Source of the DNA: Thainema sp.
GTDB taxonomy: Bacteria > Cyanobacteriota > Cyanobacteriia > Phormidesmidales > Phormidesmidaceae
Length of the DNA: 64,000 nt
NCBI GenBank assembly: GCA_052168235.1
Contig: JBQLZK010000026.1
Location: 1-64,000 of the forward strand
Reading direction: 5' to 3'
Shown here: piece by piece, positions 1 to 64,000 of the stretch
Position numbering within the stretch: the first letter of the stretch is position 1
Layout: the number at the start of each line of letters is the position of its first letter
Made by a program: the position numbers and the translations under genes
Notes under the pieces: model-generated
Databases searched by the model: none
Told to the model about the DNA's origin: nothing
What the model saw: the letters and a program-made list of their open reading frames with translations, nothing else

Positions 1-109
1 GCATTATCGAACGGTTCCCATACCTGCCTGATCATTCATCAATTCAGCAACGCCTTAGTACATTCAGATCTACACGAGTCTTAGTTTTCTGGCGCTCCAC
101 ATAATAAGC

Positions 110-133
110 AAAAAAGGGGAGCCGTAGCTCCCC
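110..133 (-). terminator. Intrinsic terminator of chlH
   Basis: GGGGAGC-CGTA-GCTCCCC stem preceded by an A6 run on + (U-tract on -), 30 nt past the chlH stop. Confidence 0.75.
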
Positions 134-163
134 ATAGAGGTAACAATTGAGATGACCTAGACC

Positions 164-3100
164 TTATTCGATACCTTCAATACGGTCTTCTACTTCTTGA
201 TACAGCTCACGTAGCCGATCCAAGTTTTCCTCGCTGGTTTCCCAGTAGCCGCGACCGTTCACTTCCAGCAGCGTGCCCACCATCCGGCGGAACGAGTTCG
301 GGTTCAGATTCATCAGGCGCTTACACATCTCCGCATCCTCGATGAAGGTGGTGTTCACGTCCTCATACACCCAATTATCCACCGCACCAGCCGTCGCCGA
401 CCAGCCCATCGTGTTTACCAGGCGCTTCGACAGTTCCCGCACACCCTCATAACCGTGAGAGAGCATCCCCTCATACCACTTGGGATTCAGCAGCTTCGTC
501 CGTGCATCCAGGCGCACCGTTTCCGATAGCGTCCGCACCTGAGCATTCGCCGTTGTCGTATCCGCAATGTAGGAGGCCGGAGTTTTGCCGTCATCCCGTA
601 GCTGAGACACCAGCTTTGTCGGGTCAGAGTCGAAATAGTGCGACACGTCCGTTAGCGAGATTTCCGAAGAATCCAGGTTTTGGAACGTGGCATCCGCCGT
701 CTTCAGCGATGCTTCAAACAAGCCGCGTGACTCATCCATCACGCCCGGATTATCCGAATTGAAGGCAAACGACTTGCGCTTCAGATACATCTCTTGCAGT
801 TCCGCCTCCTCTTCCCACGAGCTGTTTTCCACCGCCAGATTGACGTTAGAGGAATAGGAACCGGATGCGTTAGAGAACACGCGGGTTGCCGCTTGGCGCA
901 GATTGATGCCCAGCTCATCCGCCTGCTTCATGGCGTGCTTACGGACAAAGTTCATCTCCAGCGGCTCATCGGCTTCGGCAGCCATTTTCACACCTCGGTC
1001 AATCAGCGCCATCTGATTAATGAACAGATCACGGAACACACCCGAGCAGTTCACGACCACGTCGATTCGGGGACGGCCCAGTTCTTCCAGCGGAATCAGC
1101 TCCAGCTTGTTTACCCGCCCCAGGGAATCGGGCACCGGACGCACGCCGATGAACCAGAGAATTTGAGCTAGGGATTCACCGTAGGTCTTGATGTTGTCAG
1201 TTCCCCAGAGGACGCAGGCAATCGTTTCCGGCCAGTTGCCGCCGTTGTCCAGCTTTTGCCGCTCCAGTAGACGATCGACCACAACCTTAGCCGACTGCAC
1301 CGCTGCGATCGTTGGAATCGACTGCGGATCTAGCGCGTGGATATTCTTACCCGTGGGCAGCACATCCGGGTTGCGGATCGGGTCACCACCGGGGCCAGGT
1401 AGGACGTACTCGCCTTCCAACGCCTTCAGCAGCGCACCCAGTTCGTTATCGGCCACCACCTGCTCCAGGCAGAACTCTAGATACTCGAACAGAGGCTTTA
1501 ATGCTTCCACGCTTACCTTGGTGTAGCCCAGATTGTGCAGCGCTTCCACCCAAGGCTCTTTGCGACCCATGTTGAAGAAATTGAGCTTGGCGACGCGAGA
1601 CACGCGACCATCTGCATCGGCCTGCTCTTTTACCAGTGCCGAGACGGCAGCCCGTGATGCCTGGGTAATGTCATTCAGCAACTGGACATCTTCGAGCACG
1701 CCGCGATCGCTGTTTTTGTAAACCTGATCAATGTCGCGACCTAAACTCTCAGCAATAATCCGCTGGAGGCTCTTAATGCCGCCATCTTCGGGCCGATCTA
1801 GCCCCGCAATGTTGACCAGAGTTGCGATCGCTTCTTCGGCAGTAGGAGGCTTACCGATCACGTGCAGACCGCAGGGCAACAGACGCGACTCGATTTCCAT
1901 CAGCTTGATGTAAACCTTACCGACAATATTGTCGCGCTGCTCGACGATTAGCTCACTGGCATCGACTTCTGGGAACTCGATATCCCTATCCAGATTGCAG
2001 ATTTGCGCCTGAGTCACGATCGCGTTGACGATTTGCACCGCCCGCCCGCTTTCTTTCTGGCCCTGGTAGGAGCCGATTAGCTCGCTCAGTTCCTTCAAAC
2101 CCTTGTACAGACCCGCATTTTCCGCTGGCGGAGTCAGATAGCTAATTGTGGCTGCATAGCTACGCCGCTTAGCAATTGTCGCCTCGGAGGGGTTGTTAGC
2201 GGCGTAGTAGTAGAGGTTGGGAATGTGGCCGATCAGGTTGTCGGGATAGCAGTCGCCGGACATGCCCATCTGCTTACCCGGCATGAACTCCAGCGAGCCG
2301 TGCGTACCAAAGTGCAGTACCGCATCCGCCTTCCAGAGATGCTCTAGATAGGTGTAGTAAGCCGCGAAACCGTGGTGGGGGCTGGCCGAGCGGGAGAACA
2401 GCAGCCGCATCGGATCGCCTTCGTAACCAAACGTGGGCTGCACACCGATGAAGATGTTACCGAAGGACTTACCGTAGATCAGCATGTTCTGACCGTCGGT
2501 ATTCAGGTGTCCGGGCGGTGGCCCCCAGTTCTCTTCTAGCCGCTGGGAGTAAGGCGTAAGCTGCTCGTACTCCTGCACGGGCATCCGGTAGGCAATATTC
2601 AGTTCCGGACTCGCGTACTGAGCCTGTGCGTCGTGGATCACCTCTTGCATCAGCTGCTCAGGCGATTCTGGCAGATCCTGCACATCGTAGCCGTTGTTCT
2701 TCATCGCTTCCATCACTTTGTAGATGGAGCCAAATACGTCTAGATATGCGGCTGTACCCACATTGCCCTTGTCCGGCGGGAAGCTGAAAACGGTGATGGC
2801 TAACCGCTTGTCCACCTTGGGCTTGCGGCGCAGGCTGGCCCACTTCATTGCCCGCTGAGCGACAGCTTCGATGCGATCTTGAAGTGCGATCGCACGTCCG
2901 GTCGCACCGTCACGACCGGAAAGGATAATCGGCTCAATCGCGCCATCCAGCTCAGGAATCGCAATCTGTAGCGCCACCTGAATCGGGTGCAGACCCAAAT
3001 CGCTCGCTTCCCACTCTTCAGTGGTTTGGAACACGAGGGGCAAAGCCACCATGTAGGGACGATTCAGCCGCTTCAAAGACTCAATTGCCTTGGGATGATC

Positions 3101-4147
3101 CTGACGAGCGGGGCCACCGACCAGCGCAAATCCGGTCAGAGAAACCACTGCATCCACGACCGTTTTATTAGGATCAATTGGGTCGTAAAAATAGGCATCA
3201 ACGGGTTTGGAGAAGTCTAGACCCCCCGCAAATACCGGAATCACCCGTGCGCCTAGACACTCTAGTTCCTGCACCATCGCCACATAGTGGGCATCGTCGC
3301 CTGTGACCAAGTGCGTCCGCTGTAGCACCAGTCCAACACAGGGAGCCAGCGGATCTTTCATATCGGCTGAAAGATCGGGGCGGGAGTCGTACCAGTTGAA
3401 GTATTCCTTCAGATCCTCGTACATGGTGGGCGCGAGGGGATGCCAGATGCCCATGTCGGGATAAGTGACAGGCTCAGCATACTTCACACCGTCTGCCCGC
3501 TCACCTTTGACCACATACCTATCAGCCAGCATCAGCAGGAAGTTCTCCAGGTTTTCCTGCGAACCACCCAGCCAGTACTGGAAGCTGAGCATAAAGTTGC
3601 GGGCATCCTGCGCCTTGTCCATCGGCAGGTACTTCAGCACCTTGGGCAGCGTCCGCAGCAGCTTCAGCATCGCGTCTTGGAAACCCGCACCGGAGTTTTC
3701 CTTCCGCTTCTTCATGAATGATGCGATCGCACTTTTAGACTGGCCCAACTGCGACATCGAGAACGTACCCATCTTATTCAGGCGCATCACCTGGGGCATG
3801 GAGGGGAAGACAACCGCCACATCTAGATTGTCGCGATAGGGCGTAACGGCTTCTACCAGCTTGTCGGCCAAGTCTTCTAGGAAGATCAGCGACGCAATGA
3901 ACACATTTGCCTCAGAGATATCTTTCTGGAACGCCTGATAGTTCTCTGGGTCACGAAGCTCTTCAATTAAGTAGCCACTCACTTCGAAAGCTAAGTGAGG
4001 GTTATTGCGGTTGATCTCACGAACAGCGGCTGAGAGCGAGCTTTGGTACTGCGGCTCCAACACCACATAGACCACCTTGATGAGTCTGCGCGTACCGAGA
4101 TCATCCGGCTTAATATGCCGTACGGTGGGCTTGACGTGGGTGAACAT
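164..4147 (-). CDS. chlH: Magnesium chelatase subunit H
   Basis: 1327 aa; CobN/ChlH motifs [38 protein letters not shown]-terminus EDRIEGIE. Confidence 0.98.
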
Positions 4148-4671
4148 GCGGTTAAACTCCTTTGATGCGTGATGCCTGCGTTTTGATTAGAAATCGTATG
4201 ATTGGATTTTGATATTAAGTAAACCCTGCATTCTGAGCCGCTAAGTCTGTAAATTGCCCAGCAGCAAATCAGCCCGCAATCTTAGATCCTATCCCTTAGT
4301 TGAGAACCTTTGAGCAGGTTCTCGCTGACTGTTGCAGAACTGAAACAATCACTGAGGCTCTACCGACTAGGCGACCAGTTTCAACGCTCAAAATACGCAG
4401 ATTTACGAGCGACTGAGTAAAAAGCACGGAGGCAAAGATGAGATTCTTTACCCGCTGTGAGCAAGGACTGAAACATCGCCATAGGAGTGTTTCTATCAAA
4501 AAATGCTCACCAGATAAGGGATTGCGGCCTTATCTGACACAATTTGATAACTATATTGAGATGTTTGTTTACAACCGTTGACAAAAATAAAAGTATTTAC
4601 TCAGAAAATCTTAATTAAAGTTTACGTTTAGAGGATGAGGCGTGAGGAGAAGGAGTGAGGCGAAAGAAGTT

Positions 4672-4702
4672 GTAGGGTGTGTAGAGCAAAGCGAAACGCA
4701 CC
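4672..4702 (+). repeat. GTAG-type REP-like short hairpin repeat
   Basis: GTAG followed by a GGTGTGT...ACGCACC stem, the architecture of GTAG-family REP elements; surrounded by GTGAGGC and CACCCATC tandem repeats. Confidence 0.5.
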
Positions 4703-4815
4703 GATGAGGACTGTAAAGGGAGTCGATAGGCGTAACGAGATCACTCAATTACCCGTCCACCCGATCACCCATCCACCCCTAACTCATCTCGTCCCACTTC
4801 TAAGGACAGCTAAAT

Positions 4816-6156
4816 ATGGACATGCCTGTTGATATCTTGATTCTCTCGAATGGCCCCGGTGAGGTGACGACTTGGGTGAAACCTGTGGTGCGATCGCTAC
4901 GCCAAAAACTGGGCAATGACCATCAGCAAACCCGCATTTCCGTTGTGCTCTCGCCCTGCCCCAACGCCACCGGACAGGAAGGTGACATTGCTCGTAACTA
5001 TGCCGAAGTGGATCGGGTGCAGGATGCCAAGGATTTCTTTCCGTTTTTGCTGTTTGGACAGACGCAGGACGATTGGGACTGGCGAGATCGCGGAGTTGTC
5101 ATTTTCCTGGGTGGCGATCAGCTTTTCCCGGTGATTATCGGCAAGCGTTTAGGCTATTCCACACTCATCTACGGCGAATGGGATACCCGCTGGCACCGCT
5201 GGGTCGATCAGTTCGCAGTGATGAAACCAGAGCTAATCGATCAGGCTAAGCCGCAATACCGCCACAAATTCACCGTCATCGGCGATCTAATGGCTGACGT
5301 CACCGATACCCCCAATAATCCATCCACCCATTCACCCATCCACCCATCCACCCCATTGCCTCTCTCCCTCACCGACCAAACCGAACTCATCGGTCTCCTT
5401 CCCGGTTCCAAAGCTGCCAAGCTGGCAATGGGTGTGCCATTTGTATGTGCGATCGCAGATCAAATTCATGCCGCCCGACCCCAAACCCGATTTGTCATTC
5501 CCGTCGCACCTACCCTGAAGCTTGAGGAACTGGCTAAGTTCGCTGATGCTAGCCAAAATCCAATGGTGCAGCGCGTATCTGGTTCAGCAGCCCAACTGAT
5601 TATTCCGAATGAACCCGACACATTACCTTACTTGAAGACGGAATCTGGCCTCAAGATCCATTTATGGACAGACTTTCCAGCCCACGCAGTTTTGTCTCAC
5701 TGTAAGTTTTGCATTACAACCGTCGGCGCAAATACCGCAGAGTTGGGCGCTCTCGCTGTGCCAATGATTGTGATTATCCCCACTCAGCAACTTGACGCCA
5801 TGCGAGCATGGGACGGTATTCCTGGCATTTTGGCAAATCTACCGGGTGTCGGTACGCTGTTCGCCAAGTTAATTAATACGGTATTCCTGCGGAATTTGGG
5901 CAATCGCCTGTTGGCTTGGCCTAATATCTGGGCTGGACGCGAAATCGTGCCTGAACTAATTGGTCAACTACAACCTGCTGATATTGCCAAGATCGGCATC
6001 AACTGGCTCGAGCATCCAGAAACTCTTGCGCAAATTCGCAATGGCTTACGCCAGGTACGCGGTGAATCCGGTGCGGCCCATCGGTTAGCGGAGCTGGTTG
6101 TAAATGAAATGGTTTCGCCTGTTTATGCTGGCTTGAAGAAAAAGCCTAGAGTATAA
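4816..6156 (+). CDS. Lipid-A-disaccharide synthase-related (LpxB-like) GT-B glycosyltransferase
   Basis: DILILSNGPGE N-terminus, LLPGSK and TTVGANTAELG motifs typical of the cyanobacterial LpxB-like family. Confidence 0.8.
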   Translation: MDMPVDILILSNGPGEVTTWVKPVVRSLRQKLGNDHQQTRISVVLSPCPNATGQEGDIARNYAEVDRVQDAKDFFPFLLFGQTQDDWDWRDRGVVIFLGGDQLFPVIIGKRLGYSTLIYGEWDTRWHRWVDQFAVMKPELIDQAKPQYRHKFTVIGDLMADVTDTPNNPSTHSPIHPSTPLPLSLTDQTELIGLLPGSKAAKLAMGVPFVCAIADQIHAARPQTRFVIPVAPTLKLEELAKFADASQNPMVQRVSGSAAQLIIPNEPDTLPYLKTESGLKIHLWTDFPAHAVLSHCKFCITTVGANTAELGALAVPMIVIIPTQQLDAMRAWDGIPGILANLPGVGTLFAKLINTVFLRNLGNRLLAWPNIWAGREIVPELIGQLQPADIAKIGINWLEHPETLAQIRNGLRQVRGESGAAHRLAELVVNEMVSPVYAGLKKKPRV

Positions 6157-6272
6157 ACACCATTAAACCCTTGTGACGTTTGAACGTTTGGGCAGTAGAG
6201 ATATCGGGCATCCTGTTTAAGAGGGTGATACTACGTAAAGTATTGGAAAGCTGTTCACGAGCCTGAGTTGCC

Positions 6273-9200
6273 ATGACTATGCCTGGAAGTCCGTCATCAG
6301 ATTGTTCATCAACGGTGCAGAGTGAGGATGGAAATCTAGAGTGCGATCGCACATCCTCGTCTACCCCCTCAAACAACCACGCAGCAATTCTACAGGGCAT
6401 TTCTAAAATCACTCATCAACTGCTGACGGTGCGCGATGTTGACCAGGCCATGCAATGCGCGATCGCAACTCTAGGGCAAGCTTTTGATCTGGCGCAGGTT
6501 ATCGTTTATCGGTTTAGCTCTGCAGTACAGACTCATGCAACCGTTGAGACCGCTGAATCTGAGCTAGATCTGGAGTGTTGTTGGCAGTGGCAAGCTGAGC
6601 ACGGAGCGACGGACAGGAGCGAACAACCCGATGCCAGGTCTACTCTGCCACCTGTGTCTGGCTGGTATCCACAGCTCGCTCAGACCGAAATCGTCTGCTA
6701 TGTCTGGGATGTGCCTGAGAACGCAATTCAGTCTAATAAGCAGGCCGGACAAGTTCAGAGTCAGCTGATTGGTCTGATTCCAATTCAACGAAATCAGGAA
6801 CTATGGGGTTTCCTACAGCTCATTGACGGGGCGGCTGAGCGGCAATGGTCAGAGGCTGAATTAACTGGACTGCACATCATCGCTGATAGTGTAGCTGCAG
6901 CTATTGAGCGCCATCAGATTGAGCGAGAGCGGCGGGAATCGCAGCAGTTTTTGCAGTTCGTCATCGACAACATTCCCCAGTTTATTTTTTGGAAAGATCA
7001 GCATTCGGTCTACCAGGGCTGTAATCGTCGCTGGGCCGAGATGACGGGGTTAGGCGCTCCTGAACAGGTTAAGGGCTGCACCGATGCCGAGATGCCGTGG
7101 ACACCCGATCAGCGGGATTGGTATCTCAAGTGCGATCGCACAGTGTTGGAAACGGGCCAGCCTCTCCGCGATCTCCGCCAGCCTCGACGCCAAGCGAATG
7201 GTGAAGTTCGCTGGCTCAAAACCAATAAAGTGCCACTCCGCGACGATGAAGGTAATATTACGGGCCTGCTGGGGCTGATTCAGGACATTACCGCCCAGGA
7301 GAATGCGGCAGCAACCATCCAGCGCAACAGTGAACAGTTCCGCACCCTGGTCGATAACATTCCGGGGGCTGTCTATCGCTGTTTATGCGATCGCAACTGG
7401 ACGATGGAGTTCATGAGCAGTGCCACCTTTGATATTTCCGGCTATCCAGCCTCTGATTTTATTGATAATCAACTTCGCACCTGGGCCAGCGTCATCCATG
7501 CCGATGATCGGGTAGTGGTTGAGCAGAAGGTGGAACAAGCGCTGCGATCGCGCCAGCCTTTTGTCTTGGAATATCGGGTGCTGCATCGGGATGGCAGTAT
7601 TCGTTGGGTCTATGAAAAAGGACAGGGGATTTTTGATCGGCAGGGCAATCCCCATTGTCTGGACGGCGTCATTTTTGATATTACGCAGCGCAAGCAAGCC
7701 GAGGAAGCCCTTCGACAGAGCGAAGCGACCAACCAGGCACTAATTGATGCCATTCCCGACTTACTGATGCGGATGCGGGGGGATGGCACCTATATCGGAG
7801 CCGTCAATGGCGGCAATATTACGCTCTATGACCAGGAAGAAACCTTCAACGGCACGAGTATTTATGATGCCTTTCCCTACGATCAAGCCCAGCGCCGCAT
7901 GATCTATGTGCATCAAGCGCTGCGAACCGGGGAACTACAGGTTTACGAGCAGCAAATTGAGGTTAAGGGTCAGCGACAGGATGAGGAAGTCCGGGTTGTA
8001 CCGAGTGGGGACAATGAAGTCCTGATTATGGTGCGGGACATTACCGAGCGCAAACGGGCTGAAGCCAAACTCCAGCAGCTCAATGACGAACTGGAAGATA
8101 TTGTCGAAGAGCGAACCGCCCAACTCAGTCGGACGATTCAAGACCTGCAAGCAGTCGAAACAGAACTGCGCCGCTCTCAGCAAAAGATGAATCTGCTGAT
8201 TGAGCATACGCCGCTGGCGATGATTGAATGGTCGCCAGATGTCAAGGTGCTGTCGTGGAATCCAGCGGCAGAGGAGATTTTTGGCTACACGGCTGATGAA
8301 ATCATGGGTCAGCATACTAGCGTGCTGTGTACCGACGATGTGAAACCCTACGTTGACCAAATTTGTAAGGATCTGATGACCCGCAAGGGCGGAACTCGCA
8401 GCACAAACCCCAACTTGACTAAAGATGGACGCATGATCATTTGCGAGTGGTATAACACGCCTCTGGTTGCGCCTGATGGCGAAATTATGGGTCTAGCGTC
8501 ACTGGTTCTAGATGTGACAGAAGAGGTTAACGCGAAAGCTGAACTCCAGCGATCGCAGGATATGCTGCGTCTGGTGATCGACACGATTCCTCAGCAGGTT
8601 TTCTGGAAAGACCGCAACTGCATCTACTTGGGCTGCAATCTCCGGCAGGCTCAGGTGGCAGGACTCGAATCTCCCGCCGAAATTATCGGCAAATCTGATT
8701 ACGAACTGCCGTGGAGTGGCGGCGAAACCGAGTTTTACATCGAGTGCGATCGCAGAATTATGGAGGCCGACCAAGCAGAATACGGCATCATCGAATCGCA
8801 ATCCCAGGCAGACGGTCAAGCCAAATGGCGCAGCACCACCAAAGTGCCTCTACATGATCCAGAGGGCAAAGTGGTGGGCATCCTGGGCATGGTGGAAGAT
8901 ATCTCTGACCGTAAAGAAGCTGAGGCGGCACTGGCGGAGAGTGAAGCTCAATATCGCAACCTGATCGAAACCGCCAATAGCATCATCATCCGCTGGGATA
9001 GAAAAGGCAAGATCAAGTTTATGAATGAATATGGTCATCGCTTCTTTGGCTATGAACCGGGTGAGCTAATTGATCAATATGGGCCGGGGACAATTGTGCC
9101 CAAAACTGAAACATCGGGTCGTGATCTAGAGCGGCTGATTGCGGATATCGTCAAGCATCCCGAACGCTATGCCTACAACGAAAATGAGAATATCCACAAA

Positions 9201-10619
9201 GACGGTTCGCGGGTGTGGGTGGCCTGGGCTAATCGCCCCATTCTGGATGAAAACGGTAATCTCGTAGAGCTGCTTTCGATTGGGAACGATGCCACTGAGC
9301 GCCGCCGCATGGAAGAAGCGCTGCGGGAAAGCGAACAGCGTTTTCGAGATGTCAGTGAAGCAGCAGGCGAATACCTTTGGGAGATGAGTCTGGACGGAAA
9401 CTATACCTTTTTGACCGATCGAGTACAGGATGTGAAAGGCCACAGCGCCGCCGAACTCCTCGGTCATTCGCCCTTTGATTTTATGCCGCTCGAGGATGTT
9501 GACCAAGTCCAGAAAATTTTGGCTAAAGCGTCTGCCCAAAAGCGCAATTTCACCTTGGAGCATCGAGATATTACGCCCTCCGGTGAAATGGTGTGGGAGC
9601 GGGTGACGGGATTACCGCTCTTGGATGAAGACGGCAACATCATTGGTTTTCGCGGTACAGGACTCAGCATCACAAAACAAAAAGAAGCCGAGATTAAACT
9701 GCGGGAATCAGAAGCCCAACTGCGGCAGCAGGCACAAGAGCTGGAAGAAACGCTGCAAGAAGTGCGGCAAATGCAAATGCAGCTAGTGCAAAGCGAAAAG
9801 ATGTCGAGCTTGGGTCAGCTGGTGGCCGGAGTTGCCCATGAAATCAACAACCCCGTCAGCTTTATCTACGGCAATTTGGGCTATGCCAGCGACTACATTA
9901 GCGACTTGATGCGAGTTCTTCAGCTCTATCAGCAGCACTATCCCCAACCGGCAGCAGAAATTGCCCAGGAAGCCGAAAATGTTGACCTCGATTTCTTGAT
10001 GGAAGATTTGCCGCGCCTGCTAGATTCGATGAAAGTGGGGTCGGAGCGAATTAAGCAAATTGTTTTATCACTCCGAACATTTTCCCGCATGGATGAGGCG
10101 GAAAAGAAAGAGGTCGATATCCATGATGGTCTCGACAGCACGCTGATGATTCTGCAAAATCGACTGAAGCCACGCCCGGATCGATCCGAGATTAAAATTG
10201 TGCGTCAGTACGGTGATATTCCCAAAGTGGACTGCTATGCTGGCCAGCTCAATCAGGTGTTTATGAATGTTCTGAGTAACGCGATTGACGCACTAGAAGA
10301 AGCTATCCAAAACGATAACCTGTCGGATCGGGCACCGATAATTCAGGTAACGACAACGTTAGTCAAAACGGCAATGCGCGATCGCAACTTGCAAATCCAA
10401 ATTACCGACAATGGCCCCGGCATCCCTGACCATATCAAACCGCGTCTATTCGATCCGTTCTACACCACAAAGCCCATTGGTAAAGGAACGGGGATGGGGT
10501 TATCGATCAGCTACCAAATCGTCACCGAGCGGCATAGCGGTACGCTCACCTGTGAGTCAACGCTGGGAGAGGGGACGACGTTTTTGATTACGATTCCGTT
10601 GGGGGAACGTGAGGCGTGA
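6273..10619 (+). CDS. Soluble GAF + multi-PAS/PAC sensor histidine kinase
   Basis: N-terminal GAF, about 7 PAS/PAC repeats, H-box AHEINNP, N-box NQVFMNVLSNAIDA, G-boxes DNGPGI and GTGMGL; no TM segments. Confidence 0.93.
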   Translation: MTMPGSPSSDCSSTVQSEDGNLECDRTSSSTPSNNHAAILQGISKITHQLLTVRDVDQAMQCAIATLGQAFDLAQVIVYRFSSAVQTHATVETAESELDLECCWQWQAEHGATDRSEQPDARSTLPPVSGWYPQLAQTEIVCYVWDVPENAIQSNKQAGQVQSQLIGLIPIQRNQELWGFLQLIDGAAERQWSEAELTGLHIIADSVAAAIERHQIERERRESQQFLQFVIDNIPQFIFWKDQHSVYQGCNRRWAEMTGLGAPEQVKGCTDAEMPWTPDQRDWYLKCDRTVLETGQPLRDLRQPRRQANGEVRWLKTNKVPLRDDEGNITGLLGLIQDITAQENAAATIQRNSEQFRTLVDNIPGAVYRCLCDRNWTMEFMSSATFDISGYPASDFIDNQLRTWASVIHADDRVVVEQKVEQALRSRQPFVLEYRVLHRDGSIRWVYEKGQGIFDRQGNPHCLDGVIFDITQRKQAEEALRQSEATNQALIDAIPDLLMRMRGDGTYIGAVNGGNITLYDQEETFNGTSIYDAFPYDQAQRRMIYVHQALRTGELQVYEQQIEVKGQRQDEEVRVVPSGDNEVLIMVRDITERKRAEAKLQQLNDELEDIVEERTAQLSRTIQDLQAVETELRRSQQKMNLLIEHTPLAMIEWSPDVKVLSWNPAAEEIFGYTADEIMGQHTSVLCTDDVKPYVDQICKDLMTRKGGTRSTNPNLTKDGRMIICEWYNTPLVAPDGEIMGLASLVLDVTEEVNAKAELQRSQDMLRLVIDTIPQQVFWKDRNCIYLGCNLRQAQVAGLESPAEIIGKSDYELPWSGGETEFYIECDRRIMEADQAEYGIIESQSQADGQAKWRSTTKVPLHDPEGKVVGILGMVEDISDRKEAEAALAESEAQYRNLIETANSIIIRWDRKGKIKFMNEYGHRFFGYEPGELIDQYGPGTIVPKTETSGRDLERLIADIVKHPERYAYNENENIHKDGSRVWVAWANRPILDENGNLVELLSIGNDATERRRMEEALRESEQRFRDVSEAAGEYLWEMSLDGNYTFLTDRVQDVKGHSAAELLGHSPFDFMPLEDVDQVQKILAKASAQKRNFTLEHRDITPSGEMVWERVTGLPLLDEDGNIIGFRGTGLSITKQKEAEIKLRESEAQLRQQAQELEETLQEVRQMQMQLVQSEKMSSLGQLVAGVAHEINNPVSFIYGNLGYASDYISDLMRVLQLYQQHYPQPAAEIAQEAENVDLDFLMEDLPRLLDSMKVGSERIKQIVLSLRTFSRMDEAEKKEVDIHDGLDSTLMILQNRLKPRPDRSEIKIVRQYGDIPKVDCYAGQLNQVFMNVLSNAIDALEEAIQNDNLSDRAPIIQVTTTLVKTAMRDRNLQIQITDNGPGIPDHIKPRLFDPFYTTKPIGKGTGMGLSISYQIVTERHSGTLTCESTLGEGTTFLITIPLGEREA

Positions 10620-10636
10620 GGCGTGAGGAATAAGGG

Positions 10637-10665
10637 GTGGATGGGTAGATGGGTGGATGGGTGGG
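10637..10665. repeat. STRR-like octamer tandem repeat (GGGTGGAT)n
   Basis: gggtggatgggtagatgggtggatgggtg; same unit in the opposite orientation near 4755-4780, 5318-5354 and 60645-60672. Confidence 0.7.
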
Positions 10666-10703
10666 AATGTGTAAATTTGGGTGAGGAACGGTAGGATTCG
10701 ATT

Positions 10704-12212
10704 TTATCGGGGTTGTATTCGATTGCCGTCAGTAACAGTTTCGGGGTAGGCAATCACCGTATCACCTTCTGCTAGACCACTTGCGATCGCAACTTCAAAG
10801 GTGTTCCGTGCCGCCGTTGTCACAGGGGTTAGGTAGGCCCGATTATTCTCTACTGCAAAAACGCATGACCCGGTATCGCAGGGAAAGACAGCGCTAATCG
10901 GTACGGTCAGCGCATCATCGGTTTGATCAATCACGATTTGCGTTTCGACCCGGTAGCCGTCGCCCAGTGCGATCGCACGTTCTGGATCCACGAAATCGGC
11001 AATCACGTTTACCCGCTGTTCTTCAACGCCCAGGGCTGACACGTCGGTAAATGCAGACGGTTCTACATAGCGGACTTTGGCCAAGATCGTATCGTCGCCG
11101 CCCCATTGGGATATCTGGATGGTGTCCCCCGGCTGAATCTTGACGGCATCGGTGGATAGGACATCAATAATCAGCTCCAAGTTGCTCGCGTCGCCGAGTT
11201 CAACTAGCTCCGTGCCTGCCGTCACGTAGCGGGCGCTCTTTTCGGGAATGCGGAGTACTCGACCGCTGGCGGGAGCCTGAATCTCGGTACGATTAGCGTC
11301 ATCGGCTAGGCGAGCCAGTTCGGCTTCAACCTGATTGATTTCCGCCTGGTAGACATCCAGCAAATAGTCTGGGTCTTGCTGCTCCGCCTGCAAAATCGCT
11401 AGGTCAGATTGAGCGGCATTTACAGATGCGATCGCACTTTCCACGTTCTGTCTCGCCACCGTCACCGCCTGTTCCCGCGATACCTCCGTCAGGCGAGCCG
11501 ATTCTCGATCCTGCTCTGGGATGGCTCCTTGAGACGCCAGCATATCGGCGCGATTGCGATCGCGTTGTGCCTGGGCCAGTTCAGCTTGTGCTTCGGCTAG
11601 CTCCGCCTCGGCCTGACGCTGGGTGGCTTGCGCCGACTGGATACGCGCCTGTGCCTGAGCCAGCGCCTCGTTTTTGGGACGCTGGGTGTCCACTCCGGCG
11701 ATTTCTGCCCGCAGCGCCTCAATCCGCGCCTGTGCCGCCTGCACCTGGCTGGTGTAAGGAATGGGGTCAATCTGGGCAATGACGCTGCCCTGCTCCACCG
11801 TATCGCCGACAGATAAATTAATTCGAGCCAAACGCCCATCCACCGGAGCCGCCATCACAAAGCGATCTTGCACCCGCGTCTTGCCTTCCGCATCCACCGT
11901 CACCTGCAAATCATCCCGCTCCACCGTCACCAGATCGACCCGCAGGGGTGCAGGCCGAAACGCCAGCGCAATCAGTCCGGCTGCGCCTAATCCTCCCAGT
12001 GCATACAACCAGCGTCGGGAAAGCCTAAATTTCCGCTGCTGCACGGGAACCGAGCCATTCGCGGCTTTCGTACCGTTGTTCGTGTTCGGCGGATTAGACA
12101 TCGCAGCCTGCCGATTCGTCTCGTCATGGACTGGCGTTTGACCATTCCCCAACCCCGTCTGTTGCGGCTCGGCAAACTGAGATGACTCCGTAGTATGACT
12201 GTCATGAGGCAT
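10704..12212 (-). CDS. Periplasmic adaptor / membrane fusion protein (HlyD/MacA family)
   Basis: Single N-terminal TM helix, lipoyl-like APVDG...V..GD.V..G motif, long coiled coil; operonic with an ABC permease and ATPase. Confidence 0.9.
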   Translation of the reverse strand: MPHDSHTTESSQFAEPQQTGLGNGQTPVHDETNRQAAMSNPPNTNNGTKAANGSVPVQQRKFRLSRRWLYALGGLGAAGLIALAFRPAPLRVDLVTVERDDLQVTVDAEGKTRVQDRFVMAAPVDGRLARINLSVGDTVEQGSVIAQIDPIPYTSQVQAAQARIEALRAEIAGVDTQRPKNEALAQAQARIQSAQATQRQAEAELAEAQAELAQAQRDRNRADMLASQGAIPEQDRESARLTEVSREQAVTVARQNVESAIASVNAAQSDLAILQAEQQDPDYLLDVYQAEINQVEAELARLADDANRTEIQAPASGRVLRIPEKSARYVTAGTELVELGDASNLELIIDVLSTDAVKIQPGDTIQISQWGGDDTILAKVRYVEPSAFTDVSALGVEEQRVNVIADFVDPERAIALGDGYRVETQIVIDQTDDALTVPISAVFPCDTGSCVFAVENNRAYLTPVTTAARNTFEVAIASGLAEGDTVIAYPETVTDGNRIQPR

Positions 12213-12223
12213 GATGGACTCCT

Positions 12224-14583
12224 TTATTCGCGGGTCTTCAGCACGGCAACGAGATCAAGCTGATTGATTTGACGGCGAATCAGCGCACCAGAAATGATAG
12301 CTGCGATCGCAATCACGCCAAAGGCAAAACAATAGGTGTAGCGAGTCACAACCAGCGGCCAGCGGTATAGCTCGGTGTTATAGGCCAGCGCCATCAACGC
12401 CGCTAGTCCGTAACCGATGGCATAGCCCACCGGAACAGCCAGCAGCGTCAGCACCGCCTGTTCACCCAGTAAGATAAAGGCCACTTCCCGCTGGGTAAAG
12501 CCAATAATCCGTAGCGTCGCCAGCTCTCGTCCCCGCTCGGATAGGGCAATTCGGGCGGCGTTATACACCACGCCAAAGGCAATAATGCAGGCAAAAATCA
12601 CCAGCACTGTTGTGAAAATGGCCAAACTGCCAGCAATCGTTTCCTGAAACCGCTTAATGCTGTGTTGACGCAGGGCGACGCTAGACACCGCAGGCGTTTG
12701 CTTCAGTTCGGCGTAAATTGGGTCAAGCTGCTGAGGGTCTACTGTCAAGTAGGCACCGGAGAGGGTCAAATCCTCCCGCATCAGGTCATTCAGCGCCTCG
12801 ATATTCATGTATGCCGAAACGCCAATCAGCTCATCAACCAGACCGACTACAGGCACCTGTCGCTGGGGACGACTGCCTTCCAGCACCTCCAGCGTCAGCA
12901 GCTCTCCCGGATGAATGTCCAAGATTTCAGCCAGCTTCGTTGTTAGCAGCACCCCTGATTCCGGCAGCGAGACTGGCTTCAGCTGCCGATTTAGCAGACG
13001 GCGCAGCGTCCCATCCGGCGGCAACCCTGTCAGACCGCCCAAGTAAGTGCGCTGCTGGAATCGCAGTCGGGCGGGCACACTGCGAAACGGCTCCACCCGC
13101 AGCACGCCGGGTAAGTGCAGCAAGTCATACTGGGCGCGTCCCGCCAGCGGTTCCGCAAAGGCCAGGGTGATGTCCTCCTGCTGAATTTGGTGAAACTGCA
13201 CATTGATGATGTAGTTCATGCCGTCCTCAAACGAACGACCCACCACCAGAATCGCCACCGCCAGCGAAATGCCCAAAATCGCCAATCCCGCCTTAATCGG
13301 CTGCCGCTCTAGATTGCGTAAAATAATCCGTCCCGCTGGCGAAAATAACTGCTGCAAACCCAAACGCTCAATCAGCGTCGGTCGAAATTCTGCCGGAGGT
13401 TCAGGCCGCATCGCTTCCGCTGGAGGTAGCTGCACCGCTCTTCGCACCGACAGAAACGCGCCAATCATGGCGGCAACTAGACTGGTTCCCACCGCAATGA
13501 TGACTAAGTCCGCCCCCACTTCAAACGCCAGCACCGGAAAGTGATAGAAATTGGCGTAGTTTTTGGTCGTCGCTGAGCCAAACCAAAGGCCAATCCCGGT
13601 GCCCAACGCCGCTCCGGCCAGCACCACCAGCACCACCAGCTTGAGATAGTGCAGCCCCACATCCAGATTGCTGTAGCCAAATGCCTTCAGCACCGCAATC
13701 TGATCCCGCTGAGTACTAATCAACCGCGCCAGCAGCAGGTTCAGCAAAAACGCCGCAATCCCCAAAAAGATAATCGGCATGAACACCGCTGACGCTTTGA
13801 GACTGGTGATTTCATCCGAGACAAATCGATTCGAGATTTGATCGCGCCGCCCGTAGGCTCCCAGTCCCCCGTAGGATTCCAAGAGCTGATCCAATCGGAA
13901 AATCACATCGGCTTCACTGGCATTTCGGGTTAAATCCAGCGCCACATCGTTGAACGCCCCGTCCATATCGAACGCTGTCGCCAACGCCTCTCGCCCCATC
14001 CACAGCACGCCAAACCGCTGATTATCCGGCAGCAAATCCGTACCGCGAATCTCGTAGACATACTCCGGCGACAGCGCCATCCCGACAATCTGCAAATCCT
14101 GCCAGCGCCCATTGATCACCGCGCCCAAGGTATCACCCAGCTTCAGCTCATTCGCATTGGCAAACGTCTCACTCACCAGCACCTCATTGGGATGTCCGGG
14201 CGTAATGTAGTGCCCCTGGCTGAGGTACAGGCTATTCAGCAACGGCATCCGCTGCTCTGGCACCGAGATTAATCGCCCCGTCGCTGGCTCCGCCAACCCC
14301 GGCACATCCAAAATCACATCCCGCACCACGCGAGTCTGCACCTGCTGCACTCCCGGTAACGCTTGAATGCGATCGCGGATTTGCTCCGGTGCCCGCTTCA
14401 CCTGCACAAACACATCGGCAAAGTGATACTGGTCATAATAGGCTGCCTGGGTGAGATTCAGCGAGTCATAAGCACTCAGCATCGTCACCAAACTGGCAAT
14501 CCCACAGGCCACAATCAGCACAATCGCAACCACCTGGCCTCGGAGGTGGATCAGATCGCGGAGGAGCTTGAGGTTGAGAGAAC

Positions 14584-14590
<7 letters not shown>
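12224..14590 (-). CDS. ABC transporter permease, duplicated FtsX/MacB-type
   Basis: 788 aa with two MacB-periplasmic + FtsX halves ([20 protein letters not shown]). Confidence 0.9.
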
Positions 14591-15333
<743 letters not shown>

Positions 15334-15935
15334 GATGCGTTGCAGGAATATCTATCTTGAGGCTAGCCAGGGAACGAAGCTCGCGGTAGATCTAAGCATA
15401 TATTCTTAATGATTTCAGTTTGGCAACCCAGAAGAGAGGGCCAGGTCGTCGCCATTTTGTTGAAACTATTGAGGCATCTGCTCGATCTAACGTTCGAACG
15501 TTTAAACGTTTTTAGAGTTGCTTGATGTCTAACCGATGTGGCTATTTCACGCTCTCCGGTTCGACAGTTACCGAAATCTGCGTTATTGCTAAGTTGTAGG
15601 GATTAAATGATTGCTAAACATGGCACGCCAACGCTCCAAATCTGATTTGCCAACGAAACTCTGTCCCGTTTGCGATCGCACATTTACCTGGCGCAAAAAA
15701 TGGGCCGACTGCTGGGACGACGTTAAATACTGCTCCGATCGCTGCCGTCGCCGTCGTTCTCAGGCCAAAGCGTCAGATTAAACCAGTCTCTCTTCCCTAG
15801 CATCCCCTGCTCTCCTATCCCCCTTACCCTCCTACTCCCCACCCTTACCCTTCCTAAAATTACCGCTCTAATTCGTCCAGTCCTGTGTAACAGTGATAAA
15901 GGTTTAAGCGTGCAGTGGATCAACTTCAATATAGT

Positions 15936-16796
15936 ATGGGTAAGATTTGGGAACTCGATTTTTATTCGCGGCCAATTTTGGATGACAACGGCAAAAAACG
16001 CTGGGAGATGCTGGTGTGCGAATCGCCGCTTAGCGTTGATGCCGATCCGGACAATTTGTTTCGCTATAGCCAATACTGCTCCAATACCGAGGTGAACTCG
16101 ATTTGGTTAACGGCAGCCTTGGAAGCTGCGATCGCAGAAGCAGGCAGTTCTCCGACGCAAATTCGCTTTTTTCGGCGGCAGATGAACAACATGATTACCC
16201 GCACCTGCCAGGATATGGGCATCGCCGCCAAGCAGAGCCGTCGCACCATCGCGCTCCATCAGTGGCTAGAGCAGCGGTATGAATCGGTCTATCCCAATGA
16301 AGAGGGATATCAGCCATCAACCAATCCATCCGTTAACTACGGCACGACCCCGCCCCAGCCGCTACCGGACGCGTTAAAGGGGCAGAAGTGGGCCTTTGTC
16401 TCACTACAGGCCAGTGATCTGAGTGATATGCCGGAGTGGGACATTGATTTTGGTGAAGGTTTTCCATTGAAACTGGCCGGGATCAGTCCCGATACTCAGG
16501 TGCCCGGAGTAATTATTTTTTCGTCAAGGGCTATACCTTTAGCAGGTTGGTTGTCTGGGCTAGAGCTGGCGTTTTTACGGATCGAGCCCAATCCAAAACC
16601 GCAATTGGTGCTGGAAACGGGCAGTAATGATGCTTGGATATTGGCGGATCTAGTCCCCAAAGTTTTACCAGAAGCCAATGGATTTATGGCAACCAAAGAA
16701 CAGGCTCAGGGAGTTCATTTCATTGCTGTACAGGAGAATCCAGAATCAGAATCCTTTGCTGGATTTTGGTTATTGCAAGAACTCCATCTGGCGTAA
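15936..16796 (+). CDS. Tab2/Atab2 family RNA-binding protein
   Basis: IWELDFYSRP...KRWE motif, RFFRRQM, FAGFWLL C-terminus; ATG at 15936 preferred over the upstream GTG. Confidence 0.9.
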   Translation: MGKIWELDFYSRPILDDNGKKRWEMLVCESPLSVDADPDNLFRYSQYCSNTEVNSIWLTAALEAAIAEAGSSPTQIRFFRRQMNNMITRTCQDMGIAAKQSRRTIALHQWLEQRYESVYPNEEGYQPSTNPSVNYGTTPPQPLPDALKGQKWAFVSLQASDLSDMPEWDIDFGEGFPLKLAGISPDTQVPGVIIFSSRAIPLAGWLSGLELAFLRIEPNPKPQLVLETGSNDAWILADLVPKVLPEANGFMATKEQAQGVHFIAVQENPESESFAGFWLLQELHLA

Positions 16797-16901
16797 GTGC
16801 ACACGATCCCAGAAGATAGGGAAGAACAATCTTGGTCGGTAGCAAGCGAAGTCTATATGCACCACCCAGGGTTGTTTTAATTTGGTGTGCTTGAGATACC
16901 T

Positions 16902-18215
16902 ATGGGTTCGATTGAATCTTCACATGATCAATTAGCGGAACAGCTGGTTGAACTAGCGATGCGCTCTGGAGCGGAAGCGGCTGAGGTATTTCAGTCCTTT
17001 TCGGCATCGCGTCCGGTTTTTTTTGAAGCTAATCGACTAAAGCAGTTGGAAAGCTCCCAGGTGGAAGGGACAGCGCTGAGAATCTGGCGCGATCGCAAAC
17101 CGGGGATTGCCGTGGCCTATGGTTCTGTAGAGCCAGAGGCACTGGTGGAACGTGCGATCGCACTTAGCGAGTTAAATGAGCCAGAAGAAATTGAGCTAAC
17201 GGAAAATCTGCAGATCACCTACCCATCGCAGGGACGTGAAGTTGCGGTGGAGCAGCTAGTGGACTGGGGCCGCGCGGCAATTGCCCAAGTGCGAGATGCC
17301 TATCCCGAAGTCCTCTGCTCGGCAGAATTAGAGTGCGACATGGAGCGTACCCGGCTCATCAACTCCGCCGGACTGGACTGTAGCCACGTTGATACCACCC
17401 TCAGCTTTTATCTCGATACGGAGTGGGTACGGGGCGACGATTTTCTGAACGTATCTGATGGGCAAACGCGGCGTGAATCGCTCGATCCAGACATGCTGGT
17501 GCGCCAAATTTTGCAGCGGCTAGAGTGGGCCGAAGATAACGTTGCGCCGTCTCAGGGTCGTCCCCTGGTTCTATTCACTGCCAAGGCCGCCGATATGCTT
17601 TGGGGCACGGTGTTAGCTGCCCTTAGCGGCAAGCGAGTGATGGAGCGTTCGTCGCCCTGGAGTGACTCCCTGGGAGAAGTGGTAGCCGATGCCAAGTTCA
17701 CGCTATATCAAGATCCGGAAGCCGGCCCCTTTAGCTGTCCCTTTGACGATGAGGGAACGCCGACGCAGCGACTGACGTTTATCGAAAACGGCGTGTTGAA
17801 GCTGTTTTACACTGATCGCACGATCGGACGAGTCTTGGGCGGTGGTTCAACCGGAAACGGGTTCCGGCCCGGCTTGGGCAGCTATCCCACACCTAGTACC
17901 TACAACTCCATTGTGCAGCCTGGAGTGCGATCGCTAGATGAGCTGATTGCATCCCTAGACGATGCCATCGTTGTAGATCAAATGTTGGGGGGTGGGGCCG
18001 GAATTTCGGGCGACTTTTCGATTAACGTTGATTTGGGCTACCGAATTCGCAACGGTGCCATTACTGGGCGCGTCAAGGACACTATGGTGGCGGGTAACGT
18101 CTACACCGTGGTGAAGCAATTGGTGGAAATTGGCGGGGATGCCGACTGGAATGGCTCGTGCTACACGCCTTCTGTTATCTTAGGAGGCTTATCAACGACC
18201 GGACGATCTATCTAG
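16902..18215 (+). CDS. TldD/PmbA (TldE-like) family protein
   Basis: GAEAAEV N-terminus, PFDDEGTP, GDFS, AGN motifs; no HExxxH, so PmbA/TldE-like; start may be 16887. Confidence 0.88.
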   Translation: MGSIESSHDQLAEQLVELAMRSGAEAAEVFQSFSASRPVFFEANRLKQLESSQVEGTALRIWRDRKPGIAVAYGSVEPEALVERAIALSELNEPEEIELTENLQITYPSQGREVAVEQLVDWGRAAIAQVRDAYPEVLCSAELECDMERTRLINSAGLDCSHVDTTLSFYLDTEWVRGDDFLNVSDGQTRRESLDPDMLVRQILQRLEWAEDNVAPSQGRPLVLFTAKAADMLWGTVLAALSGKRVMERSSPWSDSLGEVVADAKFTLYQDPEAGPFSCPFDDEGTPTQRLTFIENGVLKLFYTDRTIGRVLGGGSTGNGFRPGLGSYPTPSTYNSIVQPGVRSLDELIASLDDAIVVDQMLGGGAGISGDFSINVDLGYRIRNGAITGRVKDTMVAGNVYTVVKQLVEIGGDADWNGSCYTPSVILGGLSTTGRSI

Positions 18216-18225
18216 GTCATGCTTC

Positions 18226-20844
18226 ATGAAGTTTGCTGCTCTATCTCGCAAGCTGCAGTACTTGCTTAAGCCGAAGCGAATCGCCATTTTTGAAGCCTGC
18301 ATTATCGGGCTCGTATCTGGCCTCGCCGCTGTATTGCTCAAGCAAGGTGTGGGCTGGCTGGGCGGCTTACGCATCTATAGCACAGCACTGGGACTACCTG
18401 CCTGGCTGGTTTTACCGCTAGTGGGTCTCATCGGCGGTAGCCTAGCGGGTTGGCTAGTGCAGCGGTTTGCGCCAGAGGCATCCGGTAGCGGTATTCCCCA
18501 GGTCAAAGCGGCATTGGCCTATGTGCCGATGCCGCTCAATTTACGAATTGCTGTGGTGAAGCTGATTGGCACCATGCTGGTGATCGGCTCCGGTTTAATG
18601 CTGGGACGACAAGGCCCAACGGTGCATATTGGTGCCGCTCTGGCCGCCTGGCTAAGTCGCTGGGTACCGACATCACCGGAATATCGCCGTCAGTTGATTG
18701 CCGCCGGAGCCGCCGCCGGATTAGCCTCGGGCTTCAATGCGCCGATTGCCGGGGTACTGCTGGTGGTGGAAGAGTTCTTGCAGGATTTTTCTGGGCTGAC
18801 TCTGGGTACCGCCATCCTGTCGTCGTTTATTGGCGCAGTGGTATCTCGCTTATTGGGTGGCGGCAGTTTGGCCGCCAATATTGAGAACTATCCGGTGGAG
18901 TTTTCGGTACAGGATATTCCTTTTTTTCTGCTGCTGGGACTGCTGGCGGGTGTGCTGGGAGCGTTATTTAACCGAGGGGTGTTTATTAGTCTAAATATTA
19001 ATGAACGGCTGATCGGCCTCAGTTTGCCGGGTTTAGTAGGACTGGCAGGTTTAATTTCAGGGTTGGGACGATCGCTGTTGCCAATTGATTTTCGTGATAA
19101 TGCCGGACTGCGAGAATTCCTGGTAGTAGGCAATGTAGATTGGCGGTTAGCACTGATTGCCTTTGTCGCTACGTTTATTCTGACGCTGGTGGCCTGCGGA
19201 TCGGGGGCACCAGGCGGCTTATTTGCCCCATCACTGATTCTCGGCTCAGCCCTCGGTATGCTGGTGGGAGAATCAGCGCACGTACTGGAATCCGCCATTG
19301 GTGTTCCGCTGGGCATTCCGGTAGGAATTAGCTCCTCTAGCACCTACGCGCTAGCGGGCATGGGGGCATTTTTCAGCGCCATGACACGGGTGCCCGTCAC
19401 GGCAATTGTCATCGTTTTCGAGATGACTACTAACTTTACGCTGGTACTACCGCTGATGATTGGCTCGGTGGTGGCATATCTGATTGCCGACCGGGTTGAT
19501 CCAGGCTCCGTCTATAGCCGGATGTTGGCCCGTAAAGGTATTTTGCTAGACGCCAATCGAGCCGAGAATATCCCCTTGGCGCAGTTGAGTGCCGCCGATG
19601 TCATGCAGCGGCGGGTGGAAACGCTAACTAGCCAAATGTCGATGCGAGAGGTGGTGCAGGCTTTTTCGCGATCGCACCATCGCGGATTTCCTGTGGTTGA
19701 CCAAGGGCGACTGGTCGGCATCGTCAGCCAGTCGGATTTAGCAGATTTGAGCAGTAGCACAACATCATCGACAACCACGCTGGCTGAGATTATGACACCC
19801 AATCCAGTGGCCGTCAGTCCCCGCGATCTGCTGCCCCAGGTGCTGTATTTACTGAATCGCTACAAGCTCAGTCGATTGCCCGTCGTGGAAGATCGGCGTA
19901 TTGTTGGCATCATTACCCGCGCTGACATTATTCGGGCTGAATCTGATCATCTCAGCGGGCAGATTGATCAGATTGGCCCCCAGCCAGAACCGTCCTATCT
20001 GGTGTATCAAACTCGTTCGCCCGTGACGGGGCGCGGGCGCATGCTGGTACCGCTCGCCAATCCGCAAACCGCACCGACGTTGCTGAAAATGGCAGTTGCG
20101 ATCGCACGGGAGAGTCGCTACGAAGTTGAGTGTTTGCAAATTATCGAAGTCCCTCGGAATTATTCCCCAGCTGAAACACGGGTCAACGCCACCGCCAGTC
20201 GGCAGATGCTAGCCGAAGCGGAAGCTCACCTCACAGCCCAGCAGATTCCCGTCCATACGCAAATTCGGATTGCCCATGATATTGCTCACGCCATCCTCGA
20301 AACGGTCAAGGATCGCCACATTGATCTGATCTTCATGGGCTGGAAGGGCAACACGGCTACTCCGGAACGCGTTTTTGGCAATGTTGTGGATACGATTATT
20401 CGGCAGGCCGCCTGTGAAGTGGTACTGATCCGTTTAGGAAACTCCTTATCTTTTAACCGCTGGTTGATTCCGGTATCGGGTGGGCCGAACGTACTGCGAG
20501 CCGTCGAGTTGATTCCAGCCCTAATCAGCTTAGGGGATCATACAGAAGCTGTTGTGTGCCAGGTTTTCACCCCTGACCAAAAGAAAATTCAGCGGACGGA
20601 AAGCATGATTTATGTCATGCAGTCTTTGAATCCAGTTTTCGACGGGCGCATGATCCCTCTCTGTTTGGTGGGAGACTCAGTGCCACACAAAATTTTGAGC
20701 ACAGCCGATCGGTATCAGACCGATGTGATTGTGATGGGAGCTAGTCGTGAAAGCCTACTAAAACAAGCTATTGGGGGCAATATTCCAGAAAACATTGCTA
20801 AAAACAGTCCCTGTACCGTCATTTTGGTTCGCGGAGCAGAGTAA
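18226..20844 (+). CDS. ClC chloride channel/transporter with CBS pair and two USP domains
   Basis: GSGIP, GRQGP, FNAPIAG and GGLFAP motifs; CBS pair; C-terminal USP-like domains (LVPLANP; VIVMGAS...G). Confidence 0.92.
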   Translation: MKFAALSRKLQYLLKPKRIAIFEACIIGLVSGLAAVLLKQGVGWLGGLRIYSTALGLPAWLVLPLVGLIGGSLAGWLVQRFAPEASGSGIPQVKAALAYVPMPLNLRIAVVKLIGTMLVIGSGLMLGRQGPTVHIGAALAAWLSRWVPTSPEYRRQLIAAGAAAGLASGFNAPIAGVLLVVEEFLQDFSGLTLGTAILSSFIGAVVSRLLGGGSLAANIENYPVEFSVQDIPFFLLLGLLAGVLGALFNRGVFISLNINERLIGLSLPGLVGLAGLISGLGRSLLPIDFRDNAGLREFLVVGNVDWRLALIAFVATFILTLVACGSGAPGGLFAPSLILGSALGMLVGESAHVLESAIGVPLGIPVGISSSSTYALAGMGAFFSAMTRVPVTAIVIVFEMTTNFTLVLPLMIGSVVAYLIADRVDPGSVYSRMLARKGILLDANRAENIPLAQLSAADVMQRRVETLTSQMSMREVVQAFSRSHHRGFPVVDQGRLVGIVSQSDLADLSSSTTSSTTTLAEIMTPNPVAVSPRDLLPQVLYLLNRYKLSRLPVVEDRRIVGIITRADIIRAESDHLSGQIDQIGPQPEPSYLVYQTRSPVTGRGRMLVPLANPQTAPTLLKMAVAIARESRYEVECLQIIEVPRNYSPAETRVNATASRQMLAEAEAHLTAQQIPVHTQIRIAHDIAHAILETVKDRHIDLIFMGWKGNTATPERVFGNVVDTIIRQAACEVVLIRLGNSLSFNRWLIPVSGGPNVLRAVELIPALISLGDHTEAVVCQVFTPDQKKIQRTESMIYVMQSLNPVFDGRMIPLCLVGDSVPHKILSTADRYQTDVIVMGASRESLLKQAIGGNIPENIAKNSPCTVILVRGAE

Positions 20845-20974
20845 ACACTATGGCGTGAGATTGTTACACCAAACTTCTCTGATTAAAAATAAACCGCCAT
20901 AATTAAAGAGCAGGTGCATAGTATTTCTATTTCCTAGATGACTAGTGTTGTGCCCAATCAGTTTTGATGATTCA

Positions 20975-21025
20975 GTTCTGATGGTTGATGTGCCGCGCAG
21001 AGCGTGGCACATCAACCATCAGAAC
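20975..21025. repeat. Long inverted repeat (20-bp perfect arms)
   Basis: GTTCTGATGGTTGATGTGCC-N11-GGCACATCAACCATCAGAAC. Confidence 0.85.
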
Positions 21026-21292
21026 CCAGCCAAATAAAAGCTGGCAAACTACTAGATTCAGTTGCAAATCAGGGTCTTCTCACTGCACAGATTAGCTACT
21101 GCTCATACACACCTTGAATTTTCCTGCTACACCCCAGAATGCTCTGTTGTGGGTACTACACACCCTCTGAATTGTGGGCTAGGATGCAGCAAAGTCCCGC
21201 ATTTCTGGCTCTGTTATACCAAGTCTGTAGTGGTTTTCAGCAGACTTGATCCTGGAGGTTCAACGATTCTTCCCTGATTTAGAGGTTTTTTC

Positions 21293-23374
21293 ATGGCGCT
21301 TCAGTCAGCGAGTCAGCTTGTACGGTCGGCATGGAGCAAACTGAAGCAAACTGTCTTTCCTCGCAATGCGTTAGGAATTCAGGGCGTTTTAGTAGCCGCG
21401 ATTCTGATTACGGGTGGAACATGGGCCGTTCGCTACTGGGATGGACTACAGGCATTAGAACTCAAAGTTTACGATCGATTTATGCGGGTGCGATCGCAAC
21501 TGGAGCCCGACCACCGCATCTTAATCGTCGGGATTACGGAAGTTGATCTGCGACGATTCCAGCGCTCAACCCTTTCGGATAAAGATCTAGCCCAAGTTCT
21601 TCAGCTCATTCAGCGGCAGCAGCCTGCCGTGATTGGCTTAGACCTCTACCGCGATGTGCCTCAACATGTTGGTTTATCGGAACTCCGACCTCAATTGCAG
21701 GCCGAGAACCTGATTGCGATTACGCTGATCGGTGACGATGAAAATACAAGCGTGCCGCCACCGCCCAATGTGCCCGAGGAGCGGGTAGGGTTCAATGATT
21801 TAATCAATGATTCAGATGGGGTTGTGCGACGCAATTTGCTGTTTGGTGCAACGCCGGACGGTACAGTTTATTACTCATTTAGTCTGAGAGTTGCGATCGC
21901 ATATTTAGCTCAGCAAAACATCCTACCCAAGCCCAGTGACCAGAATCCAGAATATCTCCAGCTTGGAGCAGCCACGTTTGAACCGCTGAAGCAGAATTCC
22001 GGCGCGTATAAAACGGTGGATGACGCTGGCTATCAGATTTTACTCAACTATCGAGCCGATACCGCACCTGCTCGCATTGTGTCGGTATCCGATATTCTGA
22101 CTCGCAAGGTGCCTCCGGAATGGATCGAAGACCAAATTGTACTGATTGGCACAGTTGCACCCAGCAGCAAAGACCTCTTCTTCACACCCTATTCCGCTGG
22201 TAATTCAGTGGAATCCAAAATGGCCGGTATCAACGTCCATGCCCAAATGGTAAGCCAGTTCTTGGATGCGGCTACGGGTGAGCGTGATCTGTTTACATAC
22301 TGGCCGGAATGGGCAGAGTTCGGCTGGATGCTGGCCTGGGCTCTGCTGGGCGGTACAGTCGCTTGGCAAATTCGCCATACGCTGGTGCTGATTGGCGTGG
22401 CGGCAGTGACAGCGGGTGGGCTAGTTCTAGTTAGTTACGGCATTTTTCAGCAGGGCGTCTGGATTCCGGTTGTGGCTCCTCTGATTGCAATGGGGGCAAC
22501 CGAAGCGGCAATGGTCACCTATCGGGCACAACAAGCCCAGCGACAGCAGCAGATGGTGATGACGCTACTGGGCCAAAATACCTCACCGGAAATTGCTCGC
22601 GCCCTGTGGGAAAATCGCGAAAACCTGGTTTCGGCGGGTAAATTACCCGGACAAAAGTTAACGGCCACTCTGCTGTTTTCTGACCTGAAAAATTTCAGTA
22701 CGATGGCTGAACAGATGCCGCCCGAACAGCTGCTGCTCATCCTCAATCAGTACCTGGGCGAAATGACGGAGGTAGTGCAATCCAACAACGGCATTATCAA
22801 TAAGTTTACGGGGGATGGTTTACTGGCCGTTTTTGGCGTGCCCATTGAGCGGATGCAGAAAGAAGAAGTCGCGACCGATGCCCATAATGCTGTCGTGAGT
22901 GCTTTAAAGATGGGCGAACGGCTGCAAACGCTGAATCAAATTTGGCGATCGCAGAATTTACCGGAACTGCAGATGCGAGTTGGCATTTTTACGGGGCCAA
23001 TCGTAGCGGGCAGTTTGGGCGGCAAAGACCGCATGGAATATGGCGTGATTGGCGACAGCGTCAATGTAGCTTCACGGCTTGAGAGCTGCGAGAAACATCG
23101 ACATAAAGGCGTCTGCCGCATTTTGATTACCAATCACACCTTGGATTTACTCAATGCCGCTCAGTTTGTAGTCGAAGCTTGGGGCTTAATCGAATTGAAG
23201 GGACGACAGCAGCCAGTTCAGGTTTATCAGGTTCTGGATTACGCACCCTATCCCCACTGCCCTCTAGAAGAAACAGCCGATCAGAGTTTACCTGCGCAGG
23301 ATTTAACTGAAACACCCAGCGCGGCTGAATCAGCATTGAGCACCTATGACGCTCGCGATCCAGAAGTCATGTAG
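21293..23374 (+). CDS. CHASE2-domain class III adenylate/guanylate cyclase
   Basis: CHASE2 (IGLDLYRD, VGFND, D.DGVVRR), 3 TM helices, cyclase motifs FSDLKNFS, NKFTGDG, IGDSVNVASRLE. Confidence 0.92.
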   Translation: MALQSASQLVRSAWSKLKQTVFPRNALGIQGVLVAAILITGGTWAVRYWDGLQALELKVYDRFMRVRSQLEPDHRILIVGITEVDLRRFQRSTLSDKDLAQVLQLIQRQQPAVIGLDLYRDVPQHVGLSELRPQLQAENLIAITLIGDDENTSVPPPPNVPEERVGFNDLINDSDGVVRRNLLFGATPDGTVYYSFSLRVAIAYLAQQNILPKPSDQNPEYLQLGAATFEPLKQNSGAYKTVDDAGYQILLNYRADTAPARIVSVSDILTRKVPPEWIEDQIVLIGTVAPSSKDLFFTPYSAGNSVESKMAGINVHAQMVSQFLDAATGERDLFTYWPEWAEFGWMLAWALLGGTVAWQIRHTLVLIGVAAVTAGGLVLVSYGIFQQGVWIPVVAPLIAMGATEAAMVTYRAQQAQRQQQMVMTLLGQNTSPEIARALWENRENLVSAGKLPGQKLTATLLFSDLKNFSTMAEQMPPEQLLLILNQYLGEMTEVVQSNNGIINKFTGDGLLAVFGVPIERMQKEEVATDAHNAVVSALKMGERLQTLNQIWRSQNLPELQMRVGIFTGPIVAGSLGGKDRMEYGVIGDSVNVASRLESCEKHRHKGVCRILITNHTLDLLNAAQFVVEAWGLIELKGRQQPVQVYQVLDYAPYPHCPLEETADQSLPAQDLTETPSAAESALSTYDARDPEVM

Positions 23375-24428
23375 AGCTCGAGGTGGAGTCGTCAGCAACG
23401 CCCTTGTAGTGCAATAGGTTCTGTCGCTTGCGGCGAGCAATCGCCTGCAGGTCAACGCCGCGATCGGTTTCATCGACAATTTCATCCGTCAGTACTTCCA
23501 GCACGTCCTCTAGCGTGACGACACCCGATACGCCGCCATACTCATCGAGCACAATCGCTAAGTGCTCCCGGTTGGACTGAAAGGTTTTCAGCAGCCGATC
23601 GGCTCGAATCGTTTCGGGCACAAAGCGAGCCGGACGAGCCAAATCGGTAATCAGCTGCTGGCCGTCCTGCTCAATTAGCGCGGTCAGTAAATCATCTTTC
23701 AGCGCCACACCGCGCACCTGATCAATGGATTGGTCAATCACCACGATGCGGCTATGTTGTGAAGCAATAATCTCAGCCTGAGCCTCCAACAAGCTAATGT
23801 CGCCACGCAGATAGGTAAGAACGACCCGTGGCGTCATCAAATCAGCGGCAGTCACATCATTCAGGTGAAAAATCCGCTGAATCATCTCCGCTTCGTCTTC
23901 TTCGATGATGCCCTCTTGCCGACCCAATTTGGCGAGAAATCGAATTTCGGCTTCGTTGGTAATCGGCATCTTTTGACCGTGAGTGAACGGCGACATGATG
24001 GTTTCAATCAGCCAAACGATGGGGCCAAACACTAAGCTCAAGGTTTGCAGCGGTTGAGCCGCTACCAGAGCAATGACTTCCGCATTTTGTTCTCCCAGTG
24101 TTTTCGGCAGGATCTCGCCCAGGATAATAATCAAAAATGTGAAAACACCAGAAACAACCCCTAACCAAGCATCTCCCAGGACTGAGGCTGTCACCTGCCC
24201 CACAATAATACTGCCGATGATGTTGAAAATATTGTTGAGGATAACAATCGTGGCAATGGGGCGGTTAATATTCTCGCGAATCTTCAAAAGTGCGATCGCA
24301 GTTCGCTGTCCCGACTGAGCCAGTTGACGCACCCGCAGAACGGGCACCGACAAAATAGCGGTTTCAGTCCCCGAACAAATGGCTGATCCCAAAATAACGA
24401 CTAGAATGACGAAAACAATTTGCAGCAT
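23367..24428 (-). CDS. CNNM/CorB-HlyC family protein (DUF21 + CBS pair)
   Basis: SGTETA, GEILPK, MTPR, HSRI, DEYGG..G.VTLEDVLE. Confidence 0.9.
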   Translation of the reverse strand: MLQIVFVILVVILGSAICSGTETAILSVPVLRVRQLAQSGQRTAIALLKIRENINRPIATIVILNNIFNIIGSIIVGQVTASVLGDAWLGVVSGVFTFLIIILGEILPKTLGEQNAEVIALVAAQPLQTLSLVFGPIVWLIETIMSPFTHGQKMPITNEAEIRFLAKLGRQEGIIEEDEAEMIQRIFHLNDVTAADLMTPRVVLTYLRGDISLLEAQAEIIASQHSRIVVIDQSIDQVRGVALKDDLLTALIEQDGQQLITDLARPARFVPETIRADRLLKTFQSNREHLAIVLDEYGGVSGVVTLEDVLEVLTDEIVDETDRGVDLQAIARRKRQNLLHYKGVADDSTSSST

Positions 24429-24521
24429 GAACGATATTAACGACCCATAGAATCCCCTTTGACCATCACAGCAGAACTGCTTCCGGTTTGCCTGAATCGT
24501 TCACGTATTGTCACCTGTTGC

Positions 24522-25793
24522 CTACTCGTCAAGCCAGTCGTCCCAGTCTTCTTCATTTGCTAGATTATCGATATCGTAGCGGAGTTCTTGCAGGGCTTGA
24601 TTTTGCGATTTGCGGGACGTGCGGCGATATTTTTTGGGGGAGAGCTTTGGCTCATGCTGGAGCTGGCCGGACTGACTGTTTTTGACTTTGACCGTTGATT
24701 CCTGATCCGCTCGCTGCTCTAAACTCTGCTGATATGCGATCGCATCGTCTAAAAAAGCCAAATAGTGCTCGTAGCGCTCCCAATCGTCCGAAAGGGCACA
24801 GTTGGGTTCGTCTCGATGCAAACAATCACTAAATTGACAAGATTGATCGGTTAGCTGCTGCCGTGCTTCTGGAAAATAACTCACCAGTTCCCGTGGCATA
24901 CACTGCAAATCGGGTTGATTAAATCCCGGTGTATCGGCGAGCAATCCACCATCTGGTAGCTCAAATAGCTCCACATGGCGCGTCGTATGGCGACCTCGTC
25001 CCAATTTGCCTGACACACGTCCCGTGCGCAGGTCGGCTTCAGGAATCAACCGATTAATTAAGCTCGACTTGCCTACTCCAGATGGCCCCGATATGACCGT
25101 CACGTGCTGCTTGAGCTGGTCAGTCAGCTGAGTGAGTCCTTCTTCTGTGCTGGCACTGACAAATAAGGGAGCATAGCCCCACTGTTCCAGCCGATTACGC
25201 CACTCCTGCCGCTGTTCGGTGGAAGCCAAATCGCACTTATTGAGGCAGATTTGCACGGTCAGCTGGGTTGTTTCCGCCTTGACGAGAAATCGGCTCAACT
25301 GCCACGGCTCCGGTGGCGGTTCATCCAAGGCAAATACCAGCAGAATTTGGTCGGCATTGGCAACTGGGGGACGATCTAGCTCTGTTGTGCGAGGATGCAC
25401 AACTGCGATCGCACCTCGTTCTCCTTCCCAATCCGGCTCTTCGACAGTGACGCGGTCACCGACCATGACCTGCTGACCGATTTTCTTCAGCAGTGTCCGG
25501 CGGGTACACAGCAGCATCGTCGGTTGATCAGGAACCATAGACAAATCTGCTACTGCCGGATCTAAGCGAACCCAGTAGTAATTGGCCTGTACAGCTAAAA
25601 CAGTGCCGATTAGATCCGTTGCGGCTTGCGTCGGGTCACTATCGGACGTATCGCTCGCAGGTGTGACGGGTAGAGGGGGTAAGTTGCGATCGCAATTCTG
25701 ATCTCCATTATCGCCAGCATGGCCCTGACCAGCCGATGAATTGGAGTCAGCCTGCGAGTTAAACTGCGTGTAGCTCGGCATCATACCGGGCAA
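24522..25793 (-). CDS. rsgA: Small ribosomal subunit biogenesis GTPase RsgA
   Basis: Circularly permuted GTPase NKCD / GPSGVGKSS / GRHTT / DTPG plus Zn site CQFSDCLHRDEPNC; true start may be downstream. Confidence 0.95.
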   Translation of the reverse strand: MPGMMPSYTQFNSQADSNSSAGQGHAGDNGDQNCDRNLPPLPVTPASDTSDSDPTQAATDLIGTVLAVQANYYWVRLDPAVADLSMVPDQPTMLLCTRRTLLKKIGQQVMVGDRVTVEEPDWEGERGAIAVVHPRTTELDRPPVANADQILLVFALDEPPPEPWQLSRFLVKAETTQLTVQICLNKCDLASTEQRQEWRNRLEQWGYAPLFVSASTEEGLTQLTDQLKQHVTVISGPSGVGKSSLINRLIPEADLRTGRVSGKLGRGRHTTRHVELFELPDGGLLADTPGFNQPDLQCMPRELVSYFPEARQQLTDQSCQFSDCLHRDEPNCALSDDWERYEHYLAFLDDAIAYQQSLEQRADQESTVKVKNSQSGQLQHEPKLSPKKYRRTSRKSQNQALQELRYDIDNLANEEDWDDWLDE

Positions 25794-26044
25794 CGGACGT
25801 GCAGGACAAAGTAGCCCGTTTGCTCATCCAGGCGCTCAATACTGTAACCTTCCATCTTGAGGCTATCAGGCACCTGCTCAATTGGTTCGCCGGGATCCAG
25901 CCAGACTTCCAACAGTGAACCCGGTGACAATTGTTCTAAGCGCAGTTTGGTGCGCACAAAATTAATTGGGCAGGGTGTGCCGCGCAGATCAAGCTGATCG
26001 TCTGGAGCCTTCGCGGCAGAATTACCAGCAGAGGGTGAAATCAT
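25781..26044 (-). CDS. TusA/SirA-family sulfurtransferase
   Basis: LDLRGTPCP motif, 87 aa, between dnaJ and rsgA. Confidence 0.88.
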   Translation of the reverse strand: MISPSAGNSAAKAPDDQLDLRGTPCPINFVRTKLRLEQLSPGSLLEVWLDPGEPIEQVPDSLKMEGYSIERLDEQTGYFVLHVRCPV

Positions 26045-26059
26045 GATGTAAATGCAGCC

Positions 26060-27199
26060 TTATCCACGAAATAAATCGCCTAAAAAGCCAAGATGGCCTT
26101 TCCCCACTCGATCACCCCGCAGCTTGGCTAATTTTTCGAGCAGCTCACGTTCTTCGGATGAAATACGGTTGGGAATTTCGACGTTAACAGTGATGCGATG
26201 ATCGCCTCGGCTAACCGGATTGCCCAAACGAGGAACGCCTCGGTTTTCTAAGGTTAGTATCGTGCCAGGTTGGGTTCCGGATGGCACCTGTAGTTCTTCT
26301 TTGCCATCGACGGTTTCAACTTCCATCCGACAGCCTAAAATGGCCTGCAGATAACTAATATCAACCTCTGAGAGGATATCAATGCCGTCTCGCTGGAAGG
26401 TGGAATCGCTGTTAACAAATAGATAAACGTATAGATCTCCCGGTGGGCCACCCCGCTTACCCGCGTCACCTTCGCTGGCGACTCGCAAACGGGTGCCGTT
26501 GTCCACACCCGCTGGAATGGTGATTTTCAGGCGCTTCGTCCGCTGTACCTGCCCGCTACCGTGACAGGTTTCGCATTTCTCTTCAATCACCTGACCGCTA
26601 CCCGTACAGGTCGGACAAACTGAAACTTGAGTAAAACTACCAAACGGCGTACGAGCGGCCCGTCTAACTTGACCAGAGCCGCCACAGGTTGTGCAGGCCC
26701 GTGGGCGAGTGCCAGGTTTTGCGCCCGAACCATCACAGGTATTACAGCTCTCCAAGTGATTAATTGGAATTTCTTTATCACCGCCAAATACGGCTTCTTT
26801 AAAGTCAAGCTTCAGATCAAGCCGCAGATCTTCACCCCGTACTGGGCCACTGCGCCGTCGTGCTGATGTACCCGCACCTGCACTGCCACCTGCAAAACCG
26901 CTGAAGAAACTTTCAAAGATATCTGCGAAACCGCCCATGTCGCCAAAGTCGCTAAATCCAGCGCCAGCGCTAGCAGCGGAACCAACGCCTGCCTCGCCGA
27001 AGCGGTCATAGCGCGATCGCATTTCGGGTTCAGATAGAACTTCGTAGGCCCGATTAATCTCTTTAAACGTCTCCTCCGCCCCATCCTCTTTGTTGACATC
27101 TGGATGATACTTCCGAGCTAAGCGGCGATAGGCACGCTTGATTTCATCTTTGTCAGCATCCCGAGAAACGCCAAGCAGTTCGTAGTAATCACGGGCCAT
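26060..27199 (-). CDS. dnaJ: Class A DnaJ chaperone
   Basis: J domain with HPD, G/F region, four CxxCxGxG repeats, C-terminal domains. Confidence 0.97.
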
Positions 27200-27363
27200 A
27201 GAGCAGCAGTATTAAGGGCTAGGATTTACAACAGTCAATTACAACAATGAGTCAGACAACCAATCCGGCAATTACAGATTGATTAGCCTGCTAAGAGTCT
27301 AGGATAGCGAGAATGGTGACGTTCAAGAAAGCCCCAACAGATGGTGGAAACCGAACCTCGACC

Positions 27364-29325
27364 TTAGTCGATGGCCTCGTAGTCGGCTGTTACCGTCGCA
27401 TCATTTGAGAAATCGTAATCATCATCATCGGGATCAGGGACATCATCGGGATGAATACTATCTGATGCCACCTCGGTCGGAGCCTCTTCAAACATTTCCC
27501 CCTCGCCCATATCGCCTGCGGACTGATAAACCGATGTGCCGACTGTCATTAGAGTCTGCTGCAGTGCATTGAGGCAGGCCTGTAAATCTTCTGGCGTCAC
27601 ATTCCGATCTGCGATCGCAGCCCGCAGTTCCGAAACCCGCTCTGCGGCTAGAGCCTTTAGCTCATCACTAATGACATCAGCGTTATCCCGCATTGTGGTT
27701 TCGTAGCTGTAGAAGAGGTTGTCGGCCTGATTCTTCAGCTCAGCCACTCGAATTCGCCGCTGGTCTTCGTCGGCATAAACTTCAGCTTCCTGCCGCATCC
27801 GCTCAACCTCAGTCTGGCTCAGACCACCCGTATTGGTAATCCGGATGCTCTGCTCACGACCTGTGCCTTTATCACGAGCGGCAACCTGTAGAATCCCGTC
27901 CGCATCAATCTCGAATGCGACTTCGATTTGCGGAATCCCGCGTGGCGCTGGTGGAATCCCGGTCAACTGGAACTTACCGAGGCTCTTATTGTCTTTTGCC
28001 ATCGCCCGCTCACCTTGCAGGACGTGAATCTCAACCGACGTTTGTCCATCCGTTGCGGTCGAAAATGTTTGCGTCTTGCTAGTGGGAATTGTAGTGTTGC
28101 GCTCAATCACCTTCGTAAAGACTTCCCCAAGGGTTTCAATGCCCAACGAGAGCGGCGTCACGTCCAGCAGCAGCAGGTCTTTGACTTCTCCACCCAAAAC
28201 GCCAGCCTGGATAGCCGCACCTAATGCAACCGCTTCATCTGGATTAACGGAGCGGTCAGGCGTCTTACCGTTAAAATAGCCCGTGATCGCAGCCTGTACG
28301 GCTGGAATCCGCGTTGAACCACCAACCAAAATAATTCGATCAATGTCGTCCGTAGTTAGCTCACAGTCTTTCAGGGCTTGAGCGACAGGTTCGAGAGTGC
28401 CATCGATTAGCTCCTTAGCTAATTCCTCAAACTTGGCACGAGTCAGATCCATTTCTAGGTGCTTTGGCCCCGTTTCATCTGCTGTGATGAAAGGAAGATT
28501 AATCGGCGTGGACACCATGCTAGATAATTCAATTTTGGCTTTTTCCGCTGCTTCACGCAGTCGCTGAAGTGCCATTTTGTCGGTCGATAAGTCAACACCT
28601 TCCTGTTCCCGAAAGGCATCGATCATCCAGCGAACAATAACGTTGTCGAAATCATCTCCACCCAAGTGGTTGTTACCAGCCGTGGCCTTAACCTCGAAAA
28701 CCCCGTCTCCTAGTTGCAGCACAGATACGTCAAACGTACCACCACCCAAGTCAAACACAAGGACGGTTTGGTCTTGATCCTGCTTATCTAGACCGTAGGA
28801 GAGCGCTGCGGCTGTAGGCTCGTTGATAATCCGTAGTACTTCTAAACCCGCAATCGTTCCAGCATCTTTGGTGGCCTGTCGTTGGGCATCAGTAAAATAA
28901 GCTGGCACTGTAATTACAGCTTGAGTAGCGGTTTCTCCCAAATAACTTTCAGCATCCTGCTTCAATTTCTGCAGGATCATAGAAGAAATTTCTTGAGGAG
29001 TATAAGTTTGTCCCCGCACCTGCACATCAACGGTTTGATCTCGGCCCGTTACACAGGTGTAAGAAACGCGTGCGCGCTCTGCCTCAGTATCGTCCCACCG
29101 TCGGCCAATAAAGCGTTTAATACTGAACACAGTATTTTCTGCATTGGTAACGGCTTGCCGCTTTGCTAGCTGGCCAACGAGCCGCTCTCCAGATTTACCA
29201 AAACCGACAATACTGGGAGTTGTGCGTCCCCCTTCTGTATTTGAAATGACAACAGGTTGGCCTCCTTCGAGGACGGCGACACAGCTGTTAGTGGTTCCGA
29301 GGTCGATACCAATGACTTTTCCCAT
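27364..29325 (-). CDS. dnaK: Hsp70 chaperone DnaK
   Basis: [38 protein letters not shown]; acidic tail ending DYEAID. Confidence 0.98.
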
Positions 29326-29695
29326 AATTCAGGGGGTGAATAGCGACAGAGCTAGGAGTAGTAATCACGTTGAGAATAACTCAACTTTCTTAGGATGGAC
29401 GTGTTGAGGCCAAGGATTAACATCAGTCAACACAAAACATCCAAGTTTTTTTTCAAACAACTACCAAACAACCGTAGTTTGGTGTGAATTACAGGTATCA
29501 ATGAACTGCCATTTAGGAGCTACATTGATACCTTAATGAGTGCGATCGCAGTTATTTTTTATTATTCACAAGGGAATTCATAAATACCGGATTGCACAGC
29601 AGCATTTCTGCTACTACTTTTTTAGATGGCTAACTTCAGTACAGTTAGCCAAATTTGACTGGCCAACTAGTATAAGTTAGCCAAAAGGATACAGC

Positions 29696-30454
29696 TTATT
29701 CAGCGGCTGGTTCAGTTTCTGTTCCAGCTTCAGCTGAATTCGGTTCCATGTCTGGGTCAGGTGCAGCAGCGACCTTCACCATCGCATGCCGCAACACGCG
29801 GTCTCCAAGTAGATAACCACGCATTAATTCTTCCATCACGACGCCTTCTTCATACTCCGACGTCGGTTGGCGCATGACAGCCTCGTGAAGGTTAGGATCA
29901 AATTCTTGTCCTTCTGCCCGCATCGGGGCCACACCAATTCGCTTGAGACAATCTACTAGCTGTTTGTAGACACTCTGATAACTCTTGTGGATGGTCATTT
30001 CCCCTTCCGTCTCGGGCTTAATCTGCGATCGCGCCCGCTCAAAGTTGTCCACAACTGGCAACAGCTCCTTAATAGTGGAGCATTTAGCTTGAGTTTCCAG
30101 GCTTTGCCGCTCCCCTTGAGTGCGCCGCCGGAAATTTTCGAAGTCGGCAGCGATGCGCATATATTGCTGCGTTCGGTCTTCTAACTGGGCCTTGAGCGAC
30201 TCAATTTCTTGAGATAAACCTGCGATCGCAGCCATACTTTCTGCATCTTGGGTCGCCGTTCCTTCCGAATCAGCGGGTGCGGCTTCCTCTGCCATATCGT
30301 CTGTCAATTCTTCGACCGCAGATCGATCGACAGCAGCGGCATCTCCCTCCACAGCAGATTGATGAGCCTCTACTGGAGTAACGCCCTCGTCCCCCATTGC
30401 TGCATCCAAATTGTCCTCTTGGGCATTGTCTAGCCGAATTTCTTCATCCATCAT
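29696..30454 (-). CDS. grpE: Nucleotide exchange factor GrpE
   Basis: ADFENFRRR, LLPVVDNFERA, FDPNLHEA, RVLRHAMVKV; upstream of dnaK. Confidence 0.97.
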   Translation of the reverse strand: MMDEEIRLDNAQEDNLDAAMGDEGVTPVEAHQSAVEGDAAAVDRSAVEELTDDMAEEAAPADSEGTATQDAESMAAIAGLSQEIESLKAQLEDRTQQYMRIAADFENFRRRTQGERQSLETQAKCSTIKELLPVVDNFERARSQIKPETEGEMTIHKSYQSVYKQLVDCLKRIGVAPMRAEGQEFDPNLHEAVMRQPTSEYEEGVVMEELMRGYLLGDRVLRHAMVKVAAAPDPDMEPNSAEAGTETEPAAE

Positions 30455-30840
30455 CGTTAACTACTAACCTAATCGCGATTTACTGAGAATGTAAGTCGAT
30501 CGCTGAACTCTGACGTTCTGTTCTTTGTCATTATATTTTGCCCATGTTAAGACACATCACCTGGACACCCCAACCCAATGTCTAAATTAATGCCCGATCA
30601 GCAAATTAAAGAGGTCTGGAGAGCTGTACTAATCCTGAAGCTGCTTACCCAAACGAGCTGTGCTTTTACAACGACATGTACGACACGCTCTTTGGAAAGA
30701 TGATTCTGGAGTTTTCAAACCAGATGCTGAAAGGCCAGCTAGGCTTTCAACAGTTTGCCCAAATTTCATATATGTTTTACCTCTAAATATAGATTTTCTC
30801 TACTTGTTGAGAAGAACTGGTTGAGGAGACTGTTCATTTA

Positions 30841-30863
30841 CACCTTGACATTGCGTCAAGGTG
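30841..30863. promoter_or_regulatory. Inverted repeat, candidate operator in the grpE/pilB divergent region
   Basis: CACCTTGAC-ATTGC-GTCAAGGTG (9-bp perfect arms), overlapping a TTGACA hexamer. Confidence 0.4.
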
Positions 30864-31368
30864 CGTCACACTGAGGGCGCGAGAACCGCTTACTGCTGCA
30901 TTTGCAAGATTTATTTACAAAGCTTAACCATAATCGTTCACAGAGTCATCTCAGATCTACGCCATCCTTGTCGGAGGTTAGCCAGCTTCATCTGACCCAT
31001 CCAAGCCAAATTTTGCCTGATTTTGCTCTATGTCAACGTATGAAATTGCGAAAGTGTGGGAATACTGGAATTGTCCTATGAGATCTAAGCGATTATGCTC
31101 AGAGCCATCTCCGGATAAACATACGAAAGTTTACTAACGCCATCTCGTTTAAGTAACGATAGACTAGGCTTATTTCATTACATTGGCGTTGTCATTCATC
31201 AACACGGTCTAAATGCTCCCTATTTCATACAGAATCCACTGGTTACAACCTTCGGTTTTCAAGCTAGGCATAGCGTAGTTGAGAAATCATTCTGGTACTC
31301 TGTAGCCGGATTCAGTATCGCAGGGAATTTTGGGAATATAACTGTAATCAGGATCTTTCGCACTAGCT

Positions 31369-33369
31369 ATGGCTAATTCCTCCTCGTCGCGGCGTGCTCT
31401 AGTTGTACAAAACAACCTATCTCCCTTTGGCAATCAACTAGTTCAATCTGGGTTCGTTGATAGCGAGCAGATGCAACAAGCCCTCGTTGAAAGTCGGCGT
31501 TCGGGACGATCCTTGACGGATGTTCTGGAATCAATGACAGGCAAGCAGCTGCCACCAGATTTAATTCGTCAGTACAAAAAACAATACCTTTTTGAACTAA
31601 AAATCTTATACGGGATTGAATCTCTCGATCCGGAACTGAGCGATTTTCCTGATGTACAAATTGGCCAACTAATTGACGAGCTAATTCCAGTTGATATTTG
31701 CCGCCGCTATAAGCTGATTCCACTATCACAGCAAGAGGATCCACCCTCTGTACTGGTAGCTATGGTGAATCCTGAGAACTTAGATGCTCAAGACGACCTG
31801 AATCGGATTTTGCGCCCGAAGTCTCTCAAGTTGCAGCGCATGGTAATCACGACAGAAGACTTTCAAAGCCTGCTGTCCCGCTACTTGGATGAGCGAATTG
31901 AGCGCGAGAAACAGGACGAGTTTCGGAAGGCAACCGATGTTCAATCCGACATTGCCGGATTGGATAATCTAGATGACCTTGAAGATGCGGTAGACGAAGA
32001 GGCCGACCTCGGAGCAGCACTGCAAGACGCAGAGGCGGCACCTGTCATTGCTTTGGTGAATAAAATTCTTGTGAAAGCGCTTCAGGAAGGCGTTTCTGAT
32101 ATTCACGTTGAGCCACAAGAAGAATCCCTGCGAATTCGCTTCCGGAAAGATGGCGTTCTACGGCAAGCATTCGATCCGCTGCCCAAAAAGATTGTGTCTG
32201 CGGTCACGGCTCGTTTCAAGATTATTTCGAACCTTGACATTGCTGAGCGTCGCGCACCCCAGGATGGCCGGATTCGTCGAATGTACCAAGGCCGCAAGGT
32301 CGATTTCCGGGTCAACACTCTTCCTTGTAACTATGGGGAAAAGGTTGTACTACGGATTCTAGATAACTCTTCAACTCAACTGGGACTGGATAAGCTAATC
32401 ACCGACCCAGAAACGCTGAAGATTGTGCAGGACATGGCATCTCGTCCCTTTGGTTTGATCCTGGTTACAGGTCCAACGGGTTCAGGTAAAACGACAACCC
32501 TGTATTCTGTTCTGGCCGAACGGAATGATCCAGGCGTCAATATCAGTACGGCAGAAGATCCGATTGAATATACGCTGCCCGGTTTAACACAGGTGCAAGT
32601 CATTCGTGAAAAGGGCATGGATTTTGCGTCCATCCTACGGGCGTTTTTGCGACAAGACCCGGATGTCATTCTGGTGGGTGAGACACGAGATAAGGAAACG
32701 GCCAAAACGGCAATTGAGGCTGCACTAACGGGACACCTTGTATTAACAACCTTACATACGAATGATGCCCCAAGTGCGATCGCACGTTTAGAGGAGATGG
32801 GCGTTGAATCATTTATGGTTTCCAGTTCTCTACTGGGCGTCCTAGCACAGCGTCTTGTCCGTCGCGTCTGTCAAGACTGCCGTATTCCCTATAATCCTGA
32901 ACGAGAAGAATTGGCTCGATTTGGTTTGTCAACCTCTGCTCATGCCGATATTACTCTGTACCGAGCAAACAGCCTCCAGCCAGAAGAAATTCAAGCGGCC
33001 CGTAAAGACAATACACTTTGTAAAACCTGCAACGGTGTTGGCTACAAAGGTCGCTGTGGTGTCTACGAGGTAATGCGAGTCACAGAGAATATTCAGGCTC
33101 TGATTACAGAAGGTGCGCCGACAGAACGGATTAAGGAAGTAGCAGTCGAGGAGGGAATGAAAACTTTGCTCGCTTATAGCCTAGATCTCGTTTCTCAAGG
33201 ACTAACCACATTAGATGAAGTTGAGCGGGTTACCTTCACCGATTCGGGCTTAGAAGCAGAATTGAAAGCCAAACGAAAAACTTCACTGACCTGCCGAGTG
33301 TGTGGAGCAGGACTCGAACCCGAATGGCTTGATTGTCCATACTGCACAACACCGCGATTCCAAGATTAA
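31369..33369 (+). CDS. pilB: Type IV pilus assembly ATPase PilB
   Basis: GspE/PilB: SDIHVEP, GPTGSGKTT, RQDPDVILVGE, TGHLVLTTLH, tetracysteine motif; extra C-terminal CxxC...CPxC tail. Confidence 0.96.
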   Translation: MANSSSSRRALVVQNNLSPFGNQLVQSGFVDSEQMQQALVESRRSGRSLTDVLESMTGKQLPPDLIRQYKKQYLFELKILYGIESLDPELSDFPDVQIGQLIDELIPVDICRRYKLIPLSQQEDPPSVLVAMVNPENLDAQDDLNRILRPKSLKLQRMVITTEDFQSLLSRYLDERIEREKQDEFRKATDVQSDIAGLDNLDDLEDAVDEEADLGAALQDAEAAPVIALVNKILVKALQEGVSDIHVEPQEESLRIRFRKDGVLRQAFDPLPKKIVSAVTARFKIISNLDIAERRAPQDGRIRRMYQGRKVDFRVNTLPCNYGEKVVLRILDNSSTQLGLDKLITDPETLKIVQDMASRPFGLILVTGPTGSGKTTTLYSVLAERNDPGVNISTAEDPIEYTLPGLTQVQVIREKGMDFASILRAFLRQDPDVILVGETRDKETAKTAIEAALTGHLVLTTLHTNDAPSAIARLEEMGVESFMVSSSLLGVLAQRLVRRVCQDCRIPYNPEREELARFGLSTSAHADITLYRANSLQPEEIQAARKDNTLCKTCNGVGYKGRCGVYEVMRVTENIQALITEGAPTERIKEVAVEEGMKTLLAYSLDLVSQGLTTLDEVERVTFTDSGLEAELKAKRKTSLTCRVCGAGLEPEWLDCPYCTTPRFQD

Positions 33370-33527
33370 GAATAAAAGCCGTGCAAGCTGATCACAAATG
33401 ATCTATTTTGTTTGGATCTAGGGCATCCTTGCACCAAACCCACCGTTGAAACTGGTAAACCGATTGGCAATTTCTATTGCCGAGCAGTTTGTATCGTTGT
33501 AGCAAAATCTTAGGATGAGGTACCTTC

Positions 33528-34640
33528 ATGGAACTAATGATTGAAGACCTAATGGAAGAGGTCGTTGAGCGGGGTGGTTCTGACCTGCATTTATCTGCGG
33601 GCTTACCTCCCTACATCCGCATTAGCGGCAAGCTAACCCCCACCGAGCATGAACCGATGTCTGCGGAACAGTGCCAACGGCTTATCTTCAGCATGCTCAA
33701 CAATACACAACGTAAGACGCTTGAACAAACCTGGGAACTTGACTGTTCTTATGGCGTTCGAGGGCTTGCTCGCTTCCGGGTCAACGTGTACAAAGATCGG
33801 GGAACCTATGCAGCTTGTTTGAGAGCACTGAGTTCTAAAATTCCTACTATGGAAGTGCTCGGCCTACCCAATATCGTGCGCGAGCTATCGGAAAAGCCTC
33901 GGGGTTTAATTTTGGTAACTGGCCCGACCGGATCAGGTAAGTCTACTACTCTGGCTTCCATGATCAACAACATCAACCTGACTCGGCCAGAGCACATTTT
34001 GACTGTTGAAGACCCAATTGAATTTGTATATGAACCCATTAAAAGCTTGATTCACCAGCGCCAAGTGGGCGAAGATACCAAGAGTTTTGCCAACGCGCTG
34101 AGAGCTGCTCTACGGGAAGATCCCGATGTCATCCTGGTCGGTGAGATGCGGGACTTAGAAACGATCTCGCTTGCGATCTCCGCTGCTGAAACTGGTCACT
34201 TGGTTTTTGGCACCTTACACACCAGCTCCGCATCCCAGACCGTTGACCGGATGGTAGACGTATTTCCGCCCGATCAGCAGCAACAGGTTCGAGTTCAGGT
34301 CTCCAACTCCCTCGTTGCTGTACTGAGCCAAACCCTAGTATCCAAAAAGAATCCGAAACCCGGTGAATTTGGACGGGTGATGGCGCAAGAAATTATGGTT
34401 GTCACGCCCGCTATTTCTAACCTGATTCGTGAGGGTAAAACTGCCCAAATTTATTCTGCAATTCAGACAGGTGGTAAGTTGTCGATGCAGACACTAGAAA
34501 AAGTGTTGGCCGACTACTGCAAACAGGGTGTGATCTCATTTGAAGATGCAATGTCAAAAACCTCCCGACCTGACGAACTGCAGAGACTGATCGGCGGTGC
34601 TGTGACAACTAATGCAGGAGCAGGAGCTGCACGCCACTAA
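33528..34640 (+). CDS. pilT: Type IV pilus retraction ATPase PilT
   Basis: SDLHL, GPTGSGKSTTLA, REDPDVILVGEMRD, AISNLIRE (AIRNLIRE-like). Confidence 0.96.
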   Translation: MELMIEDLMEEVVERGGSDLHLSAGLPPYIRISGKLTPTEHEPMSAEQCQRLIFSMLNNTQRKTLEQTWELDCSYGVRGLARFRVNVYKDRGTYAACLRALSSKIPTMEVLGLPNIVRELSEKPRGLILVTGPTGSGKSTTLASMINNINLTRPEHILTVEDPIEFVYEPIKSLIHQRQVGEDTKSFANALRAALREDPDVILVGEMRDLETISLAISAAETGHLVFGTLHTSSASQTVDRMVDVFPPDQQQQVRVQVSNSLVAVLSQTLVSKKNPKPGEFGRVMAQEIMVVTPAISNLIREGKTAQIYSAIQTGGKLSMQTLEKVLADYCKQGVISFEDAMSKTSRPDELQRLIGGAVTTNAGAGAARH

Positions 34641-34970
34641 TCTGCCCACTGGCCAGTTACTGGCGATCAAATAGGCAATCGAGATGTATTCGATATTGTC
34701 GTGAAATACCAACGGTAGCCAGCAGGTATTCAGTAAAGCTCAGCTCGAAAATGACTACTTGCTGGTTCCGTTTTCCAAATAGTTGAAAACATGATGTTGA
34801 AGTACTAGATATCATTACACTAAGAATCAGATTTTGATTCTTATCGGGAACTTGGCCTTCTCAGCCCTCCTGGTTTTCAAGTTAGATTGATGCTGTCTGA
34901 TAACTTATAACAATTTCTATCCTTAAGTGAGAGAAATTTTTAATCGCATAAATCCTTACAGGACAAAGCC

Positions 34971-36182
34971 ATGCCTACCTATGTTGCAACTGCCCGCGAT
35001 GCAGCTGGAAATTCTAAAAAGCAAAAAATCAAAGCGGACTCACCCAACGCTGCTCGTACCGCCCTACGAGAACAGGGTTTGTTTGTTCAGGACATCAAGG
35101 AAGATCAAGGCTTAAGTATTGATCTCAGCGATCTGTTAACCAGCGTATCTGTGAAAGATAAGGCGATTTTTTCACGTCAGTTTGCTGCACTGGTTAATGC
35201 TGGTGTAGCTTTGGTTAGGGGACTGGGCATTTTGTCAGAGCAGTGTCCAAACCCCAAGCTGAAGAAAGCACTACAAGCGGTCAGTGCCGAGGTACAGCAG
35301 GGCACCAATCTTTCAGATGCAATGAGTAAACATCCGCATTGTTTTGATGATTTATACGTAGCGATGATTCAAGCTGGTGAGGTTGGTGGTGTACTGGATG
35401 AAGTGCTAAACCGCTTATCTAAACTGCTGGAAGATGTCGCCCGGTTACAAAACCAAATTAAGTCAGCGATGGCTTATCCGGTCACAGTAGGATTTTTGGC
35501 AGTCGTCATTTTTGTGGCAATGACGGTGTTCCTCTTGCCTATCTTTGCTGGCATTTTTGAGGAGTTGGGCACGACGCTGCCGCTCTTCACGCGCATCATG
35601 TTGGGCATTAGTAAAGTTCTAAGAACGCCTCAATACATTGTGGGCATTATTGTCATTATCGCGGGATTGAGCTTTGCTTATCGGCAATACTATAAAACTC
35701 GTGCTGGCCGTGAAGTAATTGATCGGTTGTCTCTTAAAATGCCCTTGTTCGGTGATTTGATTCAGAAAACGGCTACTGCTAGATTTTGTCGGACATTTGG
35801 TTCCTTATCTCGCTCTGGAGTTCCTATTCTGACCTCTTTAGAAATCACCCGTGATACGGCAGGAAATCAGATTATTTCAAATGCGATCGATCATGCGCGG
35901 GAAGAGGTGCAAAGCGGTGGCATGATGAGTCTGGCGCTACAGCGAGAACAGGTTTTTCCAATCATGGCGATTCAGATGATCAGTATTGGAGAAGAAACTG
36001 GTGAAATTGACCAGATGCTGATGAAGGTGGCTGACTTTTATGAAGATGAAATTGAACAGGCCGTCAAGGCACTAACGAGTATGTTGGAGCCAATTATGAT
36101 TGTGCTGTTGGGTGGTATGGTCGGCGCAATTTTGCTGTCGATGTATCTCCCAATGTTTGCAGTCTTCGATCAACTTGGATAA
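34971..36182 (+). CDS. pilC: Type IV pilus platform protein PilC (T2SS F family)
   Basis: Two T2SSF repeats (FSRQFA..GV, GEVGG.LD, AMAYP; GEETG, LEP), downstream of pilT. Confidence 0.95.
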   Translation: MPTYVATARDAAGNSKKQKIKADSPNAARTALREQGLFVQDIKEDQGLSIDLSDLLTSVSVKDKAIFSRQFAALVNAGVALVRGLGILSEQCPNPKLKKALQAVSAEVQQGTNLSDAMSKHPHCFDDLYVAMIQAGEVGGVLDEVLNRLSKLLEDVARLQNQIKSAMAYPVTVGFLAVVIFVAMTVFLLPIFAGIFEELGTTLPLFTRIMLGISKVLRTPQYIVGIIVIIAGLSFAYRQYYKTRAGREVIDRLSLKMPLFGDLIQKTATARFCRTFGSLSRSGVPILTSLEITRDTAGNQIISNAIDHAREEVQSGGMMSLALQREQVFPIMAIQMISIGEETGEIDQMLMKVADFYEDEIEQAVKALTSMLEPIMIVLLGGMVGAILLSMYLPMFAVFDQLG

Positions 36183-36290
36183 GGCTGAATCTACAGCTTA
36201 GAGTTTGGATTACGGATTTTGGCTAATTAGGAAAAGTAGAAGCAATAGACCTGTCTCACCTACATTAGCCAAGATCCAAGCAAAGTCTAG

Positions 36291-36923
36291 ATGGTTGATG
36301 CGATCGATGGAAAGACTATGGTTGTTTATCAAGTTCACTATGAAGAGTTGCTAGCGGAGTATAGCAACTATGACGGTGCGATCGCACTTTTGAAGCAGTA
36401 TCGTCCCTACCTGGAAACCATTCCGAGTATGCGGCGACCTGATGAAAGCGTTATCACCATTCCGCTACCGAATATTCGAGTCCGACAAACCATCTCAAAA
36501 CCCCATAGTGATCTCAAGGTGGCCGCAGGTGAAGTGATTCCGTTGCCCTGCGACGTCGTGATTCTCATGTGCGATCCAGAATGGAAAATCAAAACGGGTG
36601 TTGAGATTCCCATCTATATTCATCGACCTCAAGAAGATTTTTCGGCGTTGTTGACGCGCTGGCGACACACTCAGGTGCTACTGAGCCAAGAATATGAGTG
36701 GCTCATGCCAATGCGCCATAAACATTTGTTGAGCGAAGGGGCTGATAAAGTACTACCCCTATTTGTAGTATTTCCGGAAACACCGGATCGAATTTTGCGG
36801 GGACTGCGAGGAGCAGGTTTACCGTTTGTCGTCTCACAATCACCCGCCATTCAGGAAAATTTTGCCGGAGCGGATGATGAGTCTGCCTCATCCCGTGAGT
36901 CCCAGGATCAACCGCAGGACTAG
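36291..36923 (+). CDS. Conserved hypothetical protein
   Basis: 210-aa ORF co-oriented downstream of pilC; no recognised motif; start could be 36318. Confidence 0.7.
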   Translation: MVDAIDGKTMVVYQVHYEELLAEYSNYDGAIALLKQYRPYLETIPSMRRPDESVITIPLPNIRVRQTISKPHSDLKVAAGEVIPLPCDVVILMCDPEWKIKTGVEIPIYIHRPQEDFSALLTRWRHTQVLLSQEYEWLMPMRHKHLLSEGADKVLPLFVVFPETPDRILRGLRGAGLPFVVSQSPAIQENFAGADDESASSRESQDQPQD

Positions 36924-37029
36924 GCAATTAACAGTTAACTTAATTAACTAACTACTTTTGCGTGGGCTGAAGGATACTCAGAAATAACGAGCATAGTTTG
37001 TTTTAAGCAACTTGCCCACCGCTCGGCCA

Positions 37030-39009
37030 TCAAAGCCTATCGGTGTCAAATGTAGTAACATCCAGTCCATCGGTATCTAATCCAGCCCTAACCTTCGAGC
37101 CGTCGATATTCAGCATATTCCAGGGTAAGTGAGGGCCGAGTTGTGCTGCTGTGCTGGTGCTGCCTGGGAATAGCGTGGGCTGTTGCGATCGCAAAATTGT
37201 TTGCTGTAGGGTAGCGACTTGATGCCAAGCACCTAGCGCTTCTAAGTGAATTGCAGAGGCCAACTGGCGGAGCGGTGTGTTGGTGCCGCCCTCTGGACGC
37301 GCTGTCACCCGTAGCCACTGCGACAAGCCAGGGGGAAGTTCTTCGTTCAGCCGCAGGGGCAAACCTTCAGTTGCAAATGACTGGGCGTATTGAGCCGTCA
37401 GGAAAGGCTGATAGCGATCCGCTTGCGGCGTTTTTTGCATGATGAAGGCCAAGCTAATTCCGCGTACAAACTGACGCAGTGCATCAGTCTCATAACCTGG
37501 GCGCTCTCGAATCAGCGGATTTTCCGTCAGAGCTGGATTCAGATAGGCCGGATCGCCCACGCTGAGATGGGTGCCACGCACAGCAGTAATGAGGTATTTT
37601 TCACTGTGCAGTTGCTCAAATGGCCAAAGCTGCTGAGAAATGGCGGGTGTAACCGGATCTTCAGTCCCGCTCAGCATCAGGGTTGGAACGCGTACTCCCT
37701 GTAGGCCGTGCTGACCAAATAGTTGACCAATGATTGGATTAAATAGCATCACTTGCCGAATCCGATGATCGGCCAGTGATTGACGAGGTCTATTCAAGTC
37801 GGTGGCAGCGCACTGGAGCCAATCAGCTGGAGACAAGTCAACTGATCGCTGATTCTGGCAAAAAGCCTGTAGCTCAGGCAATGAGAGTCGTGCGCCTGCC
37901 AAAACTAGCGCTGTATAGCCGCCCATTGAGTGGCCAATAATACTGACCTCATTGGTGTTGAGTCGTCCTTTGAGGACGTGGGAATACTGATTGAGCCATT
38001 CAAGATGGTCGAGTACAAAGGAAACATCCTGAGGCCGATCAATAAACTCAGTGGCGGGTAAAATGCGGCTGGCTTCGCTTTGATCCGGCACATCCCCGTC
38101 AGATGTGTCACGAAACAGCGTTGTTAAGGCGGCAACATTACTGCCGGGATGCTCAATGGAGGCAACAACAAAGCCATAAGAAGCTAAATGTTCAGCCAGA
38201 TAGGTTAAGAATTTGCGATCAGCTCCAAATCCGTGGGAAATGACAATCAGCGGTCCGTGCGAGTAGCGCTTGCTCCAGTACAGCTCGACGGGAATCAAGC
38301 GATCGCGTTCTGTATCGCGGAGTAGCAGCCCTCGGTGACGAGTGGAAAACGGGCCGACCTGAGTTGGATCAACGGTTGAAGGTAAAGCAGATTCCTCCTC
38401 ATCGGTGGCAACATAAAGCTGCTGCGCCAGAACAGCCCCCATAGACTGGCTTTGTAAATAGGAAAAATTGATCTGTGAGGCAAACATGGTGGCTGCCAGG
38501 GCATCAATCGTCACGGTTTCCTGCGGCAGAGCCTTTAACATCCCTAATAAACTCAGCTTTTGATCCCGTTGAGCCGCTACGGTGAGCGCTGATCGTAGTT
38601 CTGGAATCGAAACATCTGGAGTTATTTCTCCGAGGGATTCGATCAGCCTCACGCCACTGCGAGTTTGCAATAAATCCTTAACGACTTTGTTGCCAAGATC
38701 CGGGTTGACTGCGAGCTGGTCAGACAAAATGCGCTGCACGTTGGGCGTGAGCAACGGATGGTAAAGCGATAAGCTGTCGGGTGGCTCACCAGTTTTAGCA
38801 AAGGCTTCTAAATCTGCGATCGCAACGGATTGCTTGACGGGACCAACTTGAATAATCAATCGCTCTGCGGCACGGGTGCGGAGTTGACTTCCTGCCAGCA
38901 GTAAACCGCTCATACATAAAATTGAGCCAATCTGCCGAAGTCGCCGCTTTAACAGGGCAGGCCGATTGCGGACACTGGGTGTCAACAAATTGATCGATAA
39001 ACTCAGCAT
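37030..39009 (-). CDS. DUF1400 + alpha/beta hydrolase (PAF-acetylhydrolase-like)
   Basis: AAERL..VG..SVAIADLEAFA DUF1400-like N-terminus, SHGFG, HPGS, GHSMGG nucleophile elbow; start chosen at the ATG at 39009 (ORF extends to 39111). Confidence 0.85.
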   Translation of the reverse strand: MLSLSINLLTPSVRNRPALLKRRLRQIGSILCMSGLLLAGSQLRTRAAERLIIQVGPVKQSVAIADLEAFAKTGEPPDSLSLYHPLLTPNVQRILSDQLAVNPDLGNKVVKDLLQTRSGVRLIESLGEITPDVSIPELRSALTVAAQRDQKLSLLGMLKALPQETVTIDALAATMFASQINFSYLQSQSMGAVLAQQLYVATDEEESALPSTVDPTQVGPFSTRHRGLLLRDTERDRLIPVELYWSKRYSHGPLIVISHGFGADRKFLTYLAEHLASYGFVVASIEHPGSNVAALTTLFRDTSDGDVPDQSEASRILPATEFIDRPQDVSFVLDHLEWLNQYSHVLKGRLNTNEVSIIGHSMGGYTALVLAGARLSLPELQAFCQNQRSVDLSPADWLQCAATDLNRPRQSLADHRIRQVMLFNPIIGQLFGQHGLQGVRVPTLMLSGTEDPVTPAISQQLWPFEQLHSEKYLITAVRGTHLSVGDPAYLNPALTENPLIRERPGYETDALRQFVRGISLAFIMQKTPQADRYQPFLTAQYAQSFATEGLPLRLNEELPPGLSQWLRVTARPEGGTNTPLRQLASAIHLEALGAWHQVATLQQTILRSQQPTLFPGSTSTAAQLGPHLPWNMLNIDGSKVRAGLDTDGLDVTTFDTDRL

Positions 39010-39114
39010 TCTCAAATGGCTCAATGACAGAGATAGAGATATGTTGTTTTCCAACGTATCCAAACAGCCAACGTATCCAAACAGTAAGTAAGTTGGCATA
39101 AGTAAATGCAAAAG

Positions 39115-39164
39115 CTAAAAACCGGGGGAGAGCCCCTCCGGAGGGGCTCTCCCCCGGTTTTTAG
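39115..39164. repeat. Perfect 50-bp palindrome / bidirectional terminator-like hairpin
   Basis: CTAAAAACCGGGGGAGAGCCCCTCC|GGAGGGGCTCTCCCCCGGTTTTTAG. Confidence 0.9.
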
Positions 39165-39536
39165 TATGCGTTCATTTACATACAGCTACATTACCTAAAC
39201 AGTAACGGACAGATATAGACCCGTTATGTTCCTCTCAACGTACCCAAAATTGACTTTTCACACTGCATCATCAACAACTGGCTTTACGAAGTTTGACAAA
39301 ATGTGGTCAGCTCAATCAGCTTAAATTGAACAGTACGATCATGATGCAGTGCAAGCTGGCAATATAAGCCCTGCCTCATGAGTTCGTGTTGGCAGGGAAT
39401 ATAAGCAGCGCCATTTGTTCAGTGTAGTTTAATCAATCTTTTGGCCTATTCACTCTATCTATAGATCCTTAATTTCTACAGATACCTAAGATACTGATCA
39501 GACACTCAAATACATTACAAATTCGTTACACTGCTT

Positions 39537-40169
39537 ATGCCCCAGATTACGATTTACGGAACTCCGGTTAGCACCTACGTTCGCACGACGCGCATGCTGC
39601 TCGAATCAGCAGGCGTTGACTATGACTTGCAGGATGTTGGCATTTTTAACGGCGAGAATCAGTCATCGGATTACTTAGCTAAGAATCCATTCGGTAAAGT
39701 GCCCACACTAGAGGTAGACGGCACCCTGATGTATGAAACCAGTGCCATTACGGACTACGTCAACACCACTCTCGCCAACGGCAAATATAGCCCCGCTGAT
39801 CCGCTGCTGCGGGCGCGGATGCTCCAAATTATGAGCATTGTTGATAACTATCTCTATCCGGCTGTAATTGGCAAAATTGTAATTCAGCGGCTGATTGTGC
39901 CCAGCCAGGGTGGACAAACTGATGAGCAGATCGTAAAAAGTGCGATCGCACCTGCCCACACCGCCATCGCCGCCATTGAAGCCCTGATTGCAGATGTGCC
40001 CTATCTGCTGGGTAGCGAATTGAGTCTTGCCGACCTGTATGTGATTCCGGTGCTGCTCTACCTGGCTCAAACGCCAGAGTTTCAGCCCGTGATGAGCGAG
40101 TCGCCCAAACTGCTCAACTGGTGGCAAAAAGCCAGTCAACTACCCGTTGTGCAAACGGTTTGCCAGTAG
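39537..40169 (+). CDS. Glutathione S-transferase family protein
   Basis: NPFGKVP, YETSAI..Y, YLLG..LSLADL. Confidence 0.93.
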   Translation: MPQITIYGTPVSTYVRTTRMLLESAGVDYDLQDVGIFNGENQSSDYLAKNPFGKVPTLEVDGTLMYETSAITDYVNTTLANGKYSPADPLLRARMLQIMSIVDNYLYPAVIGKIVIQRLIVPSQGGQTDEQIVKSAIAPAHTAIAAIEALIADVPYLLGSELSLADLYVIPVLLYLAQTPEFQPVMSESPKLLNWWQKASQLPVVQTVCQ

Positions 40170-40237
40170 CCTGCCCTAACACAATGCAGATATTTTCGCC
40201 AGTAGAGAATTCCATCAGAGGACAGACCCTCATTTAG

Positions 40238-40255
40238 TTTACACATTGTTACAAT
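40238..40255 (+). promoter_or_regulatory. HLR1-like (RpaB) direct repeat upstream of the M50 protease
   Basis: TTTACACA-TT-GTTACAAT matches (G/T)TTACA(T/A)(T/A)-N2-repeat with one mismatch. Confidence 0.4.
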
Positions 40256-40545
40256 GCGGTTAATGCTTCAGTTTGTATGTGCTGCGCCGAGTAAAAGCCT
40301 CTTACGCTGCATGTTCCAACTGAATGGCATGATCACTCCAAGGGAAAGTCAATCGTCCTGTTGATCGTGATCCATTTTGCGATCGCGCCAGTATCAAGTC
40401 CGTGTAGAAGAACCCAATTTATTTGTTTTTTGTGAAAGCTTATCAGCAAGTAATTGGCTTTTAACCGGACTTTGGATAACTAGACATTTCAGTATTTACC
40501 TAGATATTGAGCGATTGCCTTTTCCGTTGAACGATAAGGAATCAC

Positions 40546-41670
40546 ATGAACGGTTTAAGATTTGGCAATTTATTTGGCATTCCGTTTTACATCAATCCCT
40601 CTTGGTTTTTAGTCCTCGCACTTGTCACCTGGGATTATGGCGGCGGACTGGCTCAGCAGTTTCCCACGCTGACGGGTGCTGCTCCCTGGTTATTAGGTTT
40701 AGGCGCGGCGCTGCTGCTGTTTGCGTCCGTGCTGGCTCATGAACTGGGTCACAGCTTCGTGGCCATTCGTCAGGGCATCAACGTAAAGTCCATCACCCTA
40801 TTCATCTTTGGTGGACTGGCTAGCCTGGAACGAGAATCAGACAGTCCGGCGGAAGCATTCTGGGTTGCGATCGCGGGCCCATTAGTTAGCTTCATGCTGT
40901 TTTTCCTCTTCATGGCAATCAGCATCTTGGCTCCGATTTCTGGGCCAATTGCAGCGATTGTAAACTTACTGGCTTACATCAACCTGGCAATTGGTTTATT
41001 TAACCTGATTCCCGGTTTGCCCTTGGACGGCGGCAACGTCCTGAAGTCCCTGGTCTGGAAGATTACGGGTAATTCCTATAAAGGAATGACCTTTGCTGGT
41101 CGAGTTGGCCAATTCATCGGCTGGAGCGCCATCGGCCTCAGCGTACTGTCCTTCTTCGGCCTCAGCCCTATCGGTAGTGTTTGGACTCTGTTGATCGGTT
41201 GGTTCTTGCTACGAAATGCTGGGTTTGCGGCACAGTCCGCTCAATTCCAAGAGCGCTTGGACGGCTTGACCGCTGGCGATGTGGTTGAACCCGATAGCCC
41301 CGTAATCGCGGCTACTGCATCCCTACGCCAGTTTGCTGACGAGTCAATCTTGAATCAAAATAGCGGTTGGCAGCGGTTCTTGGTCACGGATGACGATCAG
41401 CAGCTCATGGGTACGGCATCCATTGAAGATTTGAAGCAGATTCCAATTGACCAGTGGGAAACGCAGACAGTGCGCGATATCGCTAAGCGAACTGAATCTG
41501 AGCTAACTATTCAATCGAATCGCCCTCTGCTGGACGTGATTCAACTTCTGGAAGAAAAGCGCTTATCCGCTCTCACCGTCATCACTGAAAACGGTAACGT
41601 TGTTGGACTGCTAGAAAAAAGCGCCATTATCGATCGTTTGCGCAATCCCAATCAGCTTAAATCTGTGTAG
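40546..41670 (+). CDS. Site-2 protease (M50) with CBS domains
   Basis: HELGH zinc motif, AGP, FNLIPGLPLDGG, C-terminal CBS pair. Confidence 0.94.
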   Translation: MNGLRFGNLFGIPFYINPSWFLVLALVTWDYGGGLAQQFPTLTGAAPWLLGLGAALLLFASVLAHELGHSFVAIRQGINVKSITLFIFGGLASLERESDSPAEAFWVAIAGPLVSFMLFFLFMAISILAPISGPIAAIVNLLAYINLAIGLFNLIPGLPLDGGNVLKSLVWKITGNSYKGMTFAGRVGQFIGWSAIGLSVLSFFGLSPIGSVWTLLIGWFLLRNAGFAAQSAQFQERLDGLTAGDVVEPDSPVIAATASLRQFADESILNQNSGWQRFLVTDDDQQLMGTASIEDLKQIPIDQWETQTVRDIAKRTESELTIQSNRPLLDVIQLLEEKRLSALTVITENGNVVGLLEKSAIIDRLRNPNQLKSV

Positions 41671-41758
41671 AGTAAGGCGCGTGAAGTAACGCTTGATGCA
41701 TGAAGAAGGAGGCGTAAAAACTGGCCTTCCTTAATCGGCACAGTCAGACAGCACAGTT

Positions 41759-41798
41759 AAAGCCAGAAAGCGTTCCCGTGGGAGCGCTTTCTGGCTTT
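41759..41798. terminator. Bidirectional intrinsic terminator
   Basis: AAAGCCAGAAAGCGTTCCC-GT-GGGAGCGCTTTCTGGCTTT between convergent genes. Confidence 0.75.
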
Positions 41799-41831
41799 TG
41801 GTGCAAAATTAGATCACAAGAACGAATTGGC

Positions 41832-42146
41832 CTAACCTTTGTGCTTACCGTTGCCGCGTTTGCCTTTATTTTTATGTTTTGCTCCTGGCTTTGTTCCGGG
41901 CGGCGTCCGGTGATCGCCAAAATACTTCTCACTGCGGTAGTGCAGCCAAACTTTTAGCACCTCCGGAATCTGCTGCTTTTGCTCCTTTGTCAGTTGGTTA
42001 TACAGCTCTAGTGCTTTTTCCCGTTCACCGCGACAGGCGCGATTATTGTGCGCATCCCAATAGGATCGCGCCACTCGAATTCGCCGACACACTTCCTTAA
42101 TGAGGGCATCGCCTTCGAGCGGTTGATCGGGATTTTGCTTGGCCAT
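41832..42146 (-). CDS. Small basic conserved hypothetical protein
   Basis: ATG 1 nt after the methyltransferase stop; 104 aa MAKQNPD...RIRVARSYWDAHNNRACRGER...; Lys-rich tail. Confidence 0.75.
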   Translation of the reverse strand: MAKQNPDQPLEGDALIKEVCRRIRVARSYWDAHNNRACRGEREKALELYNQLTKEQKQQIPEVLKVWLHYRSEKYFGDHRTPPGTKPGAKHKNKGKRGNGKHKG

Positions 42147-42147
42147 A

Positions 42148-43107
42148 TTACTTCGCTTGGGCAATGAAGGTGCGGTGGCGGGGGCTGTTGAATGTGACGG
42201 TCGGTGTTGCAAATCCCGCTGATTCAATCGCCTGGGCTAGATCGAGCGCAAAATACTGATCTAGATAGGGTTCGGTGCTTTTGAGCAGCGTGAAGACAAA
42301 GGGCGGAATGGTTTTCAAAAATTCCGATTGGGGATTCATATCCATAATAGCTACGTGACCACCAGGGCGTACCAGGCGACGAGCTTCTTGCAAAATTGCG
42401 ATCGCAGCCGACTGGGGCAGTTCGTGGAACATCAGGCAGGCGGATACTAAGTCAAATGAGCCGCTGGGCAACTGCGTCTCTTCAGCGGCGGCATGTACCC
42501 ACTGCATGGATGAGTAGCGCTCTGTTTGCTGGGCTTTATACTGCGCGACGGTGACAAAGTAGGGCGACAGATCCACGCCCGTCAGTTGCGCGTTGGGAAA
42601 CGTATCTTGCAGCGTAAATGTGCTCAAACCCACGCCGCAGCCCAAGTCCGCAATCGTCTCAGGCGCAGTCGGCAGTTGTGCCGTCAGGACATCGTGGTAG
42701 CTCTGCCGCAGGCGGGCATCGCCTTGTGCGCCCGATTCCGGCCAGATACGGGCGTGAACTGCACGGGCTGCCACATCTAGCTCCATAGCAGGTGTCCAGC
42801 CCAGATTGCCCTCGTCGTAGGCGTGAAAACTGGTGGTGTAATAGTCGGGATAGGCCAAATTAGGATTGGTCATCGCGGCCAAATCCTGCTCCCAAGCGGT
42901 ATCGAATTCGGCTCCCGACTGGCGCGATCGCAGATCGTGGACTTCCTGTCGCCACTGCACCCCAATGGTTTCGGCTCGCTTGACCATCATGGAGCGGGCG
43001 CGGGATTTGGCTAACTGCGCCAGCGGCTTGACCGCTAAGACGCCATTCACCACGCCGTTCATCACTTGAGACGTAGCCGCTGATAGGGGGGAGACAGTCG
43101 CAGACAT
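42148..43107 (-). CDS. Class I SAM-dependent methyltransferase
   Basis: DLGCGVG, GVDLSP, FDLV...FHELP, FHAYDEGNL. Confidence 0.92.
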   Translation of the reverse strand: MSATVSPLSAATSQVMNGVVNGVLAVKPLAQLAKSRARSMMVKRAETIGVQWRQEVHDLRSRQSGAEFDTAWEQDLAAMTNPNLAYPDYYTTSFHAYDEGNLGWTPAMELDVAARAVHARIWPESGAQGDARLRQSYHDVLTAQLPTAPETIADLGCGVGLSTFTLQDTFPNAQLTGVDLSPYFVTVAQYKAQQTERYSSMQWVHAAAEETQLPSGSFDLVSACLMFHELPQSAAIAILQEARRLVRPGGHVAIMDMNPQSEFLKTIPPFVFTLLKSTEPYLDQYFALDLAQAIESAGFATPTVTFNSPRHRTFIAQAK

Positions 43108-43278
43108 AGGACGCTATAAGACGATGTAAAACAAGAATGAATTAACTGTCCATATTTACCTAAATCAAATCCTGGCACAAGCGGGTGAGCGGGAATTTCA
43201 GGCAAATTTTGGTTAAGGTGCGGATATTGCGATCGCAGGTCGGTCAGAACCGAACCTGACAGCATCAGTCTCTTTGAT

Positions 43279-43308
43279 ATCGTTAAGACTAGAATCGTTA
43301 AGACTAGA
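43279..43308. repeat. Tandem 15-bp direct repeat in a divergent promoter region
   Basis: ATCGTTAAGACTAGA x2. Confidence 0.75.
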
Positions 43309-43490
43309 TAAATATCTAAAGTTAAAAATAGTTGATCGTCTGAGCTACGCTACACCAATGTACGTATAACAGTCCCAGGACGATCTGATTAGAATCTTAA
43401 TTTACGTAAAACGCCCGGTTTCTCTGCAAACCTCAGGGCAGATTAGATCAGACGTATCGAACGAACAAGTTCAAGCAGGAGGCAATTTGG

Positions 43491-44510
43491 ATGGCAGCAA
43501 CTGATTTCAAAGACTATTACGCCATTCTGGGAGTAGGCAAAAGCTCAAATGCTGACGAAATTAAGCGAGCCTATCGCAAATTGGCCCGTAAATATCATCC
43601 TGACTTGAATCCTGGCGATAAAGCAGCCGAGGCTCGTTTTAAAGAAGTCAATGAAGCCTACGAAGTGCTGTCTGATCCCGATAAGCGGCAAAAGTATGAC
43701 CAGTTTGGTCAATATTGGAAGCAAGCCGGACAGGCGGGTGGCTGGGCAGGTGGCGCACCCGGCGGCGTGGGTGGCTTTGACTTCAGCAACTACGGCAGCT
43801 TTGACGAGTTTATTAACGAACTGCTGGGGCGTTTCTCCACAGGTGGCGCAGCCGGAGGCCGCAGCCGCACCTACGGCTATAGTGGTTCACCACGGGGCGC
43901 AGGTGGTTTTAGCGGCTTTGATGATTTCGCTACGGGGTTTGGTGGCCGGGGAGGCTCAACCGCTGGTGCCAGCTTAGACCAGGAAGCGTCTATTTCCCTG
44001 ACCTTTAGCGAAGCCTTCCACGGTGCCCAAAAGCGACTCAATTTGGGGACTGAGGTGATTGACGTACGGATTCCCGCCGGAGCAAGAAATGGCAGTCGGA
44101 TTCGGGTGCGGGGCAAAGGTGTGGCCGATCCAATGGGATCGAATAAGCGGGGCGATTTGTATCTGAATGTGCAGCTCCAGCCCCATACGTTCTTCAAGCT
44201 GGATGGCGATAATCTGACCTGTGAAGTGCCGATCGCACCGGATGAAGCCGCGCTAGGTGGCTCGATTGATGTACCGACACCGGATGGTTCTGTCACCATG
44301 ACGATTCCGGCTGGTATCCGCTCTGGTCAGTCGCTCCGACTGCGGGGCAAAGGCTGGCCAAACCGCAAAGGCGGACGTGGCGATCAGCTTGTGCGGGTGC
44401 AAATTGTACCACCGAAGACTCTCAGCGAGGTTGAGCGCGAGTGCTACGAAAAAATTCGCGACAGCCGCACAATGAATCCCCGCAGCAGCATCGCCAATAT
44501 TCATCTGTAG
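43491..44510 (+). CDS. Class B DnaJ (CbpA-like) co-chaperone
   Basis: J domain with HPD, G/F-rich linker, DnaJ C-terminal domain, no Zn finger. Confidence 0.93.
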
Positions 44511-44740
44511 AGTCTTAAAGTTTGTCAAACTGTGGCTCTATCCTAAAGTTTTTGCCTATAGAGAGAGGAGCTTTCCCTATTCTGCTCCCTTCTCACCGTG
44601 GAAAAACGAAGAGATGTTCTGATCAAAAAAGGCCCTTCTGTGTCAACTCGCTGACGAGAAGGGCTTCAGTTATCAGTAGAGAACTTGTCAGATGAAAGTA
44701 GTCAAAGAAGGATTGCTTCTGGGACTAGCTTGAAAGCAAA

Positions 44741-45232
44741 CTACAGCGTTGCGTGGCTGACTTGGCTAGATAGGGTATACAGTGCCATCCAAGTTTGAGG
44801 GCCAACAATGCCATCGACAACGAGGCGATATTCGCCTTGGAACACTTTGACCGCGGCTTCCGTTTTGGGGCCAAAAATGCCATCAATTGGGCCAGCATGA
44901 TACAGCGGATAGATCAGATTGTCGAAGCCAGAGAATACTCGCTGCAGGCGCTCAACATGCTCATTGCGGCTACCTGAACGCAGAACTGGCATATCAACTG
45001 GATAGCCTGCGTCTAAAGATTTCCAGGTTTTGGGGCCAACAATACCATCTTCTGCCAGAAACAGACGGTACTGCATTACTTTGACTGCGAACTCAGTTTG
45101 AGGGCCAAAGATGCCATCAACTTGGAGCTGGATGGGGCCACGCTGATTGAGTAAGTGCTGTAAATCTTTTATAACTGCACCTTGAGAACCGCGCTGTACA
45201 GTGGGACGTTGGATATTGATATTGGTTTGCAT
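44741..45232 (-). CDS. Peptidoglycan-binding domain protein
   Basis: Repeated DGIFGPxT / DGIVGPxTW PG_binding_1 motifs; no catalytic domain or signal peptide apparent. Confidence 0.88.
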   Translation of the reverse strand: MQTNINIQRPTVQRGSQGAVIKDLQHLLNQRGPIQLQVDGIFGPQTEFAVKVMQYRLFLAEDGIVGPKTWKSLDAGYPVDMPVLRSGSRNEHVERLQRVFSGFDNLIYPLYHAGPIDGIFGPKTEAAVKVFQGEYRLVVDGIVGPQTWMALYTLSSQVSHATL

Positions 45233-45418
45233 CAGAAACTCCTTACAGGATGTGAGTCGATAGGGGTAATCGATAATTACGAATGGACTCGAAGTGAACT
45301 TGATGGAACGCTTGAATCCGTTCTAATAAAAATATCAATTCGCTCCTAGGAGATTTCGGCAGACCCTATGACCCAAACCGGGGCATTTAGGCGCAAAAGC
45401 AGTTTTCAAAGATTAAAA

Positions 45419-45481
45419 GAAAACCCCAGAATCTTGAAAGGGATGATATTGCGAGCCTTTCAAAAAGATTTTGGGGGTTTC
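45419..45481 (-). terminator. Long imperfect hairpin downstream of fni
   Basis: AAACCCCAGAATCTT-GAAAGG...CCTTTC-AAAAAGATTTTGGGGGTTT with an A-rich 5' flank. Confidence 0.5.
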
Positions 45482-45500
45482 AGAACAGTTGCTGGATGGC

Positions 45501-46655
45501 TTAGCTCAGCCGCTGGAGGATATCGGGATTTTTCAGATCCGCTAGCGTTGCGCTACCAGTACAGAACATAGCTGTCGAGATTTCAGCGACCAATAGCTCA
45601 GCTAAATCATAAACTGCCGCTTCTGAATCCGATGCGGCCTGCAAAAATGGCCAAGCCAGTCCCGCTAGATCTGCCCCCAGCGCAATGGTTTTCGCTACAT
45701 CTAAACCTGTCCGCAGTCCACCGGAAGCGATTAGGGGGATTTCAGGTGCGATCGCACGAATCGCTGTAATACAATCCGCCGTCGGCAAGCCCCAATCGGC
45801 AAAGGTATTACCCAAGCGCCGCTGCTTGAAGTCCTGCGCCCGCTCGCTTTCGACCCGTGCCCAGGAGGTGCCGCCCGCGCCCGCTACGTCGATGGCGCTG
45901 ATGCCGCAATCAATTAACCGCTGCGCCATTTTAGCTGAAATGCCGTTACCGACTTCTTTGGCAATTACGGGTATAGGCAACTGCTGACAGAGGGTTTCAA
46001 TTTTCGCCAGCAGTCCCTTGAAGTTGGTATCGCCCCGCGTCTGGACGCACTCTTGTAGCGGATTCAGGTGCAAAATCAGCGCATCGGCTTCCAGCCAGTC
46101 CACCACCTGCTGGCACTGCTCTAGACCGTAACTGTAGTTCAATTGAACCGCGCCCAGATTGGCAAAAATTAGCGCATCGGGTGCGATCGCACGAATGGAA
46201 AAGGTCGATTGCAGCTCTGGATTTTCCACAGCCACCCGCTGCGAGCCGACACCCATTGCTAAGCGGTACTGCTGCGCTACTTCGGCCAGTCGAGTGTTAA
46301 TCAGCTTGGCCTGCTCGGTGCCGCCCGTCATGGAAGAGATCAGCAGCGGTGCGCCCAGAGATTTGCCGAGAAACGTTGTACTCAGCACCAAATCTTGATA
46401 GTCCAATTCGGGCAGGCAGCAGTGGACAAACCGATAGCGGTCGAGGCCATTGCCCGTGCGATGAAACTGCACGTCTTCGTCAAGACAAATCCGCAGATGG
46501 TCAGCCTTGCGAACCTGAGTTTCATGAGCGGTTTCGGGGGCTGCGTGAGCGGTATTATCTGGCGTACCTTGAGCGGAAACGGAATGGGTGGAAGAAGATG
46601 GAGTCACGGATCGAAGTCGTTGTTCTACCTTGCGAAGATCCAGTTTCCCACGCAT
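45501..46655 (-). CDS. fni: Type 2 isopentenyl-diphosphate isomerase (FMN-dependent)
   Basis: [46 protein letters not shown]; start uncertain (46655 or further downstream). Confidence 0.95.
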
Positions 46656-46781
46656 CGGTTCTGGAATGGCTTTTGGTAAATATTTTGTTGTTCTAGAGGA
46701 TGTAGAGGGATGTAGAGGCTGTAAAGGGCTGTAGAGACCCAATTACAAGAGAGCCGACTTGATTTGTGAGTGTCAAAAAGC

Positions 46782-48602
46782 CTATTTCAGCTCTTTAGCG
46801 AAGTCGCGCTGCAATGTTTGTAGAGTGACTTCTAGACCGGAAGAATGAATCCAGCCTACATAACCGCCATAGACGCAGCACTTGTTCTCGTCTCGAATAA
46901 ATACATGATCAACACCAAACGGATTTTTCCAAGTACTTACTTGAACACCATTTCTGAACTTGAGTAGAGGTGTAGAGTGACGGAAATCAGCACGATTAGC
47001 TTTGGTCATTCCTGGCACTTGATTCAGCCGCGATCTGAGTGTTTCGATCAGTGAATTTGTTTCAGAGTCAGAAACAGCTTCAGAAAATTTTTGATGAGAG
47101 CGACCCAGCAAGACGTTAATTTCAGCCAAAATTTCTGATAGACGAGTTTTGTAATTTAGATGTCCTCCTACCCAATCGCTAACATCTAAGTTGATTACTC
47201 CATCTAGCTCTAATTCGCTCATACCAATCGGACTCGCTAGCAATTCTGCCGTTCGATAAACATAGGCTAGTACTAAATCATTCTTGGAATAAACATTAAC
47301 AATGTTGCCTTCAACAATTTGACTAGCACGCTTAAGCCTGGGGTCGTCTTGCGCTATTGCACCAGCAAGGAGATATACATCAAAGACTTTTCCAGACACG
47401 CCCCGCTTTGCCAATTGGTCAAGTGCTGCAATGACGACTCGTGTTCCTAAAGAGTAGGCAATGAGTGTAATTGGCAAGCCACCAAATCCACCATCAGCAA
47501 TATAATCACCTAAGAGTTTGCCAGCTTGCTCTGCACGGTTTTTAGCTACGCTCCAGGGATTGTCAATGATGTTGAGGGCAGAGAGTGCTGCAACGGGTAT
47601 CGCTGCCATTCCAAACGCTTTTTTAGTTGCAGACATCGCTATCTGCGCTATAGCTGCTCCAGATAAGCCTTGAGAAGAAACAGAGGACAGAACCTTTCCA
47701 AGGTCTTGTAGTTTCTTGGATTCCCATTTCAAATCATAGCTACAGGCTTGAGGAAAAGACTCCTGGAGACCTGACCATACATCACTAGGCTGTTGACCCT
47801 GTTGCAAAAAACCACTTACACCTAGACAGATATGTAGTCCTTCTCCTCCGATATGCTCAATATCCCACTCTTTGATATCACCTAGCCGTTGATTTGCTTT
47901 CCAACCTGCAATTCCAGCACCACTAGCACCCAAGGCGGCTGTTACAAGCGCTGTGCCACCTGCCATACCAAATCCGCCTGCGGCAATTGAGCCACCACCC
48001 AAAAAGGCTAAACCTGCTGACGTAGCTGCTGCACCACTTAAACCTAAGAAAGTTGTGCCAATAGCTCCTCCAATGATTGGGGCGGCCAATCCACCTGTTA
48101 GCGCGATCGCACCTCCTCCCACAACTGCTATACCTGCTACTTGAGCAACTTTCCCCCAGTCCCAAGATTTGGGGTCTTGAACAGTGTTTTCTGTGTTTTT
48201 CTTTGCTTCTGCGTTCTTCTTTGCTTCTTCTAGGGTGTTGCGGAATCGCTCAACTAAGTCATGCTCAATATTTTCAATAGTTGACCAAGGAACATCCAGA
48301 ATTTTGGCTGCTTCACTAATGGCCACCCGTTCTCGTGCATCGTAGATACCATCTGCAAAAGACATCTGGAGCAGTAACTCTAGTACGAACTGCTTAGACG
48401 CAGTGGTTTTAAGATCAAGCAGAATAGTTTGAAGTTCTGCTAAATTCACATTTTTCACTGGCGGTAGAGGATCAATTTGCAGGTGTAGCGCAACGTTCTC
48501 CAAGAATTCTAATTCCTGTTTAGAAATCTCTCCGTCTCTTGTAGCTAGCCAGATTAAAAGTTTGAGGATTGCCCGTTTCTCGGTATTCTTCCAGGATTGC
48601 AT
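46782..48602 (-). CDS. TerB-like N-terminal domain + glycine-rich TM region + DUF726/TMCO4-like alpha/beta hydrolase + unknown C-terminal domain
   Basis: A.RDGEIS..E and MSFADG.YD.RE TerB motifs; ALTGGLAAP..G...GLAFLGGGS..AGG.GMAGG; IDNPWSVAKNRA, AYSLGTRV, NVYSKNDLVL, GHLNY; AT-richer than its neighbours. Confidence 0.75.
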   Translation of the reverse strand: MQSWKNTEKRAILKLLIWLATRDGEISKQELEFLENVALHLQIDPLPPVKNVNLAELQTILLDLKTTASKQFVLELLLQMSFADGIYDARERVAISEAAKILDVPWSTIENIEHDLVERFRNTLEEAKKNAEAKKNTENTVQDPKSWDWGKVAQVAGIAVVGGGAIALTGGLAAPIIGGAIGTTFLGLSGAAATSAGLAFLGGGSIAAGGFGMAGGTALVTAALGASGAGIAGWKANQRLGDIKEWDIEHIGGEGLHICLGVSGFLQQGQQPSDVWSGLQESFPQACSYDLKWESKKLQDLGKVLSSVSSQGLSGAAIAQIAMSATKKAFGMAAIPVAALSALNIIDNPWSVAKNRAEQAGKLLGDYIADGGFGGLPITLIAYSLGTRVVIAALDQLAKRGVSGKVFDVYLLAGAIAQDDPRLKRASQIVEGNIVNVYSKNDLVLAYVYRTAELLASPIGMSELELDGVINLDVSDWVGGHLNYKTRLSEILAEINVLLGRSHQKFSEAVSDSETNSLIETLRSRLNQVPGMTKANRADFRHSTPLLKFRNGVQVSTWKNPFGVDHVFIRDENKCCVYGGYVGWIHSSGLEVTLQTLQRDFAKELK

Positions 48603-48875
48603 GAATTCTTAATTCCTTGGCGAGACCACAATATTGCCCAGATTCCTACTGCTATTTCGTGAAGATGTTAGGTTCTTGTTTAGTCAACCTGGCAAGCTTC
48701 AATTTGCAACTCACAGAAGGTTCTCTCCTTTAAGATCTTCAAATTGAGAATGCCCAATCAGGATAGATAATCTGCAACCTCACTTGGATCTAGCGCGATC
48801 GCAAATCCCCTATGTCGAGTTGAAGCATAAAACCCGACAATTCCCTTCACTAATCTTTCTGTCAGTAATCCTGTA

Positions 48876-48904
48876 TTGACTCCACAGGCCAAATCTCGTA
48901 CTGT
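48876..48904 (+). promoter_or_regulatory. sigma70-type promoter
   Basis: TTGACT (48876-81), 17-nt spacer, TACTGT (48899-904). Confidence 0.55.
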
Positions 48905-48949
48905 GAAACGTTAAGTTGTCGAAGCAAACATCACCTGCACGGCAACTGG

Positions 48950-49037
48950 ATACCAAAAATCTAGTCGCACCACCCAGAGTTGCTGACGACAACCCTGGAT
49001 GGCTAACCGCTACGTTGAACGAGGCAACGCATCGGCT
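48950..49037 (-). ncRNA. Putative cis-antisense small RNA
   Basis: TATAAT on - at 49049-49044; 13-bp hairpin 48970-49002 that is fully paired only on - (2 G.U wobbles); U5 run about 10 nt later; ends are approximate. Confidence 0.4.
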
Positions 49038-49139
49038 TGGAGGATTATATCCTCTAGTCACTCTGCATTGCGCTTCAAATGCGGAGTGGCTAGGTTTTTG
49101 GCTTTCCTCGAAAGTCAAAACCAAAGGAAACCACAATGA
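48999..49139 (+). CDS. Putative 46-aa leader peptide
   Basis: MANRYVERGNASAWRIISSSHSALRFKCGVARFLAFLESQNQRKPQ*; its TGA overlaps the ATG of the next ORF (ATGA). Confidence 0.35.
   Translation: MANRYVERGNASAWRIISSSHSALRFKCGVARFLAFLESQNQRKPQ
49054..49099 (+). terminator. Leader terminator / attenuator hairpin
   Basis: CTAGTCACTCTGCATT-N8-AATGCGGAGTGGCTAG (16 bp, 2 G.U on +) followed by GTTTTT. Confidence 0.65.
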
Positions 49140-49420
49140 CATATTTCATCCTCGGTGCTGCATCCCAGGCAGCGCCACAATCTGGTGCGACCAATCCCAG
49201 CCCAGCTCAACGCGACAGTCGGCATCCGCTGCGGATCATTCTGCTCGGTTCCCGCCCCGACATCATCATCACCATCAAAAACCTGCATCGACGCGGCTTT
49301 GCCCCTGCCGACGAGTGGAGCCAGCCCATTCCCTGCCCCAGCGCCAGCGACGTAGCCAGGATCTTGGCTCAACGTCAGCCCGACGACCAAATCAGCATCC
49401 TCACCCGCTATCTGCACTAA
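49136..49420 (+). CDS. Small hypothetical protein (94 aa)
   Basis: AAAGGA RBS-like sequence upstream; core LRIILLGS...TIKNLHRRGFA...EWS.P.P...ISILTRY resembles, from memory (unverified), a recurrent family of small cyanobacterial hypotheticals. Confidence 0.7.
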   Translation: MTYFILGAASQAAPQSGATNPSPAQRDSRHPLRIILLGSRPDIIITIKNLHRRGFAPADEWSQPIPCPSASDVARILAQRQPDDQISILTRYLH

Positions 49421-49442
49421 CAGATCTAGAACAAAACCACAC

Positions 49443-49687
49443 TCTGTTGCCCTCACCCTAAATCCCTCTCCCACAGGGCGAGGAACTTCCGATCCGGCTC
49501 CTCTTCTCCTGTGGGCTACTGTGTACACACATCTTGATAACGTCCCCTCAACCCTGGAATGATCCCCCTAAATCCCCCTTTTTAAGGGGGATTTAGGGGG
49601 ATCTCAACGTTGAAACGGAGCCGAAGAGACTTGTATGTACCCAGTAGATCCTGTGGGAGAAGGGGCTGGGGGGTAAGGGCAAACAGA
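49443..49687. repeat. REP/SDR-like palindromic repeat interrupted by a MITE
   Basis: Outer arms GCCCTCACCCTAAATCCCTCTCCC ... GGGAGAAGGGGCTGGGGGGTAAGGGC; flanks TCTGTTGCCCT / AGGGCAAACAGA are near-inverted. Confidence 0.65.
49516..49647. mobile_element. 132-bp MITE with terminal inverted repeats and a ~10-bp target duplication
   Basis: TIRs CTACTGTGTACACACA / TGTATGTACCCAGTAG (14/16); TSD CTCCTGTGGG (49506-15) / ATCCTGTGGG (49648-57); internal 20-bp perfect IR at 49561-49603. Confidence 0.8.
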
Positions 49688-49800
49688 ACACATTACGCCC
49701 ACCATTCCTGAAGGATTTTGATAAATTATCTGGAAAAAGCTTATTTGAGTTTGCTTTAAAGTAGGATACGGATTTATTTCCTATATCTCACCATCAATAC

Positions 49801-51081
49801 TTGCCAATGGGTTCCCAGCGTCTACCAGCATTCAAAAATGGATCACGATGGATTGTTGCCGCCAGCGCGATCGCACTTTTAGGCACAGGCAGCGTTTTGG
49901 CGTATCTATTTTGGCAGCAACAGCCTCCCAAAGCCGTCAGTGCCAGGGTTCTGACCGTCGAGCGGGATACCGTCGAAGAAACGATCAACGCCAGCGGCAC
50001 CGTCGAACTGGGCGATCAGCAAACTCTGACATCCCCCACAGAAGGAGCAGTTGAACAAGTCTTCGTCAACTCTGGCGATCGCGTCACGGCGGGACAAACT
50101 CTGATTACCCTACGCAATGCCGAGCGGGAAACGGCCACGACAAACCAGCAACTGCTGATTGCTCAACAGGAAGAAACTCTCCAGCGCAGTCGCCAGCGGA
50201 TCGCCGAAGCAGAGGTGCAGCTTACCGCCTATCGGGCTGACTTGGAGCGGTTGAGTCAGTTGGTAACTGAAGGTGCGATCGCAGAAACGGGGACGGAAAT
50301 TCTGAATAAGCAGGAGCAGATTCGTAACACCGAAGCCCAACTGCGGGATGCCCAGTCTGAAGCCAACAAAGCGCTGCTAGAGCTAGATCGGCTGCAAGTG
50401 GAGGATCAAAAAGTGCAGCAGCAGCTCCGCGAAACCGTAGTCACAGCACCGATTGGCGGCATGATTCTGAATATTGGCGTTCTAGATGGCGATGGGGTTG
50501 AGGTTCGCACCGATCTGCTGACCCTGGGCGATCCAGCGGAAGAGGTCGTCCGTTTGAAGTTGTCTACCCTGGATGCCGCCCGCGTCAAAGTCGGTCAAAC
50601 AGCCCGTGTCAGCGTCATTGGCCCCAATCCAGAGGTCTACATGGGGCGAGTGGTCTATCTTTCACCGCTAGCTGTCACCAACGATAGCAGCAATGGTGGC
50701 GAACAGTCGGCCCAGTCGGTTGTGACGACACTGGTTCAACTGGATCAGCCAACGCGTACTTTGATTCCAGGTAGCCAGGTCAACGTGGAAATCATTCTGA
50801 AATCGCGTCCTGATGTGATAGCGCTGGGTACCGAAACGATTCAGCGCAATGGTGAAGACCCGTTTGTCTGGGTGATTGATGACCAGGGACAGGCTCAGCA
50901 GCGCCCCGTTGAACTGGGTCTTGAAGGACTCGTCACGGTTGAAGTCACCGACGGTCTTGAACCAGGCGACCAAATTATCGTGCCGTCTCCCGATCAGCCT
51001 CTGACCGCAGGCACACCGATTGAAGCTGAATCCCCCAGTTCTTCCGCATCTCCTGAAGCCAATGAGTCTTTCATCAACTGA
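49801..51081 (+). CDS. Periplasmic adaptor / membrane fusion protein (MacA/HlyD family)
   Basis: N-terminal TM, SP..GAV..V.V..GDRV..GQ, coiled coil, APIGG, GL.PGD C-terminus; start may be the ATG at 49807. Confidence 0.9.
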   Translation: MPMGSQRLPAFKNGSRWIVAASAIALLGTGSVLAYLFWQQQPPKAVSARVLTVERDTVEETINASGTVELGDQQTLTSPTEGAVEQVFVNSGDRVTAGQTLITLRNAERETATTNQQLLIAQQEETLQRSRQRIAEAEVQLTAYRADLERLSQLVTEGAIAETGTEILNKQEQIRNTEAQLRDAQSEANKALLELDRLQVEDQKVQQQLRETVVTAPIGGMILNIGVLDGDGVEVRTDLLTLGDPAEEVVRLKLSTLDAARVKVGQTARVSVIGPNPEVYMGRVVYLSPLAVTNDSSNGGEQSAQSVVTTLVQLDQPTRTLIPGSQVNVEIILKSRPDVIALGTETIQRNGEDPFVWVIDDQGQAQQRPVELGLEGLVTVEVTDGLEPGDQIIVPSPDQPLTAGTPIEAESPSSSASPEANESFIN

Positions 51082-52252
51082 TCTGCTGCGTCTGACGTTT
51101 CATGCCTTGCGTGGCAATCCTGTTCGCTCAACCTTGTCGATGGTAGGAGTCTTCATGGGCGTCGCTGCTGTCAGCGCCACGCTGCAAGTGGGCAGCATCA
51201 GCCGCGCTGTCATTCAGCAGGAACTGCAAAAGCGAGATGCGCCCAGCGTCATTGTCTATCCGCGTTGGGAACCCGGCAAAACGTATCGTCGATTTACAAC
51301 CGATGATTTGACATTCTTACAGCAGCGTTTAGGACAATCTGACTCGGTGAGCGCCCTATCCTATGCTGGGGCTAGCTCAATGCTTTTTCAGGATCAGGAG
51401 TCAAATCCGTTTGTGCTGGCGGTGACGCAAAACTTTTTAGACAATACCGGGCGCAGATTGCTGTCAGGGCGGCTGTTTACCCCAGCCGACTTTAATAACT
51501 ACCGTTCGGTATTGGTAATTGATAGCTTCCTAGCCGATAGCTTATTTGGCCAAACCGATGCTGATCCGGTTGGTCAGCGAGTGTACGTCGATCAGCGGCC
51601 TTATGTAGTCATTGGTGTGGTAGAAGCCAAAATTGACGAAGAAGATGAAGCACCCCAAGGCGAAGCCTACATTCCCATGTCGCTGCACCATGCATTACAG
51701 GGCGATCGCAATCTCAACAATATGCAAATTCATGCTGAAAATTTGGACATCATTAAACCCTTAGAAGAACAGGCGCAAGCGCTGCTAACCCAGCGATCGC
51801 CAGAGCAGAAATATTGGACGTGGAACAACGTCGAGGATATCCGAGAACAGCAGCGCGTTCTGACCCTAGCTTCTCGCTCGCTCGCTGCCGTGGGCATGGT
51901 GACGCTGCTCGTCGGTGGTGTGGGCATTGCCAACATTATGATTGCCTCCGTAACCGAGCGTACCGCCGAAATTGGCCTGCGTCGCGCCATTGGGGCCACT
52001 CAGCGAGACGTGATGCTGCAATTCATCCTGGAATCTGTAGTGATCAGCGTCGTGGGAGGGGTAGTTGCGATCGCAACCGTCCACGGTCTAACCCGCATCG
52101 TCGCCACCACGTTTAACTTGCCCTATCAGTTTGAGCAGCGCACCATCATTATTTCTCTGGGTTCTGCCCTAGTCGTTGGCGTTGGTGCCAGCTTTGTACC
52201 AGCCTTACAAGCTAGTCGGCTTGATCCAGTCGAGGCCCTTAGATCCGACTGA
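51062..52252 (+). CDS. MacB/FtsX-type ABC permease
   Basis: RSTLSMVGV..GV, VGGVGIANIM..SVTERT.EIGLRRAIGA, P...ASRLDPVEALR. Confidence 0.92.
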   Translation: MSLSSTDLLRLTFHALRGNPVRSTLSMVGVFMGVAAVSATLQVGSISRAVIQQELQKRDAPSVIVYPRWEPGKTYRRFTTDDLTFLQQRLGQSDSVSALSYAGASSMLFQDQESNPFVLAVTQNFLDNTGRRLLSGRLFTPADFNNYRSVLVIDSFLADSLFGQTDADPVGQRVYVDQRPYVVIGVVEAKIDEEDEAPQGEAYIPMSLHHALQGDRNLNNMQIHAENLDIIKPLEEQAQALLTQRSPEQKYWTWNNVEDIREQQRVLTLASRSLAAVGMVTLLVGGVGIANIMIASVTERTAEIGLRRAIGATQRDVMLQFILESVVISVVGGVVAIATVHGLTRIVATTFNLPYQFEQRTIIISLGSALVVGVGASFVPALQASRLDPVEALRSD

Positions 52253-52336
52253 TGAACTGATCAAACCCCCAACTGGATTATCTTGCCGACATTACAGCGA
52301 TATCTGTTGAGTTGTTGTGCAAAATGTGAGCAAAAC

Positions 52337-52585
52337 CTACTGGCACGAATCGTGCTGATCGACCGATGGCGGCAGCGGTACCGGATCGTAGCCGCCAGGA
52401 TGAAAGGGATGACACTTAGTAATGCGACGAACGGCTAGCCAGCTACCTTTAATCACACCAAAGCGATCAATGGCTTCGAGCGCGTACTGCGAACAGGTAG
52501 GCTGAAATCGGCAAACCGGCGGAAAGAGTGGCGAAATCAGCCGACGGTAGCCGCGAATCAGCAATAGGAAAAGCTGCTTGATCAT
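52337..52585 (-). CDS. yidD: Membrane protein insertion efficiency factor YidD
   Basis: [19 protein letters not shown]...[14 protein letters not shown]. Confidence 0.95.
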
Positions 52586-52625
52586 ATATGAGTACCCAAG
52601 AAGTACCGATAGGAGTCCTCAAATT

Positions 52626-54137
52626 CTACGGTAGCCAAAATTGGGGCAAAAGCGCATTGCCAAAATCCCGAACCGTGCGATTGAGCGATCGCGCCAGTTG
52701 AATATGCGGTTCATCGGCCTGAACAGGCAAGATAGGGGCGGCTTGTCCCTGTCCCAAATGACTGATAACCAGATTCGCTGCTTCTAATCCGGTTACGTAA
52801 GCTTTTTCCTGTGACCAAGAACCATGCCGATTCACAATCCAGTCGCCACTCATAAACAAGTTATCGAAGCTAGTTTGAGCAGGTAGCAAATAGCGATAGC
52901 TACCCGGAGCAAAGTGGCTGACGGCTTGCGGCAGGCGAATCACGCTGTAATCGACGACATTCGCTTCACGGAAATCCGGCACACAAGCAGCTAGGTCTCG
53001 CTGAACCAGGGGAATGATTTCCTCATCGTCTAGCCCTAAAAACTGATTGGCGTGATAAAAATCGACTTCAACAACGCTGCCAGGGGCGTGACGATACTGA
53101 TCGTGCAGGGCATTGAGATCGAAAAACGTCCAGCCTGTGGTGGGATGGAAGCCGAAACAGGCGTTTGATGGCTTAGGAATATCAATCTTGCGGTCAAACC
53201 AGAGGCGCGTCGCCAGGACATCAATTGCGCCCAAATTACTCAAGTTGCGGAACTCGGGTCGAGTTCGCAGCGTTGGGCTGCCAGCCACAATTTTTTTCAT
53301 GCCCGTAATGCCGACAGCAAAGATGACGGCATCGGCTTCAAACTGTTTATCGCCACAGACAACGCCAGTAATGCGATCGCAATTTTCCTTGTCTACCAAA
53401 ACATCGCTGACGCGCTGGTGGGGCAGAATCTGACCGCCCAGTTGCTCAATTTCCTTCACCCAAGGCCGGAAAATCTGCTCACCAACTGTACCGCGACACC
53501 ACATCACGTCGAAATCCGGCTGATGAGCCAGGATGAAGAAGTAGAGCATCCCGAGGGCGGCAGCAGCGGAACACTGTTCTCCGGGCGCAAAAAGGCCGAC
53601 CAGCAGCATCGGTTCAAATGACTCGCGATAGAGCCGTTCGGAAACGCCAAACTGTTTGAAGAGTTCCCGTGCGGTTACGCGATCGTAGCGCTGCCAAGCC
53701 TCGTCGGAGTTGTCGAAGTCAATCACGGCATAGAGCAAGGGCAGAGCTGACAAACGATCAACCAGCGGCAAGCGCTTGAATTGGGTGTAGAGAAACGTGC
53801 CTAGCGGACTCGGCAAAGGCGGCTGATGCTGAAAAATGGGCGATTCAACTTCCAGACCAGCGGGTGAATATTGAGCCGATTGGGTAAACGGCGTAAACGG
53901 CTGAAGCGCCAGTTCGTCAACCAGCGAAAAAATGTTGTAGTAGGGATACCAAAAGCCATGAATCCCAGCTTCGACTGACTTACCCTGATTCGTTTCCCAG
54001 CCTGCCACTAATCCGCCTGGATGGGCACCCGCTTCTAAAAGCGTGACCTCGTATCCCTGTTTAGCTAAATGATAGGTTGCGCCGAGCCCAGCCCAACCTG
54101 CACCGACGACTACAACTCGCTTGCCCGTTTCTGACAT
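52626..54137 (-). CDS. FAD-dependent oxidoreductase (amine oxidase / carotene desaturase-like)
   Basis: VVVGAGWAGL...EA..PGG, EAGIHGFW, GDW..SQEKA..TGL.AAN. Confidence 0.88.
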   Translation of the reverse strand: MSETGKRVVVVGAGWAGLGATYHLAKQGYEVTLLEAGAHPGGLVAGWETNQGKSVEAGIHGFWYPYYNIFSLVDELALQPFTPFTQSAQYSPAGLEVESPIFQHQPPLPSPLGTFLYTQFKRLPLVDRLSALPLLYAVIDFDNSDEAWQRYDRVTARELFKQFGVSERLYRESFEPMLLVGLFAPGEQCSAAAALGMLYFFILAHQPDFDVMWCRGTVGEQIFRPWVKEIEQLGGQILPHQRVSDVLVDKENCDRITGVVCGDKQFEADAVIFAVGITGMKKIVAGSPTLRTRPEFRNLSNLGAIDVLATRLWFDRKIDIPKPSNACFGFHPTTGWTFFDLNALHDQYRHAPGSVVEVDFYHANQFLGLDDEEIIPLVQRDLAACVPDFREANVVDYSVIRLPQAVSHFAPGSYRYLLPAQTSFDNLFMSGDWIVNRHGSWSQEKAYVTGLEAANLVISHLGQGQAAPILPVQADEPHIQLARSLNRTVRDFGNALLPQFWLP

Positions 54138-54276
54138 GATGATTTGACGGTTGACAACTTGCCTAATGACAGGCCGATAGGACTCAGCCTGGCATGACTA
54201 CAGGCTAATGCTACGGCAATCCGGTTGATCTTGCGGCTTGGATCTTGAGTTGATGAGATTTACGCCAAGTTTGCTG

Positions 54277-55443
54277 CTAGAGAATGCCCGCAAAATGGAG
54301 CGGCCCATGACCTGTGATCAGCTCAACTAGTAGGGCAATAAAGCCAATCATGGCTAGGCGACCATTCCAGCGCTCGGCGGTGGTGGTCAAGCCCCACTCC
54401 CAGCGCTCTTGGGGATATATTTTGGTGTCTTTACCGGGATGCACAACATCTTCAAACCGCTGTTGGGGAGAGCGCAGGGCTTCCTCGACCATGTCGGCCA
54501 TGTCGTTAATAAAGATGGGGTGAGTATTGAGGGCTGGAACTCGCCGGAAGTTCTCAATACCAGCTTCTTCGGCGATTTCGCGGTATTCAATGTCGATTTC
54601 TTGCAGCGTTTCAATGTGCTCAGAGACGAAGCTGATGGGAACGACAACCATGTCGCGCACGCCCTGTTCTGCCAAATCTTCAATTGCATCTTCAGTGTAA
54701 GGTTGCAGCCATTCCACTGGGCCAACCCGGCTTTGATAGGCCAATGTCCAAGCGTTGGGGCGATTCAGGGTCTGCATAATCAGCTTTGAGCACTGCTCAA
54801 TTTCCGCTTGGTAGGGATCGCCGGAGTCCTCGACGTAGCTGACGGGCACACCATGAGCGCTGAAGAAGACATGGACATCATTGGGATTGGGAAACTGATC
54901 CAGTTCCTGGGCAACTAAATCGGCCATTGCCCGCAGATAACCGGGTCGATCAAACCAAGACGGAATCACCGTGTAGTTAATTCGCTGTAAAAGCGGATCT
55001 TCTAGCCAGAGCCGCTCTAGCACCCGAAAGCTGGAACCACTGGTGCTGATGGAAAACTGGGGATACAGCGGTAAGATAACTAGTTCGTCGATCCGATCGC
55101 GTTTGATGCGTGCGATCGCTTCTTCCGTAAAGGGATGCCAGTAGCGCATGCCCACGTAGACCATCACGTCCTCGTGGCCATGCTGCTGTAGCTCCTTTTG
55201 CAGCGCCTGCGCCTGTTCTTCGGTAATGCGCCGCAGCGGCGAGCCACCGCCAATTTGACGATAGTTTTCTTGAGACGTGCGAGTCCGATTGGTCGAAATG
55301 AACCAGGCCAGCGGCTTTTGTAGCCACGGAAACGGCAGCCGGATAATTTCGGGGTCTGAGAATAGATTGAACAAAAATGGACCAACATCATCCAACTGCT
55401 CTGGCCCACCTAGATTTAGCAGTAAAACCCCAACACGACTCAT
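54277..55443 (-). CDS. hemH: Ferrochelatase with C-terminal CAB/HLIP domain
   Basis: [41 protein letters not shown]; tail [13 protein letters not shown]. Confidence 0.98.
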
Positions 55444-55663
55444 GGCTGTTCCTGTTTTCGAGCGCTTTTAATAAACTTCACTGATCGTAACAAGATATTG
55501 CTGGCTTCGAACGTAAATTTCAACCAAAATCGTTGCAAGATCTTGATTTAAGCAAAGTCCGGCCAAGTTAAAGAATTCAATAGTAGGATGTATGATCCTA
55601 AATCCTTATTAAAGCTTATTAAACTCTAGCCGGGTTGAGAAGTGAATTTTTACCGTATGACCT

Positions 55664-56836
55664 ATGGCAGATGTTTGGCCCATTGACGAAAAAATCGAAA
55701 AGCTAAATCAGCGGCTCAAGGTGGCTCGCTTGGGTTTACAGGTAGAGCGACGCGGCCAAAAGCTGGGCCTACGAGGTACGTTTCCGCCCAAACCCGACAG
55801 CGATCGCAGACGACCTCATCAGCAGCGGTTGAGCCTGGGACTCCCGGCAACGCCTAGCGGTTTGAAAGAAATCGAGAAAGAAGCCAAAGTGATTGCGGCT
55901 CAGTTGATTCAAAACAGCTTTAGCTGGCATGACTATTTACCCGTTGCTAACGGCAAGCGACTCAGTCAGATGGATTTGACTGAGCAAATGGATGCCTTTC
56001 ACGCTCAGTTTCTCGCTGATCCAGATCGAACATCCCGCCCAGCATCCAGCCGCACTACCTGGGAAACGGCCTACGCACCGTATTTACGTCAGCTACTTGA
56101 AACCGTTCGACAGCGACCGACGCTGACGCTCGTTGAATCAATTTACGCCACAGTCAAGGCCACCCGCGCCAATTCTCGCAGTCGTCAGGTCTGCTGCACG
56201 GCGCTGGGCGCATTTGCCGAGTTTTTGAATCTAGAACTGCCCAATGATCTAAAGGACTTTTGGGGCAACTACGGCACCGGATGCACTCAGCCCCGCCGCT
56301 TGCCCACCGATGAGGACATCTTGACCAACTTCAGCAAAATTCCCAATCCGGCTTGGCAGTTTGTCTACGGTGTGATGGCAACCTACGGTTTGCGTAATCA
56401 TGAGGTGTTTTTCTGCGACTATTCCAGCTTGGTTAGTGGTGATCCAGAAGCTGCGATCGCAGTTCTGGAAACTACCAAAACGGGTGAGCATACCGTCTGG
56501 CCGTTCTATCCCGACTGGGTGGAGCAGTTTAACCTGCGCGACATTCGTCTGCCGCCCTTGAATACGGATCTGACTCAAACCACACTGCAACGGGTAGGCC
56601 AACAGGTCAGCACCCAGTTTCGCCGCTATCAAATCCCGTTTTCGCCATACGATCTCCGTCACGCCTGGGCCGTGCGCACCATCCACATGGGCTTACCCGA
56701 TACCGTCGCCGCCCGCATGATGGGGCACTCCGTAGCCATTCACAACCGCACCTACCACCGCTGGATGACCCACCGCGATCAGCAAAAAGCAGTCAGAGCA
56801 GTGCTAGATTCAAGATCTGCCCACTTTTCTCCTTAA
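55664..56836 (+). CDS. Tyrosine recombinase / site-specific integrase (XisA/XisC-like)
   Basis: Catalytic motifs YGLRNHE, YDLRHAW, MGHS, TYHRW; N-terminal arm-binding-like LRGTFPPKP. Confidence 0.88.
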   Translation: MADVWPIDEKIEKLNQRLKVARLGLQVERRGQKLGLRGTFPPKPDSDRRRPHQQRLSLGLPATPSGLKEIEKEAKVIAAQLIQNSFSWHDYLPVANGKRLSQMDLTEQMDAFHAQFLADPDRTSRPASSRTTWETAYAPYLRQLLETVRQRPTLTLVESIYATVKATRANSRSRQVCCTALGAFAEFLNLELPNDLKDFWGNYGTGCTQPRRLPTDEDILTNFSKIPNPAWQFVYGVMATYGLRNHEVFFCDYSSLVSGDPEAAIAVLETTKTGEHTVWPFYPDWVEQFNLRDIRLPPLNTDLTQTTLQRVGQQVSTQFRRYQIPFSPYDLRHAWAVRTIHMGLPDTVAARMMGHSVAIHNRTYHRWMTHRDQQKAVRAVLDSRSAHFSP

Positions 56837-57122
56837 CTTAGATGGCAAAAGTGCGATCGCAACAGCATCTACTATCCATCAACCATTAACTATTAACTCT
56901 CAACCTCTACTAATCACCCTCCACTACAACCCTAACCCTGCCGCATTGCCCCCAAACGATCCAAACAAGTGACAGCAAACACGGCAAGTGCTAGAGGGAT
57001 GCATCACCATAAACTCAGATTGAACGAAATTAAGGTTTCTAATCCTGTTTCATACGGTGTTGAGTTGTTTATTGTTGATGCCCCTTTTAATGCCCCTTTA
57101 AAGAGTGCGCTTGTTCAAACCT

Positions 57123-58757
57123 ATGACTTTTCTTCGTTCTGCCTGGCACGGCTTGATTAGACTGTTGACCTACCGGACAGTCACGCTGCTGACACTCCTC
57201 TTCATGGCGGTCGTCATCGCGACCCTATGGAATATGTCATGGCTTTCTAACGATCTGGTTCAGACTCAGGCACTGCAAAACGCAGTGCTTTCGGCTAAGG
57301 CAATGCGAGAAGCGCGTACGGTGTATAGCTCAGAAGCCGTTGCCAGAGTTCCAGACGATGACGTGCAGATCACTCACGACTACTTATCTCAGGAGGGTGC
57401 GATTCCCCTGCCTGCCACGTTCTTGCTAGAACTAAGCCGCCGCCTTCGAGAAGACAACCCGGAAATGTCAATCCGAGTTTATAGTGACTATCCGTTTCCT
57501 TGGCATCAGAAGGATGGTGGGCCACAGGATGAGTTCGAGGAGAAGGCCCTCCAGGAACTGCGCCAAAATCCCGCTCAACCCTACATCAGTGTTGAAGACT
57601 TTCAGGGACGGCAATCGCTGCGCTATGCCGAGGCCGACATCATGATGCCGAGTTGCGTCACCTGTCACAATACTTACCCTGGCAGCCCTAAAACTGATTG
57701 GGTCGTTGGCGATGTGCGTGGTATTTTAGAGATTACTCAACCGCTGGATGCCTTTCAGGCCCGGATTCGGCAGGGATTGAAAGGTACGTTCCTGATGTTA
57801 GGAGGACTGTCTGTTATTGGGATTTCCGGACTGACGGCAGCCATTCGCGGGTTGCAACAGCGATCGCAGGAGCTAGCGATAGCCAGAGATCAGCTAGAAG
57901 CGGTAATTGATGCGGTGCCTGGCCCAATTTCCTGGATAGGTTCCAACGGAGTTTACCTGGGCGTGAATCGTAAACTAGCCGATGACTGGCAGATTTCCCA
58001 GGAGGCTTTTATTGGCAAAGAGGTGGGATTTTTACGCGGTAGTGATCAGCTTTCCATCTTTTTACAGCAATTTTTGGTTAGCTCCGACACGTCAGCTTCT
58101 CAGGTGATTGATGTCAGTATCAACGGCGAAGAACGAGCCTATTTGTTTGCAGCACAGAAGTATCAAAACGGTGAAGCAATTGTTTCAGTTGGCATCGACG
58201 TAACGGAACGAAAGCGCGCTGAGAAAGCGCTGCGAATTGCCGAAGAAAACTATCGCAGTATTTATGAAAATGCTCTAGAAGGTATTTTTCAGTCTAATCT
58301 CGAAGGCCGCTTTATCAGCGTCAATCCAGCAATGGCGCGGCTGTATGGCTACAGTTCACCGGACGATATGGTCAACAGCATCACCAGCATTGCGGAGCAG
58401 ATTTATGTTGAATCGGAATGTCGCGATACGTTTACGCACTTGTTGGTGAATCGGGGTGAGGTGAAGGGGTTTGAATATCGCAGCTATCGCAAAGACGGCA
58501 GCATTATGTGGGTAGAAGAAAATACCCGCGCGGTACGAGACGATAAGGGTAAGCTGCTCTACTTTGAGGGAATTGTGCAGGATATTAGCGATCGCAAATT
58601 GCGCGAAGCGGATTTAAAGCGTCAGTTGCAAGAGTTACAGATCGAAATTGATGAGAAAAAGAAAGCCCAAGATGTAGCTAAGATCACGGAAAGTAGCTAC
58701 TTTCAAGACCTGCAAAATGAAATTGCCCGCATTAATCTCGATGAGTTTTGGGATTAG
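57123..58757 (+). CDS. Membrane sensor: c-heme (Tll0287/DUF3365-like) domain + 2 PAS, no recognisable output domain
   Basis: TM, PLPAT...YSDYPFP...CVTCH...WVVGDVRGILEI, TM, two PAS/PAC domains, short helical tail. Confidence 0.8.
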   Translation: MTFLRSAWHGLIRLLTYRTVTLLTLLFMAVVIATLWNMSWLSNDLVQTQALQNAVLSAKAMREARTVYSSEAVARVPDDDVQITHDYLSQEGAIPLPATFLLELSRRLREDNPEMSIRVYSDYPFPWHQKDGGPQDEFEEKALQELRQNPAQPYISVEDFQGRQSLRYAEADIMMPSCVTCHNTYPGSPKTDWVVGDVRGILEITQPLDAFQARIRQGLKGTFLMLGGLSVIGISGLTAAIRGLQQRSQELAIARDQLEAVIDAVPGPISWIGSNGVYLGVNRKLADDWQISQEAFIGKEVGFLRGSDQLSIFLQQFLVSSDTSASQVIDVSINGEERAYLFAAQKYQNGEAIVSVGIDVTERKRAEKALRIAEENYRSIYENALEGIFQSNLEGRFISVNPAMARLYGYSSPDDMVNSITSIAEQIYVESECRDTFTHLLVNRGEVKGFEYRSYRKDGSIMWVEENTRAVRDDKGKLLYFEGIVQDISDRKLREADLKRQLQELQIEIDEKKKAQDVAKITESSYFQDLQNEIARINLDEFWD

Positions 58758-58789
58758 ACCTGATTCGTTATTCTTAAACCTGAGAGATG

Positions 58790-58838
58790 AGAGAGGGGGA
58801 TTGAGCTGCCGCGTCGCGGTAGCTCAATCCCCCTCTCT
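58790..58838. terminator. Long hairpin between convergent genes
   Basis: AGAGAGGGGGATTGAGCTGCCGCG-T-CGCGGTAGCTCAATCCCCCTCTCT (24 bp, 1 G.T). Confidence 0.7.
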
Positions 58839-58868
58839 TAGGTTTTGGTGCAATATTTGAAAAAAATG

Positions 58869-60059
58869 CTAACGCACGTCAATCTGCGATAGAGCCGTAT
58901 TGGTGTAGTAGTGCGTCAAAATTTGGTCATAGGTGTAGCCCTGTTGCGCCATATTATGTGCGCCCCACTGACTCATGCCCAGACCATGCCCAAAGCCACC
59001 ACCCTCAAAACGGAAGACACTGGGACTCGGGACACCATCAGCGCTGGCAACCTGACCAATTTCGGGCGAGATTGAGAACAACAGCGTGCTGCGTAAACCC
59101 AATGCCGTTCGCAATTCATTGCCGCGCAGGCTCTTCTCGCCTGCATCCCCTACGACTCGGACTGACCGAACGCGGCCTGTGGGAGTCGTGGATTCGACCA
59201 CAAATGAGAGGACATTGCCGACACCAGAAATTCGGTTGCTGACTTCACTAGCTGAGAGTTCTGCAACCCAGCGGTAAACGGGTGCGCCTTCATCGAAATC
59301 GGGTACGCCTCGCAGATAAGGCAGCGGTTGCGACCAAACATTTTCCACGTTTTCGGTGTGACCGCCAGACGACGAGTGGAAGACCGCTTCGATGATTTGA
59401 CCGTTGTGAGTCAGCACTTGACCAGCCGTGGCATTAACCGCGCTGATTGTGCCGGGAGCCTCGTCGATTAAGCCTTTGTAAACCTGCCAGGTCGGGGTAT
59501 CTCCGACGTCATATACAGGCGTGGCAGATTTTTGGCGACGATACAGCGCATAGGAGCGAGCCGCCACCGCTTGAGCTTTGAGGGCTTCTTGCGGCCAACT
59601 GCCGCTCATTTCGCCACCCAGAACGCTATAGAGATAGTGTTCTAGATCAACGTAATTGACAGCCGTTAAACCACCCGAGGTTTTAACTAGAAGTGTGCGG
59701 CCCCGATACCAGCGATCGCTGATATAAACAAAGCCGCCTTCGCTGGGTTCAATCCAAATTTGGTCATCGAACCACTGATCGACTTCAACCCCAGAGGATT
59801 CAGCTTCGGCAGTGAATGAACCCATTGCGGGCAGCTGACCGAGGACTTGACCATCGCTATCTCGCACAACAGCAGTGGTGTTGCTGCCAACGGTGACTGT
59901 ACCAACGTTTTCTTCAATTGCCACTCGCATTTCGAGAGCAGCAGCTGGTGCCATTAAAAATAGCCACCACATAAAAAGGCTTCCCCACCAGCGAGGCTGG
60001 GGAAGCCGAGTAATTGCCGTAAATAAAAGACGAACTGGGGTAGTTTGTGTGTGTGTCAT
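58869..60059 (-). CDS. SpoIID/LytB lytic transglycosylase family protein
   Basis: LE.YL.SV..GEM..WP.EALKAQAVAARSY, QVYKG, FHSSSGGHTE, GHGLGMSQWGA. Confidence 0.94.
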   Translation of the reverse strand: MTHTQTTPVRLLFTAITRLPQPRWWGSLFMWWLFLMAPAAALEMRVAIEENVGTVTVGSNTTAVVRDSDGQVLGQLPAMGSFTAEAESSGVEVDQWFDDQIWIEPSEGGFVYISDRWYRGRTLLVKTSGGLTAVNYVDLEHYLYSVLGGEMSGSWPQEALKAQAVAARSYALYRRQKSATPVYDVGDTPTWQVYKGLIDEAPGTISAVNATAGQVLTHNGQIIEAVFHSSSGGHTENVENVWSQPLPYLRGVPDFDEGAPVYRWVAELSASEVSNRISGVGNVLSFVVESTTPTGRVRSVRVVGDAGEKSLRGNELRTALGLRSTLLFSISPEIGQVASADGVPSPSVFRFEGGGFGHGLGMSQWGAHNMAQQGYTYDQILTHYYTNTALSQIDVR

Positions 60060-60738
60060 AAGGAGAAACGAACCTCACACCATTGCGGTTTGGACAAATA
60101 TCAAATGGGTCAGCGCAGATAGAAGGGACTGACCAACATCGCGATCAACTTCTATTCTTTGACGCCAGTTTCAATCTGAATTTCCTGATGGTTGGGACTG
60201 CTAATTTAAGTTAAAACTGCGGCTGGTAGATTGAATTTCAGCCAAATCCAAAGCAAATTGGATCAAGGTTAGCATTGGCTTGATCCCGGACAAAACCGTA
60301 TTGTCGAAAAAGAATGTACGAAAAAGTTGCCAATCGTCAGAAATTACACGATTTGAGATCGCACCTCATATCCTCAATTCCCCGATAGAAGAACTACACA
60401 GATACCATCGGAGCCAGCTAATGTTCAAAGACTACGGACAAACTAAGAAAGTTTCTGATTCACGATTCAATAATTTTTCATAACAAAACTCTACATTTAG
60501 CGCTAGATCGATTCTCTTCCCGCTGAATGTAGCCGTTCCCACCCAATTTCCACGTTGACTCAACCGCTATAATCCCCAACCAGCCAGTTGAAAAGACACT
60601 TATTAAACTGTCCCCCTCGCACTAGTTCTCCTGCTCCCCATCTCCCCACCCACCCATCTACTCATCCACCCTCCTCCCATCGCCATCCAAGGCCCCTCTT
60701 GTCATAATGGTGAAAGTGAGTATTCAACCCAAATTATT

Positions 60739-61695
60739 TTGCAGCTGACATTTTTAGGAACCAGTTCGGGTGTGCCAACGCGATCGCGCAATGTGTCGAG
60801 TGTGGCCTTGCGTCTACCACAGCGGGCGGAAGTTTGGCTGTTTGACTGTGGCGAAGGCACGCAGCATCAACTGTTGCGCAGCGACCTGAAGGCTGGACAA
60901 ATTCGCCGCATTTTTATCACCCACATGCACGGCGACCATATTTTTGGTCTGATGGGACTGCTGGCCTCCTGCGGTTTGGCGGGTAGTCCACAGCAACAAA
61001 TCGATGTATATGGGCCACCTGACTTAAGGGATTATCTCAAAGCCTGTCGGCGCTATTCGCAGACTCGCTTTGCCTATCCGTTCAAGGTGCATACTATCTC
61101 ACCTGGTTTGGTCTACGAAGACGATGAGTTTAGCGTATTCTGCGATCTGCTAGAGCATCGAGTCCCAGCTCACGGCTATCGGGTGGTGGAGAAAGACCGA
61201 CCGGGTCGATTTGACGTGGAACGAGCTAAAGCGCTGGGAATTCCGCCTGGCCCGATCTATGGTCGGCTCAAGCAGGGGGAGGTGGTTACGCTGCCAGATG
61301 GTCGGCGGATTAATGGTGCTGATTTATGTGGCCCGATTGAGGTGGGGCGCAAATTGGTCTACTGCACCGACACGATTTATTGCGATCGCGCTGTAGACCT
61401 CGCTCAAAATGCTGACGTGCTGATTCACGAAGCAACGTTTTCCCACCAGGACGCGGATATGGCCTATCAGCGGCTGCATTCAACTTCGACAATGGCCGCT
61501 CAAGTTGCCCTGGCTGCACAGAGCAAGCAGTTGATTTTGACCCACTTCAGTCCCCGCTATGCACCCGGCAACCCCATTGGTCTAGAGGATTTGCTGGCGG
61601 AAGCGCAGGCCATTTTCCCAAATACGGTTCTAGCGAAGGATTTCTTGACCTATGACATTCCGCGTCGAGAAGCCGCTCAACTCGTTTCCAGATAA
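60739..61695 (+). CDS. rnz: Ribonuclease Z
   Basis: [23 protein letters not shown], exosite GIPPGP, HEAT, HST, THFSPRY; TTG start. Confidence 0.96.
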
Positions 61696-61748
61696 GCGGT
61701 GGCCATGTTGATTAGGACGTGGAATAACCGCTCCTAGCTGAATTAATC

Positions 61749-61797
61749 GAAAAAGCAGTAGCGCCGATCAGACACTGATCGGCGCTACTGCTTTTTC
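61749..61797. terminator. Bidirectional intrinsic terminator
   Basis: GAAAAAGCAGTAGCGCCGATCAG-ACA-CTGATCGGCGCTACTGCTTTTTC, perfect 23-bp stem. Confidence 0.85.
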
Positions 61798-61803
61798 TGG
61801 AGT

Positions 61804-61953
61804 TTATGCGTTAGCTGTTGATTGAGCCGTAATTGCAATCCACAGGAGGGCTAGGCAAAGTGCGATCGCAACTCGCACTGCCCAGCGCTTCAGTCCAACT
61901 GCTTTGTTTGACTGGGCTTTTAGCAACTCATCTGGAGAAGACGCATTGGACAT
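61804..61953 (-). CDS. Putative 49-aa single-pass membrane peptide
   Basis: MSNASSPDELLKAQSNKAVGLKRWAVRVAIALCLALLWIAITAQSTANA*; lies between the LCP gene and a terminator; below the ORF-track cutoff. Confidence 0.5.
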   Translation of the reverse strand: MSNASSPDELLKAQSNKAVGLKRWAVRVAIALCLALLWIAITAQSTANA

Positions 61954-62027
61954 TAGCTGGTTGGGGCGACTCTTGAGTAGATGAAGACATAACTGGCAAT
62001 CGACATAGCCATCGGCAAGAATTGCAG

Positions 62028-63503
62028 CTATTCTAACGTTTCACCAGCTTCAGCCTCATCCGTATCAGAGGCAAACTGCTGCACCCAGTCTTCACCAATC
62101 CGAATTGTCAAATCAGACTCGATATTACCCGTTGAAGCAGCCACAACGCGACCAGTACCGAGTACCAATTCGATAACTCTAGCGTTTTCTACATCTCCCT
62201 GCTGGGCAATAATCTGGGTTTGGCGAATGGAATCCGGCCAGTCATTGACAACATAGACATCGTAAAAGCCTTGCTGCTGGAGGTAGTCTGCTACGTCGCG
62301 GGCAATATAAGGTTCGCCTGTCGCGTTCTGCACAGCGATGTGCAAGTCTCGGGCTGCCCGCTGCGTAATATCTGATGTTACCGTCGCGCCAAAATAGTCA
62401 TTCATAATCCGATCGCCAGCGTCCGGATCGCGAATCCAGTAGCTAGCCACATACTCATTTGGATCGCTGAAGCGCCCTGGCAGCATGACCATCTGAAAGG
62501 ATTCCTCATCCAAATTCAGCGCAAAATTTGCCAACGCCAGCATTTCTTCTAAGCTGAGATTCGTATCCAAATACTGCTGAGCAATTCGCATGATTTGGGG
62601 AATCTGGGGCAAAATCGCCGGACTCATAATGCGATCGCGCAGAGACGATAATAACTGCTGCTGCCGCTGCACCCGACCAATATCGCCAAACCCATCGCTG
62701 CGGAAGCGGGCAAACTGTTCGGCCTCATCACCATCGAGGGTTTGCCAGCCCTGGGGCAAGTCAATATACAAATCCTGGGTCTGGTCAACATACTCCATCG
62801 GTTCAGGCACGTAAACCTCAACCCCACCAACGAGATCCACCACTTCCCGAAACGCCTCGGTGCTGACACGTACATAGCGATCAATCGGTACATCATTCAG
62901 AGTCCGACTGACCACGCGAGCCGACATGCTGGGGCCGCCAATTACGTTAGCCTGGTTGATCTTGGTGACGCCATAGTTGGGAATTTCAACCTGCGTGTCG
63001 CGAGGAATGGACAACACAGTGAGCTGGTTATCGTTGGGATCAACCCGAACGAGCAGCATCGTATCCGTGCGGCCAGAGAGGACTTCCGGTGAATTACGAT
63101 CGGCATCGGGTACCCGATCAATCCCCATAATCAGGATATTAACTGGGCGATCTACCTGATAGCGAATGCCGCGCTTCCACAGTTCTCGTAACGAAAAACT
63201 CTCTTGGGCTTGAGCAAACCACTGAGGCGGCAGTGGCGAAACCATGGCTAGCCAAGCCCCAAACCCGGCTGAAACAATTGCAGTCAAGAAAAAGGTGGAG
63301 CCTAAAAAGAAGCCTCGCCAAGGATGGCGCGGCTCTAATTCAGTTTCAGCAGCATCCAAATTGAGGTTCTCTTCTTGATCAATTGAATTAAATTGGTTGA
63401 CTGAGTCATCCGTGGATACAGTTCGATCTGAGCCTAAATCCGATTTAGAATCTGCTTGTGTAGGTATATCTGAGTCATGTGACTGTTTTACTCCCTCAAC
63501 CAC
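62028..63503 (-). CDS. LCP (LytR-CpsA-Psr) family protein with LytR_C domain
   Basis: NILIMGID, RTDTMLL, LSIPRDT, KINQAN, FARFR..D.GRVQRQQ; C-terminal V.NATG...DLTIRIGEDW. Confidence 0.93.
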   Translation of the reverse strand: MVEGVKQSHDSDIPTQADSKSDLGSDRTVSTDDSVNQFNSIDQEENLNLDAAETELEPRHPWRGFFLGSTFFLTAIVSAGFGAWLAMVSPLPPQWFAQAQESFSLRELWKRGIRYQVDRPVNILIMGIDRVPDADRNSPEVLSGRTDTMLLVRVDPNDNQLTVLSIPRDTQVEIPNYGVTKINQANVIGGPSMSARVVSRTLNDVPIDRYVRVSTEAFREVVDLVGGVEVYVPEPMEYVDQTQDLYIDLPQGWQTLDGDEAEQFARFRSDGFGDIGRVQRQQQLLSSLRDRIMSPAILPQIPQIMRIAQQYLDTNLSLEEMLALANFALNLDEESFQMVMLPGRFSDPNEYVASYWIRDPDAGDRIMNDYFGATVTSDITQRAARDLHIAVQNATGEPYIARDVADYLQQQGFYDVYVVNDWPDSIRQTQIIAQQGDVENARVIELVLGTGRVVAASTGNIESDLTIRIGEDWVQQFASDTDEAEAGETLE

Positions 63504-63842
63504 GCCATTTCACTCCCTTACCACAATGAGGTCTCCTGCGAATATGCAGGTCTGAGACAAATTTGTGAGAAAAACCAGCCTTAGCCTTTCGCGACAACAA
63601 TCCGGAATTTAGACCGAATTTCAAATGAGACCAACATACGGCGCTAAATCTAAACCCATTCTTTTAGATTTGTTACGACGCATTAGGGCGATTATAGCTT
63701 GGTCATTGAATCAACAGAAGTATCGTCTTGATTAGAATTGCTGAAGTTATGGTGTGGTTATCCTGAAAGACTTGATTTTGGCTTGAAAGGTTGCATAATC
63801 AGGCTGATGCCGTTGTTGATCTCAACTAATCCAAACTGAATC

Positions 63843-64000
63843 ATGCAAAATTCTCTGATTCCCGTTATTTTGGCCGGTGGAAAAGGTGAACGTTTCTGGC
63901 CACTCAGCCGCATTCAGCGTCCTAAGCAGTTTTTGAGTTTAGATGGTAGCGGTAAGAGCTTACTCCAGACGACGGCGGAGCGTCTCTTACCTGTGGCTGG
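63843..64000 (+). CDS. manC: Mannose-1-phosphate guanylyltransferase (5' part, truncated by the window end)
   Basis: [33 protein letters not shown]...[10 protein letters not shown]. Confidence 0.85.

Follow-up and report, generated by a model that had tools for sequence, protein, structure and literature searches.

The window, a stretch of 64,000 nucleotides from Thainema sp. (contig JBQLZK010000026.1), contains at positions 48857-49420 a cassette of about 570 bp that comprises a promoter, a structured leader RNA, a terminator, a Shine-Dalgarno site and an open reading frame for a protein of 94 amino acids. Its features are as follows.

48857..48875, plus strand: conserved block at the left boundary of the cassette; the 11 full paralogs become similar from here on and have unrelated flanks
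48876..48904, plus strand: sense promoter, TTGACT (48876-81), 17-nt spacer, TACTGT (48899-904); invariant in the 11 full paralogs
48910..49099, plus strand: structured non-coding leader RNA, about 190 nt in its terminated form (fold, covariation, matches to the RNA model R1)
48914..48947, plus strand: stem A, a 5' hairpin with conserved base GUUGYC/GRCAAC and a loop of very variable length (G.U cells)
48951..48965, plus strand: A-tract/CUAGUC segment, which forms a 14-bp long-range helix with the 3' arm of the terminator and the U-tract (49088-49101)
48953..49037, minus strand: putative antisense RNA of about 85 nt, consisting of H3, H2 and then GACUAGAUUUUUGG (fold, strand-specific wobbles, -10 box)
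48968..49004, minus strand: H2, a 14-bp hairpin stable on this strand only; 3' hairpin of the putative antisense RNA (wobble pairs, stability)
49007..49035, minus strand: H3, 5' hairpin of the putative antisense RNA; more stable on this strand in 20 of 20 close copies
49037..49057, plus strand: H4 hairpin, base GGCU (49033-36) : AGUC (49055-58); outer four pairs 98.8% paired
49044..49049, minus strand: putative antisense -10 box TATAAT (49049-44), in the same alignment columns in close copies
49053..49099, plus strand: intrinsic terminator with 17-bp stem, 8-nt loop and T5 (terminator scan)
49100..49116, plus strand: small hairpin GGCUUUC/GAAAGUC directly 3' of the U-tract
49124..49129, plus strand: Shine-Dalgarno site AAGGAA, 6 nt before the ATG; AGGA/GGAG kept in paralogs
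49136..49420, plus strand: 94-aa ORF with a variable N-terminal tail (residues 1-28) and a conserved core (29-94), distinguished by dN/dS

A search of the whole genome with R1 returned 13 matches on the sense strand, 12 of which are followed by the ORF at a distance of 29-33 nt. At the nucleotide level 11 full copies and five further ones at contig ends were found, with identities of 76-84% and unrelated flanks. No neighbour is common to the 11 copies; the adjoining genes are miscellaneous, ordinary chromosomal ones and no transposase was found among them. Matches to R1 occur in 30 of 61 related cyanobacterial genomes and in 27 of the 36 within the same family, with a maximum of 23 copies in one genome. 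A homologous ORF lies 3' of 18 of 22 distant RNA matches, and the RNA lies 5' of eight of 12 further homolog loci, including all seven of Oculatella sp. LEGE 06141. R1 gave no match upstream of the homolog on plasmid pANACY.03 of Anabaena cylindrica PCC 7122 or in four marine MAG loci, to which this narrow model may not reach. The copies are old (dS about 0.7 over 20 copies) and one of them, C2, is orthologous in a congener, where the unit is 95% identical as compared to 90% for a flanking gene. Comparative sequence analysis establishes the cassette, its copy number and its spread. We read the unit in the window as one member of a multicopy set of self-contained cassettes that filamentous cyanobacteria inherit vertically.

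Neither Rfam nor the literature provided a name for it. With cmscan (E up to 10, positions 48400-49900) the cassette remained without match, and weak miRNA-like matches were confined to a downstream palindrome; in the full text of the papers searched neither the RNA nor the protein is described. A screen published in 2026 (PMC12873609) covered 202 cyanobacterial genomes and took KEGG orthologs as its anchors, a design that should miss any gene without a KEGG term; the supplements or database of that screen might hold the cassette motif. In a metatranscriptome search, three runs from one study contained 6-7% of the sampled words. The sequences from these runs are contigs of a relative, devoid of information on strand, ends or level, and most pieces are 90-95% alike. 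One long contig of the relative has 819 other letters in place of 48793-49807, and short pieces match parts of paralogous cassettes.

Structured leader and putative antisense RNA

Of the five sequence features listed in the original prediction, all occur in the window at the positions given; comparison across copies upholds four and rejects one, the leader ORF. The original prediction had proposed a plus-strand promoter TTGACT-N17-TACTGT upstream of the ORF. This promoter is present, and beyond its invariance in the full paralogs, 18 of the 21 distant copies having upstream sequence (counted by eye) retain a TTGAC box, a variable spacer and TAnnnT, which is above chance. Transcription would start near 48910, and the conserved block just 5' of the -35 box is possibly an UP element or an operator. 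The leader folds with an MFE of -75.3 kcal/mol (z -5.96, single-sequence fold) and is about as conserved as the coding core. Paired cells account for 97.3% in the MAFFT alignment, where covariation reaches 0.183 as opposed to 0.115 in shuffled alignments; none of 500 shuffles attained this value, and sliding the structure gave no more than 0.088. Among 28 distant leader matches, 92.6% of cells are paired, both sides are changed in 37 of 45 pairs and covariation is 0.481 vs 0.189, the pair counts being inflated since this alignment was fitted to the model. The structure of the sense RNA is established by these comparisons.

The wobble pairs discriminate between the strands: those of stem A, of the terminator and of the long-range helix work on the plus strand only, those of H2 and H3 on the minus strand only. 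In close copies, 16 cells of stem A are G.U on the plus strand only vs a single one on the minus strand only, and pair 15:47 appears as CG in ten, UG in six and UA in four copies. The long-range helix 48951-64:49088-101, whose arms are the sole inverted repeat that a search of the leader (48850-49140) returned, is paired in 280 of 280 cells in close copies, with 36 G.U on the plus strand only and none on the minus strand only; both sides are changed in 12 of its 14 pairs in distant copies. A 16-bp hairpin with a U-tract and wobbles working on the plus strand had likewise been noted, and the terminator scan recovers it at 49053-49099 (16-17 bp plus T5). It is more stable on the plus strand in 41 of 47 copies (20/20 close, 21/27 distant) and its sequence GGCUAGRUUUUUGG is nearly invariant. 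The terminator hairpin with its T-run is established by comparison as well. It stands 5' of the ribosome-binding site, between promoter and ORF. A top of the form GUUG-loop-CAAC, in which the loop varies, recurs in three leader hairpins, and the unpaired stretches CUGGAUACC and GCUAACC are conserved. The base of H4 takes the first bases of the terminator 5' arm and its loop contains the putative antisense -10 box. In other subfamilies, the segment equivalent to 49100..49116 pairs with the Shine-Dalgarno site.

On the minus strand, H2 is more stable than on the plus strand in every one of the 47 copies (about -22.4 kcal/mol on average vs -13 to -16 kcal/mol). Over its 14 pair positions in 20 close copies, 42 cells are G.U only on the minus strand and none only on the plus strand; pair 78:108 occurs as UA (eight), GC (seven) and CG (five). 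H3 has an invariant inner GUUG/CAAC and covarying outer pairs. The C.A/A.C mismatches that had been reported for the hairpin at 48970-49002, and that turn into G.U pairs on the minus strand, are there, while the U5 said to follow it has a different position: it occupies 48959-55, 10 nt from the 13-bp H2 stem or 3 nt if a 5-bp extension GGUUA:UGACU is counted. This U-run is absent in a minority of distant copies. The proposed minus-strand TATAAT at 49049-44 is present, and the corresponding columns of the 20 close copies read TATAAT in 13, TATGAT in four, TACAAT in two and TATTAT in one, all 20 conforming to T-A-n-n-A-T. Over all copies, the best hexamer fits TAnnnT in 42 of 47, a count which is inflated for the distant set by choosing the best of a window of about 35 nt. 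No -35 box is recognisable for the antisense RNA, which would start near 49037. The RNA so delimited has an MFE of -39.2 kcal/mol (z -5.15) with two hairpins. The strand-specific H2 and H3 and the conserved minus-strand -10 box support an antisense RNA of about 85 nt, as originally suggested. Such an RNA would lie 5' of both the Shine-Dalgarno site and the start codon, at a distance of some 100-185 nt, and cover neither of them.

Two leader segments overlap the base of the terminator, namely 48951-64, which pairs with 49088-101, and GGCU, which pairs with AGUC. The former, within the A-tract/CUAGUC segment, is also the complement of the 3' tail of the putative antisense RNA. In constrained folding, the nascent leader ending at 49094 already forms the full terminator, and the long-range helix is preferred (-75.3 vs -69.2 kcal/mol) only with the U-tract included, i.e. 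after the termination decision. Folding of this kind gave no clean antisense-dependent choice between terminator and antiterminator. A kinetic switch is doubtful because the competing segment pairs with the 3' arm of the terminator and the U-tract and not with the 5' arm.

The 94-aa protein and its RNA-less paralogs

Over 20 copies dN/dS is 0.167 for the entire ORF, with values of 0.076 in the core and 0.52 in the N-terminus; judged by these ratios, the 94-aa ORF is under purifying selection. The protein family comprises 83 representative clusters, is mainly cyanobacterial so far and gives up to 36 protein matches per genome. W61 is the only residue that never varies in the family alignment, G38, L50, A56 and S62 vary very little, and no His-hydrophobic-His or Tyr column is conserved. 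The protein is soluble with a basic core and is not hydrophobic, in agreement with the earlier view that it is no Hok-type toxin. Pfam, NCBIfam, PADLOC and PHROGs yielded nothing meaningful for the protein from the window, nor did Pfam for 79 relatives. All clusters retrieved from the ESM Atlas, at 0.89, were cyanobacterial and unnamed, the core drew no named match there, and the best E-value of a profile search against PDB sequences was 0.79. No Rep-like or transposase family was matched. Two long apparent relatives, P0042 and P0071, proved to be repetitive sequences and provided no functional lead.

An earlier AlphaFold2 model built with 27 close sequences was poor (pLDDT 58); the present one reaches a pLDDT of 77.8 and has a beta-alpha-alpha-beta arrangement. 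Foldseek found no match in the PDB at E up to 0.001, which does not make the fold a new one, and in a wide search with VIA-align the best Z was 4.0, such that no fold was assigned and no DNA-binding fold recognised. Proteins resembling ToxN, CptN or TenpN are absent from the Pfam and PADLOC matches and from the fold-search lists. As there is no family or fold match and the protein is unlike any known toxin, its toxicity is a guess from context.

Some of this context is provided by family members that lack the RNA. In this genome, five of seven RNA-less paralogs have a divergently transcribed gene for a Cro/C1-type helix-turn-helix (HTH) or a ribbon-helix-helix (RHH) protein beside them, and the same applies to seven of 19 RNA-less loci elsewhere. 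Such a gene was found at none of nine RNA-type loci elsewhere, and in this genome the 11 RNA-type copies are surrounded by 31 small ORFs, none of which encodes an HTH or RHH protein. Among homolog loci in other genomes, 12 of 28 have neither the RNA nor a recognised HTH partner. Since RNA-less paralogs are often arranged head-to-head with genes for Cro/C1-type or RHH repressors, the protein appears to be tightly repressed either way, and comparative evidence supports the earlier idea of a small, non-hydrophobic protein kept under tight repression. For the same reason, the 94-aa protein is probably a dosage-sensitive effector and possibly inhibits growth.

Proposed control of the putative effector and comparison with known systems

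The reading that we prefer, at a probability of about one half, is that of a countertranscript-controlled, toxin-antitoxin-like cassette of filamentous cyanobacteria that works without a leader peptide. A sigma-70-type promoter (48876-48904) would start the structured leader of about 190 nt, which would end at the intrinsic terminator (49053-49099), such that the Shine-Dalgarno site and the ORF are reached by read-through transcripts only. The minus-strand -10 box (49049-44) most likely drives the antisense RNA of about 85 nt with hairpins H3 and H2 and a U-rich tail, which would be complementary to the leader at about 48953-49037. This target includes both competitors for the terminator base, the A-tract/CUAGUC segment and GGCU at 49033-36. 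Most likely, the antisense RNA would act as a countertranscript that removes these competitors by pairing with the leader and so favours termination, and/or the antisense:leader duplex would be marked for cleavage. The outcome would be little full-length mRNA and very low amounts of protein. We infer both transcripts with their ends, the direction of regulation and the action of the protein from these features.

It is conceivable, though rather unlikely, that the same RNA control acts on a small regulator that is no toxin, for example an anti-repressor or switch protein working together with Cro/C1-type repressors, whose family would have expanded into paralogs under copy-specific control. Cro/C1 or RHH partner genes in a head-to-head arrangement are more reminiscent of genetic switches than of the usual type II toxin-antitoxin operons, which are co-directional. 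Old, vertically inherited copies under purifying selection and ordinary neighbouring genes without any transposase would also be in keeping with a regulator. Up to 36 protein matches per genome, self-contained control and the lack of conserved neighbours nevertheless fit selfish or addiction modules better, and a DNA-binding fold was not recognised.

Type III toxin-antitoxin systems (ToxIN and relatives) consist of a promoter, a non-coding RNA with tandem repeats, an intrinsic terminator and a protein gene. Our cassette has the same order of elements in one small unit, and the terminated leader of about 190 nt may accordingly be imagined as the main product that neutralizes the 94-aa protein or works with it, with the terminator setting a high ratio of RNA to protein as in ToxIN and the antisense RNA merely tuning the RNA level. 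Several observations agree with a ribonucleoprotein of this kind: a leader conserved like the coding core despite a dS of about 0.7, three hairpins with a common GUUG-loop-CAAC top and variable loops, pairing of the mature leader with its own 3' U-tail, which is a feature of stable RNAs, and the basic core of the protein. We regard it as unlikely, given that Tandem Repeats Finder (minimum score 30) detected no tandem repeats at 48800-49450, that sequence and fold searches with the protein (best Z 4.0) returned no match resembling ToxN, CptN or TenpN endoribonucleases, and that two of the three hairpins, H2 and H3, are selected on the opposite strand, where the additional antisense RNA would arise.

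A ligand- or protein-sensing attenuator, i.e. a riboswitch-like four-way junction closed by a P1-like helix, with incidental minus-strand features and no functional antisense RNA, is improbable. The multi-branch fold is indeed closed by a covarying 14-bp helix overlapping the terminator and contains conserved unpaired stretches such as those named above. Two arms of the junction, however, are weak on the plus and strong on the minus strand (in 47/47 and 20/20 copies), the minus-strand -10 box is kept at the same columns, and the P1-like helix cannot form before the termination decision because its 3' strand includes the U-tract.

A small mobile element regulated like IS200, in which a terminator, 5' structure and antisense RNA control a tiny transposase, is very improbable. 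The multicopy occurrence, sharp boundaries and unrelated flanks of the cassette would be expected of such an element, but terminal inverted repeats or target duplications are not visible, the only inverted repeat in the leader (48850-49140) is the long-range helix, and the copies are old (dS about 0.7), at least one of them being orthologous between congeners. Unlike the proteins of IS200/IS605 elements, the cassette protein has no match to Y1 (HUH) or other transposases and none of the conserved His-hydrophobic-His or Tyr columns.

The scheme of the original prediction, in which translation of a leader ORF prevents termination as in a hok/mok/sok-like system, is the least tenable of all: the 46-codon ORF (48999-49139) and its ATGA overlap do exist in the copy from the window, but across copies the frame starts with ATG in one of 19 and is therefore considered a chance ORF, has no start codon in four, lacks the overlapping TGA in three and is open for 14 to 50 codons, the indels in leader loops are not multiples of three, and neither leader strand has a conserved open frame, so that a mok-like leader peptide is unsupported. 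Two longer frames in the region, a 110-aa ORF at 48810-49142 (minus strand) and a 181-aa ORF at 48916-49461 (plus strand), are not conserved among copies either.

As a tentative extension, which we put forward as possible only, the cassette could be a cyanobacteria-specific and previously unrecognised addiction or defence module. In it, an orphan effector would be held in check by a dual sense/antisense RNA attenuator, a hybrid of type I/type III toxin-antitoxin and plasmid-style countertranscript control, with a divergently encoded Cro/C1 or RHH repressor taking this role in sister lineages, and the hypervariable hairpin loops would confer a private antisense specificity on each of the 13 copies. 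If our preferred reading holds, the cassette would represent a new and widespread family of structured RNAs of about 200 nt with unusually clean comparative evidence of overlapping functional RNAs on both strands, a new, mainly cyanobacterial protein family without recognisable fold that is apparently repressed by two interchangeable means, and, for cyanobacteria, a candidate case of termination under antisense control or of toxin-antitoxin biology. With about 570 bp in a self-contained unit, it is directly testable by reporter fusions, and it could serve as a compact regulatory part for cyanobacterial engineering.

The control logic is a known one, while the RNA and protein families are without match in the libraries and papers searched. 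The RNA-less family members adjoin small genes for Cro/C1 HTH or CopG-type RHH proteins and in this respect resemble type II-like pairs; in contrast to these, the pairs are divergent and not operons, and the likeness concerns the paralogs and not the cassette in the window.

Type I toxin-antitoxin loci such as hok/mok/sok, symE/symR and ibs/sib usually encode a hydrophobic toxin peptide of less than 60 amino acids. Similarities to them lie in the putative cis-encoded antisense RNA with its near-consensus -10 box opposite a weaker sense promoter, in the highly structured 5' leader and in dispersed, multicopy paralogs with variable hairpin loops. Like the 94-aa protein, SymE is soluble and has about 100 residues. 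The cassette differs from hok/mok/sok by the lack of a mok-like leader ORF and from type I loci in general by the placement of the predicted antisense RNA upstream of and not over the Shine-Dalgarno site and start codon, by a terminator between antisense target and ORF and by a protein of 94 aa that is not hydrophobic and only putatively toxic. RNA-based toxin-antitoxin systems are barely documented in cyanobacteria; in a 2025 paper (PMC12390103), msoT1/msoA1 of Microcystis is presented as a candidate type I system and claimed to be the first in the phylum.

A further parallel is the attenuation of plasmid rep genes. The gene under control in the cassette is that of an orphan 94-aa protein and not of a replication initiator, the cassette is chromosomal, present in 13 copies and hosted by a cyanobacterium, and its competitor pairs with the terminator 3' arm and U-tract instead of the 5' arm. 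In pT181 (RNAI/II-repC), pIP501 (RNAIII-repR) and pAMbeta1, rep genes of plasmids are controlled by countertranscript-driven transcription attenuation. The cassette shares with these plasmids an intrinsic terminator before the ribosome-binding site and, by our prediction, a short structured antisense RNA that arises within the leader of the gene it controls and whose target includes leader segments able to pair with parts of the terminator.

Organization, copies and surroundings of the cassette

The cassette lies between a divergent DUF726/TerB gene on its left (46782-48602, - strand) and an HlyD-family gene on its right (49801-51081, + strand) and comprises the following elements:

48876-48904, + strand: sense promoter, TTGACT-N17-TACTGT (window sequence)
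48970-49002: imperfect 13-bp hairpin (window sequence)
49044-49049, - strand: putative antisense -10 box, TATAAT (window sequence)
48999-49139: 46-codon ORF, its TGA overlapping the ATG of the 94-aa ORF (window sequence)
49053-49099, + strand: intrinsic terminator, 17-bp stem and T5 (terminator scan)
49136-49420, + strand: 94-aa ORF (ORF listing)

The sense promoter, the 13-bp hairpin, the antisense TATAAT (ATTATA when read on the + strand) and the + strand hairpin with its U-tract, all part of the original prediction, are indeed present. When region 47500-51000 is compared with the rest of the same genome by BLAST, similarity sets in sharply at ~48857 and ends with the stop codon of the ORF. 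The genome harbors 11 full copies (78-84% identity) and five partial ones at contig ends, and 13 other sites match the 291 nt 5' of the 94-aa ORF. Alignment of the full copies reveals flanks unrelated to one another. No neighboring protein common to the copies was found, and the genes adjoining ten of them are mixed (GST, Roc-COR, ClpP, LysR, KAP NTPases, Na/H exchanger) and do not include a transposase.

In the congener (G001), the copy on contig C2 has an ortholog (unit 95%, flanking gene 90% identical) and that on C11 is roughly syntenic. The window's own locus is a variable spot, since the congener contains neither cassette nor DUF726/TerB gene there and features ~2.8 kb of unrelated sequence between conserved flanks (G001:C38:35162-37941 versus 46728-49806 in the window). 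The paralogs are old, as dS among 20 ORF copies amounts to ~0.7. Taken together, orthology of C2, synteny of C11, the comparison with the congener and dS speak for paralogs that are old and under selection, and against an element that is mobile at present.

Several features surround the cassette. A 69-nt dispersed repeat (49447-49515) and a perfect 43-nt palindrome (49561-49603, GATCCCCCTAAATCCCCC...) follow the ORF, each present at dozens of sites in the genome; weak miRNA-like Rfam matches fall on the palindrome. A short repeat with the HIP1 palindrome GCGATCGC and a small hairpin (..GGGTTGAAG..AAACCCAACA..) resides at 48797-48849; it is found just 5' of several cassette copies and also elsewhere (contig C124). 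Region 49801-52252 encodes the HlyD-family adaptor followed by a 410-aa ORF that overlaps by 62 nt in the ORF list and looks like a membrane permease. This pair is probably an efflux/export system unrelated to the cassette.

A structured leader RNA and its putative antisense transcript

Sequence comparison identifies the leader as a + strand RNA with conserved structure. We aligned 20 leaders with MAFFT (12 from this genome, eight from the congener), and RNAalifold predicts the following elements:

Stem A: 5' hairpin, + strand
Long-range helix, 14 bp: 48951-64 (CCAAAAAUCUAGUC) with 49088-101 (GGCUAGGUUUUUGG), the latter being the terminator 3' arm plus U-tract
H2, H3 and H4: hairpins within the leader
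Upper terminator stem: part of the leader consensus fold

At the consensus pairs, 97.3% of the alignment cells are paired. Covariation is 0.183, which none of 500 shuffles equals, compared to 0.115 after shuffling, and drops to 0.088 or less with partners slid; the single-sequence fold has a z of -5.96. A covariance model of the leader (R1) yields 13 sense-strand matches in this genome, and in 12 of these an ORF of the 94-aa type starts 29-33 nt past the end of the match, while the 13th abuts a contig end. Matches occur in 30 of 61 related genomes (27 of the 36 of the same family, two in other families), with up to 23 in a single genome. Among 28 matches in other genomes, the paired share of cells is 92.6%, and both sides have changed in 37 of 45 pairs, including 12 of the 14 of the long-range helix, in an alignment that is fitted to the model and hence favors structure. 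Downstream of 18 of 22 distant full-length matches lies a homologous ORF in the same orientation. Of 12 additional homolog loci, eight carry the RNA ahead of the ORF, including 7 of 7 from Oculatella. Distant copies retain the sense promoter with varying spacer length. Rfam contains no family matching the leader. In many other subfamilies (loci L058-L066, L071, L005), the segment after the U-tract (GGGUUUCC) pairs with the Shine-Dalgarno region (GGAGGAAACCC), which would be an extra translational lock there; this pairing is not predicted in the window's subfamily.

Within the same leader, the strand on which wobble pairs are tolerated differs between helices:

G.U pairs possible on one strand only, 20 close copies (- strand only: A.C or C.A on the + strand)
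Stem A: + only, 16; - only, 1
Long-range helix: + only, 36; - only, 0
H2: + only, 0; - only, 42

H2 includes one fully compensated pair (UA 8, GC 7, CG 5 in the close copies). Folding of every copy in both orientations shows H2 to be the more stable on the - strand in all 47 (mean ~-22.4 kcal/mol, against -13.3 for close and -15.6 for distant copies on the + strand) and H3 in 20 of 20 close copies, while the terminator favors the + strand in 41 of 47. This pattern points to H2 and H3 being selected on the - strand. The H4 loop reads TATAAT (13), TATGAT (4), TACAAT (2) or TATTAT (1) on the - strand of the close copies. The best - strand hexamer is TAnnnT in 42 of 47 copies overall; for distant copies this is a lenient best pick within ~35 nt, and there it is the position in the H4 loop that carries the weight. 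The putative - strand RNA would extend from ~49037 to ~48953, fold into two hairpins (z -5.15) and end with GACUAGAUUUUUGG, a U-run absent from some distant copies. In our view, the comparative evidence for an antisense RNA encoded in cis within the leader is good.

The loops of H2 (48983-89; alignment columns 90-96), H3 (49018-24; 129-135) and Stem A (48922-39; 17-45) are different in nearly all paralogs, in contrast to the retained stems. These loops could confer copy-specific antisense specificity or merely be free of constraint.

The 46-codon leader ORF with its ATGA overlap had also been proposed as functional. It is present in the window, yet starts with ATG in only 1 of 19 copies; four lack any start codon in this frame, the length of the open stretch varies between 14 and 50 codons, and three copies have no overlapping TGA. 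Given this start-codon count and the absence of a conserved open frame on either strand of the leader, we do not regard the leader peptide as real.

An orphan protein with two alternative repressor modules

The 94-aa ORF is a genuine gene and belongs to an orphan family. Its dN/dS across the 20 copies from this genome and the congener is 0.167 overall; the core, which begins at ~residue 29, has 0.076, and the variable N-terminal tail 0.52. In the N-terminal third (49136-49225, first ~30 codons), dS is 0.46 compared to 0.86 in the core, yet dN is higher; the low dS hints at constraint at the nucleotide level.

A whole-library HMMER search retrieved 83 representative clusters. The names given at source are all 'hypothetical protein' (e.g., in Oculatella sp. 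LEGE 06141), and the closest ESM Atlas clusters are nameless and mostly cyanobacterial. The window protein has no match in Pfam, NCBIfam, PADLOC or PHROGs, nor does any of 79 relatives in Pfam. The core consensus is approximately REPxRvLLiGSxxxVxxTIxxLHxxGFAExxxWS...GEVMSILTR. AlphaFold2 with the 79-sequence alignment (pLDDT 77.8, core >88) predicts a beta(30-38)-alpha(40-52)-alpha(71-76)-beta(85-93) topology. Given the outcome of the family searches, of Foldseek against the PDB (no match at E up to 0.001) and of VIA-align (best Z 4.0), no fold or activity is assigned.

Seven distant paralogs in this genome lack the leader RNA. Five of these (L106-L110 on contigs C6, C20, C142, C110 and C30) are arranged head-to-head with a small regulator gene across a gap of 50-190 nt, four encoding a Cro/C1-type HTH and one a CopG-type RHH protein. 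In other genomes, a divergent Cro/C1 gene is present at 7 of 19 RNA-less homolog loci (L012, L017, L020, L024, L025, L027, L028) and at none of nine RNA-type loci. Likewise, no HTH or RHH protein is among the 31 small ORFs that lie up to 650 nt from the 11 RNA-type copies in this genome. RNA-type and HTH-type loci do not overlap in the samples examined. As regulators accompany a good part of the RNA-less loci and none of the RNA-type loci examined, a single effector family appears to be served by two alternative repressor modules, and mainly for this reason we favor, from gene context only, a dosage-sensitive, possibly toxic product.

Possible mode of control and relation to known systems

The leader stretch to which the antisense RNA would be complementary includes both segments rivaling the base of the terminator, i.e., the A-tract/CUAGUC acting via the long-range helix and GGCU at 49033-36 in the base of H4, which pairs with the first bases of the terminator 5' arm. 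By sequestering both, the antisense RNA would favor the full terminator. Countertranscript attenuation in Gram-positive plasmids follows this logic. In predicted foldings, the full terminator is already in place in a free nascent transcript that stops at 49094, and the long-range helix needs the U-tract to get ahead, then by ~6 kcal/mol. The folding model gives no clean switch and two other routes are therefore conceivable. Cleavage of the duplex may let the antisense RNA influence stability. Alternatively, the terminated leader may itself be a product, with its 3' tail shielded by the long-range helix.

In 2025, a candidate type I system in Microcystis was claimed to be the first of cyanobacteria (PMC12390103). 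We found no account of this RNA or protein in the literature covered; a 2026 RNA-structure screen (PMC12873609) was anchored on KEGG genes. Both families are without match in anything searched and the architecture appears unusual; its function and mechanism we infer. The cassette differs from hok/mok/sok, ToxIN and IS200 in that the defining leader ORF is not conserved among the copies, and tandem repeats and a transposase, respectively, were not found. In layout it is similar to type III loci, and in control logic to plasmid countertranscript attenuation and type I toxin-antitoxin loci.
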